A DNA stretch of 64,000 nucleotides, from assembly GCA_018262795.1 (NCBI GenBank), contig JADFDM010000001.1, positions 280,283 to 344,282 of the forward strand. The letters are read 5' to 3'. The stretch comes from Sphingobacteriales bacterium. GTDB lineage: Bacteria; Bacteroidota; Bacteroidia; Chitinophagales; LD1. Each line of letters opens with the position of its first letter. Position 1 is the first letter of the stretch. Below the pieces are notes generated by a model. That model did not search any database and had not been told where the DNA came from. It was given only the letters and a program-made list of their open reading frames with translations. Below, piece by piece: positions 1 through 64,000 of this stretch. A program made the position numbers and the translations under genes.

Positions 1-273
1 ATTAAAGTGCGCCCCGACTTGAATAGCGGAATTCAAAATCCAAACGATCAAAAAACTTTTTTCAGCATTTACCCCAATCCCGTTTCCTCGGTCTGCTACT
101 TACATTTTGCCGACAATGCGTTGCATGAAGTAGAGTTAGCTGATATTACCGGTAAGATTCTATTCAAGATGCCGATAGCACAGTCTGTAGAAATTCCTGT
201 GAGCGATTTGCAATCGGGTATCTACTTGGTTCGTTCCGGCAATCTTACTCGTAAACTGATTATCCAACATTAA
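1..273 (+). CDS. T9SS type A sorting (CTD) domain-containing secreted protein, C-terminal part only (5' truncated by window edge)
   Basis: Frame is open from base 1. It ends in YPNP...ITGK...GIYLV...TRKLIIQH, the type A CTD pattern. Confidence 0.85.
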   Translation: MKVRPDLNSGIQNPNDQKTFFSIYPNPVSSVCYLHFADNALHEVELADITGKILFKMPIAQSVEIPVSDLQSGIYLVRSGNLTRKLIIQH

Positions 274-1254
274 ATGAAGAAGCGATTAGTGGTCACAGGG
301 GCAGCGGGTTTTATAGGCTGTAATCTGGCGCGGAAATTAAATGCGATAGGGTATTCGGATATTATTTTGGTAGATCACTTCGACCACCCCGAAAAGCAAG
401 AGAATTGGAAAGAGCTTGCTTTCTCCGAGAAAATAGATAGAGATGTTTTCCCTGAATGGTTATTGGAAAATAGTGAGGAGGTAGAATTTATTTTTCACCT
501 CGGTGCACGAACCGATACTACCGAATTTAATTTTCGCATTCTCGACTCGCTCAATCTTAGCTATAGCAAAACGCTGTGGGAAATTTGTACCGTCAAACAA
601 ATTCCATTGCTCTACGCCTCCTCAGCCGCCACCTACGGAGCAGGTGAAAAGGGCTTTGCCGATGACCAAAGTCTTATCAAAGAATTAAAGCCGCTCAATC
701 CGTACGGGCTTTCAAAGCAGTTGTTCGATTTGTTTGTGCTTGCTCAAAAGAGCGCTCCGCCTTTTTGGTGCGGTCTTAAATTCTTTAACGTGTATGGCCC
801 GCATGAAAATCACAAAGGACGAATGGCTTCGGTGGTGCTACATGCCTATCATCAAATTCAGGAGACCGGTCAAGTGAAACTATTCAAAAGCCATCGCGCT
901 GAATTTAAAGATGGGGAACAACTGCGCGACTTTATTTACGTGGATGATATCATCAGCATTTGCCTTTTTTTCTATAGGCAATACTGCTCGAAACCTTCTA
1001 ATGCGCTTTCCGCTATTTATAATGCAGGTACCGGCACTGCCCGAAGTTTTAATGATTTGGTGCAAGCAATATTCACCGCCTTACATCTTCCGGTGCAGAT
1101 AAATTATATAGATATTCCCGAAGACATTCGCGACAAATATCAATCCTATACGAAAGCCGAAATGGATAAACTGCTTTCAGTCGGTTATTCTAAAAACTTC
1201 ACTTTATTAGAAGATGGAGTAGCTAAATATGTAGATTACCTCCGGAAAGTGTAA
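274..1254 (+). CDS. hldD: ADP-L-glycero-D-manno-heptose 6-epimerase
   Basis: GAAGFIG NAD-binding motif, YGLSK (YxxxK), and FFNVYGPHENHKGRMASV signature of HldD/RfaD. Confidence 0.9.
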   Translation: MKKRLVVTGAAGFIGCNLARKLNAIGYSDIILVDHFDHPEKQENWKELAFSEKIDRDVFPEWLLENSEEVEFIFHLGARTDTTEFNFRILDSLNLSYSKTLWEICTVKQIPLLYASSAATYGAGEKGFADDQSLIKELKPLNPYGLSKQLFDLFVLAQKSAPPFWCGLKFFNVYGPHENHKGRMASVVLHAYHQIQETGQVKLFKSHRAEFKDGEQLRDFIYVDDIISICLFFYRQYCSKPSNALSAIYNAGTGTARSFNDLVQAIFTALHLPVQINYIDIPEDIRDKYQSYTKAEMDKLLSVGYSKNFTLLEDGVAKYVDYLRKV

Positions 1255-1324
1255 AAATATTTGTAGTAGGTATCGGCTTTTAGGTATTTTTGTTTCTAAT
1301 TAGTCATAATTGCATTAAACTAAT

Positions 1325-2662
1325 ATGAACAAAAAGATACTGCTTCCATTCGCCCTACTCGGCTTGGTTTGTTGCCTTGGCACTTACTGTTGTCAAACTG
1401 ACAATCCGGTAAGTACGGGTGCTACTATGAACATGGCAGATATTGCCTGGATGCTCACTGCTTCGGGCTTAGTGTTATGGATGACTCCCGGCCTTTCTTT
1501 TTTCTACGGGGGCATGGTGAGTAAAAAAAATATCATCTCCACCATGCTGCAAAGCTTTATCGCGCTCGGAGTTATCACTATTCTGTATGTGTTTGTAGGC
1601 TTTAGTCTGTGCTTTGGCGATAGTTGGCACGGAATCATCGGCAACCCATTTACTTTTTTCATGTTCCGCCATGTGGACTTAAACACGCATTCCAAATTAG
1701 CCCCTACCATTCCGCTATTGCTGTTTGCACTGTTTCAAATGAAGTTTGCCATCATCACCCCCGCCCTTATCACCGGTAGTTTTGCCGAGCGGGTAAAGTT
1801 TAATGCGTATCTAATTTTCATTTGCTTGTTCTCTGTTTTTATTTATGCCCCCTTAGCGCACTGGACCTGGCATCCCGATGGTTTTTTGCGCAAATGGGGA
1901 GTGCTTGATTTTGCCGGTGGATCGGTGGTGCACATGAGTGCCGGTTATGCCGCCTTGGCCGGAGCTATAATCTTGGGACCGCGCACCCGTTTTGGAGATA
2001 GTAAACATACCGAGCCGGCCAATATTCCCTACGTGATTTTAGGTACAGGCATGTTGTGGTTTGGTTGGTTTGGATTTAATGCCGGTTCTTCCTTAGGGGC
2101 AAACGTAACCGCTGTTCTTGCTTTCTCTACCACGATGGTGGCCTCTGCTGCGGCTATGCTTGGCTGGATATTTTTTGATGCGATGCGAGGGAAAAAAGTG
2201 TCGGCCATGGGAGCTTGCATTGGAGCGGTGGTGGGTCTGGTAGCTATCACTCCGGCTGCGGGCTATGTGACCGTTCCGCACGCTATGTTTATTGGTTTTA
2301 TTTCTTCCGTTATCAGCAACTTGGCGGTGCACACAAAAAACAAATCGAAGTTAGACGACACGCTCGATGTGTTCCCCTGCCATGGGGTGGGAGGTATCAG
2401 CGGGATGCTATTGACAGGAGTATTTGCAAAGGATGTAGGCTTGTATTACGGACACACTACTACTTTCTTTTATCACTTACTGGCGCTGGTGATTGTTAGT
2501 GTATATGCTTTTGGCGGTTCGTATGTTCTGTATAAAATTACCGCGATGATTGTTCCGCTGCGGGTGAGTGTGCAGGACGAAATGGATGGTCTTGATTTTA
2601 CACAGCATGGCGAAACCTACAAGCTGAAAAAGCCGCTGCCTCAAATCGCAAATCCGAATTAG
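1325..2662 (+). CDS. amt: Ammonium transporter (Amt family)
   Basis: WMLTASGLVLWMTPGL, FQMKFAIITPALITG, DFAGGSVVH, LWFGWFGFNAGS and FPCHGVGG; both twin His residues are present. Confidence 0.95.
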   Translation: MNKKILLPFALLGLVCCLGTYCCQTDNPVSTGATMNMADIAWMLTASGLVLWMTPGLSFFYGGMVSKKNIISTMLQSFIALGVITILYVFVGFSLCFGDSWHGIIGNPFTFFMFRHVDLNTHSKLAPTIPLLLFALFQMKFAIITPALITGSFAERVKFNAYLIFICLFSVFIYAPLAHWTWHPDGFLRKWGVLDFAGGSVVHMSAGYAALAGAIILGPRTRFGDSKHTEPANIPYVILGTGMLWFGWFGFNAGSSLGANVTAVLAFSTTMVASAAAMLGWIFFDAMRGKKVSAMGACIGAVVGLVAITPAAGYVTVPHAMFIGFISSVISNLAVHTKNKSKLDDTLDVFPCHGVGGISGMLLTGVFAKDVGLYYGHTTTFFYHLLALVIVSVYAFGGSYVLYKITAMIVPLRVSVQDEMDGLDFTQHGETYKLKKPLPQIANPN

Positions 2663-2730
2663 ACAGCAGTTGACATGATTAAGTTGAAAATAATGTAGGC
2701 GGGATTAGCTGTCAACTGTATATTCGCCTC

Positions 2731-3387
2731 ATGAGTGTAATTGTTGCGCCATCGGTACTCAGTGCCGATTTCGGAAATCTACAACGAGATGTAGAAATGC
2801 TGAATAACAGCGAAGCCGAATGGATTCATATTGACATTATGGACGGCTCGTATGTGCCCAATATCTCCTTCGGCTTTCCGGTGTTGAAGGCTATTCGCAA
2901 GCACACTAAAAAGGTGTGCGATGTACACTTGATGGTGGTACAGCCCGAACGATATTTTCAGGAGTTTCGCGATGCCGGTGCCGATGTGATTACCATCCAC
3001 CACGAAGCGGTGACGCATCTCGATTCGGCTATTCATCAAATCAAAGCAACGGGAGCCAAAGCCGGTGTGGCGCTCAATCCTTCTACCCCGGTATCGGTTT
3101 TAAAAGAAGTGATTCATCTGTTGGATTTAGTGTTGGTGATGAGTGTGAATCCCGGATTTGGCGGACAAAAATTTATCTCCAATTCCGTACAAAAAGTAAG
3201 AGATGCCAATGAGTTGATCCACTCCACCGGCTCTTCTGCGCTAATAGAAGTGGATGGTGGAATAGGGACTAACAACGCCAAGCAACTGATCGAAGCCGGA
3301 GCTAATGTGTTAGTGGCCGGCAATGCAGTTTTTGGCTCGGATGATCCCATGCTAACTATTCAGCAGATAAAAAATGCAGCCGAATAA
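2731..3387 (+). CDS. rpe: Ribulose-phosphate 3-epimerase
   Basis: APSVLSADF, HIDIMDG..VPN, DVHLMV, MSVNPGFGGQKF and IEVDGG motifs. Confidence 0.97.
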   Translation: MSVIVAPSVLSADFGNLQRDVEMLNNSEAEWIHIDIMDGSYVPNISFGFPVLKAIRKHTKKVCDVHLMVVQPERYFQEFRDAGADVITIHHEAVTHLDSAIHQIKATGAKAGVALNPSTPVSVLKEVIHLLDLVLVMSVNPGFGGQKFISNSVQKVRDANELIHSTGSSALIEVDGGIGTNNAKQLIEAGANVLVAGNAVFGSDDPMLTIQQIKNAAE

Positions 3388-3418
3388 TAAACCTATCTAA
3401 TTCTCGTTTTAGCCACCG

Positions 3419-5956
3419 ATGTTTCGAAAGAGTTTTCTACTTGCCGTTTCTGTATTCGCTTGTCTGCTGTCATTCAGCCAGGGATTTGGAACCGTGCAGG
3501 GAGTAGTAAAAGATTCTTCCGGCAGAGTGTATGACGGGGTGTTTATTGCGGTGCAAGAAAACGCCAAATACAATACCTATTCCGATAAGAACGGTCACTT
3601 TGAACTGAAAGTGCCCGCAGGTAAAAAGGTTACACTTATATTTTCTTCCATCAACATTATTACTCAGAAAGGCGAAGTGCAGTTGGAGAAAGGAGAGGAG
3701 TTGAACATCTCTGCCATCGTTACCGAGAAGGTGAACATGCTGAAGGATGCGGTGATTCAGGAAAAAAGAAAAGAAGATAACGGAGCCAGCACTGTAGATG
3801 TGAAAGTGGAGCAACAACTCCCCGCCATTAACGAGGGCATCGAAGCCTATCTCGTGTATCAGTTGGGGGTGAGCAAGAGCAACGAACTGAGTTCGAGCTA
3901 CAGTGTGCGGGGGGGGAACTTTGATGAGAACTTAGTGTATGTAAACGACTTTGAAGTGTACCGCCCTTTTCTGATTCGCAGCGGACAGCAAGAGGGGTTG
4001 AGTTTTGTGAACACCAGCATGGTGAGTAATGTAAAATTTAATTCGGGCGGTTTTCAGGCGAAGTATGGCGATAAGATGAGCTCTGTTTTAGATGTGGAAT
4101 ATAAGCGCCCCAAGAAATTTGGCGGCTCGGTGTATGGAAGTTTGCTCGGCTTTGGCGGCCATTTAGAAGGCTGTGATAAAACGCAACGATTCACTTTCTT
4201 GGTGGGAGTGCGCCAGCGCCTGAGTCAGTATATTCTGCATAGCTTAGAAGAGAAAGGACAATACAGCCCCAATTTTTTGGATGTGCAGAGTTATCTCACT
4301 TTTCAGGCTTCGGAGAAAGTGGGCTTAGAACTGATTACCAATTACGCGCGCAACAGCTATGTGTTTAAACCCGTAGATCGCGAAACCAGTTTCGGCTTGC
4401 TCACCGATGTAAAAAAACTCACAGTTTATTTTGACGGGCAAGAAGCCGACAAGTATCAAAGCCTGATGAACGGGTTGGCCTTGACTTATCTCCCCAACAA
4501 TAATTTGAAAATTAAATTTCTCGGCTCTTATTACATGAACCGCGAGAAGGAAGCCTACGATATTCTCGGAGAATATTACCTGAGCCAAGTGGAAAGCGAT
4601 TTGGGCAAAAGTAGCTTTGGCGATATTCTCTATAGCCTCGGAGTGGGCGGCTTGCAAAACTGGGCGCGCAACACTCTCAACTCCGATATTTACTATGCCG
4701 GCCATCGCGGCTCTTGGTTCAAAAAGGGACACAATTTGCAATGGGGAGTGGATTACAAGCGCGAAGTGATTAGTGATAGAGTGAGCGAATGGGACCGTAC
4801 CGACTCTGCCGGATATTCCCTGCCCTATAATTTCACGACCGATTATAGCAACAATGATTCGGTGACCTACACTAAACTGACGGTGGGAGTGAATCGCTTG
4901 CTCAAATCTTCTTTCGATTTAAAGTCAAATCGCTATGCCGCCTTTATTCAGGATAGCTGGAAGTTTGGCGATACGGCTCGGTTTAATCTGACTTATGGGG
5001 TGCGCTTTCAATGGTGGGATGTAAACAAAGAAGTGGTGGTGACTCCGCGCGTTCAGTTCAGCTACAAGCCCAAAGGCCGAGCCGACATTGTGTTGACCGC
5101 AGCCGCAGGTACTTACTATCAACCTCCTTTTTACCGCGAAATGCGCGATATGGATGGGCATGTAAATACCTCTCTTCGCTCACAAAAATCGGTGCATACG
5201 GTGATCGGATTGAACTACGCCTTTAAGGCATGGAAACGCCCTTTCAGTTTTATTACCGAGGTGTATTACAAATATCTGTGGGACTTAGTGCCTTATGAGT
5301 TTGACAATGTGCTCATCCGCTATTTTGGGAAAAACGAATCGAAAGGCTATGCAGCAGGGATAGACATGCGGCTGAACGGTGAATTGGCCGAAGGTGCAGA
5401 GAGTTGGATCAGCATGAGCATTATGAGCACGCAAGAAGATTTGATTGGCGATAAATACACCGCTTACTACGACAGCACCGGCAATCAACTGTCGTATAAC
5501 TCTAACAATGCCTCGCGTATTGTTGACTCGGCCACCATCTATCCCGGCTACATTCCTCGCCCGACTGATCAGCGCGTCAACTTTGCCATGTTCTTTCAAG
5601 ATTACATCCCCAAGTTTCCTTTCATAAAACTGCATCTCAGCATGGTGTTTGGCACCGGCTTGCCTTTTGGGCCGCCCGATCATGACAAATACAAAGATGT
5701 GTTGCGCATTCCTCCTTATCGCAGGGTGGATGTAGGATTCAGCGGTCAGTTGTGGAGCCCTAAGTGGGCGAAGAAACACAACGCCTTTAATCAAGGGTTG
5801 AAAAGCGCTTGGGTGAGTCTGGAGGTATTCAACATTTTCGGTATCACCAATACGGTGAGTTATCTTTGGGTGAGCGATATTAACGGTACCCGCTATGCCG
5901 TGCCCAACTACCTCACCGCCCGTAGAATTAACGCCAAGGTGATGTTTAATTTTTAG
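3419..5956 (+). CDS. TonB-dependent-receptor-like outer membrane beta-barrel with N-terminal CarboxypepD_reg-like domain
   Basis: Signal peptide, DKNGHFEL N-domain, plug-like YSVRGGNFDENLVYVN, GGFQAKYGDKMSSVLDV, and C-terminal Phe. Confidence 0.8.
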   Translation: MFRKSFLLAVSVFACLLSFSQGFGTVQGVVKDSSGRVYDGVFIAVQENAKYNTYSDKNGHFELKVPAGKKVTLIFSSINIITQKGEVQLEKGEELNISAIVTEKVNMLKDAVIQEKRKEDNGASTVDVKVEQQLPAINEGIEAYLVYQLGVSKSNELSSSYSVRGGNFDENLVYVNDFEVYRPFLIRSGQQEGLSFVNTSMVSNVKFNSGGFQAKYGDKMSSVLDVEYKRPKKFGGSVYGSLLGFGGHLEGCDKTQRFTFLVGVRQRLSQYILHSLEEKGQYSPNFLDVQSYLTFQASEKVGLELITNYARNSYVFKPVDRETSFGLLTDVKKLTVYFDGQEADKYQSLMNGLALTYLPNNNLKIKFLGSYYMNREKEAYDILGEYYLSQVESDLGKSSFGDILYSLGVGGLQNWARNTLNSDIYYAGHRGSWFKKGHNLQWGVDYKREVISDRVSEWDRTDSAGYSLPYNFTTDYSNNDSVTYTKLTVGVNRLLKSSFDLKSNRYAAFIQDSWKFGDTARFNLTYGVRFQWWDVNKEVVVTPRVQFSYKPKGRADIVLTAAAGTYYQPPFYREMRDMDGHVNTSLRSQKSVHTVIGLNYAFKAWKRPFSFITEVYYKYLWDLVPYEFDNVLIRYFGKNESKGYAAGIDMRLNGELAEGAESWISMSIMSTQEDLIGDKYTAYYDSTGNQLSYNSNNASRIVDSATIYPGYIPRPTDQRVNFAMFFQDYIPKFPFIKLHLSMVFGTGLPFGPPDHDKYKDVLRIPPYRRVDVGFSGQLWSPKWAKKHNAFNQGLKSAWVSLEVFNIFGITNTVSYLWVSDINGTRYAVPNYLTARRINAKVMFNF

Positions 5957-5963
5957 GGGAAGA

Positions 5964-5998
5964 TTAGTTTTTAGTTTACGGTTTACAGTTTACAGTTT
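5964..5998. repeat. Intergenic heptamer tandem tract (5 x NNNGTTT)
   Basis: ttagttt ttagttt acggttt acagttt acagttt immediately after the TBDR stop codon. Confidence 0.8.
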
Positions 5999-6100
5999 GT
6001 ACTGTCCTAAATAACGTTGACCGTTTTGGAAGTTTGCTAAATGCTTAGTGAGGGCTTGCTTACAATCTACTGCTTGAATGAAAAGCATATGATCACAAAC

Positions 6101-6127
6101 AAAAATTCCACTTGCAATGAAGTGGAA
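6101..6127 (-). terminator. Probable intrinsic terminator of the scoA-scoB operon
   Basis: Stem ttccactt/aagtggaa, followed on the minus strand by a T run. Confidence 0.6.
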
Positions 6128-6155
6128 CTGATGTTATAATGAGAAACTGTAAAAC

Positions 6156-6812
6156 CTATATCACCATCTCTTTTAAGTTAGGGCTTATCACCAACTTACC
6201 TGCTGTCTTTTCTTTTATCTCCTCTATGGTAACACCGGGAGCAATTTCTAAAAGGTGAAAAGCTCCGTCCTTAATTTCGTAAAAGCCTAATTCCGTCACT
6301 ACTCGCGTGATACAATTTTTACCGGTAAGCGGTAAGGTGCATTTAGGCAATAACTTCGATTGTCCTTTCGGGTTGGTTTGCATCATCGCCACAATAATGT
6401 TATCGGTAGCCGCTACCAAATCCATAGCGCCTCCCATGCCTTTCACCATCTTCCCGGGAATTTTCCAGTTGGCAATGTCGCCATTCTCATCTACTTCCAT
6501 GGCACCGAGCACCGTTAGGTTTACATGGCTGCCGCGAATCATTGCAAAACTATCGGCTGATGAAAAAAGAGAAGAGCCTTTGAGCATAGTTACCGTTTGT
6601 TTACCGGCATTAATCAAGTCCGCATCCACCTCTTCATCGCGGGGAAAGGGACCCATGCCCAACAATCCATTTTCACTTTGCAGGGTTACGTTCATCCCTT
6701 CGGGAATGTAGTTGGCTACCAAAGTGGGAATACCTATGCCGAGGTTTACATAGTAACCATCGCGCAGTTCCTTTGCTATCCTTTTTGCTATTTCAAATTT
6801 ATCTAAAGCCAT
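6156..6812 (-). CDS. scoB: 3-oxoacid CoA-transferase subunit B
   Basis: VNLGIGIPT, LQSENG (catalytic Glu) and KGMGGAMDLV motifs. Confidence 0.95.
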   Translation of the reverse strand: MALDKFEIAKRIAKELRDGYYVNLGIGIPTLVANYIPEGMNVTLQSENGLLGMGPFPRDEEVDADLINAGKQTVTMLKGSSLFSSADSFAMIRGSHVNLTVLGAMEVDENGDIANWKIPGKMVKGMGGAMDLVAATDNIIVAMMQTNPKGQSKLLPKCTLPLTGKNCITRVVTELGFYEIKDGAFHLLEIAPGVTIEEIKEKTAGKLVISPNLKEMVI

Positions 6813-6861
6813 AATTCAAAGTTTCTATTTGCAGTGAAAGAATACAATAGTTGATGATAGA

Positions 6862-7215
6862 TTAATGCACTAATTGGGGCACAAACAGTTCGCGCCTGAT
6901 GACCTCTTTTATTTCCGTCTTTAAATCTCTTACGGTGTTCATGGTGCTTTCCTCTAAAGGCAGGCGAATCCCCAGTTTGCAGGCAATGAGTATGTTTTCT
7001 ATTTCATCGAGGCAACTTAAAACACTGCCAAGATGCAGGGCACTATTTGCAGTATCGTCCGCTCGGTTCATTTGTTCCATCTCCATATTCATCTGACCGA
7101 GGTTGGTATAAATGTATCCGGCAAAATTATCTTGTCCGTATTCTTCCAATTTTTCAGTGGTGAGAGCCAGCTTAATTTTCATTAGCAACAGTTTATCTGA
7201 GAGTCGTAATTCCAT
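6862..7215 (-). CDS. All-helical 117-aa protein, possibly a very divergent four-helix-bundle family member
   Basis: Fills the scoA-scoB gap with 18 and 49 bp spacers. LGSVLSCLDEIENILIACKLGI resembles helix 3 of four-helix-bundle proteins, but the NIAEG signature is absent. Confidence 0.5.
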   Translation of the reverse strand: MELRLSDKLLLMKIKLALTTEKLEEYGQDNFAGYIYTNLGQMNMEMEQMNRADDTANSALHLGSVLSCLDEIENILIACKLGIRLPLEESTMNTVRDLKTEIKEVIRRELFVPQLVH

Positions 7216-7233
7216 AGAGAATGTTTAGGTGAA

Positions 7234-7935
7234 TTAATCTTTCGATATTGTTCTTTGCTCAATTCGTTTTTTATAATCAGTGCCTTTGAAAATTCGGTTG
7301 ATGTAAATGCCCGGTACATGAATACAATTCGGATCCAGTTCGCCCGGCTCCACTAATTCTTCCACTTCGGCAATGGTTATTTTACCGGCAGTAGCCATCA
7401 TGGGGTTAAAGTTGCGAGCGGTACCTTTAAATATCAGGTTGCCCATGGTGTCGCCTTTCCATGCCTTCACGATGCTGAAATCTGCTTTCAGCCATTGCTC
7501 CATCACATACATTTTACCATTGAACTCGCGCGTTTCTTTCCCTTCGGCTACCTCAGTGCCATAACCGGTAGGAGTGAAAAAGGCGGGAATGCCTGCCCCT
7601 CCCGCTCTGATGCGCTCGGCTAAGGTTCCCTGCGGCACTAAATCCACTTCCAGTTCACCCGAAAGTAATTGGCGTTCAAATTCAGCGTTTTCGCCCACGT
7701 AACTGCTAATCATTTTTTTTACTTGTTTGGTTTGCAGCATCAATCCAATACCGAAATCATCCACTCCGGCATTGTTCGATATACAGGTGAGTCCCTTTAC
7801 TCCGGTTTTAATTAAAGCGGTAATGCAATTTTCAGGGATACCGCAAAGTCCGAAACCGCCCAACATCAGCACGGCATTCTCAGGGATGTCTTTTACTGCC
7901 TCATCGGCATTCGCTACAACTTTATTCATAGTCAA
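7234..7935 (-). CDS. scoA: 3-oxoacid CoA-transferase subunit A
   Basis: [34 protein letters not shown] and TARNFNP motifs. Confidence 0.95.
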
Positions 7936-7980
7936 GTTATTGAGCTGTAAAGGAAAATGGTTTGAAGGGGGTATGTAAGG

Positions 7981-8319
7981 CTACTTACTCACATCCGATT
8001 CGCGTTTACTCAGTTCAGTGAGTATTTCTTCGTACAGTTTATTCTGCCACGCGGGGTGTGCGAGGTAAAATTGATAGCTCTGCTTGAATTGATCTTCTGT
8101 GATTCCGTTGTTTTTGTAAATCTGCGCATACAGTGCGCGAGTTACTTCGCCTTCATTGGCTCCGCCTTTTGCTTTTGTTTCGGCTACGGCATCGGCAATG
8201 TGCATATCTGCCAAAATCATTTTCATTTTTGTAAGGGGGAGAATATCGGCAGGCATTTTGGGCATGTCCGGCTTGCAGGCACCAATCAATATCAACAACA
8301 ATGGAATGTAACGCTTCAT
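7981..8319 (-). CDS. DUF4296-like lipoprotein
   Basis: ATG at 8319 gives MKRYIPLLLILIGAC (lipobox). LADMHIADA and QFKQSYQFY..HP fit this Bacteroidota family. Confidence 0.7.
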   Translation of the reverse strand: MKRYIPLLLILIGACKPDMPKMPADILPLTKMKMILADMHIADAVAETKAKGGANEGEVTRALYAQIYKNNGITEDQFKQSYQFYLAHPAWQNKLYEEILTELSKRESDVSK

Positions 8320-8348
8320 TATTTTTGCTAAAATAGAATTACTTGCGA

Positions 8349-9020
8349 ATGGATTTTGAAAAATACTATGCACTTACGGAAGAGATAAAACGAAAAGGAG
8401 CGCGGTTAGTGGCGGTTTCTAAAACCAAACCACCGGAGGAAATACTTCAACTATACGAACGCGGACAAAAAATATTTGGCGAAAACAAGGTGCAGGAGTT
8501 AGCACAGAAATATGAGCAACTGCCGAAAGATATAGACTGGCATCTCATCGGGCATCTTCAAACCAACAAGGTAAAGTATATAATTCCCTTTGTGTCCTTG
8601 ATCCATTCCGTAGATAGCTTGAAGTTGTTGGAAGAAATTGATAAACAAGCTGCGAAGCAAGAGCGCACGATTGATTGCCTGTTGCAGATTTACATTGCCG
8701 ATGAGGAAACGAAATTTGGTCTTAGCCAAATTGAAGCAGAGGACTTGTTGCGCTCTCCGCAATTTTGCAGCTTGGCTCATATTCGTGTTTGCGGCCTGAT
8801 GGGGATCGCTACTAACACCGAAGATGCGGAACAAATTCGCAGAGAATTTCAAGACCTCAAATCCTTTTTTGAAAAGTTGAAGCAGACTTACTTTAGTGAT
8901 AAATCTTTTTTCAGAGAGTTGTCAATGGGGATGAGTGCCGATTATAAAATTGCATTGGCGGAAGGCGCAACGCTGATACGAGTAGGCAGTATGTTGTTTG
9001 GCGAAAGGCAGTATCACTAA
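8349..9020 (+). CDS. yggS: PLP homeostasis protein (YggS/PlpBP)
   Basis: LVAVSKTKP (PLP Lys), FGENKVQE, WHLIGHLQTNK, LSMGMSADY and IRVGS motifs. Confidence 0.95.
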   Translation: MDFEKYYALTEEIKRKGARLVAVSKTKPPEEILQLYERGQKIFGENKVQELAQKYEQLPKDIDWHLIGHLQTNKVKYIIPFVSLIHSVDSLKLLEEIDKQAAKQERTIDCLLQIYIADEETKFGLSQIEAEDLLRSPQFCSLAHIRVCGLMGIATNTEDAEQIRREFQDLKSFFEKLKQTYFSDKSFFRELSMGMSADYKIALAEGATLIRVGSMLFGERQYH

Positions 9021-9023
9021 GAC

Positions 9024-9410
9024 TTACCAAGGATTTTGTAAATCCTTTGCTTCATACGTATGATTGCGAGTAGTGTAGTATGAGTCGCTACTTGTTTTCT
9101 TTAATTGCATGTTGTCCTTCTTTCCGGCAAATAATTTTGACAGCAACGAAAGCGGAAACAGAAACAGAAAGAAGATTACTGATAAAATTACTTTCGACAT
9201 CACAAAGCCCATTCCCTCGCCCAACTTTGTCCATGCCCATGCCATTTTTGCAGTGAGGAATTTGGAAAAAATGCCCACTAAGCCTAAAAGAATGCTCAGT
9301 GTAATGAGCCAGCGATACTGTTGCTTGGTAGCGAAATATACCACCAGCAAACCCACACAGATGGTGAGCAGTATTTCTAATTCCTTTTCGCGGTTTAGTT
9401 TTATTTTCAT
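9024..9410 (-). CDS. SxtJ-family membrane protein
   Basis: ATG at 9410 (MKIKLNRE...). Three hydrophobic segments with AWAWTKLGEGMGFVMSKVILSVIFFLFLFP and a typical C-terminal ...DLQNPW. The longer ORF-track start is an upstream extension. Confidence 0.75.
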   Translation of the reverse strand: MKIKLNREKELEILLTICVGLLVVYFATKQQYRWLITLSILLGLVGIFSKFLTAKMAWAWTKLGEGMGFVMSKVILSVIFFLFLFPLSLLSKLFAGKKDNMQLKKTSSDSYYTTRNHTYEAKDLQNPW

Positions 9411-9412
9411 AC

Positions 9413-9562
9413 CTAAAAAAGAGTGTAAACAAAGGGAGCCACCGCAGAGCCTCCGCCAATGACTAAAAGAATGCCAACGAGCAACAACACAATAATGACG
9501 GGGAGCAGCCACCATTTTTTTCGCTCCATTAAAAAGTGCCAGAGGTCTTTCAGGAAATCCAT
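9413..9562 (-). CDS. DUF5989 / SxtK-like 49-aa membrane peptide
   Basis: MDFLKDLWHFLMERKKWWLLP...GGGSAVAPFVYTLF, the family consensus. Confidence 0.85.
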   Translation of the reverse strand: MDFLKDLWHFLMERKKWWLLPVIIVLLLVGILLVIGGGSAVAPFVYTLF

Positions 9563-9576
9563 AGTTCGAGTACGAT

Positions 9577-11436
9577 TTAATCCAAAGTAAATTCTTTTTT
9601 CCAATCAGCATTCTCTTTCCACTTTGCTTGCTCCGCCTTCGATAAAATATAATTGCCGATTACTAAGAAGTCCATCTCGGTGCGCATGAAACATTTAAAG
9701 GCATCGTCAGGTGTGCAAACCGGTGGTTCGCCTCGCACATTAAAACTGGTATTCACTAAAAGGCTGTAACCCGTGAGTGCTTTAAATTTTTTGAGCAGTA
9801 AATGAAAGCGCGGATTTGTTTCGGCATAGATAGTTTGCACGCGAGCTGAAAAATCAACATGAGTAACTGCCGGTATATCGGAGCGCAAATGATACAGCCT
9901 CTCCATCATGGACAGCGAAAAATAGTTTTCGGGAATTTCAGTTCTTCGCGATTCTTTTACCGGAGCCACTAATAACATGTAAGGGGAAGCGGCATCGAGG
10001 TCGAAATAGTCGTTTGCCTCTTCGGCCAATACCGATGGGGCAAATGGGCGAAACCCTTCGCGATATTTTATTTTCAAGTTTAGCTTCTTTTGCATTTCAG
10101 CATTGCGCGCATCGCTCAAAATGCTTCTGTTGCCTAATGCTCGTGGGCCAAATTCCATGCGACCTTGCATCCATCCCACTATTTTTCCTTCGCTGATAAG
10201 CTGAGCTGTTCTTTCTGCCAATGCTTCAAAGTTTTCAGGCTTTGTAAACGGTGCTTTGTATTTGCGTAAGGTCTGCTCTATATCTAAATCCGAAAACTCA
10301 GGGCCGAGATACGAGCCTTTCATCGCATCCGTTGTGTAGAATGTATTTCTCTCCTGATGATAGTGGATGTAATAGGCCGCTTGCGCTGCTCCCACGGCTC
10401 CACCTGCATCCCCAGATGCGGGCTGAATGAAAAGTTGTTTGAACAATCCACTCCGCAACAAATGCCCATTCGCTACGCAGTTCAAGGCCACTCCCCCGGC
10501 CATACAAAGGTTTTCACTGCCGGTCAGTTGCTTCGCCTCCGCAGCCATCTTTATCACTATATCTTCTGTCACTTTTTGAATCGCGTAAGCCAAGTTGCAA
10601 TGATGCTGTTGCAATTCATCCGCCTCTTCTCTTTTTTTGAAACCGAAAAGTTTTTCCCATTTCGCATCAAACACCATTCGCAAACCGGTAGCGTAATTGA
10701 AATATTTCTGATTTAGGTGAATAGAACCGTCTGCTTTAATATCAGCTAATTGTTCGGTGATGATTTTTAGGTATTCGGCCACTTTGGGAGAATCGGAATT
10801 GCCATACGGAGCCAAGCCCATCAGTTTATACTCTCCTGAATTTACCTTGAAGCCGAGGAAATAAGTAAAAGCAGAATAGAGTAATCCCACGGAGTGAGGG
10901 AAGTGAAGCTCTTTCAAAATTTCAATGGAATTGCCTTTCCCTATTCCGATAGAAGCTGTAGCCCATTCGCCTACGCCATCAATCGTAAGAATGGCTGATT
11001 CAGAAAAAGGAGAGGAGTAGAAAGCACTGGCGGCATGGGATAGATGATGCTCCGGGAACAGAAATTTCAGATTCTTGTGGTAGCCATCTATTTGCTCTAA
11101 CTCTTCTCGGATAACTCGCTTCAGAAAAATTTTCTCCTTGATCCATATCGGCATGGAGGTGACAAAAGAGGCGACCCCTCTGGGGGCAAAGCCGTAGTAG
11201 GTCTCTAACAGTCGCTCAAACTTGAGCAACGGCTTATCATAAAAGGCAATGGCTTCTATGTCTTTTAGATTTCTGCCGGAGTATTGTAAGCAAAACTTTA
11301 TGGCGTTAACCGGAAACGCAGCATCGTGTTTTTTGCGAGTAAATCGTTCCTCCTGAGCCGCAGCAATTATTTCTCCATCTTCAATGATGGCAGCAGCAGA
11401 GTCATGGTAAAAAGCTGAAATTCCAAGAATGGTCAT
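9577..11436 (-). CDS. O-carbamoyltransferase (NodU/CmcH family, SxtI-like)
   Basis: GISAFYHDSAA, HHLSHAASAF, GEYKLMGLAPYG, GGVALNC, EFGPRALGNRS and NTSFNVRGEP motifs. Confidence 0.95.
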   Translation of the reverse strand: MTILGISAFYHDSAAAIIEDGEIIAAAQEERFTRKKHDAAFPVNAIKFCLQYSGRNLKDIEAIAFYDKPLLKFERLLETYYGFAPRGVASFVTSMPIWIKEKIFLKRVIREELEQIDGYHKNLKFLFPEHHLSHAASAFYSSPFSESAILTIDGVGEWATASIGIGKGNSIEILKELHFPHSVGLLYSAFTYFLGFKVNSGEYKLMGLAPYGNSDSPKVAEYLKIITEQLADIKADGSIHLNQKYFNYATGLRMVFDAKWEKLFGFKKREEADELQQHHCNLAYAIQKVTEDIVIKMAAEAKQLTGSENLCMAGGVALNCVANGHLLRSGLFKQLFIQPASGDAGGAVGAAQAAYYIHYHQERNTFYTTDAMKGSYLGPEFSDLDIEQTLRKYKAPFTKPENFEALAERTAQLISEGKIVGWMQGRMEFGPRALGNRSILSDARNAEMQKKLNLKIKYREGFRPFAPSVLAEEANDYFDLDAASPYMLLVAPVKESRRTEIPENYFSLSMMERLYHLRSDIPAVTHVDFSARVQTIYAETNPRFHLLLKKFKALTGYSLLVNTSFNVRGEPPVCTPDDAFKCFMRTEMDFLVIGNYILSKAEQAKWKENADWKKEFTLD

Positions 11437-11468
11437 GTGCAGGTTGCAAAATAGAAACTTGCCACCAC

Positions 11469-12413
11469 TTATTTATTTGCTGAGAGATATTGCCGCACGT
11501 TATGATCAATTCGCTCCATCACGTTGGAGGTTTCGTCAATGGCAAAATTTTTTCCCGTCACTTTCTCATATAACTCAATGTACCGGTGAGTGATAGTTTC
11601 AACAAACAAATCGGGCAGTTCCGGCATTACTTGCCCTTCCTTTCCCTGAAAGCCGTTTTCGATCAGCCATTGCCGCACAAATTCTTTGCTGAGTTGTTGT
11701 TGCGCTTCGCCCTTTTGCTGCCTTTCATGGAATCCTTCCAAATAAAAATAGCGGGAGGAATCAGGGGTGTGTATTTCATCAATCAACATCACTTCTCCAT
11801 CGGCTATTCCAAATTCGTACTTGGTGTCCACCAGAATAAGTCCGCGCTCGTTGGCCATTTTTTGTCCTCGGTCAAACAAAGCATAAGTGTATTTCTCCAT
11901 GGTAGCATACACAGCTTCGCTCACAATGCCGCGTTTCAAAATATCTTCGCGCGAAATATCCTCATCATGTCCTTCTTCCGCTTTCGTACTGGGGGTAATA
12001 ATCGGTGTGGGCAACCGGTCGTTTTCTTTCAAGCCTTCGGGAAGTGATACTCCGCAAAGTTTTCGTTTCCCTGTTTTGTATTCACGGGCGGCATGGCCGG
12101 CCAAATAGCCGCGAATAACCATTTCAATTCGCACCGGCTCACATCTTTTACCGATAGAAACATTCGGGTCGGGCACGGCTAGCAGCCAATTGGGAACAAT
12201 GTCTTTGGTCGCCTCCAAAAAGTGAGCGGCAATTTGATTGAGCACCGCTCCTTTATGAGGAATTGGTTTCGATAAAATATGATCGAAGGCCGAAATGCGG
12301 TCGGTGGCTACGGCCACTAATTTTTCTCCAATGGTATATACATCGCGCACCTTGCCGTGGTACACTTTTGATTGTCCGGGGAAATTGAAATTTGTATCTC
12401 TGATAGCTTTCAT
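11469..12413 (-). CDS. purC: SAICAR synthetase
   Basis: [42 protein letters not shown] and SKEFVRQW motifs. Confidence 0.95.
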
Positions 12414-12462
12414 GAGCACTGAATTAATGTCGCAAAAATAAGAGGAGCATTTACACTAAGGC

Positions 12463-13440
12463 TTATTCTTTATCAATATCCTTTCGCTGACTTTCCGTTA
12501 GCTTTTCATAGGCTTTGATAATTTCTTTCACCAAGCGGTGGCGCACCACATCTGACTCGTTCAGGCGAACAGTTGAAATGCCTTCTACCGGTTGCAGAAT
12601 ACGAATCGCAGTTCCCAATCCCGATTTTATTTTAGGCGGTAAGTCTATTTGAGTGGGGTCCCCGGTAATGATTACTTTGGAATGAGTGCCCACCCTTGTC
12701 AGAAACATTTTCAACTGCATGTCGGTACAGTTTTGCGCTTCGTCCAAAATAATAAAAGCGTGGTCTAAAGTTCGCCCCCGCATAAATGCCAGTGGCGCTA
12801 CCTCTATCCCTCTGTTTTCCATATAGTAGGTCAACTTATCGGCAGGTATCATATCATCGAGGGCATCGTAAAGTGGGCGCAGATACGGATCAATTTTTTC
12901 TTTCAAGTCACCGGGCAAAAAACCAAGACTCTCTCCCGCCTCTACTGCCGGACGAGTGAGAATGATTTTCTTCACATTCTTTTCTTTCAGCGCTCTCACG
13001 GCCAGGGCTACGGCTGTGTATGTTTTGCCCGTTCCTGCCGGTCCGATTGCAAACACTATATCGTTTTTCTCGCTCTCCTTCACCATCTGTAATTGATTCT
13101 CGGTGCGAGCCTTCACTACTAAGCCATTATTGCCATACACAATCACCTGGCTATTTATTTTATCCACTTTTTGCTTGCCGTTTTTATCGTCAGTAGTCAT
13201 TATGGTTTCTATGTTTTCTTCGTTTAACCGGCCATAGCGCTCAATGTGATCCACCATTCGGTGTACCTTCTGCTTAAACACTGCAAGGTCATCATCATTG
13301 CCTTCGGCTTTGATGGAGTTGCCGCGTGAAACCATGCGCAGCGTGGGGAAACTTTTCTTGATGTAATTGAAGCGGGAATTATTAACCCCGAAAAAATCAA
13401 TGGGGTCTATCCCTTCTATGTTGAAAGTTATTTCTGTCAA
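12463..13440 (-). CDS. phoH: PhoH family ATPase with N-terminal KH-like region
   Basis: GPAGTGKT Walker A, RPAVEAGESLGFLPGD, LAFMRGRTL and LDEAQN motifs. Confidence 0.93.
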   Translation of the reverse strand: MTEITFNIEGIDPIDFFGVNNSRFNYIKKSFPTLRMVSRGNSIKAEGNDDDLAVFKQKVHRMVDHIERYGRLNEENIETIMTTDDKNGKQKVDKINSQVIVYGNNGLVVKARTENQLQMVKESEKNDIVFAIGPAGTGKTYTAVALAVRALKEKNVKKIILTRPAVEAGESLGFLPGDLKEKIDPYLRPLYDALDDMIPADKLTYYMENRGIEVAPLAFMRGRTLDHAFIILDEAQNCTDMQLKMFLTRVGTHSKVIITGDPTQIDLPPKIKSGLGTAIRILQPVEGISTVRLNESDVVRHRLVKEIIKAYEKLTESQRKDIDKE

Positions 13441-13582
13441 ATCGCTGGTTGTTTAATACCCAAATTTACAAATTACCAAGGTCCGGTAGTGTACAGCAAA
13501 ATATATCTATCCACACTTTTTTCCACTTAAAGAGGTTTTGATGTTGCGATAAATAAAAGATTTTTGTTAAAGAAAAATTTCA

Positions 13583-14353
13583 ATGGCGCTGATAACCTTT
13601 ACCACTGATCTCGGAACTCGAGATTACTACCTCGCAGCTTTAAAAGGTGCCATCATTAGCCACTGCGAGAATTTTGTGCCTATGGTGGACGTGACTCACT
13701 CCGTAAAATCTTTTGACATCCGCGAAGCTGCCTTTACGGTGCGCAATAGTTTTCGGTATTTTCCCGCAGGCACTATTCACGTGGTGCACGTTAATTCCAC
13801 TGACGGAGGAGGTAAACTTTTATTAGCAGTCGTGGAGGGGCATTATTTTCTCACTTTCGATAATGGCTTTCTGTCGCTGGCTTTTGGCAAAACACCGCAC
13901 GAAACTTATCAGATAAATGAGGAGTTGCTCGAAGGACATTCTCTTTTGTTTGAGGCGGCCATCGGACAGGTGATAAACTTACTGCTGACGGAATACAAGC
14001 CCGGTGACTTTGCTCAATTAACTACCGAAGCAAGAAGTTTTCGCTTGTTGCAACCCATCACTTCCAAAGGTTCTATCAAGGGAACCATCACTTATATTGA
14101 TAATTACGGAAACGCTATCAGCAACATTACCCGACAGATGTTTGATGAGTGTATTGGTGAGCGATCCTTCTCCGTGATGCTGAACGTTGCGTTCACGAAA
14201 ACGATCAGCCGTCATTACGATGAAGTGGAAGAGGGCGACTTTGTTTGCCTATTCAACACCGCAGGGCTTTTAGAAATTGCCATCCATAAAGGGCAAGCGA
14301 ATAACCTGTTAGGAATGCGGCAGGAGTCGGTCGTGCTTATCACTGCCGATTAA
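13583..14353 (+). CDS. SAM hydroxide adenosyltransferase / chlorinase-fluorinase superfamily protein (DUF62), divergent
   Basis: LITFTTDLG, VDVTH, FPAGTIHV, DNGFL, YIDNYGNAISNI and GLLEIAI motifs. The DPGVG and TFHGRD motifs are absent. Confidence 0.85.
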   Translation: MALITFTTDLGTRDYYLAALKGAIISHCENFVPMVDVTHSVKSFDIREAAFTVRNSFRYFPAGTIHVVHVNSTDGGGKLLLAVVEGHYFLTFDNGFLSLAFGKTPHETYQINEELLEGHSLLFEAAIGQVINLLLTEYKPGDFAQLTTEARSFRLLQPITSKGSIKGTITYIDNYGNAISNITRQMFDECIGERSFSVMLNVAFTKTISRHYDEVEEGDFVCLFNTAGLLEIAIHKGQANNLLGMRQESVVLITAD

Positions 14354-14484
14354 TCAAACACTTTTTATTCTTCCTTTCAGTTTGGACTAAGCTTGCAAGT
14401 GCGGGTAGGTGCTGTAAATAGTAGTCGTTTATCTTACTGATTACTCACTACTATTTTCTCACTCCTTACTCAGCACATTTACAT

Positions 14485-15984
14485 TCAACCCTTCTTTGTA
14501 AACCTCAAATCGCCCCGCCTACATATTTTATGTTGCGGGATGGTTATTTTGAGAGCGGCATGTATATCGGCATTGTACACATATTTTTTGGCAAACAAAC
14601 CCAACAAATCCTGCGTGCCGATGGTGAGCGGACCTAAGCGTAAGGTGGTGCCGATGCTGAAGTTCCCATTTACATCATACGATAAGGGAAGGTACACGCC
14701 AATCCATTTGTTCTCGTATTTTCCGGTAAGGGCAAAGGTGGTAACGTGGTGCACCATCCTCCATTGTGGCGACATGTTGGGTGAAATCATGGCCGACACG
14801 GTGACTCCGAAATCTTTCCAAATATTGTAATCTACATAGAGATTAAAGCGGGTGGGCAGCCACACGGTGAAGTAAGCGCTGCCGTTTTGTTGCACAAAGC
14901 GCGCTTGGATAGTGTCGTCTAAACTTTGCAAGCCATCGGGATATTGTGCGTTGCCCACGTTCCAGTTTTGAATGTCGGCATAAAAATCACGGCTATCAGC
15001 AGAGCGCTTCAACCGCAATGCTCCTAAATCCATCATCGCAAAACCTACCGCCAGTTTATAGCGTTTCTTCTCACTAAAATCTTCGCAGTGGCAATCCATC
15101 ACGGCATCTTTACTTTTATCGGGCCACCATTCATATACCATTCCTAAATCAATGGCAGCAGTGGGTTTACCGGCTTTAAACGCCATTGCCTCGCGCAGGT
15201 AGTTCATCGGGCCGGCTTGGGCGCTGTTCCCGGAAGAGGAGGTTAGCCCATCAGAATAAGCATACTTGGCTTCGGTATTGCGAATGCTCAGCAACTCGTA
15301 TTCGCTCCATTGGTAGTTCAGATTTCGCACATAGCCATAGCCTCCGGCAATCGGTTGCAACAACTTAAAAGTGCCCCCTACTTTTATCAAACTTTGCCGT
15401 TTGTTGTACACCACTCGCGAATAGGTAATGCCGAAATCATTCCAGATGGCTCCCTTTAGTGAAAGGTTTCCGTTGTGCAACTCAGCTCCCATGTAGTGAG
15501 TCAGCGCATTGGCTTGCGTGCCGAGGCCGTGATAGGCAGTGCGGGCAAATACTTCGGTGATGTTATCGGCATTGAACACCGCGTTGGCGTGGTAGCTGAA
15601 ACCGATGGCATTCAAGTATCTGTTTTTCTTGGGGCCGAAGGAGAACATAAAGGACAATGGCCCCTGTATCTGTGCTCCAAAATAGCCGCTTTTGTTCTTT
15701 CCATTCACCCGTTCGTGCAGGTAGGAGGTTTGAAAATCGGACCGGTTGAAATAGGAGGGATGCAGCAGCGCCTTGCGGTCTATCCCCACATAATTATTGT
15801 TGATCGTGGCAGCAGCACTAATCAGGTTAATATCCACCAAAAAGGGACTGTTGGCCATGGCCGGGTTGTAATTTACATTGGTAATTCCTCCGTAAGCGCT
15901 GCCTCGCAGGCCGAGGAAGAATTGGGCGTTTGCTTCGAGCGTGAAGCAAACGGCCAAGAAGAGTGCTGACAAACTTTTGTTCAT
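14485..15984 (-). CDS. DUF5723-like outer membrane beta-barrel protein
   Basis: Signal peptide, SAYGGITNVNYNPA N-terminus, alternating beta-strand pattern, and LPTRFNLYVDY and LRLGPLTIGT near the C-terminus. Confidence 0.7.
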   Translation of the reverse strand: MNKSLSALFLAVCFTLEANAQFFLGLRGSAYGGITNVNYNPAMANSPFLVDINLISAAATINNNYVGIDRKALLHPSYFNRSDFQTSYLHERVNGKNKSGYFGAQIQGPLSFMFSFGPKKNRYLNAIGFSYHANAVFNADNITEVFARTAYHGLGTQANALTHYMGAELHNGNLSLKGAIWNDFGITYSRVVYNKRQSLIKVGGTFKLLQPIAGGYGYVRNLNYQWSEYELLSIRNTEAKYAYSDGLTSSSGNSAQAGPMNYLREAMAFKAGKPTAAIDLGMVYEWWPDKSKDAVMDCHCEDFSEKKRYKLAVGFAMMDLGALRLKRSADSRDFYADIQNWNVGNAQYPDGLQSLDDTIQARFVQQNGSAYFTVWLPTRFNLYVDYNIWKDFGVTVSAMISPNMSPQWRMVHHVTTFALTGKYENKWIGVYLPLSYDVNGNFSIGTTLRLGPLTIGTQDLLGLFAKKYVYNADIHAALKITIPQHKICRRGDLRFTKKG

Positions 15985-16304
15985 GACTGGTTGGGTTTAA
16001 TGAAACAAAAGTGGAAGTCATGGCATAGTGTGGCGGCTTATGGGTATGTAACGCAGGACTATTAATTTTTAGTATGTGGAGATATTGATGCGGTTGGGAA
16101 TTTGGGTAGCTACCCCTCGGAAACAGTTTCCCAACATGCGCTGGCATATATGCAAATGGGTAAAAAAGTTTCCCGCAATGGGCTTACAAATACAATGACA
16201 GAAACACCTGTCTTTTATCGGATGGCGAATACCTCCACCGTTAATAAAATTGATATTCCCCGATTAGGGCTTGTTAAAAGAGCGGAGAACCGGAGAAGTG
16301 CTTT

Positions 16305-19300
16305 TCAATCTTCCGTCAGGGTGCTTGCCTTCATCATTTCTTTTAACTGGGCATTATCCTGCGAGAGCATATCTACTGTATCTTGTAGGTCTTCAATCAT
16401 CTTTTGTTGTTCCTGCACGGCTTTAACCAAAGGCACTACAAACTCGGCATAACTGATTTTGTACACATCCTGCTCATTCTGTGGCGTGGTAACTCCCGAA
16501 AAGTTAAAGTTCGATTCTTTGGCGGCCTGTTCTACTTGTTGGGCCAAAAAGCCGGTGTATTGTATGCTCTCTTTGTTTCGCTTGGCCTCGTTCCAGTCTT
16601 TTGCATCCTCTTCGTTCTTTAATTTGAAATTGGTGATGGCTTCGTATTTGTCGAGGTCAAGGTGATAGGTAACCGGTTTAAGCCGTTTAATAAATTCAAG
16701 TCCCGGAACATTCTCTGTTACCTTTTTCTTTATTCGTTGATCTGAAATATTGCTCCAGTTGGTCCATCCGCCAGTCACTGTAACACTGGAATTTCCTAAA
16801 AGGGCAACATTGCTGGAAGTAGTCAGGCAGTTAGCTCCCACCACAGTTACATTGTGTTGTGTAGAGGTGCCACTATTAGGGTTTGCATTATAGCCAACTG
16901 CAGTATTTAGGTATCCTTGAGATAACACATCATCGGCACCATAACCCAGAGCGGTATTTTCATAACCGGTAGAATTGGCATTCATGCAGGTTCCAAGAGC
17001 TACATTGTAATATCCCGTGGTGTTGTTCGGCATAGAGCTATAGCCGGTGGCTGTATTATAGTAACCGGTTGTGTTGTCATACATACTGGTGTAACCTATA
17101 GCTGTATTTCGGTAACCATTTGAAACGCTGGTAGGGTTATTATGGTATAAAGAATAATTACCTATAGCTGTATTATAGGTGCCGTAAGCTGCATTTCCAT
17201 TAGCATATGATTGGTAGTACATAGCATAATAACCCATTGCACAATTATAGCTGGCATAGGTGTTAAGATACAAGGCAGAGTAACCTATAGCAGTATTACT
17301 ACCTCCCTCCGCATTATACCGCATAGAATTATCGCCAATCGCAGTATTTGCGGATCCTGTTGTATTTGAAAACAGGGAGTAAAGCCCGGACGCTGTATTG
17401 TAATTACCTGTCAGATTATTAAACATAGAATAATAACCAACAGCTGTATTAGATGCCCCGGTTGTATTCTCTCGAAGTGAAGCATATCCTACTCCGGTAT
17501 TGTAGGAACCTGAGGTAAGGGAGGTAAGACACAAAGCCCCCACAGCCGTAGTGTTTTTTGCAATGGTAGCGGAGGTCATAGCGGCATAGCCCACCGCTGT
17601 ATTTTCCCCGGTACTTGTATAGCTATATAGGGCAGAGTCACCTATGGCTACATTTTGTCTTGAAGTGGATGCATTATACAAGGCCTTGTTACCTATGGCC
17701 ACATTTTGATAGCCATTACCTATGTTGTACATGGCCGAATGTCCCACGGCTACATTGTGATAACCTGATGTAATGTTATATCCTGATTGATACCCTAACA
17801 TAGTATTCATCTCCGGGGTGGATGCTGTAGCTGTACTGCCGAACAATGCTTCTTTGCCGAAAGCGGTATTCTCACTTCCGGTGGTATTATTATTTGCCGC
17901 GAACTGTCCCATCACTGTGTTATCACTTCCTGTCGTATTATCCTGTCCGGCATAAGCTCCTACATAGCTATTGCCAACGGCCGTAGTGCTGCTTTGTAAG
18001 GTGTAGTAGCCCACTGCTGTATTCTGCTCACCGGTGGTGTTCGAGTTCATAGCATCGGTTCCTACTACCGTATTTCGGTAGCCGCTGGTGTTTGTCCCTA
18101 ATGAATTAAACCCGATGCTCACATTGCTATATCCGGTATTGTTTTGTAAGGCTTGGCTGCCGATAGCTGTATTCCAATAGGTTGAGTTGTTACTATAAAG
18201 CGCATGATATCCAATGGCCGTGTTATGAAAACCGTTAGTATTGGCGAAGAGCGATTTGGAGCCCACTGCCGTATTGTTCTCTCCAAACGTGTTGCTGAAT
18301 AAAGAAGAATCACCCACAGCCACCAGAAAACTTTTTTGAGTGTTGTTATACAGCGACCCGCTTCCTACGGCTACATTATGATAGCCGGTCACATTTAGCA
18401 GTAGAGATTGATAACCTACAGCTGTATTTCCTGAACCGGTATTATTCCAACCTAAGGAGGCCTGGCCCACTGCTGTATTGGTGCCTCCAACGATGTTAGC
18501 CCCCAATGCTTCACTACCGAGTGCGGTATTTCCTGACCCGGTAGAATTTGAATTCAAACTATAATACCCTATTGCTGTATTTGAAATTCCTGTGGTGTTC
18601 GATTTGAGAGCCCAGTTGCCCAACGAAGAGTTATTAATACCGGTGGTGTTGAAATAAAGAGCCTGATAACCGGTGGCGGTGTTGTTGCTTCCCGTAGTAT
18701 TACTCCACAGCGTTTGATAGCCGGTGGCGGTGTTGTAGTTGCCGGTGTTAGCGCTGGCAGTACTGGAGCCACGTAGTGCTTCATAGCCAATCGCTACATT
18801 GTAGCAGGTAAAGGGAGTTGCGGCACTATTTGCATAGTACATGGCGTTATAGCCAACAACAGTGGCGTTAGAGCCGGCTATATTGGAAGTAAATGCAAGA
18901 TGTCCAAGAGCGGTGTTGTTGCTCCCTATAGTGTTTTTGTAAAGAGCTTGCAGTCCGATAGCGGTATTGTTGCTGCCGGATGTATTGAAAAAAAGGGCAT
19001 TCCCACCGAAGGCAGCATTGTTGATTCCCGTGATATTGTTCCACATTACTTGGTAGCCGAGGGTGCTATTATAGTTTCCTGTGGTGTTAGAGAATAGAGC
19101 TTGAGTTCCGATAGCTGTGTTCTGTCCTCCGGTAGAGTTGTTTTTAAGTGCCTCATTTCCGTTCGCTACATTGTTATTTCCACCGATGTTTTCGTACAGT
19201 GCACTGTTCCCTGTGGCGGTATTATACCAACCGGTAGTGTTAGAAGTAAGAGCATTTGATCCGATGGCAGTATTTCTGCTTCCAGTGCTGTTAGCATATA

Positions 19301-20330
19301 ATGTCGCCTTTCCGTTGGCTGTATTATCACTTCCGGATGAATTGTACCTCATGGTTTTATAACCCGTAGCGGTGTTGTAGTTGCCGGTGTTGGCACTGGC
19401 GGTGACCGAGCCGCGCAGGGCTTCATAGCCAATCGCTACATTGTTATTGGTAAATGGGGTGGCAGTGTTGTTAGAAAACTGCATAGCATAGGCCCCGATA
19501 GCAGTGGCATTAGAACCGGCTACATTGGAATAAAGTGACTGATTACCGATAGTGGTGTTAAAACTTCCTGTGGTACTCGAATAAAGCGTTGATGCTCCAT
19601 TAGCAGTGTTTGAACTTCCGGTGGTGTTGTGGACAAGCGCATTTACTCCCAATGCTGAATTTTGATCTCCCGTAGAATTTAGTGCCAACGCAAAGCTGCC
19701 GATGGCCGTATTCCCAAATCCTGTCGAGCTAAGGGAAAGGGAGTTTTCACCGAATGATGAGTTAAAAGTTCCAGTAGAGGCCATATTTCCACTTTTGTAA
19801 CCCCAGTAGGTGTTGTGTAATAATTGGTCTATACGTCCACTCATTTGGTTATTTACCCGCACTGTAAAAGGAACATTATCTGTAGTACCAATAAAGTTGG
19901 TGCCGTCCACGGTGCTTGCATTGCCGATGGTACGCCAGTCGTTAGCAGTAGCATTCGCTACTACAGAATCGGCCGGTTTCCAGGTGGCATTGCCTAAAGC
20001 ATCGCTCATCAATACATAATCGTATCCCTGTGAGCCGTCTACCAATCGAAAGTTTCCATTCACATGAAGCCGTGAAGAAGGTGTAGCAGTTCCAATGCCT
20101 ACATTGCCGGTACTATCAACTACTGCTCTTTCAGCGTTATTGGTTCGTATGCGCCAACTAACATTGTCGGTAGTTCCAATAAAGTTGGTTCCGCTATTAG
20201 TGCCGGAGTTCCCTTTTACTTTCCAGAAGGGGAAGGTTGGGTTTTGCACTTCGGCTTGCCCCTTTAACTGAAGGTGAAAAGCCGAGAGACCTATCACACA
20301 CAGAGTCAATAACCAGATATTCTTTTTCAT
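16305..20330 (-). CDS. Secreted trimeric fibre-like protein: N-terminal W-x-GN modules, long array of ~14-aa NTAxG repeats, C-terminal Peptidase S74 intramolecular chaperone and coiled coil
   Basis: Signal peptide; dozens of NTA(I/T/V)GxxAL repeats; ISDQRIKK (S-D-x-R-x-K); LKPVTY, YTGFLAQQVE and VPLVKAVQEQQ motifs. Confidence 0.88.
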   Translation of the reverse strand: MKKNIWLLTLCVIGLSAFHLQLKGQAEVQNPTFPFWKVKGNSGTNSGTNFIGTTDNVSWRIRTNNAERAVVDSTGNVGIGTATPSSRLHVNGNFRLVDGSQGYDYVLMSDALGNATWKPADSVVANATANDWRTIGNASTVDGTNFIGTTDNVPFTVRVNNQMSGRIDQLLHNTYWGYKSGNMASTGTFNSSFGENSLSLSSTGFGNTAIGSFALALNSTGDQNSALGVNALVHNTTGSSNTANGASTLYSSTTGSFNTTIGNQSLYSNVAGSNATAIGAYAMQFSNNTATPFTNNNVAIGYEALRGSVTASANTGNYNTATGYKTMRYNSSGSDNTANGKATLYANSTGSRNTAIGSNALTSNTTGWYNTATGNSALYENIGGNNNVANGNEALKNNSTGGQNTAIGTQALFSNTTGNYNSTLGYQVMWNNITGINNAAFGGNALFFNTSGSNNTAIGLQALYKNTIGSNNTALGHLAFTSNIAGSNATVVGYNAMYYANSAATPFTCYNVAIGYEALRGSSTASANTGNYNTATGYQTLWSNTTGSNNTATGYQALYFNTTGINNSSLGNWALKSNTTGISNTAIGYYSLNSNSTGSGNTALGSEALGANIVGGTNTAVGQASLGWNNTGSGNTAVGYQSLLLNVTGYHNVAVGSGSLYNNTQKSFLVAVGDSSLFSNTFGENNTAVGSKSLFANTNGFHNTAIGYHALYSNNSTYWNTAIGSQALQNNTGYSNVSIGFNSLGTNTSGYRNTVVGTDAMNSNTTGEQNTAVGYYTLQSSTTAVGNSYVGAYAGQDNTTGSDNTVMGQFAANNNTTGSENTAFGKEALFGSTATASTPEMNTMLGYQSGYNITSGYHNVAVGHSAMYNIGNGYQNVAIGNKALYNASTSRQNVAIGDSALYSYTSTGENTAVGYAAMTSATIAKNTTAVGALCLTSLTSGSYNTGVGYASLRENTTGASNTAVGYYSMFNNLTGNYNTASGLYSLFSNTTGSANTAIGDNSMRYNAEGGSNTAIGYSALYLNTYASYNCAMGYYAMYYQSYANGNAAYGTYNTAIGNYSLYHNNPTSVSNGYRNTAIGYTSMYDNTTGYYNTATGYSSMPNNTTGYYNVALGTCMNANSTGYENTALGYGADDVLSQGYLNTAVGYNANPNSGTSTQHNVTVVGANCLTTSSNVALLGNSSVTVTGGWTNWSNISDQRIKKKVTENVPGLEFIKRLKPVTYHLDLDKYEAITNFKLKNEEDAKDWNEAKRNKESIQYTGFLAQQVEQAAKESNFNFSGVTTPQNEQDVYKISYAEFVVPLVKAVQEQQKMIEDLQDTVDMLSQDNAQLKEMMKASTLTED

Positions 20331-20340
20331 GCGTAGAAAT

Positions 20341-20691
20341 TTAGTGGGTATGAACGAATTGCTGACGCTTTATTTTTTTTATGGCTGAATGATTAGGGGG
20401 GGTAGATTGTGCTTGATTGGTTTTAGTAGTTGAATTTCTATCCGGATGTTCACTGCCGGCTATGCTATCGGTAGCTACTAAATTTGATTTAAGCGGGGTG
20501 CTGCTTCTCTTACTTGGGTTCCCCACTATGACCGCAGTATCTCTACGCGCTAACTGATAGTTGGGAACCAGTCTGACTGTTGTCAGGCAGGGGTGGGTCT
20601 GTTTGGTTGCCACTACCGTTTTACAGCGAGATACGCTCTGAGCATTATCTGCCGGAAGTATTGAAAACAAAAAGAACAGAATCTTAAGCAT
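20341..20691 (-). CDS. Hypothetical 116-aa protein with hydrophobic N-terminus
   Basis: Fits the operon with gaps of about 10 bp on both sides. Low complexity, no recognisable domain. Confidence 0.5.
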   Translation of the reverse strand: MLKILFFLFSILPADNAQSVSRCKTVVATKQTHPCLTTVRLVPNYQLARRDTAVIVGNPSKRSSTPLKSNLVATDSIAGSEHPDRNSTTKTNQAQSTPPNHSAIKKIKRQQFVHTH

Positions 20692-20702
20692 GGATGGAAG
20701 TT

Positions 20703-21371
20703 TTAATAGAATGCGATATAGCTAATGGAAATTCCGCCTGTAATTCCGCTGCCGGTGCGATTAGTGAGCGAAATATTAAAAGAACCATTATCGGTTTGCA
20801 CATTGTTGATGGAGATTTTATCTGAGATAGGGTTACTGGTAGTAAAAGAAACGCTGATAGAGCTTTCTTCCCGGCAATCAGCATCAATAATGGTAAATAC
20901 TTGAGTGGTTCCGGTCGCCCAGGTGCCGGTCCAAGTAAGCCCCGCGTAGTACTTGGCAATAATGGTAGTGGCAGTTGGGTTTCCTATTGTAAAAGGACTC
21001 CAAGTAGCAGCAGCGTTTGCCCCTCCTGAAAGCAGAAATTGCCCGGATGTGCCGGCACTGCCACCCGGCATAAATGCTTGGCTTAATTTAAAGTTGCCAA
21101 CCACTTCTAATTTCTCGGAGGGAGCAGCGGTGCCTATCCCCATGTTGCCTAAGCTGTCCAGAATTGCCTTCTGCGTATTGTTCGTTCTAAAACGCAGCGA
21201 GGAGTTGTTAGCCGTGCCGATAAAGTTGCTGGTGCCGATTCCCGTATTGCCATTTGTACGCCAAAATGGAGAGGCAGGGTTCTGCGTTTCGTTTTGTGCG
21301 AACAAGTTGGCCGAGGCTAAAAAAAGCAGCAGAATAAGTATCTGCTGCTTGTGATTCAAATTTAGTGTCAT
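20703..21371 (-). CDS. Short secreted fibre/tip-like protein sharing the N-terminal module of the S74 proteins
   Basis: Signal peptide, NPASPFWRTNGNTG...NFIGTANNSSLRFRTNN...GNMGIGT, then a beta-rich C-terminal domain. Confidence 0.75.
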   Translation of the reverse strand: MTLNLNHKQQILILLLFLASANLFAQNETQNPASPFWRTNGNTGIGTSNFIGTANNSSLRFRTNNTQKAILDSLGNMGIGTAAPSEKLEVVGNFKLSQAFMPGGSAGTSGQFLLSGGANAAATWSPFTIGNPTATTIIAKYYAGLTWTGTWATGTTQVFTIIDADCREESSISVSFTTSNPISDKISINNVQTDNGSFNISLTNRTGSGITGGISISYIAFY

Positions 21372-21381
21372 GACAAAAATT

Positions 21382-24924
<3,543 letters not shown>

Positions 24925-25098
24925 GTAATCTAATGTAGTTAGTGCACAATTACGTATTGTACAAATTTATTTAACTAATTAAGAAAATGGGCAAATTTCC
25001 ATGCTTTTTTAAGGAGAGGGAATCGCTTGCCGTGTTCTTAAAATAAGAGATTATTATCGGAAGTGGATGGTTAACGATTTAATCTGCATTTTTGAGTT

Positions 25099-26223
25099 GT
25101 GTTGAAAAATTTTAAAGAGTCAATAGTGCGGAGAAGAATTTATTACATCTTCCTGAATACCGCGCTATGTATGGTTTGGCACAATAGCTACTCGCAATGT
25201 ATGGCTCCCTTTCAGGATGTCAATAACTATGTGTACCTTTTTGATGCCGGGCAATCTAATTACTTAGAGAATCTGCCACTGAAGTCATTTCAGGTGGGGA
25301 GGAACAACATTTTTGCTTATATCGGTGCCAATAATCGCTTGAAGGTATATTACAAGGGGAAGAAATATACGGTGAATGACAATGCCCCTAATTATTTCAT
25401 GACTGATAACTGGTTTCTTTATCAAAATTACAATCAAATCAAGCTCTTATATCGGAATCAGTTTATCACGTTGGAGAATTTTTTTACAGCAGGGGAGGAC
25501 TCGCTGTATTATTCAGACAGCTTGGTAGTGTGGACGAATGCGATGGGGGAAGTGAATGTGTTTTACAATGGAGAGACCAAAGTAATTGAGCGAACTGAAA
25601 TAAGAAGAGCAAAGATAGGCGACAACATTTTTGCCTATATGGACCGGAACAACAATTTCAAAGTTTTTTATCACGGAGAATTGCACACTTTGGAAACGTA
25701 TGAGCCTGCCAATTATCTTGCCGATAGAGATATTTTGGCTTACACGGATCAGTACGGTAATTTTAAATTCTACTACGAAGGAGAGGTGAAGGAAACCATG
25801 ATCAATGTGCCCAATGAGTATTGGTCGGGGGAAGATTTTCTGGCCTATATGTCTATTCTAAAACAATTGGTGGTGTACTACAAAGGCGAAGAAACTATCC
25901 TGATGGAAGACCGCCCCACTCAACTGCTGGTGAAGGAAAATATAATTGCATACACGGATCGAGGGAATAATTTCTGGTGCTGGTACAAGGGTAAAAAATA
26001 TTGGTTGGAGCGTTATATTCCGCTAAGTTTCACGGCCGATAATGATATTTTAGTTTATCAGGATTTAGATGGCCGTTTAAAGGCTTTTTACTATGGCGAG
26101 CAGGTGAAGGTCAGCGATCAGATTGTAAAGAGCTATAACCTCTACAATGAGGCCGTTACTTATTCTTTGCAACCCTATGAAACAAAGATTTGGTGCAATA
26201 AGCAAACCTATACATTTAGGTAA
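25099..26223 (+). CDS. Secreted protein of about ten ~35-aa beta repeats (probable beta-propeller); start uncertain (GTG 25099 or 25126)
   Basis: Repeat consensus (I/L)-x-A-Y-x-D-x-x-x-x-(F/L)-K-x-(F/Y)-Y-x-G-(E/K), e.g. IFAYMDRNNNFKVFYHGE, ILAYTDQYGNFKFYYEGE and IIAYTDRGNNFWCWYKGK. Confidence 0.75.
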   Translation: MLKNFKESIVRRRIYYIFLNTALCMVWHNSYSQCMAPFQDVNNYVYLFDAGQSNYLENLPLKSFQVGRNNIFAYIGANNRLKVYYKGKKYTVNDNAPNYFMTDNWFLYQNYNQIKLLYRNQFITLENFFTAGEDSLYYSDSLVVWTNAMGEVNVFYNGETKVIERTEIRRAKIGDNIFAYMDRNNNFKVFYHGELHTLETYEPANYLADRDILAYTDQYGNFKFYYEGEVKETMINVPNEYWSGEDFLAYMSILKQLVVYYKGEETILMEDRPTQLLVKENIIAYTDRGNNFWCWYKGKKYWLERYIPLSFTADNDILVYQDLDGRLKAFYYGEQVKVSDQIVKSYNLYNEAVTYSLQPYETKIWCNKQTYTFR

Positions 26224-26305
26224 GCAGGATGAAGAAATCCTTATTCAGCAGCACGATATTCTTCCCAAAATTTAATTTCAATTTCTAACAAAAAGCAACA
26301 GGAAC

Positions 26306-26986
26306 TCAAGTTTGTGCGCTTGCTTGTGCCTTCTTTGCCCAGGCAACTAAGTTGAGGTCTTTTAATAGCAAGTCAAAGTAGGCTTTGATAAGAATGAAAA
26401 TGATAAGGATAGGCCATCCGCTTCCGGTAATTTGGAAAACGAAGGCTCCAAGAATCACCACAAATTGCTGAACGAAAATTCTGGGGTAAGGTTCAAACAT
26501 CTGCTCCCCCATGGAGCGTTGAGTATAAGCCCCATTCATGATAAAGCCGTTGACGAACTGTAGGCTGCTGTTGATGGTAAAAACAGCGAGCGCTATGTTG
26601 GTGCTTTCTACGGTCATAAATTGAACGATGTTGCGGAAGAGGGAGGTAATGCCAAAAGAAGAGCCGAAATTGAGGATCGAGAAAAAGATGGATAACTGCA
26701 CGAAAACAAAGAAGAAATAATGGAACAGAAAGAAAGGGATAATCCACCATCCTTTTACTCCTGTTTCATCTGGTTGGGGAGGTAGTCCATAGTAGTGAAC
26801 TACCAGTAGTTTAATGGCGTTGAAGATGCCTAACACGATGGTCTCTAACGCATAGCAGATGAAAACGCTGACGGGTTCCCAGCCGAGAAACAATACTCCC
26901 GCCAAGGGGGTTAAATTCCAAAGTATTATTGGAAGTGAACTTTTATCGAAGCGGGGTTTTAAACGGATAGGCGGAGGGGATGTCAT
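26306..26986 (-). CDS. DUF6498-like membrane protein
   Basis: NLTPLAGVLFLGW, FFLFHYFFF and PYPRIFVQQFVVILG; multiple TM helices. Confidence 0.75.
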   Translation of the reverse strand: MTSPPPIRLKPRFDKSSLPIILWNLTPLAGVLFLGWEPVSVFICYALETIVLGIFNAIKLLVVHYYGLPPQPDETGVKGWWIIPFFLFHYFFFVFVQLSIFFSILNFGSSFGITSLFRNIVQFMTVESTNIALAVFTINSSLQFVNGFIMNGAYTQRSMGEQMFEPYPRIFVQQFVVILGAFVFQITGSGWPILIIFILIKAYFDLLLKDLNLVAWAKKAQASAQT

Positions 26987-27070
26987 CGGTAGCGTTTAAT
27001 TGAGTTCTTTATAGCTAAGGTGCAGTTATTTACTCGAAAATTACAAGATAGAAGCGAGAGACAAAAAGCT

Positions 27071-27108
27071 AAAAAAAAGTTCTGAAAAAAGGAACCTGTT
27101 TTCAGGAC
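27071..27108 (-). terminator. Probable intrinsic terminator of the nfeD-floA-ACBP operon
   Basis: Stem ctgaaaa/ttttcag, followed on the minus strand by T8. Confidence 0.55.
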
Positions 27109-27145
27109 ACAAACAAGGAATCAGTAACTGGTAATCGTTCAATTC

Positions 27146-27415
27146 TTAACTATGGTTGTACTTACTTAGCAGCGTATCTACCAAAAGCACATACTCGCGC
27201 ATTGCATCTTCGGCAGTCATACCTTGCTTGCTGTTCCACTGATTCCATTTGAATTTCTCCTTCACATCAAACAAGCCGGGTTCGTTAGTATTGTTATCGC
27301 CTTCGGTCGCCTGTTTATAAAGAGCGTATAAGTCTAAGAGTTCCTGATTGCCGGGTCTTTCGGTCAGCGACTTTATCTTTTCCTGCGCAGCTATAAATTG
27401 TTCCTGGTAACCCAT
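27146..27415 (-). CDS. Acyl-CoA-binding protein (ACBP)
   Basis: LDLYALYKQATEGD, PGLFD, KWNQW and AMREYV; 89 aa. Confidence 0.92.
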   Translation of the reverse strand: MGYQEQFIAAQEKIKSLTERPGNQELLDLYALYKQATEGDNNTNEPGLFDVKEKFKWNQWNSKQGMTAEDAMREYVLLVDTLLSKYNHS

Positions 27416-27418
27416 GAT

Positions 27419-28390
27419 CTATTTTTGACTGTCGTTGGGTCCTTTAGCAATATTATCCCGCATAGAAGTATCGGCTTGGATATTCTGTATTTTGTAATAA
27501 TCCATTACGCCAAGGTTCCCGCTTCTGAAGGCTTCTGCCATCGCCATTGGAATTTGCGCTTCGGCTTCAATTACCTTGGCGCGGGCTTCTTGTGCCTTCG
27601 CTTTCATTTCTTGCTCTAAGGCAATCGCCATGGCTCTTCTCTCCTCTGCTTTCGCTTGTGCAATATTTTTATCGGCATTGGCTTGATCCATTTGTAGCGC
27701 AGCACCAATGTTTCTTCCAATATCAATATCAGCAATATCAATAGAAAGAATTTCAAAGGCAGTGCCGGCATCCAATCCTTTATTGAGCACTACTTTCGAA
27801 ATAGAGTCTGGGTTTTCCATCACGGCCTTATGGCTCGAAGCCGAGCCGATAGAAGTGACAATGCCCTCACCTACACGAGCCAACACGGTTTCTTCGCCTG
27901 CGCCCCCCACCAACTGTTTGATGTTGGCGCGAACCGTTACGCGAGCTTTTGTGATTAACTGAATACCGTCTTTTGCCACAGCCGTAACCGGTGGTGACTC
28001 GATCACGCGCGGCTGAACGCTCATTTGCACGGCTTCAAACACATTGCGCCCTGCCAGATCAATGGCGGTAGCGGCTTTGAAATCTAATTCAATGTTTGCC
28101 TTATCAGCGCTGATGAGGGCCCGTACCACGCGATCTACATTTCCGCCTGCCAAAAAGTGTGCTTCGAGCATGTCTCTCTCTAAAGGAATACCCGACTTGT
28201 GAGCCATCACCATAGCGTTTACAATGGTGGAAGGCGGCACCCTTCGAAAGCGCATAAACAACAACTGCACTAAGCTGATGTTTACATTGGCAAATTTGGC
28301 CGAGAGCCACAAAGGAATAGGCAACAGCCAAAAGAGAATAAGTATGACAAAGACAATGATGCCTGCCAGAAAAAATACCGGTAATTCCAT
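27419..28390 (-). CDS. floA: Flotillin-like protein FloA (YqfA family)
   Basis: [55 protein letters not shown] and DQANADK motifs. Confidence 0.95.
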
Positions 28391-28393
28391 CGT

Positions 28394-28864
28394 TTATGAT
28401 TTAAGTGGTTTTACAAAAATTTTATCGCGGGTAATCTTAATTATCTCCACGATTGTTTCGCGTTGTATGTATTCTCCATTGCTATATACATCCGATTTCT
28501 GACCATTGATCATCGCTTTGCCATTGGGTCGAAGTTCTGTCATAGTGGTACCTGTATCGCCTACATGAAAGGCATTGGATTCCAACTCGTTTACCTTGCC
28601 TGTAATCTCTGCCTTCATAGATAGTTTATTGGATTCAATCACTCGGAAGCCTAAAGCTATAGAGATAATTACGGCTACAAAGGAAATGCCCAGCGTAATA
28701 TTGCCATAGCGACTTCCGTAGTCGGCATACATCATTATAATGCCGGCAATTAACGCGACCCCTCCGGCAACACCAAATAAGGTAGTGCCGGGAATAAAGA
28801 AAATTTCTAGAAAAATAAGTAGTAGTCCCAGTATAATGACCGCTACAATAAACCCAAATGCCAT
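28394..28864 (-). CDS. Short NfeD-family protein
   Basis: LIFLEIFFIPG TM segments and C-terminal OB-fold G.T.TELRPNGKA..NG...DV...GEYI; directly upstream of floA. Confidence 0.88.
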   Translation of the reverse strand: MAFGFIVAVIILGLLLIFLEIFFIPGTTLFGVAGGVALIAGIIMMYADYGSRYGNITLGISFVAVIISIALGFRVIESNKLSMKAEITGKVNELESNAFHVGDTGTTMTELRPNGKAMINGQKSDVYSNGEYIQRETIVEIIKITRDKIFVKPLKS

Positions 28865-28908
28865 GCGGCTAAGATAGAAGAATAGAAATAGGGAAGGGAA
28901 TTAATTCA

Positions 28909-29310
28909 TTAGTCTTTTTCTCCTACCTCACCTTGATCGGTTTTAATGAAAAAGAGTTGAAGATGGTTTTTCTCGCTCACTGATTCTATGTTCAAAACAG
29001 CGGTGTCTAACTTGACAATTTTATAGACTGTTTCGGGTTTTTGTTCATTGGTAACAGACTTCATCGAAAGTTGATCGCCCTTTAGCTGATAGCGACCTTT
29101 TTCTTTTGCGCCCGCCACCATTACCAGGTAACCGCCTTGTTCGTTAAACTCCCAAAACCATTCGCCTAATGAGTTGCCGCTTAATTGAGTGTCGTTCATT
29201 TCCATCACATCTAATTTCCAAACACCTTCTAATTGCTTCTTCTTTGAATGGCAACTATTGATAAGCATTGCTAAAATGGCAACGGCAAGTATCGCGGTGT
29301 ATTTTCTCAT
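28909..29310 (-). CDS. Lipocalin-like-domain lipoprotein
   Basis: Lipobox LINSC, LEGVWKL and G.Y.L.GD.L pattern. Confidence 0.7.
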   Translation of the reverse strand: MRKYTAILAVAILAMLINSCHSKKKQLEGVWKLDVMEMNDTQLSGNSLGEWFWEFNEQGGYLVMVAGAKEKGRYQLKGDQLSMKSVTNEQKPETVYKIVKLDTAVLNIESVSEKNHLQLFFIKTDQGEVGEKD

Positions 29311-29723
29311 GGTTTGTTTTTATCAGGAATCATTGTAAATATCACTTTTTCTCCGGCTTCTTCGGCTTCAAAAGTAAATTTAGAGTCGCTCAGTTCTTTT
29401 ACATGAAACTGTTTTACGGTGCTATCATGAGCGGTAGCGGTAAGGGAAGACGAATTCCAATTCAATTTCCACTTCCCTTCCAACTTCTGATCTTTCAACA
29501 CTGTGTAGTAAGTTCCATCGGCATTGTAAGTGATGGAGAAAGCTGTTTTCATTTCATTGACCCAATCCTCTACACGGGGCTTCATCTGCTCGGGCACTTC
29601 CGTGGTGTATTTCAAATCTTCAATTCGCCATGTTTTGCAAAGCTGTGCCGACTTATTGTTGTTACAGGCACTTAACAGTAACACGCCCAATAGAATAAAG
29701 GAGATTCGCTTTAAATGATACAT
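29307..29723 (-). CDS. Lipocalin-like-domain lipoprotein
   Basis: ATG at 29723, lipobox LLSAC, LCKTWRI, YNADGTY and GKWKL; ATGA overlap with the next gene. Confidence 0.7.
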   Translation of the reverse strand: MYHLKRISFILLGVLLLSACNNNKSAQLCKTWRIEDLKYTTEVPEQMKPRVEDWVNEMKTAFSITYNADGTYYTVLKDQKLEGKWKLNWNSSSLTATAHDSTVKQFHVKELSDSKFTFEAEEAGEKVIFTMIPDKNKP

Positions 29724-29779
29724 TTGAAAATGTTTGAGCGCTAAAATAGAAGCAAGTGCATCAAATACAAACCTAAGCA

Positions 29780-30250
29780 ATGAAGATTACCCTGTTAACT
29801 GTTGGTAAAACTACCTCGGCAGAAGTAAAGAGCATTTGTAGCGATTACGAAAATCGTTTAAAACGCTACCTCAAATTTGAATCAGTAGTGATTGATAATG
29901 TCAGCATTCGTTTTAATGACGCTTTGAAGATTAAACAGAAAGAAGGAGACTTGATTCTGAAAAAGATAAGCAATAGTGACTATGTGGTATTGCTGGATGA
30001 ACGAGGGAAAGAATACACCTCGCAACAGTTTGCATCTTGGGTGGGAGGGCTACAGAATCAATCGCTCAAAAATATCTGCTTTGTAGTGGGAGGGGCTTAT
30101 GGTTTTAGTGAAGAAGTATATCAAAGAGCGAATGCTAAAGTCAGCTTGTCAAAGATGACTTGCAATCATCAACTCATACGCGCAGTGTTTTGCGAGCAAA
30201 TGTATCGGGCGTTTACTATTTTGAACAACGAACCTTATCATCACGATTAA
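29780..30250 (+). CDS. rlmH: 23S rRNA (pseudouridine1915-N3)-methyltransferase
   Basis: VLLDERGK, FVVGGAYG, SLSKMTCNH, EQMYRAFTI and PYHH motifs. Confidence 0.95.
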   Translation: MKITLLTVGKTTSAEVKSICSDYENRLKRYLKFESVVIDNVSIRFNDALKIKQKEGDLILKKISNSDYVVLLDERGKEYTSQQFASWVGGLQNQSLKNICFVVGGAYGFSEEVYQRANAKVSLSKMTCNHQLIRAVFCEQMYRAFTILNNEPYHHD

Positions 30251-30273
30251 TAATTTAGCGACTTCTACTGCCC

Positions 30274-30888
30274 ATGAATATTACCATCATCATCATTCTT
30301 GTTACCTGTGTTATTTCTTTTGCGGCTTTCAACAACCGGCAGTGGATTGATCACCTTATCTTTTGGCCGTACCGAGTGTGGCACAACAACGAATGGCATC
30401 GCTTGGTGTCCTGCGGGTTTATTCATGCCGACATTGGGCACTTGTTCTTCAACATGTTTGCCCTGTTTAGTTTTGGTGCTTATATCGAAGCCTCCTTCAA
30501 CAATGTGTTTGAAGGAAAGGGACTTGTGCTGTATGTGGTGATGTATTTCGGAGCGGTGGCCACTGCCGATATTTTTAATTTGTTCAGCAAACGCAATGAT
30601 GTTTCGTATAAAAGTCTTGGTGCCAGCGGAGGAGTAGCAGCCGTTATCTTCTCGTACATTTTGCTCCATCCTTATGGCGGCATCAGTTTATTCTTTTTGC
30701 CCGGCATTCCGGCCTATATTTTCGGCCCTTTGTTTCTTCTTTATTGCGGCTACATGGCAAAGCGCGGAGGCGATAATATTGCACACATGGCGCACTTGAC
30801 CGGCTCTGTTTTCGGGTTTGTATTTCCAATTTTGTTTGAGCCGCGCTTGCTCACTCGCTTCATCGGCTTGCTCACTCACTCTAATTAA
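30274..30888 (+). CDS. Rhomboid family intramembrane serine protease
   Basis: WHR, FIHADIGHLFFNM, GASG (Ser) and AHLTG (His) motifs. Confidence 0.92.
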   Translation: MNITIIIILVTCVISFAAFNNRQWIDHLIFWPYRVWHNNEWHRLVSCGFIHADIGHLFFNMFALFSFGAYIEASFNNVFEGKGLVLYVVMYFGAVATADIFNLFSKRNDVSYKSLGASGGVAAVIFSYILLHPYGGISLFFLPGIPAYIFGPLFLLYCGYMAKRGGDNIAHMAHLTGSVFGFVFPILFEPRLLTRFIGLLTHSN

Positions 30889-30900
30889 AAAAATAATCTC

Positions 30901-31914
30901 ATGCTAATTGATTTGCGAAGTGACACGGTTACCAAACCTTCCAAAGCGATGTTGGAAGCCATGATGATGGCTCCGGTAGGGGATGATGTATTTGGGGAAG
31001 ATCCCACCGTTCATGCGTTGGAAGAAAAGACCGCTGCCATGTTTGGTATGCCGGCCGGATTATTTTGTCCCAGCGGCACCATGACTAACCAAATTGCTGT
31101 AAAGGCACACACCCAACCTTTAGATGAACTTATTTGCGATAAAATTTGCCATATCTATAATTATGAAGCTGGTGGTTGGGCTTTTCATAGCGGCATTTCT
31201 ATACGGCTAACGGAGGGCGAGCGCGGGAAAATGACTGTGCCGCAAATTGAAGAATTGATATTGCCCGATTTTGACTGGCTTCCCAACACGCGAATGGTAG
31301 CCCTTGAAAATACGGTAAACAAAGGAGGCGGAAGTGTGTACACCATAGCTGAAATGCGAGCCATTTCTGATTTTTGTCGCGAACGGAAATTGCTTATTCA
31401 TTTGGATGGTGCGCGCATCTTTAATGCACTGACGGCTCTCGGTAAAAGGCCAACAGACATGCATGGAATGTTCGACAGTATTTCGGTTTGTATCAGCAAA
31501 GGATTAGGCGCTCCGGTGGGCAGTGTGTTGTTGGGGGGTAAAGACTTTATAAAGAAATCGAGGAAGATTCGCAAAGTGATGGGTGGGGGAATGAGGCAAA
31601 GTGGCTTGTTAGCTGCGGCCTGTATTTATGCGCTGGATAATAACATTCAATACTTGAAGGCTGATCATCAAAAGGCAAAGCAGTTAGCAAAGGCATTAGA
31701 AACTTGCCAATGGGTAAAGAGAGTGTTGCCGGTGGAAACCAATATTGTGATTTTTGAAGTAGGAGATTCTGCCAAAATCTCTTTGGCTTTAGCTGAAAAG
31801 GGAATCAGAACCTCTCCCTTTTCACCCACGCTGGTGCGGATGGTTACCCATTTAGACATCAGTGACGAAATGGTCGGCAACACCATAGCGGTATTGAATA
31901 ATTTTACGGCCTGA
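30901..31914 (+). CDS. ltaE: Low-specificity L-threonine aldolase
   Basis: DLRSDTVT, VGDDVFGEDP, SGTMTNQ, HLDGARIFNA and SKGLGAPVGS (PLP Lys) motifs. Confidence 0.95.
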   Translation: MLIDLRSDTVTKPSKAMLEAMMMAPVGDDVFGEDPTVHALEEKTAAMFGMPAGLFCPSGTMTNQIAVKAHTQPLDELICDKICHIYNYEAGGWAFHSGISIRLTEGERGKMTVPQIEELILPDFDWLPNTRMVALENTVNKGGGSVYTIAEMRAISDFCRERKLLIHLDGARIFNALTALGKRPTDMHGMFDSISVCISKGLGAPVGSVLLGGKDFIKKSRKIRKVMGGGMRQSGLLAAACIYALDNNIQYLKADHQKAKQLAKALETCQWVKRVLPVETNIVIFEVGDSAKISLALAEKGIRTSPFSPTLVRMVTHLDISDEMVGNTIAVLNNFTA

Positions 31915-32948
31915 TGTTGAAAGCTCACTACCGTCCCTATCAATTGAATTTCCGCCAGCCGGTACTCACTTCACGTGGAGCGATGAGTGTAAAAAACGGC
32001 TACTATCTATTGGTAACGGATGGTGAGAGAACAGGAGTGGGGGAGTGTAGTTTTATTGAAGGATTGAGTGTAGATGATTTGGCTACTTATGACATCGCAT
32101 TGCAAAAACTTTGCGCTGCTATTGAAACAAATCGGCTGTCACAGTTGCCCGATTTTGATTCGTATCCTTCTTTGTTGTTTGCTTATCAATGTGCGATGCT
32201 TGATTTGAAAAATGGCGGCAACAAAATCTTTTTTAAAAGTGAATTTACGAGAGGCAATGCCACTATTCCGATTAACGGTTTAGTGTGGATGGGCGGTAAG
32301 GATTTTATGTTGCAACAAATTGCTCAAAAGTTAAAAGATGGATTTTCGTGCATCAAAATAAAAGTGGGAGCCATTGATTTTGAGGAGGAAGTTTCGTTGC
32401 TGAATTATATCCGCGAACAGTATCCCGCTGAGAAGATTGAAATCCGCTTAGATGCCAACGGAGCGTTTACCCAACAGGATGTATTTCAGAAATTAGAAGC
32501 ACTGGCGCAGTATCATATCCACTCCATGGAGCAACCCATCCGAGCGGGACAAAGAGCGTTGATGAAAGAGGTTTGTGCTTCTTCCCCAATACCTATTGCC
32601 TTCGATGAAGAGCTAATAGGTATCAATCATCCAGAAGAAGGCTCGGAGCTATTAGAAATAACAAAACCGCAGTACATTATTCTGAAGCCCTCTTTGCTGG
32701 GAGGATTTGGTAGATGCGAGGAATGGATAACACAAGCCGTGCATAATAATATCGCTTGGTGGGCCACCAGTGCCTTGGAATCAAACATCGGGCTGAATGC
32801 TATTGCGCAATGGGTATTTGCTAAACATACTTCGATGGTGCAGGGCTTGGGTACCGGCTCACTTTATACCAATAATGTAGATTCTCCCCTCACTATTGCG
32901 CAAGGCAGTCTCCAATATAATACGGAGAAACATTGGGGACATCTGTAA
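31914..32948 (+). CDS. menC: o-Succinylbenzoate synthase
   Basis: Enolase-superfamily KIKVG, RLDANG, EQP, FDEE, ILKPSLLGG and SALESNIGL motifs. Confidence 0.88.
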   Translation: MLKAHYRPYQLNFRQPVLTSRGAMSVKNGYYLLVTDGERTGVGECSFIEGLSVDDLATYDIALQKLCAAIETNRLSQLPDFDSYPSLLFAYQCAMLDLKNGGNKIFFKSEFTRGNATIPINGLVWMGGKDFMLQQIAQKLKDGFSCIKIKVGAIDFEEEVSLLNYIREQYPAEKIEIRLDANGAFTQQDVFQKLEALAQYHIHSMEQPIRAGQRALMKEVCASSPIPIAFDEELIGINHPEEGSELLEITKPQYIILKPSLLGGFGRCEEWITQAVHNNIAWWATSALESNIGLNAIAQWVFAKHTSMVQGLGTGSLYTNNVDSPLTIAQGSLQYNTEKHWGHL

Positions 32949-32952
32949 AACA

Positions 32953-32982
32953 AAACAGGCCGCGTTCCATCGCAGCCTGTTT
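32953..32982. terminator. Probable bidirectional terminator between convergent menC and PPIase genes
   Basis: Stem aaacaggc/gcctgttt. Confidence 0.55.
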
Positions 32983-33003
32983 CTAATGATACAGTAGGTT
33001 CTC

Positions 33004-34134
33004 TTATTTTACATCCATCAACTCGGTGTCGAAGATGAGTGTTGCATTCGGAGGAATAACACCACCGGCACCGTTGGCTCCATAGCCAAGACTCGAAGGA
33101 ATAATCAACTTGTATTTTGCGCCTACGCTCATTAGCGCAATTCCCTCATCCCATCCTTTAATAACTTGCCCTTGTCCTAAAACAAAAGTAATAGGCTGGT
33201 TGCGGTCATAAGAGGAATCGAACTTCTTGCCGTCTGCTAAGGTTCCGGTGTAGTGAACCGATACTGATTTGCCGGCCACTGCTTTTGCTCCTGTGCCTTC
33301 CTTTTCAACCACATAATATAAGCCACTGGCAGTTTTCTTAGCGGTAGGATATTGTTTCTTCACTAAGTCCTCAGCAGAGATGGTGTATTTCTTATCTTCT
33401 TCTGCTTTTGCAGCAGCAAATTCAGCTACCTTTTTCTTTAGCAGTTCATCCTTCTTCGCCCAAACAGCCGCAGCATCAAAAGCTTCGGCATCTTTGCCTA
33501 CGCGAATTATATTCACTCTGCTCATCACCTCGCCATCGTTTATCTGGCTAACGATTGGATAGCCTTCCACTACATGACCAAAAATGGTGTGCTTATAGTT
33601 TAACCATGGAGTTTGATTTTCTGTGATAAAAAATTGTGAGCCATTCGTGCCGGGGCCGGCATTGGCCATGGCCAACAATCCTACCTGATCAAACTTTAGT
33701 GAATAATCAAACTCATCACCAAAGGAATAACCGGGGCCCCCTTGTCCTGTACCTTGAGGGTCGCCTCCCTGAATCATAAAGGGCTGTGGGGTGTGAATGC
33801 AGCGATGAAAGGTAAGCCCATCATAGAATGGCGTTCCCTTTGGTTTTGCAGAGTTATCAATTTTGCCTTCGGCCAATCCCACAAAGTTGGCTACCGTTAC
33901 CGGTACCTTTTTGTATTCTAAGGAAAGCACGATGGTTCCTTTGGAGGTCACAATTTCGGCATACAAGCCGGGTTCTTTCTTCCAATCGTTGGAAGGGGCA
34001 GCGGGTTGATTTGTTTCTGTGGTAGTCATTTCTTGGGTACCTGTTTCGGTTTTGTTTTCTTTCGCATTGCAGGAACTAAACATTCCGGCAAAAAGCGTAA
34101 GGGTTAGTAAAAGTGATTTTCCTGATTTGTTCAT
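33004..34134 (-). CDS. Lipoprotein peptidyl-prolyl isomerase, cyclophilin + FKBP fusion
   Basis: Lipobox FSSC. Cyclophilin [11 protein letters not shown] and [40 protein letters not shown] and [10 protein letters not shown]. Confidence 0.95.
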
Positions 34135-34247
34135 GATAGTTGTTTTTGTAGTTTGTTTTGGAAGTAGTGGTTGAAATCTTTAAACGCTTGTTTGAGGTGT
34201 AGTGATTTCTTTAAGAGCGGTAAAAATATCTTTCTCTGTGTAAAGTT

Positions 34248-35273
34248 TTAGTTAACAGTTTCGAAATTGATACTGCTTAGTTTCTCTAAAAATTTCTGCT
34301 CTGTTTCTTCCAAGTTCAACAGGCTCTTTCCGCCCGCTGCATTTCGGTGGCCACCCCCTTCAAAGTAAGTGCGCGAAAAGGTGCTCACATCTATTTTGCC
34401 CCGTGAACGAAACGAAATTTTTACTCGATCGGGTTCTTCGCTAAAGTATGCGCTCATCAAAACGCCTTCAATTTTAAAGGGATAATTGACCAGTCCTTCA
34501 CTATCGCCACCTTGCAAATTGAATTTTTTGATTTCGGCTTGGGTTACCAGCATATAGGCTACTTTGCCATCGTTTACGAGTTTTAACTTCTCGTGCAGGC
34601 AATACCCAAAGAAACGCAAGCGAGTTTCTCGAAAGATGTTGTTTATTTTCTCGCTCACATAATCGGGGCGTGCACCTTTCTCTAATAATACGGCTGCTAC
34701 CCGATGCGCATTGGGAGTGGTATTGTTGAACTGAAAGAAGCCATTGTCGGTAGCCAGCCCTACATAAAGACATTCTGCCATCGGCTGATCTATTAACGCG
34801 GCATCTTCCAAATCACAAATAATATCGCACACCATTTCAGCGGTAGAGCAATACTTCGTATCACTAAAAACAATGGAGGCGAAATCTTCCGGCTCTAAGT
34901 GGTGGTCTATCATCACTTTCACGGCTGTGGATTTATTAATCAGCATAGCCATATTCTCTAAGCGCGACACGGCATTGAAATCAAGACAAAAAATAACTTC
35001 TGCCTCCGCTATTAATGCCTCACTCTTTTTCCATCCTTTTCCATTTTCGCAGACCACAATCGTCTCGGTACCCGGAATCCATTTGAGGTTGGTAGTAAAA
35101 GAGGTAGGCGAAATAAAGTTTACCGTATGTCCCTTTTTCTCTAAATAAGATTTCCATGCCAGCGAAGAGCCTAAGGCATCGCCATCGGGATTGCGGTGTG
35201 AAACAATGACCACTTTTTTAGGGCGGCTTAATAAGTCTTTTAATGACTGGATGGCAATAGGTGGAAATTTCAT
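34248..35273 (-). CDS. nrnA: DHH-family bifunctional oligoribonuclease/pAp phosphatase
   Basis: SHRNPDGDALGS, CLDFN, IDHH, ATDNG.F, ISFRS and GGGHRNAAGG motifs. Confidence 0.92.
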   Translation of the reverse strand: MKFPPIAIQSLKDLLSRPKKVVIVSHRNPDGDALGSSLAWKSYLEKKGHTVNFISPTSFTTNLKWIPGTETIVVCENGKGWKKSEALIAEAEVIFCLDFNAVSRLENMAMLINKSTAVKVMIDHHLEPEDFASIVFSDTKYCSTAEMVCDIICDLEDAALIDQPMAECLYVGLATDNGFFQFNNTTPNAHRVAAVLLEKGARPDYVSEKINNIFRETRLRFFGYCLHEKLKLVNDGKVAYMLVTQAEIKKFNLQGGDSEGLVNYPFKIEGVLMSAYFSEEPDRVKISFRSRGKIDVSTFSRTYFEGGGHRNAAGGKSLLNLEETEQKFLEKLSSINFETVN

Positions 35274-35411
35274 GGAGCGCGAATGTGTTAAATAATTATT
35301 GACTCTCAAAACGGTGACATTTCTGAAGCCTGAACGCTACCTCCTTCTTCCTGCCATCAAAATCTTGCCACCAGTTGTTTTTTATTTCCGCTATCTATTA
35401 TCTTTATTGCA

Positions 35412-37655
35412 TTGAAAGTACTTTCCTCCATCTTGTTTTTTTTAGGCGCTTACTCCCTCAGCTTTGCGCAACTTACCGGAACGGTATCGGGTTATGTGAC
35501 GGAGGATGGTTCGGCATTAGAACTGGCCGGTGTAGCGCTGCTCAAAACGGAGTATGCCACCTCGGTGGATTCCAACGGCTATTTTAGCATTACTGCTCCA
35601 CCGGGTAAATACCAGTTAAGGGTGTCTTATGTCGGCTATGAAAATTTTCAAACAGAAATAACGATAGTGGGAGGGGAGAATACCCCACTGAATATTTCGA
35701 TGATACCGCTTACTTCAAAACTCAAGGAAGTGGTGGTGACGGGAAGTATGAAGGAAGTGCGCAAGTCGGAGAGTGTGATTCCGGTGGAGGTGTACACCAT
35801 GAAATACTTTAATCGCAATCCGGTCAATAATCTGTTTGAAGCGCTGCAAAATGTGAATGGATTATTTGCCGATGTGGACAACGGGGTAGCTAATACCAGC
35901 GATGTGCAGATGAATGGGTTGGAAGGGAATTATACCATGTATTTGATAGATGGGGTGCCCGCGCTGAATGGCTTGGCGGGAGTGTATGCGCTCAACGCTT
36001 TCCCGATGAGTATTATTGATAAGGTAGAGATATTAAAAGGCGCTTCCTCGACCTTATACGGCTCTGAAGCCATAGCCGGAGTGATAAACATTAAAACCAA
36101 GAACCCGGAAGATATTCCCAAGTTCAGTATGAATGTATCGCTCACTTCAATGCTCGAAGCCAATGCCGACTTTGCGGTGAAATACAAGGTGGGAAAAACC
36201 AATGCCATGCTGGCGGTAAGCGGGGAGAGTTTCAACATGCGCTGGGATCTTAATAATGATGGCTTTCTGGACATTCCGTTAATAAACAGTGTAAGTGTGT
36301 TCAACAAATGGAGTGTGCCGCGAGCCGATCATAAAGTCACTAATTTCTACCTCCGGTATTTATATGAAGATCGCTTTGGGGGTGACAAAACGTTGCCGAG
36401 TGCATGGAGAGGAAGCAACCGCTATTACAGCGAGGCCATTACTACTAACCAATGGCAAGCGGGGCTGCAATGGGCGCTTCCCGTAAAAGAAAATATTTTG
36501 TTTCAGGCCGATTATAGTGAGCATCGCCAAAAGGCTTACTATGGGTTTCATCGCTACCACGGCATACAAGTGAGCGGCTTTTCGCAACTCACCTGGCGCA
36601 AAAAAGTGAAACAACTCACTGAGTTTTTGGTGGGGGCGGTCTATCGCGTTAGTTACATGGAGGATAACTCGCCTCTATCTTCCGATTCGCTCACTGGTTA
36701 TAAGCGCTTGGCGCATCTTCCCGGAATTTTCTTCGACAACGAATGGTATATTGCCAAAGGGCATGTGCTTTCTATTGGTGCGCGTGTAGATTACAGTAGC
36801 CGAAGCAAGTTTGTAGCCACGCCTCGCTTTAATTATAAGTGGAACTCGAAGAACGATAAAAATATGATTCGCTTGGGAGTGGGCACGGGTTACCGGGTTC
36901 CCAACTTGCTCAATGAAGGATTTGGGGCACTCAACGGCTCGCGAAGTATTGTGGTAGAAGGAGCGCTAAAGCCGGAGTATGCGGTGAATGCCAATTTGAA
37001 TTACACTCGTGTGCAGGAACTGAAAGGAGGGCTGCTTAATATGGATGTGTCGGGTTTTTATACTTGGTTCTCAAACTACATTGAGCCTGATTATGAAACA
37101 GACCCTACCTTAATAATTTATAGCAACAATAAGGGCGCAACGGCTGCGGGCTTTAGTGTGAATGCCGACTTTACTTTTAATTATCCGCTAAAAGTAGGCA
37201 TCGGGTTTACCTACACCCATGTATTTGAGATAGATGAAAATGATGAGGGCGAAATTGAAAGAGAGGTTCCGCTGCACCAGCCGCCTTTTGTGGCGAACTT
37301 CTTTCTGAGTTATAGTTTCCCGGTTCCGCAGTTGAGTATTGACTGGACGGGCAATTTTGTAGCGCCCATGAAACTGGCGGTAGTGCCCGATGATTATCGC
37401 TCTCCTAAATCTCCATTCTTTACTATTCAGAATATTCAACTGACTAAGAAATTTAAGAAGGGAGTGCAATTGTACCTCGGACTGAAAAATATTTTCAACT
37501 TCATTCAGAAAGATCCGATTTTACGACCTTTCGATCCCTATAACCGCGACATTGCCAATAACAATCCCTATGGCTATCACTTTGACACCACTTACGGATT
37601 TACCACTACGCAGGGCATTAAAGCATTTGTTGGGTTCCGATATGTGATTCCATAA
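35412..37655 (+). CDS. TonB-dependent receptor (TTG start)
   Basis: CarboxypepD-like N-domain, EVVVTG, GLEGNYTMYLIDG, and IDKVEILKGASSTLYGSEAIAGVINI plug. Confidence 0.92.
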   Translation: MKVLSSILFFLGAYSLSFAQLTGTVSGYVTEDGSALELAGVALLKTEYATSVDSNGYFSITAPPGKYQLRVSYVGYENFQTEITIVGGENTPLNISMIPLTSKLKEVVVTGSMKEVRKSESVIPVEVYTMKYFNRNPVNNLFEALQNVNGLFADVDNGVANTSDVQMNGLEGNYTMYLIDGVPALNGLAGVYALNAFPMSIIDKVEILKGASSTLYGSEAIAGVINIKTKNPEDIPKFSMNVSLTSMLEANADFAVKYKVGKTNAMLAVSGESFNMRWDLNNDGFLDIPLINSVSVFNKWSVPRADHKVTNFYLRYLYEDRFGGDKTLPSAWRGSNRYYSEAITTNQWQAGLQWALPVKENILFQADYSEHRQKAYYGFHRYHGIQVSGFSQLTWRKKVKQLTEFLVGAVYRVSYMEDNSPLSSDSLTGYKRLAHLPGIFFDNEWYIAKGHVLSIGARVDYSSRSKFVATPRFNYKWNSKNDKNMIRLGVGTGYRVPNLLNEGFGALNGSRSIVVEGALKPEYAVNANLNYTRVQELKGGLLNMDVSGFYTWFSNYIEPDYETDPTLIIYSNNKGATAAGFSVNADFTFNYPLKVGIGFTYTHVFEIDENDEGEIEREVPLHQPPFVANFFLSYSFPVPQLSIDWTGNFVAPMKLAVVPDDYRSPKSPFFTIQNIQLTKKFKKGVQLYLGLKNIFNFIQKDPILRPFDPYNRDIANNNPYGYHFDTTYGFTTTQGIKAFVGFRYVIP

Positions 37656-38090
37656 GACATTCTTTTCTGGTTTAGGAATTCTCCCCGCTTACTATCTACT
37701 GATTACTATTGCCTATTTACTCGTTTCACCACAAGGATCACAAAGGTAGATGCACAAGGAGCACGAGGAGTTTCCCTTGCGTTCATCGTGTATTCTTGGC
37801 GGCCTTACTGGTTCATTATTTTTTGTTGCGAGAGGAGGACTTTTGCTCCCTATTTTGCAATCATCTCATTGGCTTGCCAGCACAGCAGCATATTATTTCA
37901 TCCACCAATTACATGCTGAAACGATGTAGGTAAATAACGCTATTCGCTATAGTGTTAAGCACCCTACTTGTATTAGACACTTACCGCCTCATTTCTACAT
38001 GAAAACTGCTACTAATTCTGGCGAATTCGGAATTGGGGATGATGAATTAAGAATTACTCTGCACTCAACACTCAAAACTCTCATCCCGTT

Positions 38091-40535
38091 CTACTTCTGC
38101 ATTTTTCCCACCCAGAAATCGAGGCGGTAATAGAAGAGCGGCAGAAATCCTAATTGATACACCTCTTTACCGGGTTCTTGCGGACTTACATACTGCAACC
38201 GCAAAATGTTTTTTTGGAAAGTGATGTTCACCAAGTCAATGCCTACTTCATGCGTAAAGCGTTTGGTATTGCAGCGGTAGTTCAACTTAATATCAAAGCG
38301 AAAGTAGGGCTTAAACTGTTGCGCATTGCGCAGCGAATCAATCACTACGGGGTCTTCGTGCTGCTGGCTCAAAAGAGTGTCATAGGGGGTATAGCGCTGC
38401 CCGCCACCGAAAGTAATCTTGCCGCCAATGCCGATAGTGTTCAGTCGTTTTTTGCCCCACTTAAATTCCTTGGTGCCGAGCGCGTTCATCATATACTGGC
38501 CATTGAAGTCACTGTTATACCACTTGCCGTTGCTTCCTTGCAGGCGCGAGTCATACACCGAGCCGCTGAACATAAAGAACCAATTATGCGTAAAGAATTT
38601 TTCGACAGTAATCTCTAACCCCATATTGCGCCCCAGCCCTTTGTTAGTGAGTTTTGAGGGGAAAAAACGATCGAAGCCGCTGCCCTCATTCAGCATGTTG
38701 TAAGAGGTAGGGTTGGTATCTACCGGCAAGCCCCATAGTTGCTGAAAGTACAGCTCCGCCTTTATGCGAACATCTTTTTTGAAGAACACATCATAACCGA
38801 TTACTGCATGGAAACTGTGCATAAAATCTAAGTTCTTGTTGTACATATTCCCCGCATCATCCTGCACGAAATACTGATACACGGGCAATAACTGCGAGTG
38901 AAGTCCGGTGCCAAAAGCCAGCGACTGGTTGGGTTTAAACTGCCACTTGATAGAGAAGCGAGGCTCCACACTAAAGTGATTGTTCAGTGTGAAATATTGA
39001 GCGTGGAGACCGATGACGGTAGAGAGTTTTTCACTCAGCGCATATTTCCATTGTATAAAAGGTTGAATGAGCAAATGGATACCATCGTGAATATCTAATC
39101 TCTTTTTCCACCTAAAATCGGGCACATCTATATTCAAGGCCGGCTCCAATAAAATGCTATCGGTAAAGTTGGGTTGATACATATCGGTGCTAATGCCATA
39201 GCGAATAGCACTGCGGGCACTTAGTTTATCGTTGCGCAAGAAAGAAAGCGTGTATCGAGTATTCAGGAGGAAGTAGTTGAGTTTATTGTACATGGTATCC
39301 ACTACAAAATTTTCAGAAGTAGAATCAACGTGCCGAAGCACGCGATAAAAGTTATCCTTGTTGTATTGAGTGGAAGCTGCCAGCGATACCTTTGAATAAG
39401 CGTGGTCGTTCACCAAGTGCATATAGGTCATTCCCAAGATGCCCAACCCCGCACGGAAGTATTCGTCTTGGTCTTTACTGGCATATATGTCGCGCGATTC
39501 GGGCTTTAATTTATTGCTGGTGATAAAATCAATTTGCGAATACCCGCCAATGGCAAAGAGCGAAAGGTTGTCGCCATTTTTCATCGGGAAGTTAAGTTTG
39601 AATTGAAGATCCTGATACTTGGGGATAGCATCGGTGCCGATGTCAATTCCCAATTTCACCAAACCCTCCAGCGTGGCGTAGCGGTAATTGAATAGATAGC
39701 TCGACTTCCCTTTTTTACTGAAAGGCCCTTCTCCGAAAACTTCGGCTCCCAACATTCCCAACTGGGCAGTAAATTCATGCCGCTCGTTGTTGCCTGTTTT
39801 AAAACGAATGTCGAACACTCCTGCAATCGCATTGCCAAATTCAGCAGGGAAAGCTCCGGTCAGAAAATCCGAAGTGGTGAGCATTCGGTCGTTCAGAATA
39901 GCTACACTGCCGCCTGTGGCTCCTGCAATAGCAAAGTGGTTAGGATTGGGAATCACCACATTGTCCACGCGGTATATCACCCCGAAAGGAGAGTTGCCGC
40001 GTATCACCAAATCATTTCTCGAATCATCGGTGCCCGAAACGCCTGCATAGTTAGAGGCCATACGCGCAGGGTCGCCTCGCGAACCGGCATAGCGCTCCGT
40101 CTCTTCTACCGAAAAAGCGCGGGCACTCAGTACCGCCATCTCATTGATGGTTTCTCCTTTGCGCACTCCCGATATTTCTACCGCCTTTAAATCTTGTATC
40201 GCACTTTCCATCTCAATATTCAGCACCACTTCTTTTCCCGAATTCACCAATACGTTGGGAATAAATACGCGCTGATATCCTAAATAAGAGGCCGATAAGT
40301 TGACCCGCCCCACCGGTATTTTCTCTAAGCGAAAACTGCCGTCTTGTTGGGTCAGGCTGCCATTCAGAATAGTCGAATCTTTCAACACGGCCACGCTCAC
40401 CCCTTCTAAAGGAGCATTCGATTCCTTGTCAAGGATAGTGCCCCGTATAGTTTGGGTAATGGTTTGAGAAAGCAGTGAGGAGAAACTGCCGAGTAATAAT
40501 AAAATGGGGAGAAGATGTTTACCGAATGATATCAT
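38091..40535 (-). CDS. TonB-dependent receptor (CarboxypepD_reg family)
   Basis: QTITQTIRG, SARAFSVEETERYAGS.GDP.RM, IRGNSP, FLTGAFPAEFGNA and YFRFDIK motifs. Confidence 0.9.
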   Translation of the reverse strand: MISFGKHLLPILLLLGSFSSLLSQTITQTIRGTILDKESNAPLEGVSVAVLKDSTILNGSLTQQDGSFRLEKIPVGRVNLSASYLGYQRVFIPNVLVNSGKEVVLNIEMESAIQDLKAVEISGVRKGETINEMAVLSARAFSVEETERYAGSRGDPARMASNYAGVSGTDDSRNDLVIRGNSPFGVIYRVDNVVIPNPNHFAIAGATGGSVAILNDRMLTTSDFLTGAFPAEFGNAIAGVFDIRFKTGNNERHEFTAQLGMLGAEVFGEGPFSKKGKSSYLFNYRYATLEGLVKLGIDIGTDAIPKYQDLQFKLNFPMKNGDNLSLFAIGGYSQIDFITSNKLKPESRDIYASKDQDEYFRAGLGILGMTYMHLVNDHAYSKVSLAASTQYNKDNFYRVLRHVDSTSENFVVDTMYNKLNYFLLNTRYTLSFLRNDKLSARSAIRYGISTDMYQPNFTDSILLEPALNIDVPDFRWKKRLDIHDGIHLLIQPFIQWKYALSEKLSTVIGLHAQYFTLNNHFSVEPRFSIKWQFKPNQSLAFGTGLHSQLLPVYQYFVQDDAGNMYNKNLDFMHSFHAVIGYDVFFKKDVRIKAELYFQQLWGLPVDTNPTSYNMLNEGSGFDRFFPSKLTNKGLGRNMGLEITVEKFFTHNWFFMFSGSVYDSRLQGSNGKWYNSDFNGQYMMNALGTKEFKWGKKRLNTIGIGGKITFGGGQRYTPYDTLLSQQHEDPVVIDSLRNAQQFKPYFRFDIKLNYRCNTKRFTHEVGIDLVNITFQKNILRLQYVSPQEPGKEVYQLGFLPLFYYRLDFWVGKMQK

Positions 40536-40567
40536 CAGCTCTTCATTATTTTAGAGAGAGAGAATAC

Positions 40568-40966
40568 TTATTCCTTTATCAATTTTACGCCATCAATAAA
40601 GTAGTTGGTTTCGCCCTGCCACGGCATGGCTTTAATTTTCTGTTTATAATGAAGCATTACTTTATGTCCGCCTAATTGCATCAGCGTATCGGCTATGGCT
40701 TGATCATTCACCGAAAAGTGCCATATCTGATCGCTCTGCGCGGTGGAAGGTACATTGCCGATACCGCCCATGTTTAACTCGCCTTCATAAGTCTTGAAGC
40801 TGAGTCCTTCTTTTGAAAACTTGATGAGTACCCCGGAGAGATTGCCCTCACTGTAAGTGAAATTCAAGATTAAAAAAGTGACGAGAAGTCCTACAAATAA
40901 GAATCCGATGAGGTAATACAGGATTTTCTTAAAGAACCCTTTGACAGTAGATTTTTTTTCTTCCAT
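40568..40966 (-). CDS. Conserved single-pass membrane protein of unknown function
   Basis: One TM helix followed by YSEG..SG.L.KFS.EG..FKTYEGELN and V.LHYKQ...PWQGET.Y. Confidence 0.75.
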   Translation of the reverse strand: MEEKKSTVKGFFKKILYYLIGFLFVGLLVTFLILNFTYSEGNLSGVLIKFSKEGLSFKTYEGELNMGGIGNVPSTAQSDQIWHFSVNDQAIADTLMQLGGHKVMLHYKQKIKAMPWQGETNYFIDGVKLIKE

Positions 40967-41010
40967 GTGGTGAATTTAGGTAAACCGAAAATAGGATATT
41001 CTAGGTATAA

Positions 41011-41044
41011 AAGCCGAAAAGCAGCTCGGGGAGAGCTGCTTCGG
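41011..41044 (-). terminator. Intrinsic terminator after the SprB-repeat gene
   Basis: Stem aagcagctc/gagctgctt with a minus-strand T tail. Confidence 0.75.
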
Positions 41045-41070
41045 TATTGAAGGAAACCGGATATGGAAGT

Positions 41071-44000
41071 TTAACGGATCAGTGTGATTGATCCTTTGTA
41101 ATCAGATTTTGAACCATCTATAAAAACAGTTTTCATGAGGTAGATGTAAACCCCGTTTTCAGAAGGGCTGCCTCGATAGCTGCCGTCCCAAGTAAAGCGG
41201 GGGCTGTTCGTCTCATATACTTTCTCGCCCCAGCGATTAAAAATTTGGAACTCGAAATATTCCACCGTACTCATATCACCATATACTTGCAGCACATCAT
41301 TATTGCCATCATTATTCGGTGTAAATGCGTTGGGCACAAAGAGGGAAGAAACAGCTTTTACTTCAATAGCTACGGTGTCGGTAGCGCTGCACCCATTTTC
41401 ATCTTTCACCAGAAATGTATAGGTGGTAGAAGAGGAGGGGATCGCTTGTGTTACATCGCAAGAGGAACACTGCATGCCAAAGGAAGGCGACCATGAATAA
41501 GTGTTGTGGTGATCTTCGCTCGCCTGCCCGGTTAAGGTAATTGCCTGTCCGGCTGTGGTCGTTTGCGAAGCATTAGCTTGAGCGGTTAAAGTGTAATCAT
41601 ACAGCACCTGATAGCTGGCCGTTACGGAGCAGTGATGAACGTCATTCACGGTCACGGTATAGATACCTATGGCGAGTTGCTCAATAGTAGCTGTGTTATC
41701 TCCATTACTCCAGTCGTAGCTGTAGGCCGGGGTTCCGCCAGCAGCAGTCAACTGAATATTTCCGTTGCTCACTTCGGGGCACGAAGTAGGGTGAACCGCT
41801 GCTTGCAGCATTAAAGGTTGGGCTTCGCTCACAGTAGCACTCTTCGTCAAACTGCATCCGTGAACATCTAACACCGTGACGGTGTAGGTGCCTGCATCCA
41901 GGTCGTGAACAAATTCTGCTGAATCATTTGTGCTCCACAGATAGCTGTAAGGAGGGGTTCCGCCCGATACGCCCAGATGCACCGCCCCACCGGTTCCGCT
42001 GCAACCTGCCGGGTAAGTGAGCGCGTTGGCGCTAAACTGCTGGGGCTGATTCACGAGGATGTTGGAAACCACTTTGTGACAGTGCTGCGCATCACTCACG
42101 GTAACGGAATAGCTGCCGGCTGTTATATTGGATAGATTTTGAGAAGTAGCAGTGTTGCTCCACTGATAAGAGTAAGGAGCTGCTCCGCCCGTTACACTTA
42201 GGCTAATAGTGCCTTCGTTGCCGCCATAGCATTTTACATCACCGGTGCTATCGCTTATAATAATAGCCGCAGATTGATAGATGGTCGTTGAATTAGTAGC
42301 GGCACAGTTGTTGGCATCGCGCACCAACACATCATACACTCCTGCGGGAACTTGGTGCAAATCTTGCGACCCGGCTCCGGTATTCCAAGTGTATTGATAA
42401 GGGGCAATGCCCCCTGAAACATTCAAATCAATTTCTCCCGTAGGGCTGCCGTTGCAGGTAACATCGGTTTTGCTGATGGTGGTATTTATCGGAGGCAATG
42501 CGGCAATGTTGATGCTTTGAGTAGCGGTGCAATGATTGGCATCGGTCAATATCACAGAATAGTTTCCGGTATTCAATTGGGTGCGGTTTTGGGTGGTAGC
42601 GCCATCCGACCACAACAGGCTATATGGCATAGCGCCTCCGCTTGCTGCGATATTTATAGAACCACCGCTACCGGCACAAGCATATGCAGTATGAGTTTCG
42701 CTCAGGGCAATAGCTGCCGGTTCGGTGATAGTAACTGACTTTTGAGCCGAGCAATTATTGCCGTCTGTGATGGTAAGGGTATAAGTGTTTGCCGAAATAT
42801 TTTGGATGCTTTGAGTAGTAGCGCTGTTGCTCCACTGATAAGTATAGCTGCCGCTACCACCGGTTGAGGTGATGTGGATGTTGCCATCGGAACTTCCGTT
42901 ACAGCTTATGTTTTGATGTGTTTCTGTTATTTGTATAGCCGAAGGTTGAGCAATAGTAGCTGAAGCAGTGGCCTCACAGTTGGTGGCATCGGTTACGGTG
43001 AGGTGATAAGTATTGGCAGTTAAGTTGCCGATGTTTTGGGTAGAAGCAGCATTGCTCCATTGATAGAAATAAGTATTGCCGTTCAGTGGAATGCCTCCGC
43101 TTACTGCGGTGCTAATGACCCCGTTGGCTCCACCAAAGCAGGTAGCATCTGTTACGCTTAGTGCCACCTGAATGGCCGGTGCCTGATTCACATTTACCGA
43201 AGCGGTGGCTACGCAAGAGTTGCCATCTATTACACTCACCGAGTAGTTACCTGCGGGAATGTTACTCACGTCTTGGGTAGTAGCTCCGTTATTCCAAACA
43301 TATTGATAAGAAGGGATTCCTCCACTTACGCTTAGGTTGATACTTCCGGTGTTGGAGCCGCTACATCCCGCATTAGTCGTAGTAGTGGTTAACTGAATCG
43401 CAGAAGGCTCAGTTACGTTCATTGCCTTTGAAGCTGAACAGCCGTTTCCATCGGTTACAGTTACGGCAAAACTACCCGAAGAAAGTCCGGCTATATTTTG
43501 TGTAGTGGCTCCGTTGTTCCAGTGATAGGTATAGGTTTCGTTGCCTCCGGTGGTCAGGGTTTGTAGGCTGCCGTTTGCTCCTCCTTGACATGAAACATGG
43601 GTGATGGTTTCTGCAATACTGATAATCGCAGGTTCTGTTACCATAGCAGAAGCAGTGGCCGAACAGCCTTTGCTATCAGTTGCTGTGACTGCATAAGCCC
43701 CTGCATTCAGTTGGCTGATGTTAGCGCTGGAAATTCCGTTGTTCCAGCTATAAGAATAAGTGCCGTTGCCTCCGGTGGCAGAAGCCGTTAAACTACCGTT
43801 GTTGCCTCCGTTGCAGCTAACAGGAACCATCGAAATATTGACAATTACTGCTGCGGGTTCATTGATAATCACAGAGGTAGATGCTCCACAGTTGTTTGCA
43901 TCCGTTACGTTCACGGTATAATTTCCGGCAGGTACATTGGCAAGGTCTTCATTTCCCGAAGCGTTACTCCAAGCATATAAATAAGAGCCGGTGCCTCCGC

Positions 44001-46848
44001 TTACCGTTAAGTCAATACTGCCGGTAGAAGAACCGGCACAGGTCGCATCTTGATGAGTACTGCTAAGAGTAACTGCGCTGGGTGCTGCAATAACTACCGA
44101 AGCAGTTGCAGAGCAGGAATTGGCATCCGATACATTGACTGTGTAGCTTCCGGCATTCAGGTTGGTTCTGTTTGAACTACCGTTGCCGTCATTCCAACTG
44201 AAAGAATAAGGAGCCACACCTCCGCTGGCGGCCATAGAAATAGTTGCGTTGTTTCCTCCAAAGCAAGAAACATCTGTATGGGTTTCATTCAAGGTAAGGC
44301 TGCTTCCCTGCTGAATGCTGATGCTTTGAGAAGCTGTGCAGGAATTAGAGTCGCTAACGGTTACAGTGTAATTTCCCGAAGCCAGACTGCTGATGTTTTG
44401 AGTATTAGCGCCATTGCTCCATGCAAAGTTATAAGCATTGCTTCCTCCGCTTACGCTCAGTTGAATACTTCCGGTAGCAGAACCTCCGCAGATTTCATTC
44501 ACATGCGTTTCGCTGATTTGTATCGGAGCAGGCTGCTGAATAGTTCCCGAAGCGGTAACGGTGCATCCGATAATATCATTGGCTGTGACCGAATAATTTC
44601 CTGCCGATAAGTTGGATCTGTTCTGATTGTTGTTGCCATCATCCCACAGATAGGTATAAGACCCCGAATCACTTACTGATACATTAATAGCGCCATTGCT
44701 TAATCCATCGCAAGTCACATCGGTGATGCTCAGGTTCAGCGTTGCTAAAGTCGGTTGGCTTATCGTTGTGGTGGACGACACCGAACATGCGTGCATATCG
44801 GTCACCGTTACGGAATAAGTTCCTGCCGGTAAAGTATCTCTGAGTTGCGTGTTTCCGCCATCATTCCAGGTATAGGTATAAGGGGCAAAGCCGCCTGTCA
44901 CATTCAAATGAACATAACCATCTGTTCCGCCAAAGCAAGTTACATCACCACTCGCAGCAGTCAGTTGAATTGCTGATGGCTCATGGATGGTGTAGGCCGA
45001 AGCGGTGGTGCAGCCGTTATGATCGGTGACAGTTACATCAAAATTTCCCCCCGTAAGATTGCTTCTGTTTTGAGTAGCAACCGCATCCGACCAGTTGAAT
45101 GAGTAAGGGCCGACTCCGTTGCTGACCGCTAAGGAGATGCTGCCATCATTCGCTCCACTGCAATTTACATCGGCTGTAGTGGCATTAATAATTATCGGGA
45201 ACGAAGGTTGTGTGATGGTGACACTTTGAGCCGCAGTGCAGGCGTGGTTATCTGTTACCGTTACCGCATAGGTTCCCGATGCAATACTGTTGAGGTCATC
45301 GGTAGTGGCAGCGGGATTCCACGCATAAGCATACGGAGGTAAACCGTTACTTACCGATAAGTCAATGGCCCCGTCTTGGCCGCCATAGCAAGTCACGTTT
45401 TTCTGAGAAGTAGAAAGGCTCATTGCCGTATAAGGTTGTATGGTAGCCGAAGCAACTGCACTGCATCCATTGCCATCGGTTACGGTGACTGAATAAGTGC
45501 CTGAATTAATATTGATTCGATCGGGAGAGATGATGCCGCTGCCCCACCAGTAGGTGTAAGAGCCGGTTCCTCCGCTTACGCTCGTAAACACCGAGCCGGT
45601 AGGTCCGCCCGAACAAGCAAGAGGAGAGGTGGAAGTGCTCACGCTGACCTGTAAAGGTTGAGCGACTGTGTCAGAAGCACTGACCGAACAGCCTTTGTTA
45701 TCGGTCACCGTTACTGAATAAATTCCGGGAGATAAGCCAATTCTGTTTTGCGAAACAATTCCTCCGCCCCAATTATAAGAATAGGGCGAAGTGCCTCCCG
45801 ATACCGAAGTAGTGATGGCTCCATTGTTGCTGGCATAACAAGTAAGGGGAATTGCGTTTACATCTAAAGTCAATAGGGGGGGATCTGTAAGGTTCACTGT
45901 TTTGCTGGCGGTGCATCCGGTAAAAGAAGTGGCGGTAACGGTATAAGCGCCTGCGGCTAAACCGGTGTTGTTGGCACCGGTGCCGCCATTGCTCCAGTTG
46001 TAGGAGTAAGGGCCTGAACTGCCAATTACATTGATGATGTGAATACTTCCGTCATTCCCATGATAGCAATTTGGATTCGTGAAACTGCTGTTGATGCTCA
46101 TGGCTCCGCTCACTTGATTTACAGTAGCGCTCATTGTTACCGAACAGTTTATTTGATCGGTCACCGTAACGGTATAAGTGCCAATGGCTAATGAAGTTCT
46201 ATCTTCAGCGGTGGATCCATCGTCCCATACATAAGAGTAAGCTGGGTAACCGTATTGCACCGTCAAATTTATTTGACCGGTATTGCCGCTGCAACTCGCA
46301 TTGGTCACTGTTGCCGAAGGCACCATGCCCATAGGCTGGGTCACATTAGCAGAGTCAATTCTTACACATCCCGCAGCATCTGTTATCGTGACCTTGTATA
46401 TGGCTGCCGTGATGCTGCCTCTATCTTCCGTTGCAGCGCCATCGCTCCATACAAAAGTATATCCGGGAGTTCCTCCGGCAACTGAAAAATCAATGGCTCC
46501 ATCATTTCCTCCGCCACAAGTAACGGGAGTAATAATGGAGGAAGAAGAAAGAGCGGCAGGCTCGTTGATGCTAACGGATAGGGTGGCGGTGGCCCCCAAA
46601 AAATCGGTCACGGTCACCGTATATAGGCCGGTAGAAATATTTATCCGGTCTTTGTTACTATTGCCATCGGCCCAAGCGTAAGAGTAAGGGGCAAGCCCTC
46701 CCAAAGTGCTTATGTCTATGCTTCCGGTGCTTTCTCCGTGGCAGCTTACATCCGTGTGTGTTTCGCTGACAGATATAGAGGCATTTGCCGATTCAATAGC
46801 AAACGAAAGTGAGATCAATAAAAATAGTCCTCGTAATAAATTTCCCAT
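41071..46848 (-). CDS. SprB-repeat adhesin-like protein with T9SS type B CTD
   Basis: About 22 ~76-aa repeats C..G..GSI.L.VSGG..PY.Y.W....T....L.AG.Y.VTVTD.NGC. CTD FVPNAFTPNNDGNND...FNRWG...WDG...GVYIY. Confidence 0.93.
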   Translation of the reverse strand: MGNLLRGLFLLISLSFAIESANASISVSETHTDVSCHGESTGSIDISTLGGLAPYSYAWADGNSNKDRINISTGLYTVTVTDFLGATATLSVSINEPAALSSSSIITPVTCGGGNDGAIDFSVAGGTPGYTFVWSDGAATEDRGSITAAIYKVTITDAAGCVRIDSANVTQPMGMVPSATVTNASCSGNTGQINLTVQYGYPAYSYVWDDGSTAEDRTSLAIGTYTVTVTDQINCSVTMSATVNQVSGAMSINSSFTNPNCYHGNDGSIHIINVIGSSGPYSYNWSNGGTGANNTGLAAGAYTVTATSFTGCTASKTVNLTDPPLLTLDVNAIPLTCYASNNGAITTSVSGGTSPYSYNWGGGIVSQNRIGLSPGIYSVTVTDNKGCSVSASDTVAQPLQVSVSTSTSPLACSGGPTGSVFTSVSGGTGSYTYWWGSGIISPDRININSGTYSVTVTDGNGCSAVASATIQPYTAMSLSTSQKNVTCYGGQDGAIDLSVSNGLPPYAYAWNPAATTDDLNSIASGTYAVTVTDNHACTAAQSVTITQPSFPIIINATTADVNCSGANDGSISLAVSNGVGPYSFNWSDAVATQNRSNLTGGNFDVTVTDHNGCTTASAYTIHEPSAIQLTAASGDVTCFGGTDGYVHLNVTGGFAPYTYTWNDGGNTQLRDTLPAGTYSVTVTDMHACSVSSTTTISQPTLATLNLSITDVTCDGLSNGAINVSVSDSGSYTYLWDDGNNNQNRSNLSAGNYSVTANDIIGCTVTASGTIQQPAPIQISETHVNEICGGSATGSIQLSVSGGSNAYNFAWSNGANTQNISSLASGNYTVTVSDSNSCTASQSISIQQGSSLTLNETHTDVSCFGGNNATISMAASGGVAPYSFSWNDGNGSSNRTNLNAGSYTVNVSDANSCSATASVVIAAPSAVTLSSTHQDATCAGSSTGSIDLTVSGGTGSYLYAWSNASGNEDLANVPAGNYTVNVTDANNCGASTSVIINEPAAVIVNISMVPVSCNGGNNGSLTASATGGNGTYSYSWNNGISSANISQLNAGAYAVTATDSKGCSATASAMVTEPAIISIAETITHVSCQGGANGSLQTLTTGGNETYTYHWNNGATTQNIAGLSSGSFAVTVTDGNGCSASKAMNVTEPSAIQLTTTTTNAGCSGSNTGSINLSVSGGIPSYQYVWNNGATTQDVSNIPAGNYSVSVIDGNSCVATASVNVNQAPAIQVALSVTDATCFGGANGVISTAVSGGIPLNGNTYFYQWSNAASTQNIGNLTANTYHLTVTDATNCEATASATIAQPSAIQITETHQNISCNGSSDGNIHITSTGGSGSYTYQWSNSATTQSIQNISANTYTLTITDGNNCSAQKSVTITEPAAIALSETHTAYACAGSGGSINIAASGGAMPYSLLWSDGATTQNRTQLNTGNYSVILTDANHCTATQSINIAALPPINTTISKTDVTCNGSPTGEIDLNVSGGIAPYQYTWNTGAGSQDLHQVPAGVYDVLVRDANNCAATNSTTIYQSAAIIISDSTGDVKCYGGNEGTISLSVTGGAAPYSYQWSNTATSQNLSNITAGSYSVTVSDAQHCHKVVSNILVNQPQQFSANALTYPAGCSGTGGAVHLGVSGGTPPYSYLWSTNDSAEFVHDLDAGTYTVTVLDVHGCSLTKSATVSEAQPLMLQAAVHPTSCPEVSNGNIQLTAAGGTPAYSYDWSNGDNTATIEQLAIGIYTVTVNDVHHCSVTASYQVLYDYTLTAQANASQTTTAGQAITLTGQASEDHHNTYSWSPSFGMQCSSCDVTQAIPSSSTTYTFLVKDENGCSATDTVAIEVKAVSSLFVPNAFTPNNDGNNDVLQVYGDMSTVEYFEFQIFNRWGEKVYETNSPRFTWDGSYRGSPSENGVYIYLMKTVFIDGSKSDYKGSITLIR

Positions 46849-46992
46849 AACGACCTTCCGGTTTGAAATAAGTTCCTTAGTCCTATTTCAAGTATCTTTT
46901 ACGACATGTGGAACGAAAAGGTTGCGGGTATTTTATTCACAAGTTTAGGTTCTTCTACTATTGAAAAAGAGTTGGGAAGGCAGGGGGGGATA

Positions 46993-47419
46993 AAAGCTAC
47001 AAGCTACGAGAGGCAAGAGGCAAGAAAAAGAGCTACGAGCTACGAGTCGAGAGGCAGGAAACATAAAACAGAAAACTCCTACCTTTCCCCTTTTAGCTTA
47101 CAACCTTGCTTATGCCATACACTCCCACCTTGTGGGATGACACAAAAATAGGAGAGGAACTTAATGGGTAAGAGGAATGCCTTTACATTTCTCGGAATCG
47201 CAAGAGTTTCGGTTCCCATCCTTTTTAAGGAGGGGTGGTCGAAGACCGGGGAGGTAAATAAGAGCTACGAGGCGAGAGACAAGAAATAAGAAGCAAGGGA
47301 CAAGAGCCAAACAGGCAATCTCTACATTGCGCCAAGCGGGCGAGTCCTTAGTCCATCGGATCAGACTCGGCTTCAGACTATGGATAGTATGGACTGCTGC
47401 GGATACCGTTGAGATTGCC
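46993..47419. repeat. Mosaic of heptamer tracts and REP-like palindromes
   Basis: Heptamer tracts at 46993-47076 and about 47263-47310; hairpin cccac-ctt-gtggg-atgac at 47124-47141; ccttttt/aaggagggg element near 47219-47265; inverted ggcaatctc/gagattgcc at 47314 and 47411. Confidence 0.65.
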
Positions 47420-47479
47420 ATATAGATAGAGTTTAAAAAGCTCGGTAGGATGAAAAGGCGGTTCAACCCCCAGAAGTAC

Positions 47480-47487
47480 TACATTTG
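47480..47487 (+). promoter_or_regulatory. Bacteroidota -7 promoter element (TAnnTTTG)
   Basis: TACATTTG 4 nt upstream of the ATG of the decayed operon. Confidence 0.55.
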
Positions 47488-47491
47488 TAAC

Positions 47492-48271
47492 ATGTGAAAA
47501 ATTGGTTTTATAGAGATTAGAATTGCAGGTTCAAAGGCTAATCTTGACCTAACCCCCACAATTACGATATTCGGGAGATTATCTATATTCTTGAAAACGC
47601 AGAAAACTTATTGTATCCAGACGACAAGAGAGACAGACCAAATATCAGTTACAAAATAGAAGAAGGTTCTGTAAAACTCACTCTTAAAACATCAATTCAA
47701 TACATTATTAGCTTCAATGCAATCATTGGACAAGTAACACAAGTTCAAAATATTGATTTTCTGGATTTAGGCATGGCCAAAGCACTTGAAAACATTCAAG
47801 ACATTGCAACCAAACGCAATTACGTTTTAGCATTAAAACTTCACTTGACAACACTAATGAGGTAAAAGTTGACAAGACCACACAATATTACCGAACCGAG
47901 GCAATTTGGGCAGACGCAGAATTTTATTTCTATGGAAAAGTTACAAATGCAGGCGCAAGGATAAGGCTAATATTCATGTTTATACTGAAGAACTCGGAAC
48001 AGTAAGAATTCAGATGCCAATTCGTTTTTTAGAACCATATGATGAAAACCTACTTTACAAGACATTTGGTATTCGTGCGACAGGTAAGCAACATTCAGAA
48101 ACAGGTGAGGTGGACACATCTACTCTTAAACTCATTGAGTTAGTTGACTATCAACCTAAATAGGATGAACAGTATTTAAAAGCACTTAAGGACAAGGCTA
48201 AAAAGTCTTGGCTCGGTCGCATTAACCCCGGCAATTGGCTAAACGATATAAGAGGAGGTTATGGCGCATAA
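47492..48271 (+). pseudogene. Pseudogene of a ~260-aa hypothetical protein (first gene of a PIN-associated pair)
   Basis: ATG-TGA at the start, -1 frameshifts near 47557, 47826 and 47954, and in-frame TAG at 48161-48163. The pieces join as (M)xKIGFIEIRI...NYDIREII...SIKTSLDNTNEV...FYFYGKVTNAG.KDKANIH...YQPK*DEQYLKALKDKAKKSWLG...GGYGA. Confidence 0.8.
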
Positions 48272-48739
48272 GTCTGTATTACTTGACATAATTTTCCCCT
48301 TCGTTTCCTAAACGACAGCGACCCTCTTTTCAAAAATGCGGACGGCTATTTCCGTTACTGCTTACAGAAAGAAATTACAATGATAATTTCAACAATTAGT
48401 ATTGCAGAATATTGTGTTGGAGGTGATGTTCACGAACTCCCATTAAGAAACTTACAAATTGTCCCTTTCAATTTAGACCACTTCAAACGGACAGGAGAAT
48501 TCGCCAAAATAGTTTTTCGAAATAAAGGAAAACTCAAATGGAAGGAACGGAACATTATCCCAAACGATACAAAACTTTTTGCCCAAGTTGCTTACAATAA
48601 GACTATAGAATTTTACTTGTCATCTGGCACCGGGAGCTTTAAAATTTTCAATCTACTAAAGCAAGAAACAGCCCCTAAATTTCAGTTCATTGACTTGCAT
48701 ACACCATTCAATGAAACATTTGGACTACTTGACCTGTGA
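48261..48739 (+). pseudogene. Frameshifted PIN-domain (VapC-like) protein
   Basis: ATG overlaps the previous stop. MAHKSVLLD then a -1 frameshift near 48295 into LRFLND...ISTISIAEY...IPNDTKLFAQ, giving the acidic PIN residues D, E and D. Confidence 0.75.
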
Positions 48740-48812
48740 CGAAAGAAGAACTACCGCTAACACGTACTACTTGACAATGTGGGGTGCTTATAGTGTGGCT
48801 GCGCCTATTTCC

Positions 48813-49619
48813 CTATTTCAAAAAGGTCTCTTTCATCACCATATAAACGCCTATCAAAAGGATAAACCAACCGAATGATTTCTTGAGTTGATTACCCCTT
48901 ATAAACCGGCTTAGGTAGCCGCCCATCAAAATGCCACTAATAGAAAAACCGGCAAAGGTGAGCAGGAATAGCCAGTCAATGGAAGAAGCACCGGCAAGGT
49001 CGCCCATAAATCCTATAAAGCTATTCACCGCAATTAAAACTAAGGAAGTGCCAATCGCTTTTTTTATCGGCAACTTCGCCAAATACACCAAGGCGGGAAT
49101 GATAAGAAATCCTCCTCCGGCTCCTACCAGCCCCAGAAATCCGCCAATAATAATGGCATAGAAAATCAAGAGGGTATAACTGATTTTTCCTTCTCCAACC
49201 GTAGTTTCATCTTCCTCTTTTGCACGAATCATTTTATAGGCCGCTCCGAATAGTACGATGCAGAAGATGAGCAGAATAAAATGATTTTTATCTACCGGAA
49301 AGCCCCCCACTTCAAAAAGAATGTCGGGCATAGCGGGTATCACAAAACGTCTCACCGAGAAAATAGTGAGAAGAGAGGGAATGCCATAGTAGAGGGTAAC
49401 CTTATAATCCACTAAGTGGTTTCGAATGTTTTGAACCGCCCCCGAAAGTGCCGTCACCCCCACTAAAAAGAGAGAATACCCGGTAGCCACCGAGGCCTCG
49501 ATATGGAAAAGATACACCAACACGGGGATGGATAGCAGAGCCCCACCGCCCCCCAGTAAACCCAATGCCAAGCCTGTGAGCACCGCACCGGTATAGCCCA
49601 ATATCATAGATATATCCAT
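48813..49619 (-). CDS. Sulfite exporter TauE/SafE family membrane protein
   Basis: LGLLGGGGALLSIPVLVY, GLVGAGGGFLIIPALV and AIGTSLVLI; internal two-fold repeat. Confidence 0.92.
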   Translation of the reverse strand: MDISMILGYTGAVLTGLALGLLGGGGALLSIPVLVYLFHIEASVATGYSLFLVGVTALSGAVQNIRNHLVDYKVTLYYGIPSLLTIFSVRRFVIPAMPDILFEVGGFPVDKNHFILLIFCIVLFGAAYKMIRAKEEDETTVGEGKISYTLLIFYAIIIGGFLGLVGAGGGFLIIPALVYLAKLPIKKAIGTSLVLIAVNSFIGFMGDLAGASSIDWLFLLTFAGFSISGILMGGYLSRFIRGNQLKKSFGWFILLIGVYMVMKETFLK

Positions 49620-49685
49620 TCGGTAAAGATTCATAATTTCTGCAAAGTCGAAGCCTACTAAAAATTATCACTTATCTTAGCCGCC

Positions 49686-50114
49686 ATGTTTTTCAAAAGA
49701 TTTATTAGCCTTCTTCTCGTTGTCCTCATTCTGATGGCCGAAAGTGGACAGACTGTGTTCGCACACACCTGCTATAAATCGCATACCACCTCTTACAGCC
49801 TATACTCTCCGCAAGCCTGCAACACGGCTCCGGTTAAACAAAGTTGCTGCGATACGGAGCAGCCGGGCGAGACCGATCATTGTAAACTCAGTAAAACTGC
49901 TTGCTGTGGCTTATCGTCCGTCTTTGTAAAGTACAGCTTCCCCGCCAACAACTTTGAAATACAGAAAACAGAAGTGCAACAAGCGATGCTTAGCCTGCTG
50001 CCTTTAGTGATGGTGTACCCCATATCTGAATTCAGCACCCCCTCTTCTTTCGCCCATTCGCCTCCGCTTTTTCGATTGCACAGCGCTGTGTTTTTACAAG
50101 TTTTCCGCTGTTAG
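49686..50114 (+). CDS. HYC_CC_PP-like Cys/His-rich protein
   Basis: Signal-like N-terminus, HTC motif, two CC pairs and C-terminal HSPP; upstream of a TBDR and an HMA gene. Confidence 0.75.
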   Translation: MFFKRFISLLLVVLILMAESGQTVFAHTCYKSHTTSYSLYSPQACNTAPVKQSCCDTEQPGETDHCKLSKTACCGLSSVFVKYSFPANNFEIQKTEVQQAMLSLLPLVMVYPISEFSTPSSFAHSPPLFRLHSAVFLQVFRC

Positions 50115-50236
50115 ATTTCTCTCATTTTTTCGGGGCAAGAAATAGACTTTACTAAGAATAAAGTACCGTAGCGCCTTAGGCGTACTGCAATCGGTATTCT
50201 CCGCCCCTCATTCTTTTACTTTTTAAATTTTTGAAA

Positions 50237-52441
50237 ATGAGAAATAGATGGATTGTGATGCTGATGTTGATATGGGCGACAGTCGTTCAAGCGCAAACAT
50301 CCACCATCACAGGCTTTATCATAGAATATAACGGGGAAGGCAAAAATGTTCCGATTGCCGGAGCCGTAGTAGGTGTAAAAGGAACCACCCACGCCACTGT
50401 TGCCAATGAAAAAGGAACCTTTACGCTCAATGGAATAAACCCCGCCACCGATACCCTCATCACCAATTCGGTTGGCTATTATTCCGACACTCTGGCGCTG
50501 AAAGGCAATACTGTGGTGAGCATTGTGTTGTATCCCCTGCAATTAAAAGCGGTGGAAGTAAATGCCCGCAAAGTCACCAAGATGACCATGACGGCCATGA
50601 ATGTGGAGGTGATTAATTCCGCTGATTTAACCAAAGATGCCTGTTGCAACTTGAGCGAATCATTTGAAAACTCAGCCACAGTAGATGCCAGCTACAGCGA
50701 TGCCGTTTCGGGCGCTAAGGAAATTCGCATGTTGGGCTTAGATGGTGTGTACACGCAGATACTGGAAGAAAATATTCCCGGCATACGCGGCTTGGGAAGT
50801 ACCTTTGGCCTTAATTACATCCCCGGCCCGCTTATGGAATCTATACAGGTAAACAAAGGCGCGGGCAGTGTGGCCAACGGCTATGAGTCAATGACGGGGC
50901 AAATAAATATTGAGTTCAAAAAACCGCAAACGGCCGATAAACTGTATGTGAATCTGTTTGTAAATCAGGATGTAAAAACAGAGTTGAACATCATTACCGC
51001 CCATAAGATGAAGCGGGGTTGGAGTTCACTTTCTTCGCTGCAAGGGCATTACAACTGGTTGAAGATGGACATGAATAAGGATGGATATCTCGACAATCCT
51101 TTAGTGAAAAACCTAAATATGTTTCAGCGCTTCACTTATGAGAGCAACACAGGGTTTGGCTTTTGGAGCGGAGTTACCGTGAACCTCGAAGATCGCTTAG
51201 GAGGGATGAAAGGTTTTAACCCGAAGGAAGATAAATGGCAGCAAGACCAGTGGGGGCTGCGCCTGCAAACTCAAAGGGTAGATGCTTTTGCCAAAACGGG
51301 TTGGTCGTTTCACGATCATTCCAGTGTGGGCATCCAGTATAAATACTTTTATCACCATCAGCAGGGCTATGTGGGTCGTAGAGATTATAACGCCACCGAA
51401 CATTTTGGCTACCTCAATGTGATTTACCAGCAGGAGATTGACGAAAGAGAAGATTTGATTAGAGTAGGAGCTTCCTTTCTGGCAAACAATGTGCAAGAGG
51501 TATTCGATACTTTCAATCGGAAGCGATTAGAGTTGGTGCCGGGTGCGTTTGCAGAAACAGCGCTCAACTTCGGAGCCGATAAGAAAGTGATTATGGTAGG
51601 AGGGATGCGGTTTGATTACCACAACCTGTACGGGGCTTTTGCCTCTCCGCGCTTTAATATCAAATGGAATATTGTTTACGATTTAAGCTTGCGCTTAAGT
51701 GCCGGCCGGGGATATAGAGTGCCCACCATTTTTGCCGAGAACTTCGGCTTGTTAGCCAACAATCGTGAAATTACCATTGATCCAGCTATCCGCTACGAAG
51801 AAGCCTGGAACTACGGAGCCAATCTGACTTATAAATTCAATCTCAATTTTCACGAAGGAATGATAAGTGTAGATTATTACCGCACCGATTTTGTGAATCA
51901 AATGGTGGTAGATTTAGAGGATGCGCGGAAACTTCAGTTCTACAATCTCAAAGGCAAATCATTTGCCAATGCCGTGCAGGTGGACCTCAGTTACGAGCCT
52001 ATTAAGCACTTCGATGTAAAACTGGCCTACAAGTTTGAGCAGAACAAAACCGATTATGTAGAGGGAAGAAGGGTGTTTCCGCTCCGTCCCCAGCATCGAG
52101 GATTAGTTTCCCTCGGCTACACTACTCCAAAAGAACACTGGCGCTTTAACACCAGCTTGAACTGGTTTGGCAAAACCCGCATTCCGGACACGTTTGTCAA
52201 TGATGCCACCAACCAGCGCGATATACAATCGAAAGACTGGTTTCAACTGAATGCACAAATCACCTTTAAGTGGAAGCAGTGGGAAGTGTATGTAGGCGGA
52301 GAAAACCTAATCAACTTTGTGCAGAAAAATCCGATTATTGCCGGTGATACTCCTTTCAGCAATCAGTTTGATGCTTCGCTGATTTGGGGGCCTTTAAGAG
52401 GAGCTATGGCTTTTGCTGGAGTCCGTTTTGTGCTAAAGTGA
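50237..52441 (+). CDS. TonB-dependent receptor, heavy-metal-associated type
   Basis: ACCNLSESFE, MLGLDGVY, ESIQVNKGAGSV.NGYESMTGQINIE and FDASLIWGP motifs. Confidence 0.9.
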   Translation: MRNRWIVMLMLIWATVVQAQTSTITGFIIEYNGEGKNVPIAGAVVGVKGTTHATVANEKGTFTLNGINPATDTLITNSVGYYSDTLALKGNTVVSIVLYPLQLKAVEVNARKVTKMTMTAMNVEVINSADLTKDACCNLSESFENSATVDASYSDAVSGAKEIRMLGLDGVYTQILEENIPGIRGLGSTFGLNYIPGPLMESIQVNKGAGSVANGYESMTGQINIEFKKPQTADKLYVNLFVNQDVKTELNIITAHKMKRGWSSLSSLQGHYNWLKMDMNKDGYLDNPLVKNLNMFQRFTYESNTGFGFWSGVTVNLEDRLGGMKGFNPKEDKWQQDQWGLRLQTQRVDAFAKTGWSFHDHSSVGIQYKYFYHHQQGYVGRRDYNATEHFGYLNVIYQQEIDEREDLIRVGASFLANNVQEVFDTFNRKRLELVPGAFAETALNFGADKKVIMVGGMRFDYHNLYGAFASPRFNIKWNIVYDLSLRLSAGRGYRVPTIFAENFGLLANNREITIDPAIRYEEAWNYGANLTYKFNLNFHEGMISVDYYRTDFVNQMVVDLEDARKLQFYNLKGKSFANAVQVDLSYEPIKHFDVKLAYKFEQNKTDYVEGRRVFPLRPQHRGLVSLGYTTPKEHWRFNTSLNWFGKTRIPDTFVNDATNQRDIQSKDWFQLNAQITFKWKQWEVYVGGENLINFVQKNPIIAGDTPFSNQFDASLIWGPLRGAMAFAGVRFVLK

Positions 52442-52519
52442 AAAAATAGTTAAGTCGTTTTGTGTAAACCAATATCTTTAAATCTATCCGTTAACTTTAA
52501 AAATCAAAAACCAAAAATT

Positions 52520-52876
52520 ATGAAACCAGTAGTCAAATCATTTATTGCCTCTTTCGCACTCATATTTTTTATGTCGCTTGGGTTATATGCCACCGAAAGG
52601 CATAAAGCCGAAACAGTGAGCATTAAAACATCCGCTATTTGTGAGTCGTGCCAAAAGCGAATTGAGAAAGCACTTTTAGCAACACCCGGAGTAGAAGCCG
52701 CAGTGCTGAACCTAAACAACAAAAAAGTAAAGGTGAAGTATGACCCCATCACCATTAATCTCGATCAGATTCGCTTAGTTATCTCCAACACCGGATACGA
52801 TGCCGATGACGTAAAAAGAAATGAGGAGGCGTTTAAAAATCTTCCCGATTGCTGCCAAAAGCCAATGAAGGAATAA
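52520..52876 (+). CDS. Exported heavy-metal-associated (HMA) domain protein
   Basis: Signal peptide, ICESCQKRIE (CxxC), GYDA and C-terminal LPDCC. Confidence 0.9.
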   Translation: MKPVVKSFIASFALIFFMSLGLYATERHKAETVSIKTSAICESCQKRIEKALLATPGVEAAVLNLNNKKVKVKYDPITINLDQIRLVISNTGYDADDVKRNEEAFKNLPDCCQKPMKE

Positions 52877-52905
52877 TAGAAACAAAGAGACTGAATATAG
52901 TTCTC

Positions 52906-52938
52906 AAAGCGGTCAGCCAAAAGCTGATCGCTTTTTTT
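52906..52938 (+). terminator. Intrinsic terminator after the HMA gene
   Basis: Stem aaagcggtcagc/gctgatcgcttt followed by a T run. Confidence 0.75.
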
Positions 52939-52997
52939 ATGCCTCTCTGAGTCGCTACCTGCTATCTCTATTTAATTCGTGATTTGACACTCCGTAT

Positions 52998-53297
52998 TTA
53001 CTGCTTAGTAAATATTTGCCCGGAGATTAAATCCTTCAAAACATATTTCAGTTCTTCTTTGGCACTGCCAAAAGTGTATTCATCGGGATTCTTTTTTAAG
53101 GAAGCAAATTCTTTCTTCTTTAATTTTTCAAACTCAGAAATACATTTCTTTCTGTCTTTGCTTCCGGCACTTTCCGTCATTTTCTCCACTTCAGAAACAA
53201 GTTGCAGCAGTTCAGTGGTATTTGCCTTATTGAATTCCAACACATCGGCTTTCTCCCAAAGTGCGGTCAGTTTTAAGCAGGTTTCATTATCCAGCAT
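52998..53297 (-). CDS. Hypothetical charged helical protein (99 aa)
   Basis: Clean ORF filling the gap; Lys/Glu rich; no motif recognised. Confidence 0.55.
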   Translation of the reverse strand: MLDNETCLKLTALWEKADVLEFNKANTTELLQLVSEVEKMTESAGSKDRKKCISEFEKLKKKEFASLKKNPDEYTFGSAKEELKYVLKDLISGQIFTKQ

Positions 53298-53507
53298 AGG
53301 GTATGTTTATTGGTGAAACTAAATTAATTTTTCACCGCACCACTGTGTATGGGCATCTTCAACGAGAAAATTTAGAAGACCGGATGAAGTGAGAGAGCGA
53401 GCACCGTACACTCGCTTTTTAAAAATGTTTATACAGTGGAGAACTTTGACCTGAATAACAAGAGTCGCTGCGAGGTTTATTTATTTTTGTCTTTCAACTT
53501 TACAGCT

Positions 53508-54389
53508 ATGAAATCTGCCATTCGTCCTCTGATTATTTTGATTATTCCTTTTGTTTTAGCCTCCTGCGTAACGCAAAAAAAATATACGGCTCTTCAAAAT
53601 GACCTGCAAAAAGCGAATGAACTCTTGCATTCCTGTAATGAAAAGAAAGACCTCTGCCAATCAGATTTGACTGTGTGCAACACTAAACTGACCGGCAAGG
53701 AGGAACAGATAAAGTTGCTCAACAATCAACTGAATGACTGCAAAGAACAACGCGACAAACAGGTGACTCAAGTGGGTGATTTAACCGTGCTATCCAAAAG
53801 TGCAAATGACAACATTAACCAAACGCTGGCTCAGTTAGAGAGTAAGGATAAATATATTCAACTGCTACTCGCTGCTAAAACAAAGGCAGATTCTATTAAT
53901 CTGGCGCTTGCCATTAACCTCAAAGGCGTATTAAAAGATGGCTTGGACGATCAAGATGTAGAGATTAAGGTAGATAAAACAGTCGTGTTTATTAATCTAT
54001 CTGATAAAATGCTTTACACTTCGGGCAGTTATAATCTCACCCCTAAAGCGAAAGTGGTATTGGGCAAAATAGCCGCCATTGTTGAAACCCGCCCCGATGT
54101 AGAGGTGATGGTGGAAGGATATACAGATAACAAATCTATTAAGACCGACTGCATTACCGATAACTGGGACTTGAGTGTAAAACGGGCTACCAGTGTGGTG
54201 CGAGTATTGCAGAAGGACTACAAAATTGATCCCAACAAACTGATAGCTGCGGGTCGCGGAGAATACAATACGCTGGCAAGTAACGAAACTGCCGAGGGAC
54301 GGGCTACCAATCGCAGAACGCGCATTATCATTATGCCTAAACTCGATCAGTTTTACGATTTATTAGACCCCTCTAAAGTGGCTAAATAA
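53508..54389 (+). CDS. OmpA/MotB-family lipoprotein with coiled coil
   Basis: Lipobox LASC, coiled coil, VEGYTDN, NWDLSVKRATSV, AAGRGEY and NRRTRII motifs. Confidence 0.9.
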   Translation: MKSAIRPLIILIIPFVLASCVTQKKYTALQNDLQKANELLHSCNEKKDLCQSDLTVCNTKLTGKEEQIKLLNNQLNDCKEQRDKQVTQVGDLTVLSKSANDNINQTLAQLESKDKYIQLLLAAKTKADSINLALAINLKGVLKDGLDDQDVEIKVDKTVVFINLSDKMLYTSGSYNLTPKAKVVLGKIAAIVETRPDVEVMVEGYTDNKSIKTDCITDNWDLSVKRATSVVRVLQKDYKIDPNKLIAAGRGEYNTLASNETAEGRATNRRTRIIIMPKLDQFYDLLDPSKVAK

Positions 54390-54458
54390 ATCCGAGCATC
54401 CCTATCCTTCAACTTCTTTTATTTTAGGTTTTATTTCGTGCAAGTGTACACCGGGTAC

Positions 54459-54487
54459 AAAAAAGAACCCCGCTTTTGGCGGGGTTC
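54459..54487 (-). terminator. Intrinsic terminator of the cold-shock gene
   Basis: Stem gaaccccgc/gcggggttc followed on the minus strand by T6. Confidence 0.8.
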
Positions 54488-54521
54488 GGGTCAATGGTAT
54501 TAACTGAAATTATAGAGAGGC

Positions 54522-54713
54522 TTAAGCCAACTTTACATTTACTGCGTTTAATCCCTTTTTGCCATCTTGAAGGTCAAATGTTACATTGTCACCTTCGCTG
54601 ATTTGGTCTTTTAGGCCGGTAGTGTGTACAAAGAACTCCTCAGAGCTGTTTGCATCTTTGATAAAACCGAATCCTTTGTCGTTGTTAAAGAACTTTACTG
54701 TTCCTGTGTTCAT
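54522..54713 (-). CDS. csp: Cold-shock protein
   Basis: GTVKFFN..KGFGFI (RNP1), FFVH (RNP2) and GKKGLNAVNV. Confidence 0.95.
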   Translation of the reverse strand: MNTGTVKFFNNDKGFGFIKDANSSEEFFVHTTGLKDQISEGDNVTFDLQDGKKGLNAVNVKLA

Positions 54714-54891
54714 AATGAAAATTGTTTTTTTGGTTGTTACTATTTATATGCAAGCCACCAACAACCAACGTGATTTTGCGCCACAAAGGTAATCCGATAT
54801 ATTTAGTAATCTATTTTTTATTTTGAGGCACTTTCAAACGAAGCTACTTAAAGATGGAAGCTTCTCGGCTTTTATTTGTGCGGGAAGCATG

Positions 54892-54899
54892 TATATTTG
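54892..54899 (+). promoter_or_regulatory. -7 promoter element of the SRP RNA
   Basis: TATATTTG 4 nt upstream of the RNA 5' end. Confidence 0.7.
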
Positions 54900-54903
54900 C
54901 CGC

Positions 54904-54999
54904 GGGCGAGTCTCATACGACCAGCTCCTACTTAACCCTCCAGACGGGAAACCGAGCAAAGGTATAGTGGTTGAGCGGTGCGATATGAGTAACTTGCCC
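54904..54999 (+). ncRNA. ffs: Small bacterial signal recognition particle RNA (4.5S)
   Basis: Long hairpin gggcgagt/acttgccc, ctcata/tatgag, gctc/gagc; apical helix-8 motif CAGACGG-GAAA-CCGAGCA; followed by a T8 run and preceded by a promoter. Confidence 0.88.
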
Positions 55000-55119
55000 A
55001 CTTTTTTTTCTCTTTATTCAAAGAGAATCCTTCATCCACACTTTGTTTATTTTTTTATGGGATAAACAGAGAAGTCTGTTCAACTTTGCAACATTCATTC
55101 ACGCCAACAAAATCTCGCT

Positions 55120-55776
55120 ATGAAATTTTTTATTGACACCGCCAACTTAGAACACATCAAAGAAGCAGAGGCATTAGGCATTCTGGATGGAGTTACCACC
55201 AACCCCTCCTTGATGGCTAAAGAGGGAATTAAAGGGCAGGAAAATATCCTGAAACATTATGTGACCATTTGCGAAATGGTAAACGGTCCCGTTAGTGCCG
55301 AAGTTATTTCTACCGATTTCAATGGGATGGTGGAAGAAGGGAAAAAACTGGCTGCCCTGCATTCGAATATTGTGGTGAAGGTGCCGATGATTAAGGAGGG
55401 AGTAAAGGCGATTAAATGGTTTACCGATAACGGTATTAAAACCAATTGCACCCTGGTGTTCTCGGCTGCACAGGCGTTGCTGGCTGCTAAAGCAGGCGCT
55501 ACGATGGTTTCCCCTTTTATTGGAAGAATTGACGACAGCAACTGGGATGGCGTTCAATTGATAGAGCAAATCGTTCACATCTACTCCGTATATGATTACA
55601 AAACTGAAGTGCTGGCAGCTTCTATCCGCTCTTCGCTACACATTGTGAAGTGTGCCGAGGCAGGAGCAGATATTGCTACTTGTCCGCTGTCCTCTATCCT
55701 CGGATTATTTAATCATCCGCTAACGGATTTAGGCTTAGAAAAATTTCTGGCAGATTACAAAAAGGTGAACGGATAG
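55120..55776 (+). CDS. tal: Transaldolase (small TalC/FSA-like family)
   Basis: [20 protein letters not shown] (Schiff-base Lys) and LAASIR. Glu in SAEV and Phe in SPFIGR indicate transaldolase rather than FSA specificity. Confidence 0.9.
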
Positions 55777-55778
55777 TT

Positions 55779-56180
55779 TTACCACACATCGAATAGCTCG
55801 ACACTGTTACTGCAAATTGTTTCCCCGGCATCGTTGGCCACTTTTACCTTGAATTTCCCCGGACTTTTAAAGTAGTTTATTTGCCAAGCGTATAACCAGT
55901 CTGGTTGCAGGTGCTGCTCTACTGTGTTTTGATACGTTTCCTTGCCCTCTTTATCTACCGCAAATATTTTATAGGTAACATGGGTTTGCCCGATACCGTT
56001 ACTGTTTCGAAGCAGCATATAGAGGCGACCGGAAGCGCTATCGGGGGAGGTAATAAATTTGGTGTTGTTGAAGGCGCAGTATCCCTCCTGTTCCACCGAA
56101 GTGCAAAAGCTGAGGGTAGTTTGCGCAGAAAGAAAAAGGGAAACAAAAGTGAGGGCGAGCAATAGTGAAAGAGCCTTCAT
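55779..56180 (-). CDS. Hypothetical secreted protein (Ig-like beta domain likely)
   Basis: Signal peptide, F.SPGKFKVKV near the C-terminus and two Cys. Confidence 0.6.
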   Translation of the reverse strand: MKALSLLLALTFVSLFLSAQTTLSFCTSVEQEGYCAFNNTKFITSPDSASGRLYMLLRNSNGIGQTHVTYKIFAVDKEGKETYQNTVEQHLQPDWLYAWQINYFKSPGKFKVKVANDAGETICSNSVELFDVW

Positions 56181-56255
56181 TCAATTAATTTCAAATAAAG
56201 GTAGGATTCTTAAACAGAGCGAGCCGGAAACATTTCCGACTCGCTTATGTGTTGT

Positions 56256-56912
56256 TTAGTTCCTTATTGGTTTGCGATCAATCATTGGCAGCGGACTGTT
56301 GCCTCGGTGCTTGGGTTTCCACAGCCGAAAGTTCCAACCCAAACCTGCCGTTACTTTCAATTCTTCTAATCGCACCGTGTTGGGCACTCCCGAAAAGAAC
56401 ATGCCGCTGACCCCTTGCACCTTTACGAAAAAATTAAATATCCAACCTACATAGTAATTCATTCCTGCCTGTGCCGAAAGCAAACCAACAGGGGCAAAAG
56501 GAGAGTTCTTCAATTCTCCCCCTTCTAAGTAGTTGACTCGCGCCACTCCGATACCATTGGTAAGCCCGATATAAGGATCGAACCTTCCTTTCTTGACCGG
56601 GTGGTAGTTGATTCCCCAAAACACTGCATGGTTGGCTTTTACGCCCGGTTCGTTTTTGCGAGTGGTGGTAAATGATACCCATACTTGCCCGTTAAAAGAT
56701 ACTCGGTTATCAAAAAACAAATCGCAGTCGCCCGTTACATAAGCGCCTACTTGTTTTTGTTGAAACAGATAACTGGCCGCCAAATTACCCTGCGTGCGGA
56801 AGCATCCTTTCCGCTCTTCCCATATCTTTAGCTTAGTACTATCTTGAGCCTTCATGCTTACTGCAATGGAAAGCAACAGCAGCGCTCCGATTATTTTCTT
56901 TTTGGATTCCAT
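56256..56912 (-). CDS. Small outer membrane beta-barrel protein
   Basis: Signal peptide, FDPYIGL..GIG, AQAGMNYYV and terminal AGLGWNF strand. Confidence 0.65.
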   Translation of the reverse strand: MESKKKIIGALLLLSIAVSMKAQDSTKLKIWEERKGCFRTQGNLAASYLFQQKQVGAYVTGDCDLFFDNRVSFNGQVWVSFTTTRKNEPGVKANHAVFWGINYHPVKKGRFDPYIGLTNGIGVARVNYLEGGELKNSPFAPVGLLSAQAGMNYYVGWIFNFFVKVQGVSGMFFSGVPNTVRLEELKVTAGLGWNFRLWKPKHRGNSPLPMIDRKPIRN

Positions 56913-57571
56913 AGCTGTGCAATTTTATAGTTTAAACTAAGACTGATCAATAAATGACCTTCCCATCCCGCATGTTTGTGTTCTTCAATCACCACTGATC
57001 CGTCCTCTTGCTGCTCGGCATGTAATTCCTTTCCCAAATGAATCATGTATTGCGTGGTGAGGGACAGGTCGAAGCGCGGAGTAATGTTGTAATGGCAACC
57101 GATACCCGCCTGCACGGCCGAGCTAAATCTCTTTCGTCCCGGAGGGGCATCCGCGCCATTCATCCGAATGAAAGTGTAATCGAAACAATTGCCGGCCAAC
57201 ACATAGGGTGTGAATTTGCGTTGGAAAGCATGGGTGCGAATCAAGTAAAACATCACGCTCCACCCGATGTGGTAATCTAAGCGATGTGCCCGATTGAAAA
57301 CATTGGCCGGAAGAAAATCGGCAAACCATTCGGTATTCACTCGATCTACCACGAGTATGCGAAAATGTGCGCCAATGCCGGTGCCTATTTCCTTGGGGTT
57401 GCCATGATTAAAGAAACTGAGCGTATTTCTCAGGCCTAATGAAAATGCTCCTGCCTGACTGGGATAGAGGGCTGCGTAGAGCGAATCAATCTTCGTGTTT
57501 TTGGTTGCGTGTAGTGGATTTACTGACAGCCATACACACAGCAGAACTGCCAGCCAGCGGATGTGGTTCAT
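56891..57571 (-). CDS. Small outer membrane beta-barrel protein with His-rich loops
   Basis: Signal peptide, FTPYVLAG, VQAGIG.HY, HLGKELHAE...EEHKHAGWEGH and terminal SLNYKI strand. Confidence 0.65.
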   Translation of the reverse strand: MNHIRWLAVLLCVWLSVNPLHATKNTKIDSLYAALYPSQAGAFSLGLRNTLSFFNHGNPKEIGTGIGAHFRILVVDRVNTEWFADFLPANVFNRAHRLDYHIGWSVMFYLIRTHAFQRKFTPYVLAGNCFDYTFIRMNGADAPPGRKRFSSAVQAGIGCHYNITPRFDLSLTTQYMIHLGKELHAEQQEDGSVVIEEHKHAGWEGHLLISLSLNYKIAQLWNPKRK

Positions 57572-57763
57572 AAGGGTTGGTTTTGGTGAGGTAGCAGTTC
57601 TTCATCGCAATAATGATATGAAATCGGAACGGCTCTCTCTTTATTTTTATTGTACAATATTTATGAATGTGGAATAGTGTCGAAAACAAAATCCGGGAAT
57701 CGCTTAGGCGCAACCTACACATTTTCTATTCATTTCACAGTAGTGGATATGATGCTGTTGAAT

Positions 57764-57794
57764 AAAAAAAAGCCCCTGCGTTGCAGAGGCTTTT
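57764..57794 (-). terminator. Intrinsic terminator of secDF
   Basis: Stem aagcc(c)ctgc/gcag(a)ggctt with minus-strand T8. Confidence 0.75.
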
Positions 57795-57812
57795 AAGTTG
57801 GTGATGCTTGTA

Positions 57813-60800
57813 TTATGCTTTCTTTTTTCTACTCATCAAATCTACCATAATTGGGGAGGCAACGAAAATAGAAGAGTAAGTTCCTATCAACAATCCTACA
57901 ATCAGTGCAAAGGAGAAACCGCGGATAGAGGTTCCACCAAAGAAGAAGAGGATAAGCGAAACAATTAATACCGTGACAACCGTCATTATGGTTCGGCTCA
58001 ATGTTTGGTTGATGGAGTCGTTTACATTTTGAATTAACGGTCGCGTAGGGTGTAAGTTCAGGGTTTCGCGTATCCGGTCAAATACCACCACGGTATCATT
58101 TACCGAGTAACCGATTAGCGTGAGCACTGCGGCAACAATGTTTTGGTCAATCTCTAAGGAGAACGGCATTACTTGACGGAATGCAGAGAAGATTCCCATC
58201 ACTATAATCGGGTCGTGCACTAATGCTAAGATGGAGCCGGTAGCGTATTCCCACTTGCGGAAACGCACAAAGATGTAAAGGAACACTCCGGAAATTCCAA
58301 AGAAGAAAGCCCACAAGGCACTCCTGCGGATATCATCTGCAATAGAGGCTTCAATTTTAATAGAGCTTTTTACATTCTTGGTGCGGAAGCCATCGAAGGA
58401 AGGAGCATCTGTATAGAAAGGTTTCAGCCCTTCAAATAATTTTGCTTCCACTATACTGTCGGTGTTGGGGGCCGTGGACTCAATCATGTAGGCCGTGGTC
58501 ACCGATATTTGGTTGTTGCTGCCGTAAGTTTTTATCTGCGGAGCGCCATCGAGCGATACGGTGAGTGCCTTTGAAATTTCTTCGGTTTTTACGTCTTTGT
58601 CAAACTGAACCACATAACTTCTTCCTCCCTTAAAATCAACTCCATAATCAAAGCCATAAAAAATGATAGAAGCGAGGGATAATAGAATAAGCACACTGGA
58701 AATAACATAGGTGATTTTGCGCTTACCCATAAAGTCAATATGGATGTGCTTGAACAAGTCCATAGTAAATTTATTCCCAAAGTTCAACTGAATATTGCGC
58801 TTAAAGGCAGAGTCAAATACTACGCGGGAGAATAATACAGCCGTAAACAAGGAGGTAAGAATACCCCAGAATAATACTCGCCCGAAGCCGGCAATAGGTC
58901 CCAAACCAAATACCATGAGCACAATAGCGATGACCATAGTAGTCAGGTTACCGTCAATAATGGCATTGTAGGAATGTTGATAGCCTTCTTCTACGGCAAG
59001 TCGTACCCCCTTCCCTCTAACAATCTCTTCCCGCACCCGCTCGTTGATGATTACGTTGGCATCTACCGCCATCGCAAGGGTGAGCAGAATACCCGCCATG
59101 GAGGGAAGTGTGAAGGAAGCTCCTAAAGAAACCAAAATACTGATGAGCAAAAACATGTTGAGGAACATCGCAATGTTGGCAATAACCCCTGACCGACTGT
59201 AATACATCACCATAAATAAGAACACTAACAAGAAACCAATGCCCAATGACATCAAACCGGCTCTGATGGATTCTTTACCTAAAGAGGGGCCGATAATCTG
59301 CTCCTCGATAATCTGTGTCTGTGCCTCTAACTTTCCACTCTTTAGAATGTTTGCTAAGTCCACCGCTTCGTCCAATTGGTCAATGCCGGTGATTTGTGAA
59401 CGGCCTCCCGAAATTTTCTGCTGCACGCGCGGAGCAGAAAATACGCGGTTATCTAACACAATAGCGATACACTTCTTTACCGATTTGCCGTTCACTTGGC
59501 TGTTCACAGCAGCTTCCGTCATTTGCTCCCATTTGGCAGCCCCCATTGCATTCATCGAGATGTCCACCTCAGGAGTTCCAAATTGGTCAAACGATTGGTA
59601 CGCATCATTAATTACCGCACCGGTCAATGGTGCTTCGGTAGAGGCCGGGTTGCGCTTGATGGCATATAAGCCGTAAATATTCCCGGTTTGCCCCAGTGGA
59701 TGAGCGCCCCATAACAATTGCAAATCACGAGGGAAAATGTTTTTGATTTCCTTGCGACCCAATAGTCGGTTCACCTTCATGGTGTCTTTGCCAAAGGCAC
59801 GGCCTACCATAGGGCCATCACCGGTGCGCTGGCTTTGGCCTTCCGTAATAATATTTGGGTAAAGCACATCCCACAATGGGTTGGCGTTGCTCAGTGAAGT
59901 ATCTTGCTTAGCGGCTCCTGAATCGGCAGCGGCTGTGGCGGTATTGTCGCCAAACAACTGATTGCCCAATGAAGTGGAATCTGAAGCGGCTTGAGTGGTA
60001 TCGGTCGTTGCTACTTTTTCTTTTGCTTGCAAATCGCGAAGGGTGGTGTTGGCCTCCCCTAAGTAGTTAATCACTTCCTCTGTTTCGTAGGTATCCCAAA
60101 ACTCGAGCTGAGCCGTTTGTTGTAACAGTTTGCGAACGCGGTTAGGGTCGTCCACCCCCGGAAGTTCAAGAATAATTCTTCCGGTATTTTCTTGTAACGA
60201 AATGTTTGGAGAAGCAACTCCAAATTGGTCAATACGAGTTTTAAGAACTTGGAAGGTGTTGTGAATAGCGGCATTAAAATCTTTGCGAAGCACAGTAATC
60301 ACCTCATCATTGGTAGAGTTGATGTTGATTTTACCTTGATAAGCTTCGATAGGAGCAAAAACGGCTGCTATCTTAGCGTTCGGGCTCAACTTTTCAAACT
60401 CCTGCTTAAACAAACTCAAAAAATCACCTTGCTGAGTGGTTTGCGCTTTTTTCGCGTTCTCAATAGCCTTGTTAAAGATTTCGCTTTTGCTGTTGTAGGC
60501 TAATTTGCGCAACACGTCATCCTCCTCAATTTCCATAATCAGGCTCATTCCTCCCTTGAGGTCAAGCCCTAAGCTAAGTTCATGTTCGCGGCTAAATTTA
60601 TAAGTGTAAAAATCGCGCAGCGCCCATACATCAATAATTGGATTGTTAGAAACGGAATCGAGGTAATTTCTGCGAACGGTTTTGAACACCTGCTCCACAG
60701 AGTCTTCCCACATAATTAAGTTCAGCCCTTTGAGATCGGCCGGGGGAGTAGTGTTCACCTGAGAAGAGGCTACTTTATCCGCTCTGCGCTCCACCACTTT

Positions 60801-60887
60801 AGCCATAAAGGTGAAGGACAACTGAATCAGACAAACAATGACAAGGATAAAGGTAAATGCCTTAATTACTCCTTTGAGATTCTGCAT
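57813..60887 (-). CDS. secDF: Protein translocase subunit SecDF (fused)
   Basis: LGLDLKGG, RIDQFGV, AMAVDANVIINER, G.DFKGG, GYSVNDTVVVFDRIRE and GTYSSIFVASP motifs. Confidence 0.97.
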   Translation of the reverse strand: MQNLKGVIKAFTFILVIVCLIQLSFTFMAKVVERRADKVASSQVNTTPPADLKGLNLIMWEDSVEQVFKTVRRNYLDSVSNNPIIDVWALRDFYTYKFSREHELSLGLDLKGGMSLIMEIEEDDVLRKLAYNSKSEIFNKAIENAKKAQTTQQGDFLSLFKQEFEKLSPNAKIAAVFAPIEAYQGKININSTNDEVITVLRKDFNAAIHNTFQVLKTRIDQFGVASPNISLQENTGRIILELPGVDDPNRVRKLLQQTAQLEFWDTYETEEVINYLGEANTTLRDLQAKEKVATTDTTQAASDSTSLGNQLFGDNTATAAADSGAAKQDTSLSNANPLWDVLYPNIITEGQSQRTGDGPMVGRAFGKDTMKVNRLLGRKEIKNIFPRDLQLLWGAHPLGQTGNIYGLYAIKRNPASTEAPLTGAVINDAYQSFDQFGTPEVDISMNAMGAAKWEQMTEAAVNSQVNGKSVKKCIAIVLDNRVFSAPRVQQKISGGRSQITGIDQLDEAVDLANILKSGKLEAQTQIIEEQIIGPSLGKESIRAGLMSLGIGFLLVFLFMVMYYSRSGVIANIAMFLNMFLLISILVSLGASFTLPSMAGILLTLAMAVDANVIINERVREEIVRGKGVRLAVEEGYQHSYNAIIDGNLTTMVIAIVLMVFGLGPIAGFGRVLFWGILTSLFTAVLFSRVVFDSAFKRNIQLNFGNKFTMDLFKHIHIDFMGKRKITYVISSVLILLSLASIIFYGFDYGVDFKGGRSYVVQFDKDVKTEEISKALTVSLDGAPQIKTYGSNNQISVTTAYMIESTAPNTDSIVEAKLFEGLKPFYTDAPSFDGFRTKNVKSSIKIEASIADDIRRSALWAFFFGISGVFLYIFVRFRKWEYATGSILALVHDPIIVMGIFSAFRQVMPFSLEIDQNIVAAVLTLIGYSVNDTVVVFDRIRETLNLHPTRPLIQNVNDSINQTLSRTIMTVVTVLIVSLILFFFGGTSIRGFSFALIVGLLIGTYSSIFVASPIMVDLMSRKKKA

Positions 60888-60918
60888 TTTAAACTATTTA
60901 TTTCTTTAAAAAGGAACG

Positions 60919-60926
60919 CAAATATA
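60919..60926 (-). promoter_or_regulatory. -7 promoter element of secDF
   Basis: TATATTTG on the minus strand about 30 nt upstream of the ATG. Confidence 0.6.
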
Positions 60927-61221
60927 GAAGAATAGGGAGAAAATGAAACTGCCTATTTTTTTATGTGATACCAATAGTTAGCAAGGGTTGAAATAGTTAA
61001 TAGTTCGGGGAATTGAGGAATCGTGTAATCGTTATTAGTGTAATGGTTAATCGTTATTAGAAAATTCTTTGCTCTTGTCTCTTGAAATGAGATCGGTTGG
61101 TATCGCCCATACTTACCGCTCCCCACTTCCTTGCGCTCTGCGCCTTGAAGGGATTTCCCGTAAACGATACATAGCAATAAGCAGAATTTAATAGTTTAGC
61201 GTTGCTAATAACCTGTAATTT

Positions 61222-62688
61222 ATGTTTAAGATGTTCCCCTTGCTGGCACTTTGCTGGCTATGTGCCTTACAGAGCTTTTCCCAAGCTGAAATAAAGAATC
61301 CGGTGACTCCATTTTGGAAGGTCAAAGGAAACTCAGGCACCAACAGCGGCACCTATTTCATTGGCACTACCGATAATGTGAGTTGGCGGGTGCGCACCAA
61401 CAATACGGAGCGAATGGTGGTGGATAGCACCGGCAACGTAGGCATAGGAACAGCTTCGCCCACTACCCGCCTGCACGTGAACGGCAACTTTAGATTGGTG
61501 GACGGCACGCAAGCAAAAAATTTTGTATTGATGAGCGATGCCCTGGGCAATGCCACCTGGAAACATGCCGATTCGGTAGTAGCCAACACGACCACCGGCA
61601 CCGACTGGCATATTACCGGCAATGCCGGCACGGTAGATGGCACTAACTTTATTGGCACTACCGATAATATCCCCTTCAACATACGGGTCAATAATGAGAA
61701 GGCGGGAAGAATAGACCCAAACTTTGAGAATACTTTTTGGGGGTACAAATCGGGATATTCCAATACCACGGGGAGCTGCAATACCGCTAATGGCACCAAT
61801 TCTCTTGTTTCCTCCACTACTGGAACTCAAAACACTGCCAATGGATGCTATGCACTGTATCACAACACATCGGGTTCTTACAATACGGCCAATGGTGCAA
61901 AAGCACTTTATCAGAACACCTTAGGTTCTAGCAATACTGCCAACGGAAAAGAGACGCTGTATAATAATATTACGGGCGAATACAATACTGCCGGGGGATT
62001 GCAGTCGCTTTATTGGAACAACACTGGATCTGAGAATACGGCTATGGGCTATTCTGCACTTATTCACAACAAAACAGGATCCAGCAACACAGCCCTGGGG
62101 AATCTGGCAGATGTGACTACTAATGCATTTAACAACGCCACAGCTATAGGCAATAGAGCCAACACAAACGCCAGCGACAAGATGCGCTTTGGTAATACAA
62201 ACGTTTCTGTGATAGAGGGTCAGGTGGCCTATAGCATCCCGTCTGACGCTCGCTTTAAATATAACGTGACAGAAAGCGATGTGAAAGGATTGGACTTTAT
62301 CAGTCGCTTGCGACCAGTGGAGTATAATTTTGATACTCGCAAGTTTGAAGAATTCCTTACCAAGAACATGACCGACAGCATCCGCGCGAAGCATTTTAAA
62401 AATACTGATTTTACCCCTTCATCAGCTATTCGTCAAAGCGGTTTCATTGCGCAGGAAGTAGAGGAGGTGATGCAAGAAACAGGCTACCACTTCAACGGAG
62501 TGCATAAGCCGGCTAATGAAAACGATAACTATAGTGTATCTTATAGTTTGTTTGTAGTGCCTTTGGTAAAAGCCGTGCAGGAGCAACAGCAAATAATTGA
62601 AACCCTCAAACAGCAAAACGAAGAGTTCAAAAAGCAGAACACGGAAATGAACGAACGCTTAAATGCCTTAGAAAGCAATGGACGATGA
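61222..62688 (+). CDS. Secreted fibre-like protein with S74 intramolecular chaperone; short paralogue of 16305-20330
   Basis: Near-identical N-terminus (PFWKVKGNSGTNSGT.FIGTTDNVSWR), about 9 NTAxG repeats, PSDARFK, LRPVEY, SGFIAQEVE and VPLVKAVQEQQ. Confidence 0.88.
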   Translation: MFKMFPLLALCWLCALQSFSQAEIKNPVTPFWKVKGNSGTNSGTYFIGTTDNVSWRVRTNNTERMVVDSTGNVGIGTASPTTRLHVNGNFRLVDGTQAKNFVLMSDALGNATWKHADSVVANTTTGTDWHITGNAGTVDGTNFIGTTDNIPFNIRVNNEKAGRIDPNFENTFWGYKSGYSNTTGSCNTANGTNSLVSSTTGTQNTANGCYALYHNTSGSYNTANGAKALYQNTLGSSNTANGKETLYNNITGEYNTAGGLQSLYWNNTGSENTAMGYSALIHNKTGSSNTALGNLADVTTNAFNNATAIGNRANTNASDKMRFGNTNVSVIEGQVAYSIPSDARFKYNVTESDVKGLDFISRLRPVEYNFDTRKFEEFLTKNMTDSIRAKHFKNTDFTPSSAIRQSGFIAQEVEEVMQETGYHFNGVHKPANENDNYSVSYSLFVVPLVKAVQEQQQIIETLKQQNEEFKKQNTEMNERLNALESNGR

Positions 62689-62916
62689 ACAATCAGCAAT
62701 TGAAAAGGAATAATTTGATGACTATCCGTTTGTTTACCTAAAGGCATACGGTAAGCACTCCAAGGTGACCGCATCAACTTTCGATAATTTTTTGCAGGCC
62801 TCTCTGTTAGCTCTCATCAGATTTAGCCATGAACCATCCCGACTATCAAAATTTTAAGGGGGGAACTCCTCTTTTTAATCCTATTGTATATTTTTAGCCG
62901 CTCGAAACACAAACAC

Positions 62917-64000
62917 ATGATAAAAGCAATTACACGAATTCAACTTTTGGTGGCGATTATCGGCACTTTGCTTCTTACCATTTGCAATACCGATAAGCTA
63001 TATGCTTCGCACGCTATGGGGGCCGATTTGTCGTATGAATGTACCAACCCTGCCAACAGAACTTATAAGATTACGCTGCGGTTTTACCGCGACTGTGCCG
63101 GTATTGATGAGCCTGCTTTGGTCACCATCAATGTTTCTTCTATTAATTGCGGACAAAACCTCACGCTCGACTTGACCAAGCAGCCTTGCGCGACTAATGC
63201 AAACGGTGGCCAATCCTGCGAAGTTTCTCCCTTGTGTTCCAGTTCTATCCTTCAGAGTACCTGTAATGGCGGCACGCTGCCGGGGGTAGAGGCATTTACC
63301 TACACCGGCACCATTTCGCTGCCGATGGACTGCCCCGACTGGACTTTTAGTTTTTCAGAATGTTGCCGAAACGATCAGATTACTAATATTTCAAACGCCA
63401 GCAGCGAAGATTTATATGTGCAGGCCACTTTGAATAGTTCTGGAGGGCAATCCAATAATTCACCCGTTTTTACCACCCTGCCGGTGCCGTTTATCTGTGC
63501 CAATCAACCCTTCTCCTACAATCAGGGAGCCGTAGATGCGGATGGCGATTCGATTGTGTATTCCTTAGTAAATCCATTAGGGGCGGGAGCGGTGAATGTG
63601 ACATATAACTCCGGTTTTTCCCCCACGAATCCTTTAACCACCAGTCCGCCCAATTCCTTTGGTTTCTCTACTTCTACGGGGCAAATTTCATTTACTCCCG
63701 GAGGGGTGCAAGTGGCCGTGGTCACTGTGTTAGTGCAAGAATACCGGAACGGACAGTTGATAGGAACAACCATGCGCGACATACAAATTGTTATTCTGAA
63801 TATTCCCGGATGTGGAGTTCCGCCAGTGTTTAGCGGAGCCATGCAGAATACGGTGCAGAACGGTATTTACATTAACCCTCAATTAATTCAGGTGTGCCCC
63901 GGCAATCAGCTTGCGTTTTCGATTTTAGCCTACAATCCTACGAATGATTCAGTGTTCATTGAGTCCAACGCTTCGGTGGCTATTCCCGATGCACAGTTTG
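62917..64000 (+). CDS. Large secreted Bacteroidota protein (SHxxG-type N-terminus typical of T9SS cargo), 3' truncated; absent from the ORF track
   Basis: Open frame from ATG 62917 to the window end: MIKAITRIQLL...ASHAMGADLSYEC...YKITLRFYRDC...CCRN..I.NI...NNSPVF...DADGDSIVYSL...EYRNG.LIG...RDIQ. Confidence 0.88.
   Translation, partial: MIKAITRIQLLVAIIGTLLLTICNTDKLYASHAMGADLSYECTNPANRTYKITLRFYRDCAGIDEPALVTINVSSINCGQNLTLDLTKQPCATNANGGQSCEVSPLCSSSILQSTCNGGTLPGVEAFTYTGTISLPMDCPDWTFSFSECCRNDQITNISNASSEDLYVQATLNSSGGQSNNSPVFTTLPVPFICANQPFSYNQGAVDADGDSIVYSLVNPLGAGAVNVTYNSGFSPTNPLTTSPPNSFGFSTSTGQISFTPGGVQVAVVTVLVQEYRNGQLIGTTMRDIQIVILNIPGCGVPPVFSGAMQNTVQNGIYINPQLIQVCPGNQLAFSILAYNPTNDSVFIESNASVAIPDAQF

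What the first reader, a model, noticed from the sequence alone, without database searches (positions are those of the whole stretch)
20100..21320. Shared mature N-terminal module NPxxPFW-x3-GN...FIGT in three proteins at two loci
Seen: directly after the signal peptide the proteins read QAEVQNPTFPFWKVKGN (20330 gene), QNETQNPASPFWRTNGN (21371 gene) and QAEIKNPVTPFWKVKGN (61222 gene). Each continues FIGT(T/A)(D/N)N..(W/L)R.RTNN......DS.GN(V/M)GIGT. The two S74 proteins carry a second copy (DW...GNA.TVDGTNFIGTTDN.PF..RVNN). Their downstream parts differ completely. Inference: a conserved docking, trimerisation or export module with swappable heads, analogous to the baseplate-binding end of phage fibres.
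Basis: partly seen in the sequence, partly recalled or inferred. Interest (0 to 1): 0.7.

Follow-up and report, generated by a model that had tools for sequence, protein, structure and literature searches.

The report
N-terminal cap on modular surface fibres
Three secreted fibre proteins do share their first ~100 residues. Most of that stretch is an ordinary shaft repeat found in over 100,000 bacterial fibre proteins, but its first 17 residues are an undescribed motif found only at the very start of fibres from one small Bacteroidota lineage, and may mark where these fibres attach.

Summary
The 1341-aa, 222-aa and 488-aa proteins share about 100 residues directly after a signal peptide, and a fourth protein on contig C9 does too.

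The module is not one dedicated domain. Residues about 12-100 are one copy of a very common shaft repeat: W-x-x-x-G-N...NFIGTTDN...RTNN..R, then GNVGIGT..P...L.V...ATW.
- A profile of it hits 131,817 cluster representatives.
- The best hits carry 10-60 copies each, almost all internal.
- It matches the solved triple beta-helix unit with "capping loop" of Bdellovibrio MAT fibres (8OND, E 7e-16).

What is specific to the N-terminus is a 17-residue cap, Q-x-E-x-x-N-P-x-x-P-F-W-K-x-x-G-N.
- It sits right after the signal peptide in every true case I found (4 in this genome, 25 in 14 other genomes), never internally.
- Those genomes are all Chitinophagales or unclassified Bacteroidetes assemblies. 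It is absent from viral contigs.
- Synonymous sites between the paralogues are saturated, which points to purifying selection.
- It is joined to at least 11 different C-terminal ends.

Cap-bearing genes often follow a collagen-like fibre gene with a conserved C-terminal knob. I read the cap as the shared proximal-end handle of these fibres. That function is inferred, not shown.

The parts
20259..20330 (-). Signal peptide of the 1341-aa fibre (residues 1-24, MKKNIWLLTLCVIGLSAFHLQLKG); predicted cleavage before Q25
   Evidence: Sequence. The Gln at +1 fits the Bacteroidetes Q-rule (PMC5837995). Signal peptides of the four paralogues are dissimilar.
   Evidence: The motif is found only directly after signal peptides: 4 of 4 in this genome, 25 of 25 genuine hits in other genomes, 18 of 18 among 285 homologues. 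It is the most conserved stretch in 51 aligned N-termini.
19956..20207 (-). First shaft repeat unit of the 1341-aa fibre (residues 42-125): motif A (NFIGTTDN..W.IRTNN.ER) plus motif B, the capping loop (GNVGIGTATPSSRLHV...ATW)
   Evidence: The profile hits 131,817 representatives, mostly as multiple internal copies. PDB 8OND E 7e-16 and 8OJN E 3e-12.
19827..19940 (-). Second, partial copy (motif A only, D131-D168, DWRTIGNASTVDGTNFIGTTDNVPFTVRVNNQMSGRID), leading into YadA-like repeats
   Evidence: hmmsearch domain 2. The same junction occurs internally in C14:122067-126209 after collagen, and directly after the cap in L021:17426 and L030.
16515..16745 (-). Peptidase S74 intramolecular chaperone of the 1341-aa fibre (residues 1196-1272; SDQRIK motif)
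   Evidence: Pfam PF13884, E 5.6e-6, above the cut-off.
21297..21371 (-). Signal peptide of the 222-aa fibre (residues 1-25)
   Evidence: Sequence. Conserved in character across 12 orthologues.
   Evidence: Q, E, N, P, W, G and N are at least 90% conserved in 13 orthologues.
20991..21245 (-). Single shaft repeat unit of the 222-aa fibre (residues 43-127), ending ...AAATWSPF
   Evidence: Same order as Bd2133: beta-helix unit, then ...ATW linker, then tip (PMC10769870).
20706..20990 (-). C-terminal beta-sandwich head of the 222-aa fibre (residues 128-222)
   Evidence: The AlphaFold2 model has strands throughout, with block-mean pLDDT about 47-80 over residues 128-222. Foldseek gives only weak matches to phage and pyocin fibre tips and H-type lectins, best E 0.013. 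No Pfam hit.
20341..20691 (-). 116-aa ORF between the two fibre genes: signal peptide plus an S/T/P/K-rich tail that looks disordered
   Evidence: Proteins of 101-108 aa with the same character fill the same slot in L021/L022 and L024; a further ORF of this kind, cut by the contig end, follows the 222-type gene in L056. Gaps of 10-11 nt to both neighbours. No Pfam hit.
61222..61281 (+). Signal peptide of the 488-aa fibre (residues 1-20)
   Evidence: Sequence.
61282..61332 (+).
61333..61584 (+). First shaft repeat unit of the 488-aa fibre (residues 38-121)
   Evidence: AlphaFold2 with 35 sequences gives pLDDT 86-94 for mature residues 31-70. The top 14 Foldseek hits are all Bdellovibrio MAT fibres.
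61603..61716 (+). Second, partial copy (motif A only, D128-D165) of the 488-aa fibre
62242..62484 (+). Peptidase S74 chaperone of the 488-aa fibre (residues 341-421; SDARFK motif)
   Evidence: Pfam PF13884, E 3.5e-12.
21382..24924 (-). Collagen-like fibre (1180 aa), first gene of the four-gene row. Its N-terminal domain resembles Bdello_MAT_N. Its C-terminal 141-aa knob lies at 21385-21807.
   Evidence: Pfam Collagen, E 4e-115. NCBIfam Bdello_MAT_N 33.5 bits, below the 60-bit cut-off. The knob is 59-72% conserved and lies directly upstream of a cap-bearing gene in 8 of the 9 loci with a close knob, window included.

Best explanation
The shared N-terminus has three parts.

1. A Sec/signal-peptidase-I leader, cleaved before a Gln. 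By the Bacteroidetes Q-rule that Gln is probably cyclised to pyroglutamate.

2. A 17-residue cap, Q-x-E-x-x-N-P-x-x-P-F-W-K-x-x-G-N. It exists only at the mature N-terminus.

3. The first copy of a generic ~85-100-residue shaft repeat. By homology to solved Bdellovibrio MAT fibres, three chains of this repeat intertwine into one triple beta-helix unit, with the GNVGIGT..P...L.V 'capping loop' at its edge.

The proteins are therefore homotrimeric, phage-like fibres encoded by the cell. In the 1341-aa and 488-aa proteins, the C-terminal S74 chaperone is expected to drive trimer folding and then cut itself off. The 222-aa protein is a minimal fibre: cap, one beta-helix unit, then a small beta-sandwich tip.

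The repeat part is plain shaft. The cap is the end of the fibre that faces away from the variable tip. I infer that it is the common handle by which fibres with many different tips are held at a shared partner. That partner could be the trimeric C-terminal knob of the collagen-like fibre encoded just upstream, which has a MAT-type N-terminal domain, or a cell-envelope component.

Shown: the anatomy, the homology, the N-terminal exclusivity of the cap, purifying selection, the diversity of heads, and the gene order.
Inferred: trimer formation, pyroglutamate, and any attachment role.

My confidence in the identity of the parts is about 0.9. My confidence in an attachment or targeting role for the cap is about 0.45.
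For: **The repeat**
- The profile of the three modules hits 131,817 representatives at E<=1e-3. The best carry 10-60 copies each.
- Tandem A+B units are visible in P0001, P0017, P0077, P0107 and P0046.
- Internal copies occur in at least 10 other proteins of this genome.

**Structure**
- PDB 8OND (Bd2133) E 7e-16, 8OJN (Bd3182) E 3e-12, 8OML E 6e-7.
- The capping-loop consensus V-G-G/N-pi-x-x-P-x-x-x-L is described in PMC10769870.
- The AlphaFold2 model of the module has a confident core, and its 14 best Foldseek hits are all MAT fibres.

**The cap**
- It sits at residue 20-33, right after a signal peptide, in 25 of 25 genuine pattern hits from 14 genomes, all Chitinophagales or Bacteroidetes assemblies.
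- 4 of 4 in this genome. 18 of 18 among 285 homologues (17 at residues 23-43; P0047 at 90, read as a mis-called start), none internal.
- It is the best-conserved block in 51 distinct N-termini.
- It is fused either to the A+B unit or directly to the A2/YadA-type shaft, so it is separable from what follows.

**Selection**
- Synonymous sites are saturated while pN is 0.04-0.16. The signal peptides are unrelated.

**Heads**
- 13 of 26 proteins carry S74. Others carry collagen, C1q, Phage_depo_C or no known domain. There are at least 11 C-terminal classes.

**Linkage**
- The collagen-knob gene lies directly upstream on the same strand in the window, L021-23, L024-26, L033, L034 and L042, and in 2 of 3 close-knob loci found by searching with the knob itself.
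- Lone cap-bearing genes (the 488-aa gene, C9, P0171) sit among unrelated genes. This fits a tag that works in trans.
Against: - No result shows binding, localisation or even trimerisation.
- As a monomer, the cap is modelled with pLDDT below 50. No multimer prediction was available.
- Fibre genes of every N-terminal type cluster together. In L054 a MAT_N-type fibre follows the knob, and in L057-59 a different leader type follows a knob relative. Adjacency to the collagen gene may therefore be a paralogue island, not a sign of contact.
- The Gln at +1 is a phylum-wide rule, not a feature of this family.
- A short conserved N-terminal strand could simply close the open end of the beta-helix.
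- Genome-level co-occurrence of cap and knob could not be tested (genome search closed; knob searches empty).
Confidence: 0.55

Rival explanations
1. The cap is purely structural. It is an N-terminal end-piece that closes the exposed end of the triple beta-helix, shielding the hydrophobic core and preventing end-to-end aggregation. It has no partner and no sorting role.
For: - From the W onward the cap is in register with internal repeats (xxW.LTGN against PFWKVKGN).
- Other lineages start the same fibres with other short leaders, for example AQNVGIGT..P. That is what alternative end-caps would look like.
- No dedicated partner gene is conserved next to the lone cap-bearing genes.
Against: - Eleven residues upstream of the W are kept across paralogues whose synonymous sites are saturated, and across 14 genomes. 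They are better conserved than the shaft that follows. That is a lot of constraint for a passive plug.
- The cap does not pack onto the unit in the monomer model, though that is weak evidence.
Confidence: 0.3
2. The cap is a sorting or export signal read after signal-peptide cleavage. It would direct periplasmic fibre subunits to an unknown outer-membrane route, by analogy with the short N-terminal lipoprotein export signal of Bacteroidota.
For: - These fibres have a Sec leader but no T9SS C-terminal domain, no lipobox and no autotransporter anchor. True T9SS cargo lies in the same window.
- Bacteroidota already use a short motif right after the cleavage site to send lipoproteins to the surface (PMC5080379, found; the content is from my own knowledge of that paper).
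- The cap's position is strictly N-terminal.
Against: - No candidate translocon is conserved nearby. DUF5723 downstream of the 1341-aa gene is not syntenic in L021 or L024.
- Fibres with other N-termini in the same genome would need other routes.
- The cap is confined to a very small lineage.
Confidence: 0.12
3. One reading: the whole ~100-residue module is a dedicated docking, trimerisation or export domain, like the baseplate-binding end of phage fibres.
For: The block is shared by fibres with different heads.
Against: - Most of it is the generic repeat and is mainly internal.
- It is homologous to an internal MAT beta-helix unit.
- In other cap-bearing proteins motif B is missing altogether (L021:17426, L030, L047).
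- No viral contig carries the cap, and there is no phage match at E<=1e-5.
Confidence: 0.03

Closest known systems
Bdellovibrio bacteriovorus MAT (mosaic adhesive trimer) fibres, e.g. Bd2133 (8OND), Bd3182 (8OJN/8ONC), Bd1334 (8OML); Caulton et al. 2024, PMC10769870
   Same: - Sec-exported, chromosomally encoded, phage-like homotrimeric fibres.
- The same triple beta-helix unit with the capping-loop motif (E 7e-16).
- Variable tips with or without an S74 chaperone.
- The 222-aa protein repeats the Bd2133 order: beta-helix unit, then ...ATW linker, then beta-sandwich tip.
   Different: - MATs all start with a conserved ~130-aa beta-rich domain (NCBIfam Bdello_MAT_N). The cap-bearing fibres lack it and start with a 17-residue cap instead.
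- Here only the neighbouring collagen-like fibre has a MAT_N-like domain, and it scores below the cut-off.
- The organism is a Bacteroidota (Chitinophagales-like) bacterium, and nothing here suggests it is a predator.
Phage tail fibres and tailspikes with a C-terminal S74 intramolecular chaperone (K1F endosialidase, T5 L-shaped fibre)
   Same: S74 domain with the S-D-x-x-x-K motif in the 1341-aa and 488-aa proteins. Triple beta-helix shaft. Swappable tips.
   Different: - No phage genes nearby.
- The cap is absent from viral contigs, and the module has no tblastn match in 50,697 phage genomes.
- A signal peptide replaces a virion-binding N-terminal domain.
Bacteroidota 'tail fiber domain-containing' / 'beta strand repeat-containing' proteins (unstudied, very large family)
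   Same: The same shaft repeat, YadA-like repeats, S74 ends and collagen inserts.
   Different: Most begin with other leaders. In my rough classification of 270 homologues, 8 have the cap, 15 have the VGIG..P..L.V.S..KG.L.PR leader and 221 fall in 'other'. Many carry PF26696, which is not recorded for the cap-bearing proteins and is not in the local Pfam copy.
Bacteroidota lipoprotein export signal (LES), PMC5080379
   Same: A short motif immediately after the signal-peptide cleavage site. This is an analogy for how the cap might work.
   Different: LES follows a lipidated Cys. These proteins have no lipobox and start with Gln. There is no sequence similarity.

Membership tests
Bdellovibrio MAT fibre family | Conserved ~130-aa beta-rich N-terminal domain right after the signal peptide (NCBIfam NF053851 Bdello_MAT_N) | tested here: not met
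   The N-terminal 145 residues of the 1341-aa protein give no hit at E<=1, and none of the three full proteins hits it. The neighbouring collagen protein hits at 33.5 bits, below the 60-bit cut-off.
Bdellovibrio MAT fibre family | Trimeric beta-helix shaft with the capping-loop motif V-G-G/N-pi-x-x-P-x-x-x-L | tested here: met
   GNVGIGTATPSSRLHV is present. Profile against PDB: 8OND E 7e-16, 8OJN E 3e-12. The top Foldseek hits are all MAT fibres. Trimer formation itself was not tested.
Bdellovibrio MAT fibre family | Variable C-terminal tip, either S74 or non-S74 | tested here: met
   S74 in the 1341-aa and 488-aa proteins. A non-S74 beta-sandwich head in the 222-aa protein.
Phage tail fibre / tailspike with S74 chaperone | C-terminal Peptidase_S74 domain with the Ser-Lys dyad motif SDxxxK | tested here: met
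   PF13884 above the cut-off in both proteins. SDQRIK and SDARFK are seen in the sequence. Cleavage was not tested.
Phage tail fibre / tailspike with S74 chaperone | Encoded in a phage or prophage and attached to a virion through its N-terminus | tested here: not met
   Neighbouring genes are cellular. There are 0 cap matches in viral contigs and no phage match to the module. The proteins carry Sec signal peptides.
Trimeric autotransporter adhesins (YadA type) | C-terminal YadA-type membrane anchor | tested here: not met
   The Pfam scan returns only S74 for these proteins. The YadA-like NTA.G..AL..NT.G repeats are visible by eye only.
Type IX secretion cargo | C-terminal sorting domain (Por_Secre_tail or CHU_C) | tested here: not met
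   No such hit in the three proteins or the small ORF. The SprB-like protein at 41071-46848 in the same window does have CHU_C.
Bacteroidetes Q-rule substrates (SPI cleavage exposing Gln) | Gln at the first mature position after a type I signal peptide | tested here: met
   Q precedes x-E in nearly all of the 51 aligned N-termini; one (L034) has an extra residue and reads Q-S-A-E. The cleavage site and pyroglutamate are inferred from PMC5837995, not measured.

The most novel reading that the evidence does not exclude
The cap is a docking peptide. Trimeric cap-bearing fibres plug co-axially onto the trimeric C-terminal knob of the collagen-like stalk. That stalk is the only fibre in the operon with a MAT-type, presumably cell-anchoring, N-terminal domain. 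One anchored stalk could then carry any of several interchangeable tips encoded both in the operon and elsewhere in the genome. This would be a cellular counterpart of the end-to-end joints of phage long tail fibres. It would also explain how S74 fibres that have no anchor of their own stay on a Bacteroidota cell.
Probability: 0.15. Interest if true: 0.75.

Novelty: new variant of a known kind. Interest (0 to 1): 0.42.

Why it matters
Fibres of this kind (phage-like, S74-ended or MAT-like) are encoded in huge numbers by Bacteroidota and other bacteria. Only the Bdellovibrio examples have been studied. For all of them, it is still unknown how the N-terminal end is held at the cell.

This work separates the ordinary part of the shared module, the shaft repeat, from a small motif that is specific to one position and under selection. 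Such a motif is the kind of feature an attachment or sorting step would read. It also comes with a 222-residue minimal fibre on which to test it.

If the cap proves to be a handle for a common partner, it would show that such fibres are assembled from parts in trans. If it does not, the finding is an ordinary lineage-specific end-cap.

Tried and rejected
- **Recent duplication or gene conversion** as the cause of the similarity: rejected. Synonymous sites are saturated and the signal peptides are unrelated.
- **Phage origin of the cap**: no viral contig matches and no phage tblastn match.
- **Pfam and NCBIfam** on the module, the 222-aa head, the knob and the small ORF: nothing beyond S74, Collagen and a sub-threshold Bdello_MAT_N hit. 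PF26696, recorded on many homologues, is not in the local Pfam copy and could not be named.
- **AlphaFold2 monomer of the 222-aa protein**: poor, mean pLDDT 54. Its fold search gave only weak tip-like matches. The 125-residue module model is confident only for the hairpin and capping-loop core; the cap is below pLDDT 50. No multimer tool was available.
- **Genome-level co-occurrence of cap and knob**: A metagenome scan with the single knob sequence found nothing. The alignment scan gave 7 loci. The search for homologous proteins on the knob region found nothing.
- **Literature search** for GNVGIGT-type strings: 0 papers.
- **Promoter and terminator scan** of the operon: no more sites than in shuffled sequence.
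- **DUF5723 gene** downstream of the 1341-aa gene as a partner: not syntenic elsewhere.
Full report
**1. What is there**

On the minus strand, four genes follow one another with 10-11 nt gaps:
- a 1180-aa collagen-like protein (21382-24924);
- a 222-aa protein (20703-21371);
- a 116-aa ORF (20341-20691);
- a 1341-aa protein ending in a Peptidase_S74 chaperone (16305-20330).

A 488-aa S74 protein lies 41 kb away on the plus strand (61222-62688).

After dissimilar signal peptides, the 1341-aa, 222-aa and 488-aa proteins share about 100 residues. Identity to the 1341-aa protein is 83% for the 488-aa protein and 51% for the 222-aa protein. A fourth protein of the same genome (contig C9, 960 aa) starts the same way. 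The two S74 proteins also have the reported second, partial copy.

**2. Most of the module is a generic shaft repeat**

An HMM of the three modules finds the same two sub-motifs at internal positions of at least ten other fibre-like proteins in this genome:
- motif A: W-x-x-x-G-N...NFIGTTDN...R/K-x-N-N;
- motif B: GNVGIGT-x-x-P-x-x-x-L-x-V...ATW.

For example, they occur after collagen tracts in C14:122067-126209 and three more times inside the C9 protein.

Against 1.84 billion cluster representatives, the profile hits 131,817 proteins at E<=1e-3 and 46,890 at E<=1e-10. The best hits are giant proteins with 10-60 matched stretches each. In P0001, P0017, P0077, P0107 and P0046 the whole A+B unit is plainly a tandem repeat of about 85-100 residues.

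Of 2407 copies in the 150 best hits, only 27 start within the first 60 residues. Of 243 near-full-length units across all 285 homologues analysed, 24 do.

It is met for everything from the W onward.

**3. Its structure is known by homology**

The profile matches the crystallised parts of Bdellovibrio MAT fibres: 8OND Bd2133 E 7e-16, 8OJN Bd3182 E 3e-12, 8OML Bd1334 E 6e-7.

In those structures three chains intertwine into a triangular beta-helix. The V-G-G/N-pi-x-x-P-x-x-x-L motif forms a 'capping loop' on its edge (PMC10769870). Motif B is that loop.

The alignment to Bd2133 spans roughly one whole beta-helix unit. It ends at the ...ATW that leads into the Bd2133 tip. That is the same order as in the 222-aa protein, which goes straight from ...AAATWSPF into a ~95-residue beta-sandwich head.

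An AlphaFold2 monomer model built from 35 cap-bearing N-termini is confident (pLDDT 86-94) only for the hairpin and capping-loop core. Its 14 best Foldseek hits are all MAT fibres.

**4. What is specific to the N-terminus**

The first 17 mature residues read Q-x-E-x-x-N-P-x-x-P-F-W-K-x-x-G-N.

- Among 285 homologues, a regular expression for this cap hits 18 proteins, and never at an internal repeat. In 17 the motif begins at residue 23-43. In P0047 it begins at residue 90, which I attribute to a mis-called start codon.
- In this genome it hits four proteins, all at the N-terminus.
- A back-translated DNA pattern scanned over one genome for each of 185,579 species gave 28 matches in 27 loci.
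- 25 of these are genuine. Every one sits at residue 20-33 behind a signal peptide, in 14 assemblies labelled Chitinophagales, Chitinophaga or Bacteroidetes.
- The other 3 are chance matches.
- The same pattern has no match in 2.9 million viral contigs.

In an alignment of 51 distinct N-termini the cap is the best-conserved block.

It can be followed by the A+B unit. It can also be followed directly by the 'TVDGTNFIGTTDN.PFN.RVNN..AGRID' junction into YadA-like repeats, with no motif B (L021:17426, L030, L047). So the cap is separable from what follows.

Between the paralogues in this genome, synonymous sites are saturated (pS 0.7-0.86 over residues 1-68) while pN is 0.10-0.14. The signal peptides are unrelated. 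This is long-term purifying selection, not recent copying.

**5. Heads**

Of 26 complete cap-bearing proteins, 13 end in S74, 4 contain collagen, one has C1q and one has Phage_depo_C.

Clustering the last 130 residues of 29 proteins gives at least 11 classes. So 'swappable heads' is true.

The 222-aa protein has 12 orthologues at 56-81% identity. One relative (P0163) has the same head on a different N-terminus.

**6. Gene order**

- In related contigs the 222-aa orthologue is followed by a 101-108-aa protein, then a large cap-bearing fibre (L021/L022/L023 and L024-26). In L056 it is likewise followed by such an ORF, cut off at 89 residues by the contig end.
- That small protein has a signal peptide and an S/T/P-rich tail, like the window's 116-aa ORF.
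- L021 has six cap-bearing genes in a row.
- The collagen protein's C-terminal 141-residue knob is 59-72% conserved.
- The knob lies directly upstream, on the same strand, of a cap-bearing gene in the window, L021-23, L024-26, L033, L034 and L042.
- Three close-knob loci were found by searching with the knob itself. In two of them a cap-bearing gene follows: L055 and L056. The cap of L056 is degenerate. In the third, L054, a MAT_N-type fibre follows instead.
- The collagen protein's N-terminal domain, and those of two other collagen fibres in the genome, hit NCBIfam Bdello_MAT_N below the cut-off (33-38 bits against 60). The cap module does not hit it.
- Lone cap-bearing genes (the 488-aa gene, C9, P0171) sit among unrelated genes.

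**7. Interpretation**

Shown:
- the anatomy (signal peptide, cap, first MAT-type beta-helix unit);
- the exclusivity of the cap to the N-terminus and its narrow taxonomic range;
- purifying selection;
- diverse heads;
- recurrent linkage to a collagen-like fibre.

Inferred:
- trimer formation, from homology and from S74;
- cleavage before Gln and pyroglutamate, from the Q-rule (PMC5837995);
- any role of the cap.

I favour a shared proximal-end handle. The partner could be the collagen knob or an envelope component. My reasons are that the cap is more constrained than the shaft behind it, is strictly positional, and is common to dispersed genes with different tips.

The main rival is a passive structural end-cap. 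Fibre genes of all leader types cluster together, so gene order alone does not prove contact. An export-signal reading is possible, because these fibres lack a T9SS domain, a lipobox or an autotransporter anchor. No translocon is linked, however.

**8. Comparison and novelty**

These proteins work like MAT fibres and share their shaft unit and tip logic. They fail one defining MAT feature, the ~130-aa N-terminal domain, so I do not file them as MAT family members.

They are not phage genes. They are not T9SS cargo and not autotransporters.

The shaft repeat is already known. I found no description of the cap in any library searched: Pfam, NCBIfam and the paper library.

I rate the finding a new variant of a known kind, of moderate interest. 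Its value is a short, testable motif, and a 222-residue minimal fibre, for the open question of how such fibres are held at the cell.

**9. Limits**

- No multimer prediction was available.
- The organism's label rests on the names of the nearest homologues' assemblies.

Noticed in passing
window 20341-20691 (-): A 116-aa ORF sits between the 222-aa and 1341-aa genes, with 10-11 nt gaps. It has a signal peptide and an S/T/P/K-rich tail that looks disordered. Proteins of 101-108 aa with the same character occupy the same slot in L021/L022/L023 and L024-26 (23-28% identity); in L056 a similar ORF in that slot is cut by the contig end. An 87-aa secreted charged protein follows a distant knob relative in L057-59. 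No Pfam hit and no T9SS domain. Probably a real, fast-evolving operon member.
   Followed up: partly
window 24670-24894 (-), N-terminus of the collagen-like protein; also C14:83921-85465 and C14:122067-126209 of the genome: Three collagen-like fibres start with a ~110-residue domain (..MNYQAV.R...G....NQ.V..R..I..G...) that hits NCBIfam Bdello_MAT_N at 33-38 bits (E 1e-9 to 3e-8), below the 60-bit cut-off. A MAT-type N-terminal domain may therefore exist in Bacteroidota, on collagen stalks.
   Followed up: partly
window 21385-21807 (-), C-terminal knob of the collagen-like protein: A 141-residue globular end (...[10 protein letters not shown]) is 59-72% identical in eight other loci. It has no Pfam family and no PDB sequence relative was sought. 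It is almost always followed within about 10-280 nt by a cap-bearing fibre gene.
   Followed up: partly
L021:8063-20672: Six consecutive genes all begin with signal peptide plus AQAEVQNP.FPFWK, but their shafts and ends differ (collagen plus S74, the 222-type head, S74, S74, a ...DWQLVTYSNN end, and one cut off by the locus end). This is a tandem array of tip variants behind one collagen giant (2815 aa).
   Followed up: partly
P0163 (relative of the 222-aa protein): It has the same C-terminal head as the 222-aa family, but its N-terminus lacks the cap and motif A. This is direct evidence that N-terminal parts, as well as heads, are exchanged.
   Followed up: no
window 20106-20117 and 61423-61434 (VDST in ..VVDSTGNVGIGT..); about 21147-21158 in the 222-aa gene (LDSL): The D-S-[T/V/L] just before the capping loop fits the general Bacteroidetes O-glycosylation sequon D-(S/T)-(A/I/L/V/M/T), recalled from my own knowledge. 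The generic repeat in other phyla does not keep D-S here. Not tested.
   Followed up: no
window 14485-15984 (-): A DUF5723 protein (499 aa) lies about 320 nt downstream of the 1341-aa gene on the same strand. It is not present at the corresponding place in L021 or L024, so it is probably unrelated to the fibres.
   Followed up: partly
homologues listed: Many relatives carry a precomputed Pfam family, PF26696, that is missing from the local Pfam copy. The cap-bearing proteins in that list (P0167, P0170, P0171, P0175, P0180, P0229, P0247) do not carry it. From the sequences I guess, untested, that it covers the alternative leader VGIG..P..L.V.S..KG.L.PR...
   Followed up: no
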